From NCBI GenBank assembly GCA_934122085.1, contig CAKOVS010000002.1, positions 112,868 to 176,867 of the forward strand: DNA of 64,000 bases, written 5' to 3'. Position 1 is the stretch's first letter. Every line of letters starts with the position of its first letter. The position numbers and the translations under genes are program-made. The stretch comes from an uncultured Clostridia bacterium (GTDB taxonomy: Bacteria; Bacillota; Clostridia; TANB77; CAG-508). Positions 1 through 64,000 of the stretch are shown here, piece by piece. Below the pieces are notes generated by a model. It worked only from the letters and a program-made list of their open reading frames with translations, was not told the DNA's origin and searched no databases.

Positions 1-281
1 CCTTTTACTAATTCCATTACAATATAATGTAAATTTCCATCAACACCTACATCATATACAGAAACAATATTTGGATGTGTTATACTTGCTGCAGATTGTG
101 CTTCAACTTCAAATCTTTTAACAAATTCTTCATCTGTTGTAAATTCATCTCTTAATATTTTTATTGCTACATATCTATTTAATACATGACATTTTGCCTT
201 GTATACTGTTGCCATTCCTCCACTGCCTATTTTTTCTAATATTTCATATCTGTTTGCTAACAATCTTCCTTTTAAATCCAT
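1..281 (-). CDS. prkC: Ser/Thr protein kinase PrkC, N-terminal part (runs off window)
   Basis: Not in the ORF track. The reverse complement from ATG at 279-281 reads [44 protein letters not shown]...[11 protein letters not shown], giving Hanks kinase subdomains I-II (GxGxxG, VAIK). It lies downstream of rlmN-stp, as in Firmicute operons. Confidence 0.85.
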
Positions 282-304
282 GATTTTTCAATCCTTCCTA
301 GGTT

Positions 305-417
305 TTTAGCTAACCCATTGATTTTTCTTTTGAAACTCGAAAATTCAAATCGGGTGAAGAAAATGTGGCAAAACCACACTTTCTTATATAAATCGTATAA
401 GAACAAATCAAAAAAAT
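305..417 (-). repeat. Degenerate copy (inverted orientation) of the intergenic repeat family
   Basis: The reverse complement contains TTTTTGATTTGTTCT...CCGATTTGAATTTTCGAG...AAATCAATGGGTTAGC, matching copies at 24833, 27899, 30072 and 39774. It also carries an extra internal hairpin GAAAGTGTGG-TTTTG-CCACATTTTC. Confidence 0.5.
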
Positions 418-442
418 TCTTCTTGTCTGCTCTAAATTTTTT

Positions 443-1177
443 TTATATGTTTTTTATAATTACAACTGTTATATTATCCATTCCGCCATTTTCGTTTGCT
501 AAGTCTACTAGCCTTTGTGGTGCTTTTTCAATATTTCCTGTTGCTATTTGAAAGATATCTTCTTGTTTTACCATATTTGTAAGCCCATCTGATGAGATTA
601 ATAAGATATCTTCTTTTAGAAATCCTTTAACTGCTACATCTGGCTCAACAAATGCATTACATCCCAATGCTTTTAATAGCATATTTTTCTTTGGATGTAC
701 TTCAGCTTCTTCTTTTGTTATTGTTCCATCTTTTACTAATTTTTGAACATAACTATGATCTGTTGTTAATTTTCTTATAAATGTCTTTCTTATTCTATAT
801 ATTCTGCTATCGCCTATGTGCCCAATATATGCCTTATTATTATATATTAAGCAAACTTCTAAAGTAGTACCCATTCCTTCATATTCTTTGTTTTCTCTTG
901 ATTTTTCATATACCACCATATTGGCATATTCCATACTACTTGCTATTAGTTGTATAAGACTTTCTCTGTCTTTTGGTGTTTCTTTGAAATTGTTTTCAAT
1001 ATAATTTTTTGTGCATTTTATTGCTAAATTACTTGCAATTTCTCCGCCTTTATATCCACCCATTCCATCTGCTAATAGGTATAGTTTTACTTCACTTGAT
1101 GAATCAGATATATAATATGCATCTTGGTTCATTTCTCTGACTTTTCCAACGTCTGATTTTGCATAAGCAATTATCAT
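443..1177 (-). CDS. stp: PP2C-family Ser/Thr phosphatase (Stp/PrpC)
   Basis: Shows DVGKVREMNQDAYY, LADGMGG, GDSRIY and SDGLTN, the PP2C metal-binding motifs. Adjacent to prkC. Confidence 0.9.
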   Translation of the reverse strand: MIIAYAKSDVGKVREMNQDAYYISDSSSEVKLYLLADGMGGYKGGEIASNLAIKCTKNYIENNFKETPKDRESLIQLIASSMEYANMVVYEKSRENKEYEGMGTTLEVCLIYNNKAYIGHIGDSRIYRIRKTFIRKLTTDHSYVQKLVKDGTITKEEAEVHPKKNMLLKALGCNAFVEPDVAVKGFLKEDILLISSDGLTNMVKQEDIFQIATGNIEKAPQRLVDLANENGGMDNITVVIIKNI

Positions 1178-1259
1178 ATTTCACCTCATATCTTTCTATA
1201 TGTTTTTAGTTATATCATATATAAAACTTTTTTTCAATTATTTTCACGAATTTTCCATA

Positions 1260-2285
1260 TTATGATTGTAGGTTTTGTCTTCTTAATTGTCCACAAGCTG
1301 CGTCTATATCTGAACCTAGTTCTCTTCTTATTGTTGCTACTATTCCATGGTCATTTAAATAATCTCTAAATCTAATTATATTTTCATTTGAACTCTTAGT
1401 ATATGCTCCATTTTCTATTTTATTAATAGGTATCAAATTCACATGACATATCATTCCTCTTAATAAATGTACTAATTCTTTTGCATCTTCTAAATTATCA
1501 TTGTTGTCTTTTGCTAATGCATATTCAAATGAAATTCTTCTATTTGTTTTTGCAATATAATCTTTACAAGCTTGTAGTAATTCTTCTATTGGAAATGCAT
1601 TATTTACAGGCATCATACTACTTCTTTTTTCATTTGTTGTAGCATGTAATGATATTGATAATGTACATTGAATATTTTCATCTGCTAGTCTATAAATTGC
1701 CGGTACTAATCCACTTGTTGAAACACTTATATGTCTTGCACCTATATTTATTCCTTTTGGATTATTTATTATTCTAATAGCATTTACAACATTATTATAA
1801 TTATTTAATGGTTCTCCTATTCCCATAAATACTACATTTGATATTCTTATATTATTGTCTTGTTCTACAGCTAATATTTGTTCTACAATTTCTCCTGATG
1901 TTAAATTTCTTACAAATGGAATTCCTGTTGATGCACAGAATTTGCATCCCATTTTACATCCAACTTGTGATGATACACATATACTATATCCATGATGATA
2001 GCTCATTAGAACTGTTTCTATTGCATTTCCATCTAATAAGTCAAATAAATATTTTTTTGTTCCATCACTTGATTCTAATTTTCTTAAAATCTTGAAATTG
2101 CACATTGTATAGTTTTCTTTTAATTTTTCTCTTAACTGTAAAGATAAATTTGTCATTTCATCAAATTCTTTAACTTTTTCTTCATATAACCACTTAAATA
2201 CTTGTTCTGCTCTAAATGGCTTTTCTCCCATTTGAACAAATTCTTCTTTTAGACTATCTAAATTATAATCTTTTATATTTTTCAT
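1260..2285 (-). CDS. rlmN: 23S rRNA/tRNA adenine-C2 methyltransferase RlmN (radical SAM)
   Basis: CKMGCKFCAS is a CxxxCxxC radical-SAM cluster. The C-terminal DIDAACGQL matches the RlmN/Cfr family. Synteny with stp-prkC supports the call. Confidence 0.9.
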   Translation of the reverse strand: MKNIKDYNLDSLKEEFVQMGEKPFRAEQVFKWLYEEKVKEFDEMTNLSLQLREKLKENYTMCNFKILRKLESSDGTKKYLFDLLDGNAIETVLMSYHHGYSICVSSQVGCKMGCKFCASTGIPFVRNLTSGEIVEQILAVEQDNNIRISNVVFMGIGEPLNNYNNVVNAIRIINNPKGINIGARHISVSTSGLVPAIYRLADENIQCTLSISLHATTNEKRSSMMPVNNAFPIEELLQACKDYIAKTNRRISFEYALAKDNNDNLEDAKELVHLLRGMICHVNLIPINKIENGAYTKSSNENIIRFRDYLNDHGIVATIRRELGSDIDAACGQLRRQNLQS

Positions 2286-2287
2286 TA

Positions 2288-3553
2288 TTATTTTTTTCTC
2301 CTAATAATCCAATTTTTTTCACATTTTATTGGAAGAAGTATTTTTACTTGTTGACCTTTTACCCCTGGATTTATAAATTCAATTTCTTTGTCTGTTTCTA
2401 TATCCCACATTTTCTCTATTTTGAATACAACTGGTTCTATATGATGTGGTACTAAAATTTCCATTGTATCTCCAACTTGTAATCTATTTCTTACTTCCAT
2501 AATTGATTTTTCTTCATTGTATTCCACAACTTTTCCACCAAATTGGTATAACTCATTATATTGATGTCCATCATATTCTTGTATATCTTGATTTTTTCTG
2601 TCATTGAAATAAAATGTTGTTAATTCTCTTGTTTTTATTTTTTCAATTTCTTTTAAATATTTATCAACATCATAATGTGATGGATCTTTTTTATAATCAT
2701 CTATTGCATTTCTATAAACATTTACTATACTTGCAACATAATATTCTGTTTTTAAACGTCCTTCTATTTTTACACTATCAACTCCCATGTCTATTATTTC
2801 TGGAAGTTCTCTTATTAAACATAAATCTTTTGATGAAAATATACTTGTTCCATGTTCGTCCATTTCTATTGGCATATATTGTCCTGGATTGTTTCTTTCT
2901 TCTGCATATAAATTATATGACCATCTACAGCTTTGTGCACAATCTCCTAAATTAGCACTTCTACAAGCTAAGAAATCACTCAAGAAACATCTTCCAGAAT
3001 ATGCAAAACATATTGCACCATGTACAAATATTTCAATTTCCATTCCTTCTGGTTTATTTGCCATTATATATTTTAATTGTTCTTTATTTAATTCTCTTGC
3101 CATTATCATTCTTTTAGCACCATTTTTATACCAGAAATTACATGAGTGTAAGCTTACTAGATTAGCTTGTGTACTTACATTTATTGGAACACTTGGTGCA
3201 TATTGTTTTAATGTTTCTATTACTCCTCCATCTGCTGCAATTATTCCATCCGGCTTTATTTCTTCTAATTTTTTTGCCATTTCTATTATTTCTGGATATG
3301 TTTCGTCCCAAGCATATATATTTAATGCTACATATACTTTTTTTCCAATACTATGTGCATATTTTATTGTTTGTATTAAATCATCATCTTGTATTTCTGC
3401 TCTTGATCTTAATGATAATGATGCTGTTCCACAATATACTGCATCTGCTCCGTATAAAAATGCTATTTTTGCTTTTTCAAATGATCCTGCTGGTGCTAAT
3501 AATTCTATTTCTTTCACTTTATTCTTTTCCTTTCTTCTTTCACGATAGCACAT
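2288..3553 (-). CDS. Peptidase U32 family protein
   Basis: ELLAPAGSFEKAKIAFLYGADAVYCG and the internal ARELN/E...FVHGA pattern are typical of U32 (collagenase-like) proteins. The true start may be the GTG at about 3517 (VKEIELLAPAG), preceded by AAAGGAAAAG. Confidence 0.8.
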   Translation of the reverse strand: MCYRERRKEKNKVKEIELLAPAGSFEKAKIAFLYGADAVYCGTASLSLRSRAEIQDDDLIQTIKYAHSIGKKVYVALNIYAWDETYPEIIEMAKKLEEIKPDGIIAADGGVIETLKQYAPSVPINVSTQANLVSLHSCNFWYKNGAKRMIMARELNKEQLKYIMANKPEGMEIEIFVHGAICFAYSGRCFLSDFLACRSANLGDCAQSCRWSYNLYAEERNNPGQYMPIEMDEHGTSIFSSKDLCLIRELPEIIDMGVDSVKIEGRLKTEYYVASIVNVYRNAIDDYKKDPSHYDVDKYLKEIEKIKTRELTTFYFNDRKNQDIQEYDGHQYNELYQFGGKVVEYNEEKSIMEVRNRLQVGDTMEILVPHHIEPVVFKIEKMWDIETDKEIEFINPGVKGQQVKILLPIKCEKNWIIRRKK

Positions 3554-3667
3554 TTTGTGCCTAATAATACAGGTTAAATTATACTCTATTTATGGATTAT
3601 TGTCAACTAAAAAGGCCTTAAACACGCAAAAAGCCTTAAACACATAAAGTGTTTAAAGCCTATAATT

Positions 3668-3967
3668 TTACATTATGAATTTTAAATATATAAATAATAT
3701 TACCTCTAATATTAATATTGCTGGCATTCCAATTGTAAACTTTAGTTTTTTGGTTTTATGTCTAAATGTATACATTCCAGAAATTGTTCCAATTCCTCCA
3801 CCTAATAATGTAATTAAAAATAATGTGTTTTCTGGAATTCTCCATCTTCCTTTTTTTGCTTTTCTTTTATCTGACCACATAACATAAAAACCTATTAAAT
3901 TTATTATTATTAAATATATTACAAAATTTTTAGTTGTAAATAGATTAAATTCAGCTAAATTTTCCAT
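3668..3967 (-). CDS. DUF1294 small membrane protein
   Basis: Shows DKRKAKKGRWRIPENTLFLITLLGGGIGTISGMYTFRHKTKK, the DUF1294 signature. Confidence 0.75.
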   Translation of the reverse strand: MENLAEFNLFTTKNFVIYLIIINLIGFYVMWSDKRKAKKGRWRIPENTLFLITLLGGGIGTISGMYTFRHKTKKLKFTIGMPAILILEVILFIYLKFIM

Positions 3968-3983
3968 ATTTTATCCTTTTCTA

Positions 3984-5075
3984 TTAAACATTGAACTTAA
4001 ATACTACTATATCTCCATCTTGCATTACATATTCTTTTCCTTCTTGTCTAACAAGTCCTTTTTCTTTTGCAGCAAGCATTGAGCCTTCTTTCATTAAATC
4101 ATTATATGATACAACTTCTGCTTTAATAAATCCTCTTTCAAAGTCTGAGTGAATTTTTCCAGCAGCTTGTGGTGCTTTTGTTCCTTTTGTTATTGTCCAT
4201 GCTCTTACTTCAGTTTCACCAGCTGTAAGAAATGACATTAATCCAAGTAAATCATAACTTTTCTTTATTAATTTATCTAGTCCTGATTCTTCTAACCCAA
4301 GAGCTTCTAGCATTTCTTTTTTATCTGAATCATCTAGTCCTGATAATTCTTCTTCTATTTTTACACATAATGGAATTACTTCTGCATGTTCTTTTGCAGC
4401 ATATTCTTTTACTTGTTTTACCATTTCTTCATCATCTGCTGTTTGAATTTGCTCTTCTGATATATTAGCAATATAAATTATTGGTTTTGATGTTAATAAA
4501 AACATATCTTTTACTAATTCTTGTTCATCTTCATTACATTCTACAGCTCTCGCTGGAATTCCGTTATTTAAGTTTTCTTTTAATTTTTCAATTAAGTCTA
4601 TTTCTGCTTGATATTTTTTATCTGCTTTTAAATTTTTCTTTGCCTTGTCTAATCTTTTATCAAGTGTTTCTAAATCTGCGAATATTAATTCTAAGTTAAT
4701 TGTTTCTATGTCTCTTAATGGATTTACACTTCCATCTACATGTATTACATTTGGATCTTCAAAACATCTTACAACTTGGCAAATTGCGTCTACTTCTCTT
4801 ATGTGTGATAAAAATTTGTTTCCTAATCCTTCACCTTTACTTGCTCCTTTTACTAATCCTGCTATATCAACAAATTCTACTATTGCTTTTGTTATTTTGG
4901 CTGGATTATACATTTTAGCAAGATTGTCTATTCTCTCATCAGGTACTGCAACAACTCCTACATTTGGTTCTATTGTACAAAATGGATAGTTTGCACATTC
5001 TGCTCCTGCTTTTGTTATACTATTAAACATTGTACTTTTTCCTACATTTGGTAAGCCTACTATTCCTATTTTCAT
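3984..5075 (-). CDS. ychF: Ribosome-binding ATPase YchF
   Basis: MKIGIVGLPNVGKSTMFN is the P-loop, and the TGS-like C-terminus reads ...FIKAEVVSYNDL...; length 363 aa. Confidence 0.95.
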   Translation of the reverse strand: MKIGIVGLPNVGKSTMFNSITKAGAECANYPFCTIEPNVGVVAVPDERIDNLAKMYNPAKITKAIVEFVDIAGLVKGASKGEGLGNKFLSHIREVDAICQVVRCFEDPNVIHVDGSVNPLRDIETINLELIFADLETLDKRLDKAKKNLKADKKYQAEIDLIEKLKENLNNGIPARAVECNEDEQELVKDMFLLTSKPIIYIANISEEQIQTADDEEMVKQVKEYAAKEHAEVIPLCVKIEEELSGLDDSDKKEMLEALGLEESGLDKLIKKSYDLLGLMSFLTAGETEVRAWTITKGTKAPQAAGKIHSDFERGFIKAEVVSYNDLMKEGSMLAAKEKGLVRQEGKEYVMQDGDIVVFKFNV

Positions 5076-5172
5076 TTTATCACATTTCCTTTTCTTTTTA
5101 TTTTACACATATTTTATTATAATACCAATTCTTACTTTTGTAAATATATTGTTTTATTTTGTCAAATTTATA

Positions 5173-5202
5173 TTGACTTTTTATATTTCAATTTGATATA
5201 CT
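5173..5202 (+). promoter_or_regulatory. Sigma-A-type promoter (TTGACT-18-TGaTATACT)
   Basis: TTGACT at 5173-5178 and an extended -10 TGATATACT ending at 5202. It lies about 135 nt upstream of the small ORF at 5338. Confidence 0.5.
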
Positions 5203-5337
5203 ATGTTCAATCGTTAAAACTCCTTTGGTTGGGTGCATAAATTAGTAATTGACTATTTTGCATTTCAACTACTAGTTTATGCGCCTAACATTTCTCTCAA
5301 ATGTTAAGTGTAAATCTAAGTAAAGGAGGTATATGAA

Positions 5338-5535
5338 TTGAACACAAAAGATATTAATAGCAATGATATTGCTGTGAAATACTTAGGTAGATCTTTGATT
5401 GTTTTGATTGTTGGTATTGTTTTTTGTTTTCTAGCAAGTCTAGGGTACAATACATACTTTCGACTTTCACAAAAAGAAATTGAAGTTCATGCCGAGAACT
5501 CCAATTCACAAAATACAGCGATTATTGAGAAATGA
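5338..5535 (+). CDS. Small single-pass membrane protein (hypothetical), TTG start
   Basis: RBS AAAGGAGG lies 8 nt upstream of TTG. One TM segment (LIVLIVGIVFCFLASLGY). The ORF has its own promoter and a strong terminator. Confidence 0.55.
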   Translation: MNTKDINSNDIAVKYLGRSLIVLIVGIVFCFLASLGYNTYFRLSQKEIEVHAENSNSQNTAIIEK

Positions 5536-5558
5536 GTTTAACTCATTTCTCTTTTTTT
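5527..5558 (+). terminator. Rho-independent terminator
   Basis: GAGAAATGAGT-TTA-ACTCATTTCTC followed by T7, overlapping the stop codon of the 5338 ORF. Confidence 0.8.
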
Positions 5559-5789
5559 ATATTTTATACTTATTATCTTCTTTTGTCAACTCAAATCATA
5601 TTACATTTGTATTACAAAAACATTACAATATGAATATTCTTTATGTATATAATTATACTATATTTTTATACAAAAATCAATATATTTTACTTTCTTGTGT
5701 CCATACACCAATTTGTCACAAAAAACATTCAATTTTTAAAGAAAAGAAGAAATTACTTTATTTTTTTATAACCTCTTCTATTTCCTTCA

Positions 5790-5981
5790 TTAATTATTTA
5801 CTTCTTCTGGTGCTTCAACAGGGCAAACACCTGCACATGTTCCACATCCTATACATGCAGATTCATCTATAACAAAACCAGTTTCTCCTTGTGATATACA
5901 TCCAACAGGACAATTTGCAGCACATGCACCACAGCTTATACATTTATCACATTGTATTCTATATGCCATTACATTCACCAC
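5790..5981 (-). CDS. 2x[4Fe-4S] ferredoxin
   Basis: Two CxxCxxCxxxCP motifs (CISCGACAANCP, CIGCGTCAGVCP) in 63 aa. Confidence 0.85.
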   Translation of the reverse strand: MVNVMAYRIQCDKCISCGACAANCPVGCISQGETGFVIDESACIGCGTCAGVCPVEAPEEVNN

Positions 5982-5987
5982 CTTTCA

Positions 5988-6851
5988 TTAATTTTCTTCT
6001 TCTATTTTATCTTCATCAAAATTATCTTCTTCTATTTTTACATCTTTTATAATTTTTATGTCTTTTACTTCATATCTTTTTTGTTTAAAAATATCTCCAT
6101 CTTTTATTCTAACTCTAACTACTTCTTTTAATGTTTCAACATTATCAACTTCTCCAACACCATCTGGAGTCTTTACTATTGCTCCTACATGTGGTAATCT
6201 TTTTTCTTTTTCTTCATATACTTCTTGTTCATATTTTAAACAACACATTAATCTACCACAATTTCCTGAAATTTTTGTTGGGTTTAATGAAAGATTTTGT
6301 TCTTTTGCCATTTTTATTGATACTGTTTCAAAGTCTCCTAAAAATGAACAACAACATAATTCACGTCCACAAACTCCATTTCCACCAATCCTTTTTACTT
6401 CATCTCTTACACCTATTTGTCTTAGTTCTATTCTTGTCTTATATGTTGCAGCTAAGTCTTTAACAAGTTCTCTAAAATCTACTCTTCCATCTGATGTAAA
6501 TGAAAATAATATTTTGCTATTATCAAATTTATATTCTACATCTGTTAAAGTCATGTCTAATTTATATTCTTTAATTTTTTTATTACAATATTCAAATGCT
6601 TCTTTTTCTTTCTTTTTTAAGTCTTCTGCATGTTTTAAATCTTTGCTTGATGCAAGTCTTAAAACTTTTTTTAATGGTGAATTTAATTTTTCTTCATCTA
6701 TCATTCTTCCTGGAATTATTACTTCTGCAATATCTTCACCTTGTGTTGTTTCAACAATAATATATTCACCCTTTTGGACTTCTAGCCATTTAGGATCAAA
6801 AAAATATATTTTTCCTAGTCTCTTAAATCTAACTCCTACTATTTTTTTCAT
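5988..6851 (-). CDS. ricT: PSP1-domain protein RicT/YaaT (stage 0 sporulation/regulatory iron-sulfur complex)
   Basis: Shows VRFKRLGKIYFFDP and the Cys cluster GVCGRELCCCSFL...GNCGRLMCCLKYE typical of YaaT. Lies directly downstream of holB, as in Bacillus. Confidence 0.85.
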   Translation of the reverse strand: MKKIVGVRFKRLGKIYFFDPKWLEVQKGEYIIVETTQGEDIAEVIIPGRMIDEEKLNSPLKKVLRLASSKDLKHAEDLKKKEKEAFEYCNKKIKEYKLDMTLTDVEYKFDNSKILFSFTSDGRVDFRELVKDLAATYKTRIELRQIGVRDEVKRIGGNGVCGRELCCCSFLGDFETVSIKMAKEQNLSLNPTKISGNCGRLMCCLKYEQEVYEEKEKRLPHVGAIVKTPDGVGEVDNVETLKEVVRVRIKDGDIFKQKRYEVKDIKIIKDVKIEEDNFDEDKIEEEN

Positions 6852-6865
6852 TCATTACGTCCTTT

Positions 6866-7774
6866 CTATTTTCGAAATAAATAATTTATATTAAATAATA
6901 AATTATCTATGCACATATCATAATTACTATTTGCTTTTAGTCTTTTTTTAGTTTCTTCTACAAAATCTATAGCATTTATATATCTTAAATCTTCTTTGCT
7001 TAATTTTAACAATAAAACATTCATATATTCTAAAACAGAGTATATTTCTTCTTTTGCTTTATATATTTCTTCTGACATTTTTACAATATCTATTATGTCT
7101 TTATTTTTAAAACTTTTTAATATATTTTCAATGTTTTCATATAAAGCTTTATTTTCATTTAGTTTTAATGCTTTTCCTATACTACCTTGTGAAAGATTTA
7201 TTATACTATCATCAATCTCTATTTCTGGATAATTTTGTTTTATATAACCTTTCACTTCAGAAATTTCTAAATTTTCAAAATGTATTCTTGTACATCTTGA
7301 TTTTATGGTGCTTAACATATTATCTTCGTTTGAACATATTAATATAATCGTTACATATTCTGGTGGTTCTTCCAATGTTTTTAATAAGCAATTTTGTGCT
7401 TCTGATGTCATAGTATCACTATCATCTATTATATATACTTTATTGTCTGATACTATTGGTTTTTCTGCTACTTTTCTTTGCATTTCTCTTATTTGATCTA
7501 TTTTTACTTTTCCATCTTGTGGTTCTATCATCATAAAATCTGGATTATTATTAGAGTCAAATTCTATACATGCTTTACATCTACAATTTTCTTCATTTGG
7601 TGTTAAACATAGTAATTTTTTGGCAAATTCTAAAGCTATTTTTTTCTTTCCAATTCCTTCTGTTCCCCAAAACAAATAACTATGTGATGTTTTGTTTAAT
7701 TCTAAGGCTTTTTTTAATATTGCTTTGTTTTTTTCGTTTCCAATTATTTTTTCAAACAATTTATACTCCTCCAA
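6866..7774 (-). CDS. holB: DNA polymerase III subunit delta prime
   Basis: AAA+ clamp-loader motifs: HSYLFWGTEGIGKKKIA, a zinc module (CRCKAC) and SRC (IKSRCTRIHF). Confidence 0.85.
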   Translation of the reverse strand: MEEYKLFEKIIGNEKNKAILKKALELNKTSHSYLFWGTEGIGKKKIALEFAKKLLCLTPNEENCRCKACIEFDSNNNPDFMMIEPQDGKVKIDQIREMQRKVAEKPIVSDNKVYIIDDSDTMTSEAQNCLLKTLEEPPEYVTIILICSNEDNMLSTIKSRCTRIHFENLEISEVKGYIKQNYPEIEIDDSIINLSQGSIGKALKLNENKALYENIENILKSFKNKDIIDIVKMSEEIYKAKEEIYSVLEYMNVLLLKLSKEDLRYINAIDFVEETKKRLKANSNYDMCIDNLLFNINYLFRK

Positions 7775-8423
7775 ATTTGTTTAATGGCCAAAATCTAAAT
7801 AATACTTTTCCTTCTATTTTTTCTAATGGTATACATCCAAAAGATCTGCAATCTCTACTTCCTGTTCTATTGTCACCTAAGCAGAATACATAGTTTTCAG
7901 GTACTGTAAATCCTGTAAAATTTCCTTCATGTGCGACGTCTTGATGCATATCTGTAACTACTCCTGATTGTAAATAATCTTCTTGTAGTTTTTCTCCATT
8001 AATATATACTGCTCCATCTTTTATTTCCACATAATCTCCTGGTAACCCTATTACCCTTTTTATATAACTTGTTTTAGATGTTTCTAACACATAATATGTA
8101 AATTTATTCCACAAACCTTGTGGTTCATTATCATACACTGCAACTGGGTTTGTTAAGTCAATTTCATCTTTTGATATCCATGATTTACTTGGTGCCTCAA
8201 ATGTTATTATATCTCCTCTATTTGGAAGTTTTTTCGTTGTTCTTCCTATTCTGCTTAACCATAATCTTTCGCCCTCGTGAAGTGTTGGAAACATTGATGA
8301 CATTCTTACTTCTGTTGGTGTTCCTATATAATATCTTACTATTAATGCTAATACTACTGCTATTACAAAACATAATATCCATTCTACTATTTCTTTTATT
8401 ATTGCTTTATTCATTTTTATCAC
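7761..8423 (-). CDS. lepB: Signal peptidase I
   Basis: N-terminal TM, the SMFPTL serine box, IKRVIGLPGD and the GDNRTGSRDCR box. Confidence 0.9.
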   Translation of the reverse strand: MIKMNKAIIKEIVEWILCFVIAVVLALIVRYYIGTPTEVRMSSMFPTLHEGERLWLSRIGRTTKKLPNRGDIITFEAPSKSWISKDEIDLTNPVAVYDNEPQGLWNKFTYYVLETSKTSYIKRVIGLPGDYVEIKDGAVYINGEKLQEDYLQSGVVTDMHQDVAHEGNFTGFTVPENYVFCLGDNRTGSRDCRSFGCIPLEKIEGKVLFRFWPLNKFGGV

Positions 8424-8494
8424 GTTCCTCTTCTTTGATTTCTTTAATTACTTTAATATTATATATTATTTAAGCTATTTTTTCAATATTAATA

Positions 8495-8797
8495 TTATAT
8501 TTTTCTATATCTTCTACAATCTACTTTTCCACTTAAATATTTTGAAATTTTTTCTCCTTTTATTATATCTTCTTTTTGTTTTTTAGTAAGTGTCTTTAAT
8601 TGATATTCTAATTTACATGCTAATGATTTTTCTTTACTTTTCCATGCTATTTCTAATTTTTCAGCATTATGTGATTTTGTATATTTTGCACCTTTTTTAT
8701 CTTTAGTTATATGTTCTTCTATTCTTCTTTCTAAATTATTTGTCATTCCTGTATAAATTGAATTATCTGAACATCTTATCATATATGTATAATACAT
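8495..8797 (-). CDS. GIY-YIG nuclease-family protein
   Basis: MYYTYMIRCSDNSIYTGMTNNLERRIEEH is the GIY-YIG/URI core; 100 aa. Confidence 0.85.
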   Translation of the reverse strand: MYYTYMIRCSDNSIYTGMTNNLERRIEEHITKDKKGAKYTKSHNAEKLEIAWKSKEKSLACKLEYQLKTLTKKQKEDIIKGEKISKYLSGKVDCRRYRKI

Positions 8798-8817
8798 TTA
8801 TTTCATCTCCATTTTAT

Positions 8818-8860
8818 AATAAAAACACCTTAAAATACAGTACTGTAAATTAAGGTGTTT
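8818..8860 (-). terminator. Intrinsic terminator downstream of tRNA-Arg
   Basis: AAACACCTTAA...TTAAGGTGTTT stem, followed by a T-run on the minus strand. Confidence 0.7.
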
Positions 8861-8890
8861 TATTATACCAATAACTTGTATAAAATGTTA

Positions 8891-8967
8891 TGGTGAGCCA
8901 GAAGGGATTCGAACCCCCGACCCTTTGCTTAGAAGGCAAATGCTCTATCCAACTGAGCTACTGACTC
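8891..8967 (-). tRNA. tRNA-Arg (anticodon UCU)
   Basis: The reverse complement is GAGTCAGTAGCTCAGTTGGATAGAGCA-TTTGC-CTTCTAA-GCAAA-...TTCGAAT...CTGGCTCACCA. It forms a cloverleaf with an encoded CCA and anticodon loop C-U-UCU-A-A. Confidence 0.85.
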
Positions 8968-9047
8968 ATGTGTCTTAACACTTAAATATAATAGCACAAT
9001 TTAAGTATTAAGTCAACATTTTTTCGAAAATTTTTACACATTTTTTA

Positions 9048-9923
9048 TTAATCAATTTCAATTTTTTCATTAGTGTCATCAGTTGTTACTGATTTTGGTG
9101 CTTTCTCCAACAATTCTGGCTTTTTTAAATATTTATTTAATTGCTTAAATGATGATGCATAATAATGCCCATCACATATTCTCTCATCACCAACAAAAGC
9201 AATTGTTATACACTTTTCCTCTTTTATTTCATCATCTTCATAAATGTAACTTTTCTTCTTTTTTCCCATAGAGAAAAATAAACTTGTTGTTCCGAAATTA
9301 TATATATGATGATATATACTATCAATTCCAAGTGAACCTACATTTGTTAGAAATACACTTGTATGAAATGGACTTGCTTTTATTACTGCTTTAGGCATAA
9401 TTCCATGTTTATCTAAAAATTTTAGCATCTTTACTGCAAATAATATCAGAAAATTTGGAACTAAATTTAATATCTTTACAAGATTATCTGTTTTATTGGC
9501 TGTTTGCAAATCTTTATTTTTTTCAATTGTTGCATCAACTTTTTCTTTTATTTCTAATATTGTTTCTGTTCCTTTAAATGGTATTTTTACTACAGTTTCT
9601 TGCCCGTCATCTGTCAAGCTTTTCTTTATTGAAAGAGATACATATACTGTATCTCTTTGATATGTTGTTCCATTCATTACAAACCTATTTAATTTAGGTC
9701 TTTCATTTATTATTCTTACAATTCCTGCATATATGATATTCATATATGACATTCTTATTCCATCTTGTGCCTTCTTATCTATGTATTCATCCATATTACT
9801 TAATGGTATATCTTGTTTAAAATATACTTGTGCATCACTTCTGTCAATCATTACAGAAGGTAATATTCTAAAAATTGGTTCTAAATTTTTTACTTTTTTT
9901 CCATCGGCTCTATGTCCAAACAT
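9048..9923 (-). CDS. CAT-fold acyltransferase-like protein (2-oxoacid dehydrogenase E2 catalytic-domain-like, no lipoyl domain)
   Basis: The C-terminal GDERICDGHYYASSF resembles the DHRxxDG catalytic His motif of the E2/CAT superfamily. Overall length is about 290 aa. Assignment is from motif memory only. Confidence 0.4.
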   Translation of the reverse strand: MFGHRADGKKVKNLEPIFRILPSVMIDRSDAQVYFKQDIPLSNMDEYIDKKAQDGIRMSYMNIIYAGIVRIINERPKLNRFVMNGTTYQRDTVYVSLSIKKSLTDDGQETVVKIPFKGTETILEIKEKVDATIEKNKDLQTANKTDNLVKILNLVPNFLILFAVKMLKFLDKHGIMPKAVIKASPFHTSVFLTNVGSLGIDSIYHHIYNFGTTSLFFSMGKKKKSYIYEDDEIKEEKCITIAFVGDERICDGHYYASSFKQLNKYLKKPELLEKAPKSVTTDDTNEKIEID

Positions 9924-9959
9924 TCTTTGCTTCCTTTTCTTAAAAGTCTATGTTTTCGA

Positions 9960-27898: not shown

Positions 27899-27985
27899 TT
27901 TTTCTTTGATTTGTTCTCAAAGGGCTATCAATTGTAGCTTTTATATACTAGGAAGTTCAAAGAACTTTCCTAGCATATAAAAAAG
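27899..27985 (+). repeat. Intergenic repeat family, copy lacking the first hairpin
   Basis: TTTTTCTTTGATTTGTTCTCA joins directly to AAGGGCTATCAATTGTAGC, followed by TATATACTAGGAAGTTC-AAA-GAACTTTCCTAGCATATA. Relative to copy A, about 37 nt are deleted between CTCA repeats. Confidence 0.7.
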
Positions 27986-28106
27986 CGAGTCTAAGATTTT
28001 CTATCAAATGAAAATTTTAAGAAAATCTAAGACTCGCCATATTTATCTAGTACAGAAAGTCCTCCTACAAGGAGAACTTTCCTACTATATAAAAAAAGAC
28101 CTCAGA

Positions 28107-29252
28107 CTACTCTGAAATCTTTTCCTTTTTCAATTCAATCCAATCATTTATGATAATTTTAAGCACTGCAACCACAGGCACTGCTAGAAACATTCCTATA
28201 ACTCCAAAATATGCTCCTCCTATTGTTACTGCTACAATTACTAATAATGGACTTATTTCTAATGAATCTCCAATTATTTTTGGATTAATGATATTTGAAT
28301 CTATTTGTTGTAATATTATAACAACTAATGCCATCCAAAAAGCTTTTGATAATCCTCCCGTAATTAATGTTATTAATATACTTAAACCTACTGCTACTAT
28401 CGCTCCAAAGTATGGTATTATATTAAATAATCCAATCATAAATCCAAGTAATATAGAATATTTAACACCTATTATACTCATTGCTATTGTTACTAAAATT
28501 CCAACAACAACCCCATCTATTAATTGTCCACTTATAAATTTAAAAAATATTTGATTTGAATTATGTACATATTTACTTATTTTGTTACAATTTTTTTCTC
28601 CAAATATTACAATTGTTACATTTTTAAAAAATTCAATAATTTGTGTCCTTTGTAGTAATATATATATAGATACTATTATTGTTACAAATACATCAAAAAT
28701 ACCACTTGCAACTCCTAAAGCTCCTTTTACATATTCAGTAATTTTTTCTGGATTTATGTATTGTTTCAAATCAATATTTTGAATATTAACTCCTATTTCT
28801 TTTATTGCTTCTGTTACTTTTTCATTTTTCAAAAATGAATCTTCTGGTAATCCATTTAATTTATTTATTGTTGCATTCCAATAATTTTGAAAATTGTTTA
28901 CTAATTCAATTATACTTTCTGTTACTACTGGTAATATAACATTTACTAATAATATTATTAATATTATTGCAATTGCAAGTGTTATGAAAACGCTTAAGCC
29001 TCGAGCTTTCTTTTTCAAAAATTTCTTTTTTGACTTCAATAATTTTTTTTCAATTCTTGATGCAGGGATATATAACAAATATGCCATCAAAGTTCCTGCT
29101 AAAAATGGTGATATTACTCCAACAAATTTTCCTATTGCATTTCCTATTGCAGTAAAATTATCTAGAAATTTATAAACTAAAATTATTGCAACTGCTAACA
29201 AAAACCAATACATCCATTTTGAAAAATTCTTTTTTACTTCATTCATTCTCAT
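28107..29252 (-). CDS. AI-2E family transporter (UPF0118/PerM-like)
   Basis: 8-TM topology and the conserved C-terminal GGAYFGVIGMFLAVPVVAVLKII. Confidence 0.85.
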   Translation of the reverse strand: MRMNEVKKNFSKWMYWFLLAVAIILVYKFLDNFTAIGNAIGKFVGVISPFLAGTLMAYLLYIPASRIEKKLLKSKKKFLKKKARGLSVFITLAIAIILIILLVNVILPVVTESIIELVNNFQNYWNATINKLNGLPEDSFLKNEKVTEAIKEIGVNIQNIDLKQYINPEKITEYVKGALGVASGIFDVFVTIIVSIYILLQRTQIIEFFKNVTIVIFGEKNCNKISKYVHNSNQIFFKFISGQLIDGVVVGILVTIAMSIIGVKYSILLGFMIGLFNIIPYFGAIVAVGLSILITLITGGLSKAFWMALVVIILQQIDSNIINPKIIGDSLEISPLLVIVAVTIGGAYFGVIGMFLAVPVVAVLKIIINDWIELKKEKISE

Positions 29253-29260
29253 CTCTCCTC

Positions 29261-30010
29261 TTATTCAATTTCCAATCCTACAGGACAATGATCACTTCCA
29301 AATACTTTTGTATATATTGTTGCATCTTTTATTTTTTCTTTAAAATCATTTGAAACAATAAAATAATCAATTCTCCATCCTACATTTTTTTCTCTTGCAT
29401 GTCCCATATATGACCACCAACTATATTCTATTTTTTGTGGGTATAAATACCTATATGAATCTATAAAACCAGAATTTAATAACTCAGTCATTTTTCCTCT
29501 TTCTTCATCTGTGAAACCTGCATTTCCTTTATTTGTTTTTGGATTCTTTAAATCTATTTCTTCATGTGCTACATTTAGGTCTCCACACATAATTACTGGT
29601 TTTTTTTTATTTAATTCTAATAAATATTTTCTTATTTCATCTTCCCATATCATTCTATATTCTAATCTTTCAAGTTCTCTTTTGGCATTTGGAGTATAAT
29701 TTGTTACTAAATAAAATTCCTTAAACTCTAGTGTTATTATTCGTCCTTCTTTATCGTGTTCTTCTATTCCAATTCCATATGTTACTTTTATTGGTTGCTT
29801 TTTAGTAAATATTGCTGTTCCAGAATATCCTTTCTTTTCTGCACTATTCCAATAACTTGTATATCCTTCAAATTCTAATTCAATTTGTTCTGGTTGACAT
29901 TTTGTTTCTTGCAAACAAAATATATCTGCATCTATATTTCTAAAAAATTCTGAAAATCCTTTTGTTAAACATGCTCTTATTCCATTTACATTCCATGATA
30001 TTAGTTTCAT
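29261..30010 (-). CDS. xth: Exodeoxyribonuclease III
   Basis: Shows MKLISWNVNGIRA, CLQETK, GDLNVAH and the SDHCPV endonuclease/exonuclease/phosphatase motifs. Confidence 0.95.
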   Translation of the reverse strand: MKLISWNVNGIRACLTKGFSEFFRNIDADIFCLQETKCQPEQIELEFEGYTSYWNSAEKKGYSGTAIFTKKQPIKVTYGIGIEEHDKEGRIITLEFKEFYLVTNYTPNAKRELERLEYRMIWEDEIRKYLLELNKKKPVIMCGDLNVAHEEIDLKNPKTNKGNAGFTDEERGKMTELLNSGFIDSYRYLYPQKIEYSWWSYMGHAREKNVGWRIDYFIVSNDFKEKIKDATIYTKVFGSDHCPVGLEIE

Positions 30011-30071
30011 ATATTTCCTCCATAAATGAATTATAACATATTATTATATAAAATAAAAGAATTGTAGGTAA

Positions 30072-30150
30072 TTTTTCTTATTTGTTCTTGCCCGATTTGA
30101 GTTTCTGGGTGAAGCTATGAAATCTCAAAGAGTTAGCAATTGTAACTTAT
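30072..30150 (+). repeat. Intergenic repeat family, 3-prime-truncated copy
   Basis: Reads TTTTTCTTATTTGTTCTTGCCCGATTTGAGTTTCTGGGTGAAGCTATGAAATCTCAAAGAGTTAGCAATTGTAAC. The terminal inverted repeat is missing. Confidence 0.65.
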
Positions 30151-30299
30151 TATATAGTTATATATTTGAACTATCTTCTTTTTTATCTTGAGAAACTTTT
30201 TGGTCAGATTTATTTTTAGTTTCTTGTTATATTTCTTTAGAATTATTAGTATTGATTACTTGGTTTATATTTTTATTTTTGTTTACACTATATATGTAG

Positions 30300-30485
30300 G
30301 TGATAAAAGTGAAAAAATTAAAAATTGAAAAGAGTTCTAAGAATAATGACACAATAACAAGAACAATTAGAATGAGCGGAACAACATTTGACCAAATAAA
30401 TGAATTAGCCGAAAAAAATAATTTAAGTTTTAATAATGTAGTAAATCAATTAATAGAATATGGGCTTAATAATTTAGAAGATTAA
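30300..30485 (+). CDS. Ribbon-helix-helix (CopG/Arc-like) DNA-binding protein
   Basis: In TRTIRMSGTTFDQINELAEKNNLSFNNVVNQLIEYGL, a beta strand is followed by two helices. The start is probably the GTG at 30309, just after AGGTGA. Confidence 0.55.
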   Translation: MIKVKKLKIEKSSKNNDTITRTIRMSGTTFDQINELAEKNNLSFNNVVNQLIEYGLNNLED

Positions 30486-30505
30486 AATAGATCTAATTTT
30501 TAGGT

Positions 30506-30534
30506 TTGACAAATATAAAAAAAAATGCTATTAT
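30506..30534 (+). promoter_or_regulatory. Near-consensus sigma-A promoter (TTGACA-17-TGcTATTAT)
   Basis: TTGACA at 30506-30511, a 17-nt spacer, and an extended -10 TGCTATTAT at 30526-30534. Confidence 0.6.
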
Positions 30535-30540
30535 ATATTT

Positions 30541-30622
30541 AGCTTAAGCAAATGTGTCATAAGTCGTATTGACATATATTATGTACTGGTGTGTGTAACT
30601 GCAATTACACATACTTTTTTTA
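30541..30622 (+). ncRNA. Candidate ~80-nt sRNA (antitoxin-like), from promoter to terminator
   Basis: It starts downstream of the 30506 promoter and ends at a 10-bp stem (30589-30614) plus T7. It contains AAGTCGTAT-TGACATAT-AT-TATGTAC (30560-30586), complementary in trans to the RBS/start region of the minus-strand ORF at 30776. Confidence 0.45.
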
Positions 30623-30633
30623 TTTTCAAAAAA

Positions 30634-30659
30634 GCAGAAACACCTGCAATTGTTTCCGC
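30634..30659 (-). terminator. Intrinsic terminator for the convergent small-ORF transcript
   Basis: On the minus strand, GCGGAAACA-ATTGCAGG-TGTTTCTGC is followed by TTTTTTG. It abuts the sRNA terminator. Confidence 0.6.
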
Positions 30660-30674
30660 TTCCGACTAAATATG

Positions 30675-30776
30675 TTAGTCTTTGTCATTCATTTTTTCAT
30701 CTCTTAATTGATTGTTCTTGTCTTTTTCAGCAAGTAACATCTCAATTAATTGTAAGATTAAGTCGTATGATGACAT
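30675..30776 (-). CDS. 33-codon small ORF (candidate type I toxin-like peptide)
   Basis: Strong SD GGAAAGGGGGT lies 7 nt upstream of the ATG. Translation is MSSYDLILQLIEMLLAEKDKNNQLRDEKMNDKD. It has its own promoter (TTGAAA-17-TATATT, 30841-30869 on the minus strand) and terminator. Confidence 0.4.
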   Translation of the reverse strand: MSSYDLILQLIEMLLAEKDKNNQLRDEKMNDKD

Positions 30777-30972
30777 ATTATGTACCCCCTTTCCATCCTT
30801 AAGCAAGGACTACCTTTCTGTCAGTGAAAAGGTTACAAGTAATATACTACATTCGAATAGATATTTCAAGATATTTTACATAAATTTCAAAATCATTTTA
30901 TTTACACTTTATTCTTACATTTATACTTTGAGTTTAATTTGTTTATAATTCTTTTTAAATCTTTTTGCAAAA

Positions 30973-31203
30973 TTATTTCTCAACACATGTGGGTATATAT
31001 TTTCCTCTCTCTTTAGTGTTTTTAATATAATTTAAAATAATTTGTTCTGTTACTTGTTCTGTCTTTGTTACTTTGTATATATCTTGTAAATATCTAATAA
31101 ATAACCTTAATGTTTGCTCATAACTTAAAATAGTTCTTTGCGCTAAATTTTTATAATCACAATAACTCATAAAATCGTCTACTTCTAAATCAATTTTTTC
31201 CAT
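30973..31203 (-). pseudogene. Truncated tyrosine recombinase/phage integrase (N-terminal SAM-like domain only)
   Basis: MEKIDLEVDDFMSYCDYKNLAQRTILSYEQTLRLFIRYL...ILNYI is the core-binding domain. The ORF stops after about 76 aa and no catalytic domain follows. Confidence 0.65.
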
Positions 31204-31399
31204 AATAAAAACCTCCATATTCTTTTTCATGAATACTAGAGGTTAGGCAATAAATCTCTTATGTTTGTTGCATTAGTCTATTTGTATCTATTGGATTAAG
31301 TACTGATTTTTTATTAAATCTAGTGCAAAAAATGCAATCTGTATTTATTTATTGATATTACAAATTTCTGTATCTGGCTTCTCTCAAGTCTTTTAAATT

Positions 31400-32227
31400 T
31401 CACGCACTCTTAAGTTCAAGCCTTAATTTATCACTAATCATTGCTATAAACTCCGAATTAGTAGGCTTTCCTTTGGCTGCTGATATTGTATATCCAAATA
31501 TGTTTTCTACTGTCTTTTGTTCTCCTCTTCCCCATGCTACTTCTATTGCATGGCGTATTGCTCTTTCTACTCGTGATGGAGTTGTGTGAAATTTATTGGC
31601 TATTTGTGGATATAAACATTTTGTAATTTGATTTATAACATCAATATCATTTATAACCATAATAATTGCTTCTCTTAAATATTGATACCCCTTTATATGT
31701 GCTGGTACTCCAACTTCATGTATAACATTGGTAACTAATGCTTCAATATTTTCTTCTTTATTTGCTGAGTTATTTGGAATATCAATATATTGTGATTTAC
31801 TTATTCCTATTTCTCTTGAAATAAAATTATTGTTTTGTGATGATGGTTTGTAATTTTTTAATTCTCTTATTCTTGTTATAAGTAAATCTATATCAAATGG
31901 TTTTACAACATAATATTCAGCTCCAAGTTCAATTGCTCTTCTGGTTACTTTGTCTTGTCCAACTGCTGATAACATTATACAAATAGGTTTTTTGTTTAAT
32001 TTTATCATGTTCATTTGTTCTAAAACCCCTATTCCATCTAAATGTGGCATTATTACATCTAATAATAATACGTCTGGCATTAGACTAGATACCATATCTA
32101 AAGCTTCATTTCCATCTTTTGCTCTTCCCACAACTACCATATCTTCTTGATTTTTTAAATATGTTGCTAATGTTGTACTAAATTCTTGATTATCATCTGC
32201 TATTAAAACTGTGATTTTTTCTCTCAT
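31400..32227 (-). CDS. spo0A: Sporulation master regulator Spo0A
   Basis: A receiver domain (VLIADDN...[12 protein letters not shown]) plus the Spo0A-specific C-terminal domain ([19 protein letters not shown]...[17 protein letters not shown]...[12 protein letters not shown]). Confidence 0.95.
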
Positions 32228-32329
32228 GTTTTTTCCTCCTATTTTTCAATTGTAAAAAACTTACATTTTGGATTATATTATATTGAATTTAAGATTACAA
32301 TATATTTTTGGAAGTTTTTGACATTTCAA

Positions 32330-32968
32330 TCACTTATTTACTACTATATTTACTATTTTTCGACAACTTTCGACAATTCTTATTTTATTGATTTTTTGTT
32401 CTTCGATGTTTTTCAAAAAAATATCCTTTTTCTCTTTTTCCATTTCAATTTTTATTTTTATATTTTCTGAATAATCAATATTTATGATATTTATATCGTT
32501 ACTTTTACAATAATATTTAAAATTTTCTAAATTAGAATAATCTGTTTCTAATTCAATTTCAAAACCATCTTTTTGAGATACTAATTCGCTTTTTTGAATA
32601 GCTTTTTTAGTTGCATCTGAATATGCTCTAACTAGTCCACCTGTTCCAAGTAAAATTCCACCAAAATATCTTGTTACAATAACTATTATATTACATAAAT
32701 TACTTCCTTGTAATATATTTAGCATAGGAGCTCCAGCTGTTCCTGATGGTTCTCCATCATCACTTGATTTTTCAATTATTCTATCTTCTTCTATAATTCT
32801 ATAAGCTATGCAGTGATGTTTTGCATCATAATATTTCTTTTTTATTTTTTTTATTTTGTTTTCTGCTTCTTCCACATTTCTTACTGGATAAATATCTGCT
32901 ATAAATTTTGATTTTTTTTCAATAATTTCTGCTGTTTCATTTTTTAATATTGTATAAAATTCTTTCAT
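32330..32968 (-). CDS. yigZ: YigZ/IMPACT-family protein (UPF0029)
   Basis: Shows SKFIADIYPV...AKHHCIAYRI...DDGEPSGTAGAPML and a C-terminal DUF1949-like region. Confidence 0.85.
   Translation of the reverse strand: MKEFYTILKNETAEIIEKKSKFIADIYPVRNVEEAENKIKKIKKKYYDAKHHCIAYRIIEEDRIIEKSSDDGEPSGTAGAPMLNILQGSNLCNIIVIVTRYFGGILLGTGGLVRAYSDATKKAIQKSELVSQKDGFEIELETDYSNLENFKYYCKSNDINIINIDYSENIKIKIEMEKEKKDIFLKNIEEQKINKIRIVESCRKIVNIVVNK
32359..32375 (-). promoter_or_regulatory. Two tandem consensus 0A boxes (TGTCGAA) one helical turn apart
   Basis: The minus strand reads TTGTCGAAAGTTGTCGAAAA, with boxes at 32369-32375 and 32359-32365. They lie about 130-150 nt upstream of the spo0A start, inside the 3-prime end of yigZ. 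Confidence 0.5.
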
Positions 32969-34314
32969 TCTTCTAAATCTCCAACATGCATTCCTGCAGT
33001 GTAACCTGTTGAATATGCTATTTGTAAATTAAATCCTCCTGTATATGAATCTACATCTATTATTTCTCCAGCAAAATACAAACCTTTTACTAATTTTGAT
33101 TCCATTGTTTTTGGATTTATTTCTTTTATATTTATTCCTCCACTTGTTATAATTGCTTCTTCTACAGGTCTAAAGTCTTTTATTGTAAGTTCAAATTTTT
33201 TTAATACTTTTACTAAATTTCTTCTTTCTTCTTTTGTTATCTCATTAACTCTTTTTTCTTCATTTATTTCTGCTTTTTCAATTACAATAGGAATCATTTT
33301 TTGTGGTAATAATTTGTCTAATGCATGCTTAAATTGTTTATTTTTAAATTCTTTAAAATCTCTTAATATTCTTTCATCTAATTGTTCTTCTGTTAATGCT
33401 GGTTTTAAGTCTATTTGCAATTTTATTTTTTGTTCTTTCATTAAATTATCTATTTCTTTATATCTTACCAAATGTGCTGAACCACTTAAAATTGTAGGTC
33501 CTGAAATTCCAAAATGTGTGAATATCATTTCTCCAAAGTCTTCATATATTAACTTATTTTTTGATTCATCAATAAATTTTATTCCAACATTTCTTAAACT
33601 TAATCCTTGCATTTCTTTGCATTCATTCTTCTCATATATTACTAAAGGAACTAATGATGGTCTTATTTCTGTTACTTTATGTCCTATATTTTGAGCTATT
33701 AAATATCCATCTCCTGTTGATCCTGTTAATGGATAACTTTTTCCTCCTGTTGCTAGTATTATTTTATCTGTTTGAATTATTTCTTTCTCTGTCCTTACTC
33801 CTAATATTTCACCATTTTGTACTAAAATTTTTTGAACTCTTGTATTAAACAATTTTTTTATTTTTAATTCATTTATTTTGGATTTAAAACAATTCAATAC
33901 ATCTATAGATTTGTCTGTAACTGGAAATATTCTATTTCCTCTTTCTTCTTTTACTTCAAGTCCTTGATTTTTTAGGAAGTCTATTATATCTGTATTTGTG
34001 TAATTTTGAAATGCACTATATAAAAATTGCCCATTACCTGGTGTATTTTTTATAAATTCACTCATATATAATGAACTTGTTATATTACATCTACCTTTTC
34101 CTGTTATTAATAATTTTTTTCCAAAATCTGAATTTTTTTCTATTATAGTTACATTATTTCCGTATTCGACTGCTGTTATTGCTGCCATCATTCCAGCAGG
34201 TCCGCCACCTATTACAATTACATTTGCCATATTTTTTTTGTTAGACTTTTTGTCCAACTCCCTCCGTTCCTCATTATTACTTATTATATTAACAAATTTT
34301 TTATAAAAAATCAA
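32965..34314 (-). CDS. HI0933/YhiN-family FAD-dependent oxidoreductase
   Basis: VIVIGGGPAGMMAA is the dinucleotide fold, with the C-terminal GLYFAGEIIDVDSYTGGFNLQIAYSTG. The true start is probably internal (the ATG at 34230, MANVIVIGGG). Confidence 0.85.
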   Translation of the reverse strand: MIFYKKFVNIISNNEERRELDKKSNKKNMANVIVIGGGPAGMMAAITAVEYGNNVTIIEKNSDFGKKLLITGKGRCNITSSLYMSEFIKNTPGNGQFLYSAFQNYTNTDIIDFLKNQGLEVKEERGNRIFPVTDKSIDVLNCFKSKINELKIKKLFNTRVQKILVQNGEILGVRTEKEIIQTDKIILATGGKSYPLTGSTGDGYLIAQNIGHKVTEIRPSLVPLVIYEKNECKEMQGLSLRNVGIKFIDESKNKLIYEDFGEMIFTHFGISGPTILSGSAHLVRYKEIDNLMKEQKIKLQIDLKPALTEEQLDERILRDFKEFKNKQFKHALDKLLPQKMIPIVIEKAEINEEKRVNEITKEERRNLVKVLKKFELTIKDFRPVEEAIITSGGINIKEINPKTMESKLVKGLYFAGEIIDVDSYTGGFNLQIAYSTGYTAGMHVGDLEE

Positions 34315-34332
34315 ACAATTTCCTAAAAATAT

Positions 34333-34361
34333 CTTGACAAATCATCAAAAACATACTAAAA
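34333..34361 (+). promoter_or_regulatory. Sigma-A promoter for the tRNA-His/tRNA-Gln pair
   Basis: TTGACA (34333-34338), a 17-nt spacer, then TAAAAT (34356-34361). Confidence 0.6.
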
Positions 34362-34393
34362 TAATTACTGTGTTCACAAATGTACTAAACAAT

Positions 34394-34471
34394 GGTGGAT
34401 GTAGCGTAGTTGGTTAACGCGCCAGTTTGTGGCACTGGAGACCGTGGGTTCGAGTCCCATCTTCCACCCCA
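34394..34471 (+). tRNA. tRNA-His (anticodon GUG), with encoded G-1 and CCA
   Basis: Reads GGTGGATGTAGCGTAGTTGGTTAACGCG-CCAGT-TTGTGGC-ACTGG-...GGTTCGAGTCC...CCACCCCA, with anticodon loop UU-GUG-GC. Confidence 0.9.
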
Positions 34472-34509
34472 TATAATACCTTATATGTGTTATTTATAAT
34501 TTTATATAT

Positions 34510-34584
34510 TGGGCTGTAGCCAAGCGGTAAGGCATTAGACTTTGACTCTAACATGCGCTAGTTCGAATCTAGCCAGCCCAACCA
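34510..34584 (+). tRNA. tRNA-Gln (anticodon UUG)
   Basis: Reads TGGGCTGTAGCCAAGCGGTAAGGCA-TTAGA-CTTTGAC-TCTAA-...GCTAGTTCGAATCTAGCCAGCCCAACCA. Confidence 0.9.
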
Positions 34585-34657
34585 AAATAACGAGATATGT
34601 TAATATCTCGTTTATTTTTTATATCCCAAAAGGAACTATTTTCATAGTTCCTTTTGT

Positions 34658-36466
34658 TTATCTATCTATAGCTTTATTTTCAACTTCATTTTGAACTCTT
34701 TCAATAAATTCATCAATTGTCATTTCACCTAAATTAGCTCCATTTTTTCTTGCACGAACAGTTACAACTTGATTTTCTTGTTCATTTGCACCTATAACTA
34801 ACATATATGGAACTTTTTCAAGTTGAGCTTTTCTGATTTTATATCCAATTTTTTCATTTGAATCATCTAATTCAACTCTTATTCTCTTAGCTCTTAATTT
34901 TGCTTTTAATTCTGTACAATAATCAATTTGAGCATCTGTAATAGGTAATATTTTTACTTGTATTGGTGATAACCATAATGGGAATGCACCTTTTGTTTCT
35001 TCAATTAAGAATGATATAAATCTATCAGAAGATCCAAGTATAGCTCTGTGTATTACTACTGGTCTATGTTCTTTATTGTCTTCACCAACATATGTTAAAT
35101 CAAATCTTTCAGGTAATGCAAAGTCTAATTGACATGTTGGTATTGTAACATCATGATTTAATGCTGTTTTTATTTGAATGTCAATCTTTGGTCCATAGAA
35201 TGCTGCTTCTCCTTCTGCTTCATAAAAATCTATATTCATTTCTTTTAATATTGCTCTTAATTGTGATTCTGCTGTTTCCCACATTTCATCATTATCTATA
35301 TATTTTGCTTTATTGTTTTTATCTCTTAATGATAATCTGTATTTAAATGAATCTGCTGAAAATCCGAAGTCTTTTTGATATACTTCTTTTATTAATTTTA
35401 ATACATTTCCAACTTCTTCTTTTATTTGATCTGGTCTTACAAATAAGTGTGCATCATTTTGACACATTTGTCTAACTCTTTCAAGCCCACAAACAGCTCC
35501 ACTATTTTCATATCTAAAGTCATTAGCTAATTCACCTATTTTTATTGGTAAATCTTTGTATGAACGTTGTTTACTCTTATATACTAACATATGATGTGGA
35601 CAGTTCATTGGTCTTAATACCATTTCTTCATTATCTAATTTCATTGCAGGAAACATGTCATCTTTATAATGATCCCAATGTCCACTTGTTTTATATAATT
35701 GAACATTTGCAAGTGATGGTGTATATACATGACTATATCCTAAGTCTATTTCTTTGTCTTGAATATATCTTTCTAATATTCTTCTTATTGTTGCTCCATT
35801 TGGCAAATACATTGGAAGTCCTGAACCAACTAATTCATGTGTCATAAATAATTCAAGTTCTTTTCCTATTTTTCTATGATCTCTTTGTTTTGCTTCTTCT
35901 AATAATCTTAGATGTTCTTCAAGTTGACTTGCTTTTAAGAATGATACTCCATATATTCTTTGCATTGAGTCATTTTCTTGATTTCCTTTCCAATATGCAG
36001 CAGATGTTGTTAATAATTTTATTGCTTTTATTTTTCCTGTTCTATTTATATGTGGCCCTGCACATAAATCTATAAATTCTCCTTGTTTAAAGAATGATAT
36101 TGTTTCACCTTCTGGAAGTTCTTTTATTAATTGAACTTTATATGGTTCTTCTTTTTCTTCCATTAACTTGATTGCTTCTTCTCTTGATAATACACTTCTT
36201 TCTAATGGCAAATCTTCTTTAACTATTTTTTTCATTTCTTCTTCTATTTTGGCTATATCTTCTTCTGTGAATGGTTTTTCTACTCTAAAATCATAGTAAA
36301 ATCCATTTTCAATTGCTGGTCCTATTCCTAATTTTGTATTTGGATATAATCTTTTTACTGCTTGTGCTAATATATGTGATGTTGTATGCCATATTGTCTT
36401 TTGTAATTCTTCATTTCCTTCTTCCATATCTAAAATTTGTCCATCTTTTTGTATTGTTCTAATCAT
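34658..36466 (-). CDS. thrS: Threonine--tRNA ligase
   Basis: Second additional domain HTTSHILAQAV, class II motifs (RPMNCPHH, FRYENSG, QNDAHLF) and an anticodon-binding C-terminus. RBS GGGAGG. Confidence 0.95.
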   Translation of the reverse strand: MIRTIQKDGQILDMEEGNEELQKTIWHTTSHILAQAVKRLYPNTKLGIGPAIENGFYYDFRVEKPFTEEDIAKIEEEMKKIVKEDLPLERSVLSREEAIKLMEEKEEPYKVQLIKELPEGETISFFKQGEFIDLCAGPHINRTGKIKAIKLLTTSAAYWKGNQENDSMQRIYGVSFLKASQLEEHLRLLEEAKQRDHRKIGKELELFMTHELVGSGLPMYLPNGATIRRILERYIQDKEIDLGYSHVYTPSLANVQLYKTSGHWDHYKDDMFPAMKLDNEEMVLRPMNCPHHMLVYKSKQRSYKDLPIKIGELANDFRYENSGAVCGLERVRQMCQNDAHLFVRPDQIKEEVGNVLKLIKEVYQKDFGFSADSFKYRLSLRDKNNKAKYIDNDEMWETAESQLRAILKEMNIDFYEAEGEAAFYGPKIDIQIKTALNHDVTIPTCQLDFALPERFDLTYVGEDNKEHRPVVIHRAILGSSDRFISFLIEETKGAFPLWLSPIQVKILPITDAQIDYCTELKAKLRAKRIRVELDDSNEKIGYKIRKAQLEKVPYMLVIGANEQENQVVTVRARKNGANLGEMTIDEFIERVQNEVENKAIDR

Positions 36467-36499
36467 AATTATACCTCCCTATATTTTTGGATTTGCCAT

Positions 36500-36700
36500 A
36501 AAAAAAAACACCCTATAGATATTTCTACCTATAGGAGTGTTTATATTACACGGTTCCATCCTATTTTTAACTTATTTTAAGATTTTAACGTATCTTATTC
36601 GTCTAACTTATTCGTTAGAAAGCTAAAGAGTTAGTTTTTCAAATACGTTTTCCACAATTAGTTCTCAGCCTGTGACTAATTTTCTCTGTTGATAACCTTT
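36500..36700 (-). promoter_or_regulatory. T-box leader (Thr), with terminator/antiterminator
   Basis: On the minus strand: stem I with AGAGA; a candidate specifier ACU followed by A (36633-36635); the T-box sequence GGATGGAACCGTG (36549-36561); and the terminator ACACTCCTATAGG...CTATAGGGTGT plus T8 (36501-36540). Confidence 0.8.
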
Positions 36701-36721
36701 ATTTTACTTTTTCTCTTAATC

Positions 36722-37075
36722 TTAAATATCACTATTCTTTTTTATTACTACAAATGAACTTATTCCTACTATTGCTAATGCTACTATTGCAACAATTGCT
36801 CCTGTATTATCTTCTATACCTGTATGTGGTAATGTTGTATTTGTTGTTTTGGTTGTCTTAGATGTTGTTGTAGTTGATTTTGTTGTTAAATCCAATGTTG
36901 TTTGAGTAGTAGCTTTAGTTGTTGGCGCTGTAGTTGTTGATGTTGTTGTTAATAGATTTCCAGGTTCAAGTATTGGAATATCGTCATCATTTTCTGCAGC
37001 ATTTGCTATATTTGACATTGTTAATGTAATTAATGTAATTCCCATAATTAATGTTAATTTAAAAAATTTTTTCAT
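36722..37075 (-). CDS. Small Thr-rich LPXTG cell-wall-anchored protein
   Basis: A signal peptide, a TTTSTTTAPTTKATTQTT low-complexity stalk, then LPHTG plus a hydrophobic segment plus KKNSD. Confidence 0.75.
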   Translation of the reverse strand: MKKFFKLTLIMGITLITLTMSNIANAAENDDDIPILEPGNLLTTTSTTTAPTTKATTQTTLDLTTKSTTTTSKTTKTTNTTLPHTGIEDNTGAIVAIVALAIVGISSFVVIKKNSDI

Positions 37076-37208
37076 ATTACTTACCTCTTCTATTTATTAT
37101 TTAATAACTCAATATTATTTATACCATATTATTTTATTTTTTTCAATACATTTTTCAAAAAAATTTTTTTAAAAAAATTTTTTCACATTTTATTCATAAT
37201 TTTGTATT

Positions 37209-37970
37209 TTAATTGCATACTAGTATATTTTGTGCTATTTTTGAAAATTCTTCTTCTTCTTTTGTTAAATTTATTTTTATATTTCCACCAATAGTATTGC
37301 ATAAATTTCTTTCTTCCAAATATCTTTTTAAATAATTAGCAGTTGTTTCACCAGTATTTATTAATTCAACATCATATTCAAGTTCATCTTTTATTATATC
37401 TTCATATATTGGAAAATGTGTACATCCTAAAATAATTTTATTTATTTTCTTTTCTTTAAAGAGTTTCATATATTTTTTAATTGCTTTTCTTCCTTCTTCG
37501 CCTGTTGCTCTTCCTTCTTCTGCAATAGTTGCAAGCATTGGACATGCTTCATTTATTACTTCAATATTTTCAATTTTTTCTTTTAATTTTTTCTCCCATG
37601 CTCCACTTTTGATTGTTCCCTCTGTTGCAATTACTCCTATCTTTTTATATTTTTGTTCTTCTATATATTCAATTGTTGGTTCAATAATTCCTATTATTGG
37701 TGTTTCATAGTTTTGCTGTAATATTTCTATTGCTTGACTTGTAGCTGTGCCACATGCGATTATTATTATTTTCACATCTTGATTTATTAAATATTTTACA
37801 TTTTCAATTGCAAATTTTATTATTTCTTCTTTGCTTTTATTTCCATATGGAAAGTTTTTAGTATCACCTAAATATATATAATTTTCTTTCGGCAATACTC
37901 TCTGAACTTCCTTGAGTACAGTTATTCCACCAACTCCTGAGTCAAATATTCCAATTGATCTACTATCCAT
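37209..37970 (-). CDS. murI: Glutamate racemase
   Basis: Shows IGIFDSGVGGITV, ACGTAT and GCTHFP (the catalytic Cys pair). Confidence 0.95.
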   Translation of the reverse strand: MDSRSIGIFDSGVGGITVLKEVQRVLPKENYIYLGDTKNFPYGNKSKEEIIKFAIENVKYLINQDVKIIIIACGTATSQAIEILQQNYETPIIGIIEPTIEYIEEQKYKKIGVIATEGTIKSGAWEKKLKEKIENIEVINEACPMLATIAEEGRATGEEGRKAIKKYMKLFKEKKINKIILGCTHFPIYEDIIKDELEYDVELINTGETTANYLKRYLEERNLCNTIGGNIKINLTKEEEEFSKIAQNILVCN

Positions 37971-38112
37971 TTTCTTTCCCCTCTAAACATTTTATAACTG
38001 TGTTATTATATAATATATTTATGTTTTTGGCTAGTTATTATTATCAATTATTTTATTTTTTCATATTATAAATTAATAGGCTTTGCCTAAATTTTATTAA
38101 AGGAGTTTATTT

Positions 38113-38568
38113 ATGGAAATAGATGAAAGAAAACCAGAGCCAATGTGCCCCATAGTTGATATTGACGGATTTATCGCTGATGGCAAACAATTTGATTTAG
38201 ATATTACTTTGGCTAATGACCATAGAGATGTTATTTATGGTATTGTTAGAGATTGCTTCAAAGAACCAGTAAGAGATGCTGTTGTAAAATTAGTTGAAAT
38301 TGAATATAAATGTGGAAAAAAAGAGTTAAAACCTGTTTCTCATACCTTTACAGATGATGACGGAGAATTTGTTTTTGGTCCTCTTTGCCCAGGCAAAAAA
38401 TATGCTGTACAAATTTGGGCAAATCAAGTAAAACACATTAAAATTTGTGCTAAATGTCATCATGAAGGAAACTGTTTAAAAGGTGTTGAATTAGATTGCG
38501 ACAAGAAAGATTTTCCACATTGTGATAGATGTTCAAAAAATGAATTAGAAGTATCTGATTCAGAATAA
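38113..38568 (+). CDS. Carboxypeptidase-regulatory-like (prealbumin-fold) domain protein with Cys/His-rich tail
   Basis: Shows GIVRD...PVRDAVVKLV...TDDDGEFVFGPLCPGKKYAV. The C-terminus CAKCHHEGNC...CD...HCDRC. RBS AAAGGAG. Confidence 0.45.
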   Translation: MEIDERKPEPMCPIVDIDGFIADGKQFDLDITLANDHRDVIYGIVRDCFKEPVRDAVVKLVEIEYKCGKKELKPVSHTFTDDDGEFVFGPLCPGKKYAVQIWANQVKHIKICAKCHHEGNCLKGVELDCDKKDFPHCDRCSKNELEVSDSE

Positions 38569-38649
38569 TTTTTTGGAGGTTACATTTTTGTAGCCTCTTC
38601 TTGTTTATTTTAATAAATTTTGTACATAATTATTCTACGGAGGTTAGTT

Positions 38650-39771
38650 ATGAAAAAAAGTTCTCATTTATTTAGAAATATTCTATTCTTTTTAATTTTA
38701 TCAAGTATTTTATTAATTTTTGCATATTATTTATATATTACATATAGTAATATTGAAATTACTCCAGAATATGATATATCAAAAGTCAGTACTTCTGATA
38801 ATACATCTTTTTCATCAGCTGATATTTCAGATATTTCAAATATGTTAGAAGATGTATCTTCATGTGTAGTTGGAATTTCAAAAATAAAATCACATTCTAA
38901 TTCTATTTTTTCAGCAAATTCTTTAAATGATTTAGGAATTGGTACTGGAATAATTGTTTCAAATAATGGATATATTTTAAGTAATTGTCATGTTACTGGC
39001 GAAAAACTTAGTACATGCTATGTTACATTAGAAAACGGATATACCTATGATGCAACTGTTTTATGGTGTAATTCTGAATTAGATTTATCAGTTTCAAAAA
39101 TTAATGCTTCTAACTTAAACTTTGTTAAATTCGGAGACTCGTCTAAAGTAAAATCTGGTGAAACTGTTTATGCAATTGGCAACCCAATAGGATATGAATT
39201 TAGAAGAACCATAACATCTGGCATCATTAGTGCTACAAATAGAACTATAAAAATTGAAGAAAACAATTCTGTTTCATATATGACTGATTTGATTCAAACA
39301 GATGCTTCTATCAATCCCGGAAATAGTGGTGGTCCATTACTTTTATCTACTGGTGAAGTAATTGGAATAAATAGTGTGAAAATTACATCTGCTGAGGGAA
39401 TTGGCTTTGCTGTTCCTATAAATGTTGTTAAACCTGTAATTGAAAAATTTATTTCAGACAATTCGTTTGATGAATCATATCTAGGAATTTATGCTTATGA
39501 TAAAGAAATCATTCCATATGTTTCTTCTACAAATGTTCCAAATGGAATTTATATTGCACATATAAATGAAGATAGTCCTGCATATTCTAGTGGGCTTAAG
39601 GTTGGAGATATTATTACCTCTATAGATGATAAAATTTTTAATAATATGATAGATTTAAGAGAATATATTTTTCAAAAATCCCCTGGTGATACTATTTTAA
39701 TTAATATTAGCAGAGGATATATAACAAAAAGTTTTAATGTTACTTTAAGCTCGACAAATAAGAAAAATTGA
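38650..39771 (+). CDS. htrA: HtrA/DegP-family serine protease with PDZ domain
   Basis: Start at the ATG at 38650, with GGAGG 7 nt upstream. Catalytic triad context (SNCHV, LDLSV, GNSGGPL) and a C-terminal PDZ domain (GLKVGDIITSIDD). Confidence 0.9.
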   Translation: MKKSSHLFRNILFFLILSSILLIFAYYLYITYSNIEITPEYDISKVSTSDNTSFSSADISDISNMLEDVSSCVVGISKIKSHSNSIFSANSLNDLGIGTGIIVSNNGYILSNCHVTGEKLSTCYVTLENGYTYDATVLWCNSELDLSVSKINASNLNFVKFGDSSKVKSGETVYAIGNPIGYEFRRTITSGIISATNRTIKIEENNSVSYMTDLIQTDASINPGNSGGPLLLSTGEVIGINSVKITSAEGIGFAVPINVVKPVIEKFISDNSFDESYLGIYAYDKEIIPYVSSTNVPNGIYIAHINEDSPAYSSGLKVGDIITSIDDKIFNNMIDLREYIFQKSPGDTILINISRGYITKSFNVTLSSTNKKN

Positions 39772-39773
39772 AA

Positions 39774-39897
39774 ATTTTTCTTTGGTTTGTTCTCATCCGA
39801 TTTGAATTTCTGAGCGAAACGATGAAATCTCAAATGGCTAGCAATTGTAACTTTTTATATAGTAGGAAAGTATAACCTTCCTACTATATAAAAAAAA
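39774..39897 (+). repeat. Intergenic repeat family, full-length copy that starts 3 nt after the htrA stop
   Basis: Reads TTTTTCTTTGGTTTGTTCTCATCCGATTTGAATTTCTGAGCGAAACGATGAAATCTCAAATGGCTAGCAATTGTAAC, followed by TATATAGTAGGAAAGT-ATAA-CCTTCCTACTATATA and A8. Confidence 0.75.
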
Positions 39898-39938
39898 TAA
39901 TAGAGCCTGAATCTTTTACAAATTTGGCTCTATTTCAT

Positions 39939-41057
39939 TTAATTTATAGCAACTCCATTTACATATAATTTATATCCATTAAAATCAATATTACTATATG
40001 TTGTGTCATAATCTTCTAATGATGTAACATAAGAATCTCCTGTTAATTTTATTTTTGATGTTGAGTCTAATTTTAATGTTATACTTTTTGCTTCATTACT
40101 TCCATTTATTGTTCCTTCATAATAAGAGCTTTCACTCATTGTCATATCTAATGTTGATATTGAGTCAATTACAATGTTTCCTTCTGCATTTTGTTGTGTC
40201 ATTATTAATGTTACATTTCCTCCGTTAGATCCTGTGTTTCCCCATGAGTCTTTTTGTGCTCTTAAAAAGTTTCCTGTGCTATCATTATTTACAATTGTGT
40301 TTATTGTTAAATTTGATGCATTTGTTGTTCCTCCACCTGTTGTCATTATTCCTCCTGCATTGTCTCCTGTTGTTGTGATTGTTGAGTCACTTATTGTTAT
40401 TGTTGTTCCATCACTTGATGAATTATTTGTTGTTGCAAACCCTCCATAACTAAATACTCCATTTGCCCCATCTGCTTCTGTTGTTATTGTTGTATTTTTT
40501 ATTGTTAAGTTTGCTCCATTTTTTGCTAATATTGCTGAATTATTTCCATAAAAATTACTACTATCTCCTCCGTCTGAATCTCCTGTTTTGTCTACTGTTA
40601 TGTTTGATAAGTTTACATCTACATCTCCTGTTGTAATGATTGCATTTTCATTTGATGTTGTTGATGAATATTCTCCACTTTCTATTGTAGAGTCTTCTGA
40701 AATTTCTTTATTAGCTGTATATGTTATATTACTGGCTGTTTCTCCCTGACCTCCTGGCATTTGCATATTATTTTGTATTTGATTTTGTTGTGATCCTGTT
40801 GAATTGTTTCCATTTGAATCGTTTGGTTTTGCTGGTGGTTCTGTTGAATTACTTCCATTTGATTCATCTGGCTTACTTGGTGGTGTTCCAATTTGTCCAT
40901 TACTATTATTTTCTCCACTTGAATTTAACATTTGAGGTGGATTTCCTTGATTTGTTCCTTCTCCACTTTCTTTAGCAAGCTTTATAGTAAATCCACTTGC
41001 AATACATACTATAATTATAATTGTTATCATAATTATATTTTTTACTTTTCTACTCAT
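39939..41057 (-). CDS. Secreted beta-helix protein (Cthe_2159-like carbohydrate-binding family), with a Pro/Asn/Ser-rich linker
   Basis: An N-terminal anchor or signal, then the tandem PPSKPDESNGSNSTEPPAKPNDSNGNNST. Repetitive motifs follow: NITVDKTGDS...NSAILAKNGANLTIKNTTITT...GVFSYG...TITISDSTITTTGDNAGGIMTTGGGT. The family is recalled from memory. Confidence 0.5.
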   Translation of the reverse strand: MSRKVKNIIMITIIIIVCIASGFTIKLAKESGEGTNQGNPPQMLNSSGENNSNGQIGTPPSKPDESNGSNSTEPPAKPNDSNGNNSTGSQQNQIQNNMQMPGGQGETASNITYTANKEISEDSTIESGEYSSTTSNENAIITTGDVDVNLSNITVDKTGDSDGGDSSNFYGNNSAILAKNGANLTIKNTTITTEADGANGVFSYGGFATTNNSSSDGTTITISDSTITTTGDNAGGIMTTGGGTTNASNLTINTIVNNDSTGNFLRAQKDSWGNTGSNGGNVTLIMTQQNAEGNIVIDSISTLDMTMSESSYYEGTINGSNEAKSITLKLDSTSKIKLTGDSYVTSLEDYDTTYSNIDFNGYKLYVNGVAIN

Positions 41058-41220
41058 ATTGTTATCCTCCTAATATTATTTGAAAGTCTTATTTCTTACT
41101 TTCTAAATGTATTTTAGTTTTAAAAGATTAAATAAATATTAAATATAAAAATTTTTTTATAAAATTATTTTCATTTTTAGTCATTGTGTTATAATAAATT
41201 CGTCCAAAGGAGTGATATAA

Positions 41221-43854
41221 ATGATTCGTTTATTTTTTATAAAAAATAAATTTAAAAATCAAAAATTAGTTAATAATGATAAGAAAATTCTTGAAAAATA
41301 TACAAATATAGCTCAAAAGTCAAAAGATGAAATACTTAATGAATTTAATTCTGATATTGAAAAAGGTCTATCTTCAAAAATAATTGAAGAAAAACATAAA
41401 AATGATGAAAAAAATATTGTAGTAAAAGAAGAAAAACATTCATGGTTTTATTTTTTTATAAATTCATTTAAAGATAAATTTATTTTTATTCTTATAGTTT
41501 TAGCAATTATAAATAAATTTGTTGGTGATGATACTCTTGGAACTATAATTATTTTAGCTATTGGTTTGGCAAGTGCTTTGATAAGATTTTTCCAAGACTA
41601 TTCTACTTATAAGTTTAATCAGTCTTTAAAGAGTAAACTTTTTTCTACTGCAACTGTTATAAGAAATGGTAAAGAAAAAAATATAAAAACAGAAGATATT
41701 GTATTAGGTGATATTGTTCATTTAAATGCTGGCTCAATAATTCCTGCAGATGTTATGATTTTAGAAAGTAAGGATTTATTTTTAAATCAATCTGTTTTTA
41801 CTGGTGAGAGTGCTCCTATTGAAAAAAAGGATTCTTATATACCATCAAATGAAATTTTTTCACTATCTAATATTTGCTTGATGGGTACAAGTGTTATAAG
41901 TGGTAATGCTACTGGTATTGTTATCAGCACAGGATTTTCAACATATTTAGGAAATATGGGTAAACAAATTGATAATAAAAAAGAAATTACAAATTTTGAA
42001 AAAGGTATGAATAATATAACAAAACTTCTTATTAAATATATGCTTGTTGTTTCTATTGCAGTATTTATTATATATGCACTTATTCGTAAAGATGTATTAG
42101 AGGCAATTCTATTTGCATTATCTGTTGCTGTTGGAATCACTCCAACAATGCTCCCTATGATTGTTAATGTTAATTTAACAAAAGGCACTAAAACATTGGC
42201 TAAAAAGAAAACTCTTGTAAAAAACATTCAATCAATTCAAAATTTAGGTGCAATTGATGTCTTGTGTACAGATAAAACAGGAACTTTAACATTAGATAAG
42301 ATTGTTTTACAAAAGTATATTAATGTTGAAGGTAAAGAAGATTTATCAATTCTTGAATATGCTTATTTAAATAGTTATTATGGAACTGGAATGAAAAACT
42401 TAGTTGATAAAGCTGTTATTACATTTGGAAATGAGCATAATATTAAAGAAAAAATTGTTGATTATGAAAAAGTTGACGAAATTCCATTTGATTATACAAG
42501 AAAAATAATGAGTGTTGTTGTAAAACATGATGATCATTATAGAATTATTACAAAAGGGGCTTTGGAAGAAATATTAAAAAGATGTACTACTGTAAAGATA
42601 AATGGTGAACACAAAGATTTAACTCAAGATATGATTGCAAATATAAATAGTAATGCAAAAGATTTAGCTTTACAGGGAATGCAAGTTATTGCATTAGCTT
42701 CAAAAAGAGAATATTCTGGTAAAGATATATTTAATTCTTCTGATGAATCTGAAATGGTGTTTATCGGATTTGTTGCATTTCTTGATCCACCAAAAAAAGA
42801 TGTAAAAACTACAATTAAAAATTTAAAAGAATATGGTGTTACTACAAAAATATTAACTGGTGATAATCAATATGCTACTGAAAATGTTTCAAGATTAGTT
42901 GGAATTCCAAATGATAAAATTTTAACTGGTTCTGATATTGATAAGATGTCTGATGATGAACTTTCAAAACAAGTTGAAGATGTTGATATATTTGCAAGAA
43001 TGAATCCTTTACAAAAAGAAAGAATTATTACTATATTAAAGAAGAATAGTCATGTTGTTGGATATATGGGAGATGGTGTAAATGATGCTCCATCTCTTCA
43101 TAATGCTGATGTTGGTATTTGTGTAAATACTGCAACAGATATTGCAAAAGAAGCTAGTGATATAATTTTATTGGAGAAAAATTTAAAAGTTGTTTTTAAT
43201 GGTGTTGTTGAAGGAAGAAAAGTATATGGAAATATTATAAAATATATGAAAATGGCTTTAAGTTCAGATTTTGGTGATGTTTTTAGTATTTTTATTGCAA
43301 GTATATTCTTACCATTTTTACCATTACTACCTATTCAAATGCTTTTACAGGATTTTTTATATGATTTTTCTCAAATAGCTATTCCTTATGATAATGTTGA
43401 TAAAGAGTTTTTATTAAAGCCTAGAAAATGGAATACAAAAGGATTAGGAACTTTTATGAATGTTATGGGACCTATTAGTTCAATAATTGATGTTTTAGCA
43501 TTCTTGGCATTCTGGTTTATTTTAGGATATAACAATATTGCTAGTGAATCATATTTTCAAACAGCTTGGTTTGTTGAATGTTTAATTAGTGAAACTTTAA
43601 TAATCCATTTTGTGCGTACATCAAAAATTCCTTTTGTACAATCAAAAGCAAATCCTATCTTAACTGCTCTTACTATGGTTACAATAATTGGTACTATAAT
43701 TACTCCAATATTATTCCATAATATTTCATCATTCCATTTTGAAATATTACCACCTTTATATTACTTAATTGTTATTGGATTGACTGCTTTATATGTTATT
43801 CTTGTTCAAATTGTAAAAAAGATTTATATTAAAAAAGTTGGAGAATGGTTATAA
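41221..43854 (+). CDS. mgtA: Magnesium-translocating P-type ATPase
   Basis: DKTGTLT, TGDN and GDGVNDAPSL are P-type motifs. Length, the N-terminal cytoplasmic domain and the 10-TM layout fit the MgtA/MgtB type. Confidence 0.9.
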   Translation: MIRLFFIKNKFKNQKLVNNDKKILEKYTNIAQKSKDEILNEFNSDIEKGLSSKIIEEKHKNDEKNIVVKEEKHSWFYFFINSFKDKFIFILIVLAIINKFVGDDTLGTIIILAIGLASALIRFFQDYSTYKFNQSLKSKLFSTATVIRNGKEKNIKTEDIVLGDIVHLNAGSIIPADVMILESKDLFLNQSVFTGESAPIEKKDSYIPSNEIFSLSNICLMGTSVISGNATGIVISTGFSTYLGNMGKQIDNKKEITNFEKGMNNITKLLIKYMLVVSIAVFIIYALIRKDVLEAILFALSVAVGITPTMLPMIVNVNLTKGTKTLAKKKTLVKNIQSIQNLGAIDVLCTDKTGTLTLDKIVLQKYINVEGKEDLSILEYAYLNSYYGTGMKNLVDKAVITFGNEHNIKEKIVDYEKVDEIPFDYTRKIMSVVVKHDDHYRIITKGALEEILKRCTTVKINGEHKDLTQDMIANINSNAKDLALQGMQVIALASKREYSGKDIFNSSDESEMVFIGFVAFLDPPKKDVKTTIKNLKEYGVTTKILTGDNQYATENVSRLVGIPNDKILTGSDIDKMSDDELSKQVEDVDIFARMNPLQKERIITILKKNSHVVGYMGDGVNDAPSLHNADVGICVNTATDIAKEASDIILLEKNLKVVFNGVVEGRKVYGNIIKYMKMALSSDFGDVFSIFIASIFLPFLPLLPIQMLLQDFLYDFSQIAIPYDNVDKEFLLKPRKWNTKGLGTFMNVMGPISSIIDVLAFLAFWFILGYNNIASESYFQTAWFVECLISETLIIHFVRTSKIPFVQSKANPILTALTMVTIIGTIITPILFHNISSFHFEILPPLYYLIVIGLTALYVILVQIVKKIYIKKVGEWL

Positions 43855-43860
43855 TAGAAG

Positions 43861-43897
43861 AAACAAGGAATATTAAATTATTCCTTGTTTTTTTTGA
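43861..43897 (+). terminator. Intrinsic terminator of mgtA
   Basis: AAACAAGGAATA-TTAAA-TTATTCCTTGTTT followed by a T-run. Confidence 0.8.
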
Positions 43898-43944
43898 AAT
43901 TTTTTAACCAAGTTTTTATTTTTTGTCATTTTTTCATAATACTT

Positions 43945-44403
43945 TTATAATTTAAACACAACCTTAAAAGTAGTATATCCGCCTTCACAATCAACAGAAA
44001 TCTTACCATTATGATTTACAACTATATTCTTAGCAATAGCAAGACCTAAACCATATCTATTACTCTCCCTATTTCTAGACTCATCTGCTCTATAAAATCT
44101 CTCAAAAATCTTATCTCTAATCTCTTTAGGAATTTCTTTTCCTTTATTAGAAACACTCAAAACAATATCATTCTTTTGTTTTCCAAGAAATACGTTTATC
44201 TCTCCATTTTCTTCACTATGTTTTATTGCATTATCTAATAGTATTGCAATAAGCTGTTTTATTTGAACACTGTTACATTTTAATTTCAAATCCTTTTGTA
44301 TGTTATATTCAAACTTAATTTTGTTTTCAAACATCAAACTCTCAAAAGTTAGTACAGATATTTCAGCAATTTTTGATAAATCTTCAACTATTAATATTCT
44401 CAT
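43945..44403 (-). pseudogene. Deletion-fusion remnant of a two-component system (first 7 codons of a response regulator joined to the HATPase_c part of a histidine kinase)
   Basis: MRILIVE (a typical OmpR-family RR start, with RBS AAGGTGA) runs directly into DLSKIAEISVLTFESLMFENKIKFEYNI...LLDNAIKHS...GLGLAIAKNIV. Those are the N, G1 and G2 boxes; there are no sensor, HAMP or H-box regions. Confidence 0.6.
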
Positions 44404-44571
44404 ATAAATCACCTTATATATATTACTTTTTATTCATTAAATGAATATTAAATTTATACAAAAATTTTACTACATTTTAGATATTTTTTCAAATTGAATT
44501 TTCTATATCTCTTGATTTTTGCAAACTTTGAGGATATAATTTGTAAAGGTAAATTTAGAAAGGACAAGACT

Positions 44572-46758
44572 ATGGATAAAATTATAAATAAAATAGCAGA
44601 AGAATTAAATGTAAAAAATACACAAGTAGAAAATGCTGTAAAATTAATTGATGAAGGAAATACAATTCCATTTATCGCACGTTACAGAAAAGAAGCTACA
44701 GGTGGGTTAAGTGATGAAATTTTAAGAGATTTAGGTGAAAGACTTACATATCTTAGAAACTTAGAAACAAGAAAAGGTGAAATTATAAAATCAATTGATG
44801 AACAAGGAAAATTGACTGATGAATTAACTATTGCAATTGCATCAGCTGAAACACTTGCAGAAGTTGAAGATTTATACAGACCATTTAAACAAAAGAAAAA
44901 GACAAGAGCTACTGTTGCAAAAGCTAAAGGATTAGAACCATTAGCAGATATTATTATTGCACAAGAAGAGAAAAAAGATATTAATGAAATTGCTCAAGAA
45001 TTTGTAAATATTGATAATTTATCTGATGAAGACAAAAATAATAAAGATAAAGTTGTTGCAACAGCTGAAGAAGCAATTCAAGGTGCTTTAGATATTATCG
45101 CTGAAAATATTTCTGATAACGCAAAATATAGAAAATATATCAAAAAAATATGTTATCGTGAAGGTACTATTGTAACAAAATCCGCAAAACCTGATGAAAA
45201 ATCTAATTATGAAATGTATTATGAATTTGCCGAATTAGTACATAAACTTCCAAGTCATAGAATTTTAGCTATTAATAGAGGTGAAGCTGAAGATTTCCTA
45301 AAAGTATCTATTGAAAAACCTACAGATAAAATTTTATATTATATTCAAAAAGATATAATAAAAGGAAAAACTCAATTTACAGAAATGCTTACAAATACAA
45401 TTGAAGATGCTTTTACAAGATTAATTGAACCATCTATTGATAGAGAAATTCGTTCAGATTTAACTGAAAAAGCTGAAGAAAAAGCAATTAAAGTATTTGG
45501 TCAAAATGCTAAACAATTATTATTAGGTGCTCCTATAAAAGGTAAAACTGTTATGGGATTTGACCCTGCTTATAGAACTGGTTGTAAAATAGCTGTAATT
45601 GATGAAACAGGAAAAGTTTTAGATATAGCTACAGTATATCCTACAGCACCACAAAATGATGTTGAAGGTGCAAAGAAAACTTTATTAGATTTAATAAATA
45701 AAGACCATGTTGATATGATTGCAATTGGAAATGGTACTGCATCTCGTGAATCTGAAATGTTTGTTTCAGATATGATTAAAGAAGTAAAACATGATATTTG
45801 TTATGTAATTGTTAGTGAAGCTGGTGCATCTGTATATTCTGCCTCAAAACTTGCAACAGAAGAATATCCTGATATAAATGTATCAATAAGAGGTGCTATT
45901 TCAATAGCTCGTAGATTACAAGATCCTCTTGCTGAACTAGTAAAAATCGACCCAAAAGCAATTGGTGTTGGTCAATATCAACATGATGTAAATCAAAAGA
46001 AATTATCAGAAAGCTTAACAGGTGTTGTAGAAGATAGTGTAAACAAAGTTGGTGTTGATGTAAATACTGCAACTCCTTCTCTACTTTCATATGTTTCTGG
46101 TATTAATAATACAATTGCAAAAAATATTGTAAAATATAGAGATGAAAATGGTAAATTAAAAGAAAGAAAAGAATTATTAAAAGTTCCAAAGCTTGGAAAA
46201 GTTGCTTATGAACAATGTGCCGGATTTATTAGAATTCCTGATGGAAAAAATCCATTAGAAAATACAGCTGTTCACCCAGAAAGTTATGAACAAACTGAAA
46301 AATTATTAGAATTATTAGGATTTAAAATTGAAGATTTAAAAAATAAAGAAAATTTGAATTCTTTAAGAGAAAAATTAAAATCAGTAAATATTGAGGAAAC
46401 TGCAAAAACACTTGATATTGGTGAAATGACATTAGCTGATATAATATCAGAATTATCAAAGCCTGGTCGTGACCCAAGAGAAGATATGCCAAAACCTGTT
46501 CTTCGTAGTGATGTTTTAAAATTTGAAGATTTAACTGAAGGAATGGTACTTACAGGTACTGTTCGTAACGTTATTGATTTTGGTGCATTTGTTGACATTG
46601 GTGTAAAATATGATGGACTTGTTCATATTTCCGAAATGAGTGATTCATATGTTAAATCACCTTCAGAAGTTGTTTCTGTTGGAGATATTGTAAAAGTTAA
46701 AGTTATAAAAATTGATCAAGAACGTAAAAAAGTTGGTCTTTCTATGAAAATATCATAA
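44572..46758 (+). CDS. tex: Tex-family transcription accessory protein (S1 domain C-terminal)
   Basis: Shows VENAVKLIDEGNTIPFIARYRKE, a YqgF-like core, HhH, and a C-terminal S1 domain (GMVLTGTVRNVIDFGAFVDIG). The start is taken at the ATG at 44572. Confidence 0.9.
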   Translation: MDKIINKIAEELNVKNTQVENAVKLIDEGNTIPFIARYRKEATGGLSDEILRDLGERLTYLRNLETRKGEIIKSIDEQGKLTDELTIAIASAETLAEVEDLYRPFKQKKKTRATVAKAKGLEPLADIIIAQEEKKDINEIAQEFVNIDNLSDEDKNNKDKVVATAEEAIQGALDIIAENISDNAKYRKYIKKICYREGTIVTKSAKPDEKSNYEMYYEFAELVHKLPSHRILAINRGEAEDFLKVSIEKPTDKILYYIQKDIIKGKTQFTEMLTNTIEDAFTRLIEPSIDREIRSDLTEKAEEKAIKVFGQNAKQLLLGAPIKGKTVMGFDPAYRTGCKIAVIDETGKVLDIATVYPTAPQNDVEGAKKTLLDLINKDHVDMIAIGNGTASRESEMFVSDMIKEVKHDICYVIVSEAGASVYSASKLATEEYPDINVSIRGAISIARRLQDPLAELVKIDPKAIGVGQYQHDVNQKKLSESLTGVVEDSVNKVGVDVNTATPSLLSYVSGINNTIAKNIVKYRDENGKLKERKELLKVPKLGKVAYEQCAGFIRIPDGKNPLENTAVHPESYEQTEKLLELLGFKIEDLKNKENLNSLREKLKSVNIEETAKTLDIGEMTLADIISELSKPGRDPREDMPKPVLRSDVLKFEDLTEGMVLTGTVRNVIDFGAFVDIGVKYDGLVHISEMSDSYVKSPSEVVSVGDIVKVKVIKIDQERKKVGLSMKIS

Positions 46759-46766
46759 AAATATAT

Positions 46767-46801
46767 AAAACTGGACTTAGAAAAATCTAAATCCAGTTTT
46801 T
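46767..46801. terminator. Bidirectional terminator between the convergent tex and HD-GYP regulator genes
   Basis: AAAACTGGACTTAG-AAAAAT-CTAAATCCAGTTTT. Confidence 0.75.
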
Positions 46802-46804
46802 ATC

Positions 46805-47869
46805 TTATTCACTAACATATTTATCTTGTATTTCTTGTATTTTTTCATAATTATTATTCAAAATATCAAGAAAAACTTCTGCTACTTGAGGATCAAATTG
46901 TGTACCTTCACATCTTTTTATTTCATCTTTTACATGTTCAATATCAATTGGACCTCTATAACTTCTTCTACTTGTCATAGCATCAAATGTATCTGCAACA
47001 GCTGCAATTCTTGCTAAATATGGTATTTCTTCACCTTTTAACATTCCAGGATATCCTGTTCCATCATATTTTTCATGATGATGTTTTACTATTGGAATAA
47101 TATCTTTAAAAATATCTGCAGAACCTAATATATGTGCACCTATTGCTGGATGATTTTTTATTTGTGAATATTCATCATCTGAAAGTTTACTTGGCTTTAA
47201 TAATATACTATCAGGTATTCCAATTTTTCCAATATCATGGAATAATCCACCTATTCTCAAAGTTTTTATTTGATCTTCTGGTAATCCTAATTTTTGACCA
47301 ATTAGAACTGAATATTCTGAAACTCTATCTGAATGACCTCTTGTATATGTATCTTTTGCTTCTACAGCAAATCTTAAAGTTTCAACCATTTCTAAATAAG
47401 CTTTTTCAAGTTTATCATTTGATTCTGAAAGTTTATCATTTATTCTTTTTATTTCTTCCATTTGTTTAACAGATTTTATACCAGATTCAACCAACAATTG
47501 TAATTGATCAAATTTGTCACTTTTTTCACAATAGCCTTGAATATCTAATCTTTTAATTGTTTCTAATGGTGGAGCCATGTCTTTGTGTCCTGTTAATAAT
47601 AATATGTATAATTCTTTATTAAATTTTCTTATTTCTTCTACAACTTCATCTCCATGTAAAGGTGTCATCATAAAATCTAATAACATTAAATCAAAATGTT
47701 CTTTTTTTACTAATTCAATTGCCTCTACTGGATCTTGCGCCCCATAAAATTCATATTCAGAATTATCAAAAAGCACTGTTAAAGAATCAAGTATTCCTTC
47801 TTCATCATCTACTCCAATTATTCTATATTTTCTTTCTTCATTTAATTGATTTTGTAATGCTTTTCTCAT
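46805..47869 (-). CDS. Response regulator with HD-GYP (c-di-GMP phosphodiesterase-type) output domain
   Basis: A receiver domain (IGVDDEEGILDSL...DLMLLDFMMTP...LLLTGH) plus RGHSDRVSEY...LFHDIGKIGIPD...HHEKYDGTGYPGML. Confidence 0.9.
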   Translation of the reverse strand: MRKALQNQLNEERKYRIIGVDDEEGILDSLTVLFDNSEYEFYGAQDPVEAIELVKKEHFDLMLLDFMMTPLHGDEVVEEIRKFNKELYILLLTGHKDMAPPLETIKRLDIQGYCEKSDKFDQLQLLVESGIKSVKQMEEIKRINDKLSESNDKLEKAYLEMVETLRFAVEAKDTYTRGHSDRVSEYSVLIGQKLGLPEDQIKTLRIGGLFHDIGKIGIPDSILLKPSKLSDDEYSQIKNHPAIGAHILGSADIFKDIIPIVKHHHEKYDGTGYPGMLKGEEIPYLARIAAVADTFDAMTSRRSYRGPIDIEHVKDEIKRCEGTQFDPQVAEVFLDILNNNYEKIQEIQDKYVSE

Positions 47870-47945
47870 TAGTCCTCTACTCCCTTTTTGTATAAAATTT
47901 TATCACTCATCCTGAAATATATAGTCTTTTTAACTATACATTATA

Positions 47946-49766
47946 TTATTTATTTATAGGAATCAAAATATTAAATGTTGTTCCTTTTCCATCTTCTGTT
48001 TGATATGTAATGTCTCCTCCAAAATGTGCCTTTATGTTTGAATATGACATATATAATCCAAGTCCTGTACCATTTTTTCCTTTTGTTGTAACCATTTCTT
48101 TAAATAGTCTATCTTGTACTTCTTTTGGAAGTCCTCCTGCAAAGTCTGTGATAGCAATATTTATATAGTTATCTATATTACTTATTTCTAATTGTATATT
48201 TTGGTCATGTTTTCCTGCATAGGCTTGTATTGCATTTGAAATCATGTTATTTACAACTTGTACTAAAACATTTACATTTCCATGTATAATTTGATTTTCA
48301 TCTATTTTCATCAATACATTTAAATAAATATATGCATTTTTTAATTCATGTTTCATTAATATATTTACTCTTTTTATTAGCTCTGCAATTGCAAATTCTT
48401 CTGTATCATCTGTTGATAATGATGCAACAGCTTGTCCTTTTACTGTTGTTATGATATCAGACATATACTCTAAATGTGCTCTTATTTTTGGTATCCATTC
48501 TTCCATATCTCTTGCGATATCATGATGGTCTTGTGAATTTACAAGTGGATCATCTATTGATTCGTCATATTCTTTTATTAAATTTTCTAATCCTTGTGTT
48601 GCACCAGCTATAGACATAATTGGTGTCTTTAAGTTATGCGCAATTCCACCTATTAATTGTCCTAGCCCTGCTAAACGTTCTCTTTCCATTAAGATATCTT
48701 GATTATTTTTTATTGTCTCCATATCTTCTTTATGTTGTGTTATATCTTTTAATAAAAATAATGTTCCTAATGAATTATTGTCTGAATTTATAGGTGTTAT
48801 TTCTATTCTAAAATATTTTCTTATTTTTACAAATTGCTGTTCAAATGATACTGTTGTTTCTGTAGAATTTGCTTTTTTTATTGATTTTCTAATTTTTTCT
48901 ACTACTTGCTCTGAAATCTTCCTTTGTTGTAAAAATTTTATAAAATTTTTACTTCTTATATCTTCTGGACTTAGTTTAAATATATCTAAAAATGTTTTAT
49001 TAAAATCCATTATCATATTATTATCATCTAATACTACATAACCATCAGATATTCTATCAACTATTTTTTGTAAGGCTATTGGTGCAATCTTGAATAAATC
49101 AAATTTAAATATTCCAATAGTAAAACAAATTATAGTAACTGAAAACGCAATTGGAGTAGCATATATTGACATACTAATACTTCCAATACTTCCAAGCATA
49201 TTTACAATTATTGGTACTAATGACCCTATAATTAGTAATATTGCTTGTTTTGAAAAAAATCCAGAATTTTTAATAGAATATCTTAATAGTTTTATTAATG
49301 ATACTACAAAAAGCAAATATGTATAATATGTATGTACATAAAACCATGGTCCATATGTTATTGATATATTCATTGAATATTCTTTATAAAATAAATGATG
49401 AAAATCATTTGTCCAAAGTAATAACAATGACATTATTGGTATTATAAATAATAAAATATATGACCATTTAAACTTTACTTTTCCATTTTCAAATATAATA
49501 GTCATAAAGTAAAATGCAACTGGTAAAAAACAAATACTTATATAATATAAATCGAAAAAATATTTTAAACTGATATTATATTTGTCCAAGAAAATCATTT
49601 GTAATATCATACAAATTAGCCAAAATAACATTAAAGCAAAAAGTATTATAAATATTTTTGATAAATTCTTTTTTTCTTTCGGCTTTATAAGCCTTTTTAA
49701 GAAAAATATTAATATAGCAGATACAAAAACTAATATCCAAAATACTATTGAGTCTGTTGTTGACAT
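47946..49766 (-). CDS. Sensor histidine kinase with N-terminal 7TM domain, PAS-like domain, HisKA and HATPase_c
   Basis: Seven hydrophobic helices in aa 1-230. H-box GGIAHNLKTPIMSI, N-box NNMISNAIQA and G-box GTGLGLYMS. The ATG lies 3 nt after the NRPS stop, with the RBS AAGGGGA inside the NRPS 3-prime end. Confidence 0.9.
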   Translation of the reverse strand: MSTTDSIVFWILVFVSAILIFFLKRLIKPKEKKNLSKIFIILFALMLFWLICMILQMIFLDKYNISLKYFFDLYYISICFLPVAFYFMTIIFENGKVKFKWSYILLFIIPIMSLLLLWTNDFHHLFYKEYSMNISITYGPWFYVHTYYTYLLFVVSLIKLLRYSIKNSGFFSKQAILLIIGSLVPIIVNMLGSIGSISMSIYATPIAFSVTIICFTIGIFKFDLFKIAPIALQKIVDRISDGYVVLDDNNMIMDFNKTFLDIFKLSPEDIRSKNFIKFLQQRKISEQVVEKIRKSIKKANSTETTVSFEQQFVKIRKYFRIEITPINSDNNSLGTLFLLKDITQHKEDMETIKNNQDILMERERLAGLGQLIGGIAHNLKTPIMSIAGATQGLENLIKEYDESIDDPLVNSQDHHDIARDMEEWIPKIRAHLEYMSDIITTVKGQAVASLSTDDTEEFAIAELIKRVNILMKHELKNAYIYLNVLMKIDENQIIHGNVNVLVQVVNNMISNAIQAYAGKHDQNIQLEISNIDNYINIAITDFAGGLPKEVQDRLFKEMVTTKGKNGTGLGLYMSYSNIKAHFGGDITYQTEDGKGTTFNILIPINK

Positions 49767-49769
49767 GTA

Positions 49770-51503
49770 TTATATCCCCTTTCCTATCAACTTAATAAAT
49801 TGTGTTATATATTCTTTTGAAATCATAGACCAGCTAAATCCACATTTATTAAGATATTTGATTGTAAAATCAGAATTTAATTTTATATCACTATTATAAT
49901 TTAAATTATAATTATTATCAAGGTCACTGGTTATATTTTGTAATATTGTTTTTTTATTTTCATCTTGTAAAATTTTTAATATTTCTTGTTTAAAATCTTC
50001 TTCTGTAGTAATTTTTAAATTATATCCAAACTCTTTTATATCTTCTATATAATTCTCTAATGTAATAAAATTATTATTATATACATGAAATACTCTATTC
50101 TTTTTTGATACATTTGTTACAATTTTATATATTGCTTGAGCCGCTACATCAACAGGTGTAAATTCAAGATTACTTTTTAACAATGACTCTGGAATTATGC
50201 CTAATTTCATAAATGTTGCAATCTTAGTTACAAATGCATTTTCATAAACATTTTCTTGGAAAAGTCCATCAGATATTCTTGGCATTAAATTTCCTAAACG
50301 CAAAATATATGAATCAACATTTCTTGAAATTGCCTCAAAAATTTTGTTTTCCGCTTCAAATTTGCTATATGTATATACATTGTCAAGATATTGACCTATA
50401 TATAATGAACTTTCTTTAAATTCATTGTCATTTTTTTCTGCACTATAGTTTGAATTTAATTTCTTTCCTGATACTCCTGTCGTTGAAATATGATAAAATT
50501 TCTTATTATATTTTTCACAAAATTCAAGCATATATTTCACACTACTTACATTTGTTTTGTAAAAATTCTCGTATTTTCCAAAATGTGCAACATTTGCAGC
50601 ACTATTTATTACAACATCAATATCGTTTGCAATTTTATCCAGCATTTCAGATGAAAGTCCAAAATTCTCTTTGCATATATCTCCAAGAACAGGAATTATT
50701 CTTTTATTTATTAAATCACTATATTTTCCATTAAAATAATATTTTAATTTTTGAATTATTTTATTATTTATTGATAGCCCTGGCTCATTTCTAATTATGC
50801 AATAAACTTTGCCATTCTCATTTCTTATAAATTCTTCTAAAATATGTATTCCTAAATATCCAGTTACTCCTGTAAGTAAGATATTTCTTGGATGGTATTC
50901 TTCAATTTTACTTTCTTGTATAGTCTCTTTTAATATTTTCAATGTACTATCTGGTATTTCTTCAATTTTATTATGAATTATTGTTTCATTACTTAAATTT
51001 ATCTTTTCTTCCATGTCACTTACTGTAGAATATTTAAAAATATCTGAATAAGAAATTTTATTTGTAATTTTTAATAATTCTACACTTAGTTTCATTGCTA
51101 ATAATGAATCTCCACCAAGTTCAAAAAAGTTATCATTTATTCCTATTGGTTTAACATTTAAAATATTTTCAAACATTTTCACTAATTTTTTCTGAAGCTC
51201 ATTTTTTGGTGCAATATATTCTTCATTACTCATCTTAGATAAATTTTGAGGTAATGGTAATTTTTTTCTATCTATTTTTCCATTAGGAGTATATATAAAT
51301 TCTTCTAACGGAACATAATACGATGGAATCATATACCTAGGTAAGCTTTTAGATAAATACTTTCTTAATTCATATATAGATATTCTCTTATTTGCAACAT
51401 AATATGCAGAAATAAAATCTCTATTATTAGCGTTTTGTTTTACTACAGCAACTTTTTCTATATTAGGATATTTAGCAATTAACGTTTCTATTTCTCCGAA
51501 GTT
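49770..51503 (-). CDS. NRPS C-terminal segment: end of A2 (A8-A10), T2, terminal thioester reductase (R) domain; out of frame with the upstream ORF
   Basis: This frame is open from 51503 and reads (N)FGEIETLIAKYPNIEKVAV...YMIPSYYVPLEEFIYTPNGKIDRKKL (A10). GGDSLLAMKL (T) and ILLTGVTGYLGIHILEEF (the NAD-binding motif of the R domain) follow. The ORF track starts it at 51332 only because no start codon lies upstream. Confidence 0.85.
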   Translation of the reverse strand, partial: NFGEIETLIAKYPNIEKVAVVKQNANNRDFISAYYVANKRISIYELRKYLSKSLPRYMIPSYYVPLEEFIYTPNGKIDRKKLPLPQNLSKMSNEEYIAPKNELQKKLVKMFENILNVKPIGINDNFFELGGDSLLAMKLSVELLKITNKISYSDIFKYSTVSDMEEKINLSNETIIHNKIEEIPDSTLKILKETIQESKIEEYHPRNILLTGVTGYLGIHILEEFIRNENGKVYCIIRNEPGLSINNKIIQKLKYYFNGKYSDLINKRIIPVLGDICKENFGLSSEMLDKIANDIDVVINSAANVAHFGKYENFYKTNVSSVKYMLEFCEKYNKKFYHISTTGVSGKKLNSNYSAEKNDNEFKESSLYIGQYLDNVYTYSKFEAENKIFEAISRNVDSYILRLGNLMPRISDGLFQENVYENAFVTKIATFMKLGIIPESLLKSNLEFTPVDVAAQAIYKIVTNVSKKNRVFHVYNNNFITLENYIEDIKEFGYNLKITTEEDFKQEILKILQDENKKTILQNITSDLDNNYNLNYNSDIKLNSDFTIKYLNKCGFSWSMISKEYITQFIKLIGKGI

Positions 51504-54500
51504 CTATTCTAAGTCCTCTTATTTTTATTTGACTATCACTTCTGCCTAAACATATAATTTCTCCATTTTCCATATATTTTCCTAAGTCACCACTCTTATA
51601 CATATATGCATCTTTTATAAATGGATTTGCAATAAAGCTTTTTTCTGTTAGCTCTGGATTATTCAAATATCCTTTTGCTAATCCTTCTCCTGCAATATAA
51701 ATTTCACCAACAACTCCAACAGGAACTGGTTTTAAACTTTTATCCAAAATATACATTTGATTATTATAAAATGGTTTTCCTATTGTGATAAAATCATTTT
51801 TTATTTCTGTTAATGTACAATAATATGTTTCAGTAGGTCCATATCCATCATATATAATCATATCCCCATATTCTTTTAACTTTCTTACTAAACTTATTGG
51901 AACTTGTTCTCCTGTTAAAGTTAAATACTTTAAACTTTTTAAATATGGCATATTTTCTATATCATTAGCAAATATTTGCATTACAGATGGAGTTGCTTGC
52001 ATTGCTGTTATATTATTTTTTTCCATTAAATTATTTAACAATTTTGATGTTGTTTTTTCATTATCATTTGCTATAACAACCTTAACTCCTTTTTGCAATG
52101 GGATAAGGGCTTCATATGAAAATATATCAAAACTTATTGTAGCAATTGATGCAATTGCTTGATTTTCCAGATTTTTTAAATATCCTACATAATCATTACA
52201 ATAATGTGCAAAATTTATTAAAGTTCTTTGTGTTTGCATTACACCTTTAGGTTTCCCTGTTGAACCAGATGTGAAAATTATATAAAGTAAATCTGATAAT
52301 TTATTTATATTTTCTAAATTTTTATTTGGTAAATCATATATATCTTTATTTTCTAAATCTATTGAAACTTTATTTTTATAATTAATCTTATCTTTTATTT
52401 TCTCACTTATAAGTAATATTGAAGCAGACGATGTTTCAAGCATATAGCTAATTCTATCTTCTGGGAAGTTTGGATCTATCGGAATATATACTCCACCAGC
52501 TTTCATAACACCTAATATTGCAACTATCATCTCTAATGACCTATTTACCATTATACCGACTGTACTTTCTCTTTTAACATTTTGCTTATTTCTTAAAAAA
52601 TATGCTAAACTATTTGCTTTTTCATTTAATTCTCTATATGTTAACATTTTATCTTCAAATACAACTGCTATTTTATTTGGTGTTTTTTCAACTTGTTCTT
52701 CAAAAAGAGTAGAAAATGTTTTTTCTGGGTAATCATTTTTGGTATTATTAAATCCATATACAATTTTATTTTTTTCCTCTTTTGAAAGTATATCTACATC
52801 TTTAATTTTTGCATCAATATTATTCATAACAAAATGTATTATATTTATATAATGGTTAAATAATCTTTCTATTGTTTCTTTTTTAAACAAATCTGTACGA
52901 TATTCTATATTAATTGTATGAGTTTTGGGTTGTACCTCTAATGATAAATTAAATTTTGCAATATTATTGCTGATTGGTATAACTTTTATTTCTTTATCAT
53001 TTATTTTTACAGATGTTTCTTGTTTATTTTGATATGTAAACATCACATCAAATAATGGATTTCTCAATGCATCTACGTCAATTTTCAATTTTTTTACTAA
53101 CATATCAAATGGGTATGGCTGATATGTTAAATCTTCCAATAATTGTTCTTTTATTTTACTAAGAAATTCTTTAAAAGTTTCTTCTGGAATTATTTTTCCT
53201 CTTAAAACTATATTATTTACAAACATTCCAAACATTCTCTTAGTTTCATTTCTGTTTCTATTTGCCATTGGACTACCAATATTTATATCATCCTGCCCTG
53301 TATATTTATATAATAATATGAAAAATGCTGATACAAAAAACATATATGGTGATACTTCCATTTTTTTCGCATATCTTTCTATTTTTCTAAAACTTTTTTC
53401 ATCTATAATATTTGTTATTGTATTTCCATTATAACTTCTTGTACTTGGCATATTGTAATCATATGGTAAATTTAGTTGCATAAATTCACAGTCTTTAAAT
53501 TTATCTATCCAATATTTTTCTTGAAGTTTTATGGAATCACTTTTATTATAATTATCTTCCCAGACTGCATAATCTTTGTATTGAATAGGAATGTTTTTCA
53601 AATCTTCTCCATTATATAATCTATTAAATTCTATAACTAAATTGTTTAATGCTGTTCCATCCATTATTATATGATGTGTATCTAATAATAATAATGTTTT
53701 TTGATTATCTATATAATGTAACTCAACCCTAATTAATGGTGCTTTATCAATCTGAAATGGCTTTACAAAATTATTAACAATATTATTAATTTCATTTTCT
53801 GTATTTTTAAATATTGGTATTGAAAATTCAACATTATCTTTTATTTTTTGAACAACATTACCATCTTGAATTATAAATTCAGTTCTTAATGTACTATGTC
53901 TTTTTATTATTTTTTCAAATACTTTTTGTACTTTGTCTTTATTTAAAATTTCATCTGCTAGCATAGCCCAAGAAATATTATAAACAATATTATCCTCACC
54001 AATCATTTTCACACTATAATAAATCCTCTTTTGAGCTGATGATAGTGGATATGTGTCTTGAATTGGTACTTTTTCTATTTTTACTTTTGATATATCTTTT
54101 GTTTGATTTTCTGCTATATAGTCTGACATATCTTTTATTGTATAATTTGACAATATATCTTTTATATTTAATTGTACATTAAATTTTGATAAAACCTTTG
54201 TTGTTAATGTAATTGCTGTTAAAGAATCTCCTCCAAGTTCTAATAAAGTATTATTAATTCCAACTTTATCAACTTGTAACATTTTTTCTATTATTTTTAT
54301 TAATTCTTTATCAATTTCATTTCTAGGTTTTACAATTTCAAGTTCATTCTCATCAATAACTGGATCTGGCAAAGCTTTTCTATCAACTTTTCCATTTGGT
54401 GTATGTGGTAATTGTTCCATTTTTACAAAATATTGTGGGACCATATATTCTGGCAATTTTGAATATAAAACTGTTTTCAAAACTGATTTAGATACATGAC

Positions 54501-64000: not shown

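What the first reader, a model, noticed from the sequence alone, without database searches (positions are those of the whole stretch)
30506..30869. Convergent sRNA / small-ORF pair with trans-complementarity over the start codon: par(Fst)-like type I toxin-antitoxin architecture
Seen in the sequence:
- Plus strand: a near-consensus promoter (TTGACA-17-TGcTATTAT, 30506-30534) and, about 80 nt later, a 10-bp stem plus T7 terminator (30589-30621).
- Minus strand: a promoter (TTGAAA-17-TATATT, 30841-30869), a 58-nt leader, a strong SD (GGAAAGGGGGT), a 33-codon ORF (30776-30675, MSSYDLILQLIEMLLAEKDKNNQLRDEKMNDKD), and its own terminator (30634-30659). The two terminators sit back to back.
- The two transcripts do not overlap. 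However, plus-strand 30560-30586 (AAGTCGTAT/TGACATAT/at/TATGTAC) is a direct repeat of 30760-30786 (AAGTCGTAT/ga/TGACATAT/TATGTAC).
- The sRNA can therefore pair with the mRNA in 9+8+7 bp blocks, running from just 3' of the SD through the AUG and the first four codons.

Established knowledge: this geometry is that of the Enterococcus par (Fst/RNA I-RNA II) locus: convergent transcription, adjacent terminators, and direct repeats giving 5-prime complementarity that occludes translation initiation. Fst is also 33 aa.

Caveat: this peptide is amphipathic rather than strongly hydrophobic and lacks the Fst motif. It would be a new toxin family, or not a toxin at all. The locus lies in a decayed mobile-element islet, a typical home for such modules.
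Basis: partly seen in the sequence, partly recalled or inferred. Interest (0 to 1): 0.7.

Follow-up and report, generated by a model that had tools for sequence, protein, structure and literature searches.

The report
Tiny peptide gene silenced by RNA
A self-contained 360-base cassette, found in many uncultured gut Clostridia, encodes a 33-residue helical peptide whose translation is very probably blocked by a small RNA made from the opposite strand; it is built like the classic par toxin-antitoxin module, but the peptide is water-soluble, belongs to no described family, and has not been tested for toxicity.

Summary
Window 30506-30869 holds two convergent transcription units. One is an ~80-nt sRNA on the + strand with a near-consensus promoter. 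The other is a ~207-nt mRNA on the - strand encoding a 33-aa peptide.

The whole cassette recurs in more than 40 distinct loci from uncultured Clostridia, in unrelated genomic contexts that often include integrases or RepA_N genes. Profile search finds 89 peptide clusters at 50% identity.

Two intermolecular pairings co-vary across clades:
- sRNA 5' region with the mRNA from the SD-AUG spacer to codon 7: 15 tested pairs, 89% paired, 7 with changes on both sides, 0 of 500 shuffles as good.
Seven base pairs are kept in all 12 tested rows across four loop sequences, and three more complementary variants appear in distant members.

The ORF is under purifying selection (pN/pS about 0.29).

The peptide has no transmembrane segment, no Fst motif, and no Pfam, NCBIfam, PDB, PADLOC or PHROG match. 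The sRNA matches no Rfam family.

Best reading: a new par-like family built like a type I toxin-antitoxin module, with non-overlapping RNAs and a hydrophilic helical peptide. RNA-level repression is well supported. Toxicity is inferred only.

The parts
30506..30534 (+). sRNA promoter: TTGACA, 17-nt spacer, TG-extended TATTAT
   Evidence: 11 of 12 positions match, with the TG; consensus TTGACAAAT...aTGtTATTAT is conserved in 33 loci.
30541..30622 (+). Predicted ~80-nt sRNA (candidate antitoxin). Ends are inferred from the promoter and terminator.
   Evidence: Covariance model R1 scores this stretch at 87 bits, and homologous sRNAs in other loci at 37-102 bits. No Rfam family matches.
30552..30577 (+). 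sRNA 5' stem-loop: stem AUGUGUCA/UGACAUAU, loop UAAGUCGUAU (30560-69). The loop is complementary to codons 4-7 of the ORF.
   Evidence: MFE fold. A 5' hairpin enclosing the segment complementary to the first codons is predicted in 12 of 13 representative sRNAs; L019 folds differently.
30560..30586 (+). sRNA segment complementary to the mRNA translation-initiation region (direct-repeat copy 1)
   Evidence: D1; duplex -31.2 kcal/mol; covariation; z = -6.1.
30588..30622 (+). sRNA intrinsic terminator. Loop CUGCAA (30599-30604) is complementary to the mRNA terminator loop.
   Evidence: 9 bp, 4 pairs with compensatory changes; loop-loop covariation.
30626..30663 (-). mRNA intrinsic terminator: 13-bp stem, loop AUUGCAGG (30650-30643), U run
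   Evidence: many compensatory pairs..
30664..30680 (-). Invariant small hairpin GACUA...UAGUC bracketing the stop codon
   Evidence: pairs 162-166 with 181-185 are identical in all 18 sequences, so there is no covariation to test. Function unknown.
30675..30776 (-). 33-codon ORF, MSSYDLILQLIEMLLAEKDKNNQLRDEKMNDKD (coordinates include the stop codon)
   Evidence: homologues, 89 clusters; pN/pS about 0.29; predicted single helix over residues 3-31, pLDDT 90.6.
30759..30786 (-). mRNA target of the sRNA, from the SD-AUG spacer through the AUG to codon 6 (direct-repeat copy 2). The duplex model adds the first base of codon 7.
30785..30794 (-). Shine-Dalgarno GGAAAGGGGG. Predicted to pair either with codons 5-8 or with the mRNA 5' end.
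   Evidence: consensus helix cols 47-57 with 76-87, one-sided changes only; the MFE fold pairs the SD with the 5' ACCUUUUC instead.
30777..30834 (-). 58-nt 5' leader with two hairpins: CCUUUU/GAAAGG and UCCUU/AAGGA
   Evidence: the second hairpin has 2 pairs with changes on both sides. The first is absent from short-leader clades.
30841..30869 (-). mRNA promoter TTGAAA-17-TATATT, weaker than the sRNA promoter
   Evidence: 10 of 12; position conserved, consensus cTTGttT...TAatAT.
30300..30485 (+). Context: 61-aa Arc-like RHH gene ending 20 nt before the sRNA -35 box, with no terminator between them. Specific to this species.
   Evidence: phrog_5118 at 4e-11 and Arc-like repressor at 2.5e-6; not linked to the cassette elsewhere.
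30973..31230 (-). Context: truncated integrase, N-terminal SAM-like domain only
   Evidence: PF02899 at 1.6e-6; a similar fragment lies upstream of the L046 copy.

Best explanation
This is a self-contained cassette built like a type I toxin-antitoxin module and wired like Enterococcus par.

Components:
- A strong constitutive promoter makes an ~80-nt sRNA with two hairpins.
- A weaker convergent promoter makes a ~207-nt structured mRNA for a 33-aa peptide.

Proposed mechanism:
1. The apical loop of the sRNA terminator (CUGCAA) kisses the apical loop of the separate mRNA terminator (UUGCAG).
2. The sRNA 5' half then pairs with about 25 nt of the mRNA, from the 3' edge of the SD through the AUG to codon 7. 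This occludes the ribosome-binding site and may create an RNase III substrate.
3. The mRNA also folds so that its SD is sequestered.
4. When sRNA supply stops, for example through loss of the element or a transcription block, the peptide is made and is presumed to harm or arrest the cell. That would stabilise the DNA that carries the cassette.

Status of each step:
- Shown by comparative sequence analysis: the two transcription units, the coding status of the ORF, and both intermolecular pairings.
- Inferred: transcript ends, translational repression, relative RNA stabilities, and any toxicity.

My confidence in RNA-level repression is about 0.85. My confidence that the peptide is growth-inhibitory is about 0.5-0.6.
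For: Observation and significance.

The cassette is conserved as a unit in unrelated contexts:
- downstream of a PBP5 gene;
- between pyk and recJ;
- next to a copper ATPase;
- next to integrase, RepA_N or TnpV genes.
The same islet is present in 22 contigs of the same species.

TIR pairing:
- Cognate duplexes average -30.2 kcal/mol against -21.0 for non-cognate pairs. The cognate sRNA is the best partner in the divergent clades L019, L043, L045 and L048; for L047 only its near-identical sister L048 scores better.
- Of 15 column pairs, 89% of cells are paired and 7 pairs change on both sides. No shuffle of 500 does as well, and slid controls give 20-46%.
- Inside the helices, 10 of the 16 non-Watson-Crick cells are G-U. 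This points to selection on RNA pairing rather than on DNA identity (my count).

Terminator loops:
- Seven base pairs are 100% kept in 12 distinct rows through four loop sequences: UUGCAG, UCGCAG, UUAACGG and UUUACGG.
- Three further complementary variants, UUCGUGG, AUUGUGG and GUUGUG, occur in distant members.
- The stems are unrelated in sequence.

Other points:
- The sRNA promoter is near-consensus and conserved in 33 loci. The mRNA promoter is weaker.
- Both terminators show compensatory changes.
- The ORF is under purifying selection: pN/pS about 0.29 with pS up to 1.0, including a TCA to AGT serine codon switch.
- Some genomes carry tandem or multiple copies, as is usual for chromosomal type I loci.
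- Decay pattern: two copies lack the SD and leader but keep the sRNA (L039, L056), and one has lost both the ORF end and the sRNA (L046). No locus with an intact mRNA demonstrably lacks the sRNA.
- The par mechanism used for comparison comes from PMC7472228.
Against: - No transcript, half-life or toxicity data exist. Promoters, ends and folds are predictions.
- The peptide is hydrophilic: GRAVY -0.87, and the best 19-aa Kyte-Doolittle window in the family is at most 0.82. It lacks the transmembrane helix that nearly all known type I toxins have (PMC12390103; PMC5961336).
- There is no match to any toxin or defence family.
- Some of the covariation signal could come from concerted evolution of a DNA repeat.
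- The SD-sequestering helix shows only one-sided changes.
- The sampled family is phylogenetically narrow, limited to uncultured Clostridia, so many sequences are not independent.
- The cassette is absent from the sequenced plasmid and phage collections, and only one viral contig carries it.
Confidence: 0.6

Rival explanations
1. The same RNA circuit operates, but the peptide is not a toxin. It would be a small cytosolic regulator or binding peptide, for example one that modulates a host or mobile-element protein through its amphipathic helix, and the antisense RNA would simply tune or gate its expression.
For: - The peptide is hydrophilic, is predicted to be a single long helix, and has invariant polar residues (D5, E12, E17, K18, K20, N21 in the close set). 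That pattern suggests a specific partner rather than membrane insertion.
- No toxin or defence family matches.
- The cassette is fixed in a decayed islet in one species.
Against: - The cassette travels alone. No partner gene is conserved next to it across more than ten contexts.
- It is often linked to integrase or RepA_N genes and occurs in tandem or multiple copies.
- It has a strong antisense promoter, a weak sense promoter and layered translational silencing.
- The decay pattern keeps the sRNA when the ORF loses its expression signals.
All of these are typical of addiction modules.
Confidence: 0.27
2. It is a true but very divergent member of the Fst/RNA I-RNA II (par) family, homologous to par rather than only analogous to it.
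For: - Same length as Fst (33 aa) and a charged C-terminal tail.
- Convergent promoters, direct repeats over the TIR, terminator-loop complementarity and SD sequestration (PMC7472228).
- That review says Fst homologues occur in Clostridia.
Against: - No transmembrane segment, no conserved Trp and no P/D/S/TxxxG motif.
- No Pfam hit at E up to 10 for any of 40 members.
- Two separate terminators instead of one shared bidirectional terminator.
- The sRNA matches no Rfam antitoxin family.
Confidence: 0.08
3. The repeats are DNA-level features such as recombination sites, iterons or remnants of a duplication. The promoter and terminator look-alikes are incidental, and no regulatory RNA pairing takes place.
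For: - The complementarity is formally a direct DNA repeat.
- AT-rich DNA gives many promoter-like hits: 22 found against 19.7 expected in this region.
Against: - The sRNA promoter is near-consensus and conserved in position and sequence in 33 loci.
- The sRNA terminator keeps its stem through compensatory changes.
- Loop complementarity is kept while the stems are unrelated.
- G-U wobbles are tolerated where the repeats differ.
- The repeat ends exactly at the SD edge and at codon 7 in all clades.
Confidence: 0.03

Closest known systems
par of Enterococcus faecalis pAD1 (Fst toxin mRNA RNA I / antitoxin RNA II) and the wider Fst/RNAII family
   Same: - Convergent promoters.
- An mRNA of about 210 nt and a short sRNA.
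- A 33-aa peptide with a charged C-terminal tail.
- Direct DNA repeats that make the sRNA 5' region complementary to the translation-initiation region.
- Complementary terminator loops, suited to an initial kissing contact.
- An intramolecular structure over the SD.
The par features are taken from PMC7472228.
   Different: - Here the two RNAs have separate terminators with unrelated stems, and only the loops match. In most loci 10-60 nt separate them, so the transcripts do not overlap.
- The window's loops contain no YUNR U-turn motif.
- The peptide has no transmembrane helix, no Trp and no PxxxG-type motif, and gives no Fst Pfam hit.
SprA1/SprA1AS (PepA1) of Staphylococcus aureus
   Same: The antitoxin gene lies 3' of the toxin gene, yet it represses by pairing its 5' domain in trans with the translation-initiation region, outside any overlap (PMC8594479).
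   Different: SprA1AS overlaps the mRNA 3' end, and PepA1 is a membrane peptide of the Fst superfamily. Here there is no overlap and the peptide is hydrophilic.
Clostridioides difficile type I TA modules (CD2517.1/RCd8, CD2907.1/RCd9, CD0956.2/RCd10)
   Same: A clostridial host, convergent toxin and antitoxin genes, structured mRNAs with a sequestered RBS, and association with mobile elements (PMC5961336).
   Different: The C. difficile RNAs overlap by 131-283 nt. Their toxins are 50-53 aa with a hydrophobic transmembrane N-terminus and a lysine-rich tail. There is no sequence similarity to the family described here.
TisB/IstR-1, ShoB/OhsC, Zor/Orz, DinQ/AgrB (Gram-negative type I systems with non-overlapping RNAs)
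   Same: The antitoxin acts purely in trans through limited complementarity, and the two genes do not overlap (PMC8594479).
   Different: In those systems the sRNA gene lies 5' of the toxin gene and is divergent from it. The toxins are hydrophobic, and no terminator-loop kissing occurs.
SymE/SymR and RalR/RalA (type I systems with cytosolic toxins)
   Same: They are precedents for type I toxins that are not membrane peptides (PMC12390103).
   Different: [quoted passage not shown] The peptide here is a single helix too small to be an enzyme.

Membership tests
par / Fst-RNAII family (features from PMC7472228) | Convergent promoters for the toxin mRNA and the antitoxin sRNA | tested here: met
   (both promoters). 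(conserved in 31-33 loci). These are predictions, not mapped transcription starts.
par / Fst-RNAII family | A single shared bidirectional intrinsic terminator, so that the RNAs overlap at their 3' ends | tested here: not met
   There are two separate hairpins with unrelated stems, 30588-30615 and 30630-30663. Spacers of 10-60 nt separate them in other loci, and an IS element sits between them in L021.
par / Fst-RNAII family | Complementary terminator loops that can start a kissing complex | tested here: met
   A 7-bp loop-loop helix is 100% kept in 12 distinct rows, with 4 pairs changed on both sides. Three more complementary variants occur in distant members. This shows complementarity and covariation only, not binding.
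par / Fst-RNAII family | [quoted passage not shown] | tested here: not met
   The window loops AUUGCAGG and CUGCAA contain no YUNR. Loops of other clades (UUUAACGG, UUUUACGG) do. The review notes that not all par homologues have the motif.
par / Fst-RNAII family | Direct repeats transcribed in opposite directions that give complementarity over the toxin's translation-initiation site | tested here: met
par / Fst-RNAII family | Intramolecular structure in the mRNA that sequesters the SD and the 5' end | tested here: inconclusive
   RNAalifold pairs the SD with codons 5-8 (well paired, but only one-sided changes). The single-sequence MFE fold pairs the SD with the 5' end instead.
par / Fst-RNAII family | Fst-type toxin: hydrophobic transmembrane helix, conserved Trp before a charged C-terminus, and a P/D/S/TxxxG(C) motif | tested here: not met
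   Best 19-aa Kyte-Doolittle window averages 0.32 across the family and never exceeds 0.82. The close set has no Trp before the tail and the family has no xxxG motif. No Pfam hit at E up to 10 for 40 members. [quoted passage not shown]
Type I toxin-antitoxin systems (generic) | A small ORF whose mRNA is bound by a dedicated antisense or partly complementary sRNA encoded at the same locus | tested here: met
   (computational and comparative evidence).
Type I toxin-antitoxin systems (generic) | The protein is toxic when expressed without the sRNA, and the sRNA neutralises it | not testable with these tools
   The evidence is indirect only: autonomous spread, linkage to mobile elements, tandem copies and the decay pattern.
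Type I toxin-antitoxin systems (generic) | A labile antitoxin RNA and a stable toxin mRNA | not testable with these tools
   This needs rifampicin chase experiments.
Type I toxin-antitoxin systems (generic) | The toxin is a small hydrophobic membrane peptide (usual, not universal: SymE and RalR are exceptions, PMC12390103) | tested here: not met
   (hydropathy). (a single amphipathic or charged helix).
Rfam antitoxin and other sRNA families | A match to a curated covariance model | tested here: not met
   only chance hits, with E of 2 or more, across 29000-32500; nothing reaches a gathering score at this locus.
C. difficile type I TA modules (RCd8/9/10) | Extensively overlapping convergent transcripts, and a 50-53-aa toxin with an N-terminal transmembrane helix and a Lys-rich tail | tested here: not met
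   Defining features are from PMC5961336.

The most novel reading that the evidence does not exclude
This cassette may be the founding example of a type I toxin family whose toxin is a 30-42-residue, hydrophilic, single-helix cytosolic peptide. It would be neither a membrane peptide nor an enzyme, and would act by binding an essential cellular protein through its invariant amphipathic N-terminal helix (DLILRLVEMLLxEK). It would be held in check by an sRNA that uses two co-evolving contact points, terminator-loop kissing plus TIR pairing, without any transcript overlap. Hydrophobicity-based screens would have missed such modules systematically.
Probability: 0.35. Interest if true: 0.75.

Novelty: new variant of a known kind. 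Interest (0 to 1): 0.62.

Why it matters
Searches for type I toxin-antitoxin systems have relied on hydrophobic, transmembrane peptides (Fozo 2010 as summarised in PMC8594479; PMC12390103). This family shows all the RNA-level hallmarks of such a module but carries a soluble helical peptide. If the peptide is toxic, the known range of type I toxins widens, and an unknown intracellular target in gut Clostridia comes into view.

The locus is also an unusually clean natural experiment in RNA-RNA co-evolution. Two separate interaction sites are kept through seven different loop sequences and several start-region sequences. That gives ready-made specificity variants for studying how kissing complexes nucleate antisense control when the transcripts do not overlap.

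On a practical level, the cassette marks integrative-element remnants in abundant but uncultured gut species. It is also a compact, orthogonal sRNA/target pair that could serve as a regulatory part in Clostridia.

Tried and rejected
- The second 9-nt repeat CTTAAGCAA (30543 and 30798) was considered as a third pairing site. I rejected it because it is not colinear with the main duplex and is not kept in clades B, L019 or L047.
- The invariant 3'-UTR element TACATAGTCGA was first suspected to pair with codons 4-7 as a 5'-3' interaction. It does not co-vary with them. RNAalifold instead pairs its UAGUC with the GACUA at the stop codon. That helix is invariant, so it cannot be tested.
- Pfam, NCBIfam, PDB sequences, PADLOC and PHROGs were searched with 40 family members and gave nothing meaningful. 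No source gives the peptide a name. The peptide motif appears in no paper.
- Rfam searches at E up to 10 and at gathering score found no family for the sRNA.
- blastn of the cassette against PLSDB plasmids and INPHARED phages found no match. IMG/VR gave one hit at a contig end. The cassette is therefore not documented on any sequenced plasmid or phage.
- A conserved neighbouring gene was sought by tblastn with the window's RHH and integrase fragment and with L009's integrase, 56-aa ORF, RepA_N and sortase. None is linked to the cassette across loci.
I used the 43-aa TTG-extended ORF instead.
- Automated loop extraction failed for L051 and L054, where the T-run finder landed inside the loop. 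Their loops were read by eye and are the UUUACGG type.
- A taxonomy look-up for one MAG name failed on syntax. The organism is known only as an uncultured Clostridia bacterium with 26.4% GC.
- A structure search with a single-helix model was not attempted because it would be meaningless.
Full report
**1. What is in the window**

On the + strand there is a near-consensus promoter, TTGACA-17-TGcTATTAT, at 30506-30534. An 11-bp terminator hairpin follows at 30588-30615, with a T run after it. Together these predict an sRNA of about 80 nt (30541-30622).

On the - strand there is a weaker promoter, TTGAAA-17-TATATT, at 30869-30841. It is followed by a 58-nt leader, the SD GGAAAGGGGG, and a 33-codon ORF from the ATG at 30776 to the stop at 30675. 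A 13-bp terminator sits at 30663-30630. The two terminators lie back to back, 18 nt apart.

The direct repeat at 30560-30586 and 30759-30785 makes the sRNA complementary to the mRNA from the 3' edge of the SD to codon 7. The predicted duplex is -31.2 kcal/mol, against -13.4 +/- 2.9 for 1000 dinucleotide-preserving shuffles (z = -6.1). No Rfam family matches either strand. The window holds only one copy of the cassette.

**2. The peptide is real and belongs to an unnamed family**

A search with the 43-aa TTG-extended ORF found 28 proteins. All share the 29-35-aa core MSSYDLILxLIEMLLAEKDKNxQL...KD. A profile search of 1.84 billion cluster representatives found 89 clusters at E of 0.001 or better. 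Most are peptides of 29-45 residues; the longer entries include N-terminally extended gene calls. The consensus is MTxxDLILRLVEMLLxEKDKNxxL...KD.

None of these proteins has a name in any source. None matches Pfam, NCBIfam, PDB sequences, PADLOC or PHROGs. The motif appears in no indexed paper.

Codon comparisons give pN/pS of about 0.29, with pS up to 1.0, and include a TCA to AGT serine codon switch. The frame is therefore translated and under purifying selection.

AlphaFold2 predicts one helix over residues 3-31 with pLDDT 90.6. The family is hydrophilic: mean GRAVY is -0.87, and the best 19-residue Kyte-Doolittle window averages 0.32 and never exceeds 0.82. There is no transmembrane segment. 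Residues 5-16 form an amphipathic helix with a narrow polar stripe, and the rest of the peptide is a charged tail.

**3. The cassette is conserved as a unit in unrelated places**

I fetched DNA for 64 loci. All the genome records are uncultured Clostridia or Clostridium MAGs from human, chicken, mouse, goat and rabbit gut.

Wherever enough sequence is present, the same parts recur in the same order:
- the mRNA promoter;
- a leader beginning AACCUUUU;
- the SD;
- the ORF;
- a small hairpin at the stop codon;
- the mRNA terminator;
- a variable spacer;
- the sRNA terminator;
- the segment complementary to the ORF start;
- the sRNA promoter.

The flanking genes differ from locus to locus. They include a PBP5 gene, pyk and recJ, a copper ATPase, and an FtsZ-like gene. 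They also include several mobile-element settings:
- integrase, a 56-aa ORF and RepA_N (L009-L018);
- an excisionase-like HTH protein and a full-length integrase (L051);
- TnpV, RepA_N and integrase (L054).

tblastn shows that no neighbouring gene is linked to the cassette across loci.

In the window itself the cassette lies between an 85-aa integrase N-terminal fragment and an Arc-like RHH gene. The same islet is present in 22 metagenome contigs that carry an identical Spo0A.

Some genomes have more than one copy. L033 and L042 come from one MAG. L026 and L042 also carry a second, paralogous cassette about 1.3 kb upstream, which in L026 encodes a 41-aa peptide.

**4. Two RNA-RNA contacts co-vary**

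(a) The translation-initiation region (TIR). Across clades, the ORF's first codons change, and the sRNA changes with them:

| Locus | mRNA | sRNA complement |
|---|---|---|
| window | UCAUCAUACGACUUA | UCAAUACGACUUA |
| L034 | UCUAGUUACGACC | UUUCGUUACGACC |
| L043 | AGCUACGACC | UUGCUACGACC |
| L045 | CAAGCUAUGAUC | identical |
| L047 | AACAGUGAUAU | AACAGCGAUAU |
| L019 | AAACGACCU | identical |
| L055 | CCAGACCU | identical |

Cognate duplexes average -30.2 kcal/mol, against -21.0 for non-cognate pairs. In the divergent clades the cognate sRNA is the best partner, except that L047 is marginally outscored by its near-identical sister L048.

On a gap-free alignment of 19 distinct pairs, 15 column pairs are 89% paired and 7 show changes on both sides. 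No shuffle of 500 reaches the observed values, and slid controls give 20-46%. Inside the helices, 10 of the 16 non-Watson-Crick cells are G-U. That is expected for selection on RNA pairing and not for maintenance of a DNA repeat.

(b) The terminator loops. The stems of the two terminators are unrelated, but their apical loops are complementary. In the window they are mRNA AUUGCAGG and sRNA CUGCAA.

The loop sequence differs between clades, and both partners change together. UUGCAG, UCGCAG, UUAACGG and UUUACGG give a 7-bp helix that is 100% paired in 12 distinct rows. Four of its pairs change on both sides, and there are no one-sided changes or breaks. Slid controls give 23-41%. Distant members add UUCGUGG, AUUGUGG and GUUGUG.

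**5. Intramolecular structure**

Both terminators are supported by compensatory changes.

RNAalifold on 18 mRNAs predicts the following:
- two leader hairpins;
- a helix pairing the SD (GGAAAGGGGGU) with codons 5-8, which leaves the AUG in the loop. This helix is well paired but shows only one-sided changes;
- a hairpin inside the ORF, UUAAUUG/CAAUUAA, with a compensatory A-U to G-C change at one pair in L047 and L048;
- an invariant GACUA/UAGUC hairpin around the stop codon.

The single-sequence MFE fold instead pairs the SD with the mRNA 5' end. SD sequestration is therefore plausible, but which partner it uses is unresolved.

In 12 of 13 representative sRNAs the fold places the segment complementary to the first codons of the ORF in a 5' hairpin, in or next to its apical loop; L019 folds differently.

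The sRNA promoter is close to consensus and conserved in 33 loci (TTGACAAAT...aTGtTATTAT). The mRNA promoter is weaker.

**6. How it most likely works**

The anatomy matches the mechanism established for par of pAD1. There, convergent RNAs first kiss at their terminator loops. They then pair across direct repeats that cover the toxin's initiation region, while a 5' stem-loop holds the SD (PMC7472228).

I propose the same order of events here. The sRNA is made in excess and docks on the mRNA terminator loop. Its 5' half then zips onto positions -11 to +21 of the mRNA. The ribosome is excluded, and the duplex may be cut by RNase III.

If sRNA synthesis stops, the structured mRNA outlasts the sRNA. 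The peptide is then made and harms the cell. That would favour retention of the DNA that carries the cassette.

- Shown here, by comparative sequence evidence: the two transcription units, the coding status of the ORF, and both pairings.
- Inferred: transcript ends, repression, relative RNA stabilities and toxicity.

Indirect support for an addictive role:
- The cassette spreads on its own, without a partner gene.
- It is often linked to integrase and RepA_N genes.
- It occurs in tandem and multiple copies.
- It survives in a decayed islet.
- Its decay pattern fits: L039 and L056 lack the SD and leader but keep the sRNA, and L046 lost the ORF end and the sRNA together. An IS200-like element in L021 sits in the neutral spacer between the terminators. 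No locus with an intact mRNA demonstrably lacks the sRNA.

**7. Comparison with known systems**

It works like par, but it fails membership of the Fst/RNAII family on two tested defining features. The terminator is not shared: there are two hairpins and, in most loci, no transcript overlap. The peptide is not Fst-like: it has no transmembrane helix, no Trp, no PxxxG-type motif and no Pfam hit.

Among the genetic organisations listed for the T1TAdb families (PMC8594479), Gram-positive antitoxin genes lie 3' of the toxin gene and overlap it. The non-overlapping cases are Gram-negative, and their antitoxin genes lie 5' of the toxin gene and are divergent. A 3'-convergent, non-overlapping arrangement held together by loop complementarity is not on that list.

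[quoted passage not shown] A 33-aa soluble helix would be a different kind of exception.

The C. difficile modules differ in two ways: their transcripts overlap by 131-283 nt, and their toxins are 50-53 aa transmembrane peptides with a lysine-rich tail (PMC5961336).

**8. Verdict**

I classify this as a new variant of a known kind: a previously undescribed par-like cassette family of uncultured gut Clostridia, built like a type I toxin-antitoxin module.

| Claim | Confidence |
|---|---|
| The sRNA represses translation through the two co-varying contacts | about 0.85 |
| The peptide is growth-inhibitory | about 0.5-0.6 |
| The full statement | 0.6 |

The main rival (0.27) keeps the RNA circuit but makes the peptide a non-toxic regulator. 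Interest is moderate to high (0.62). The RNA co-evolution is unusually clean, and the hydrophilic peptide is unexpected for this class. The overall logic, however, is already known.

Noticed in passing
window 18028-18577 (-): A full-length OLE (ornate large extremophilic) RNA: Rfam RF01071, 310 bits, E = 2e-87. It sits in a 26%-GC genome of an uncultured gut Clostridia bacterium.
   Followed up: no
window 57449-57539 and 59425-59577 (-): Group II intron domains (RF00029 and RF02012) that mark one intron of about 2.1 kb.
   Followed up: no
window 30300-30485 (+): A 61-aa Arc-like RHH gene ends 20 nt before the sRNA -35 box, with no terminator between them. Read-through would add to sRNA levels; the review describes something similar for parEF0409. 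The gene is not linked to the cassette in other species.
   Followed up: partly
window 30973-31230 (-): An 85-aa integrase fragment with only the N-terminal SAM-like domain lies just upstream of the mRNA promoter. The int-fragment, cassette and RHH islet between spo0A and xth is present in 22 metagenome contigs that carry an identical Spo0A.
   Followed up: partly
L026 1300-1800; L042 about 1650: A second, tandem paralogous cassette about 1.3 kb upstream of the main one. In L026 it encodes a 41-aa peptide (MTNAELILQLVDKLLKQKEEIETLK...) and has its own matching loop pair (GUUGUG) and start-region complementarity. In L042 only the sRNA-model hit was seen.
   Followed up: partly
L053 4800-4882: A copy of the sRNA terminator hairpin (GUAUGUGUAAUUGCAGUUACACAUAC) stands alone as the terminator of an unrelated 59-aa gene. 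It may be a remnant of another cassette or a reused hairpin.
   Followed up: no
L021 about 3270-3357: An IS200/IS605-like element (transposase begins MKDNNSLAHSTWNC) is inserted in the spacer between the two terminators. The contig ends inside it, so it is unknown whether the sRNA is still there.
   Followed up: no
window 30664-30680 (-), and all family members: An invariant hairpin GACUA...UAGUC brackets the stop codon and is followed by the conserved GAAAG. It is identical in all 18 aligned mRNAs, so covariation cannot test it. Its function is unknown; a processing or stability element is possible.
   Followed up: partly
about 35-42 nt upstream of the mRNA start in most loci (e.g. L001, L022); absent from the window copy: A conserved TGTTCGCTTG box overlaps the -35 region of the mRNA promoter in most clades. 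It could be a regulator-binding site and remains unexplained.
   Followed up: no
L053 6420-7071: A HepT/MNT (nucleotidyltransferase-type) toxin-antitoxin pair lies near the cassette, separated from it by a PBP5 gene.
   Followed up: no
window 27091-27702 (-) and 31400-32227 (-): An AgrB-family protein gene and spo0A flank the region. An AI-2E transporter gene and xth lie between AgrB and the islet.
   Followed up: no
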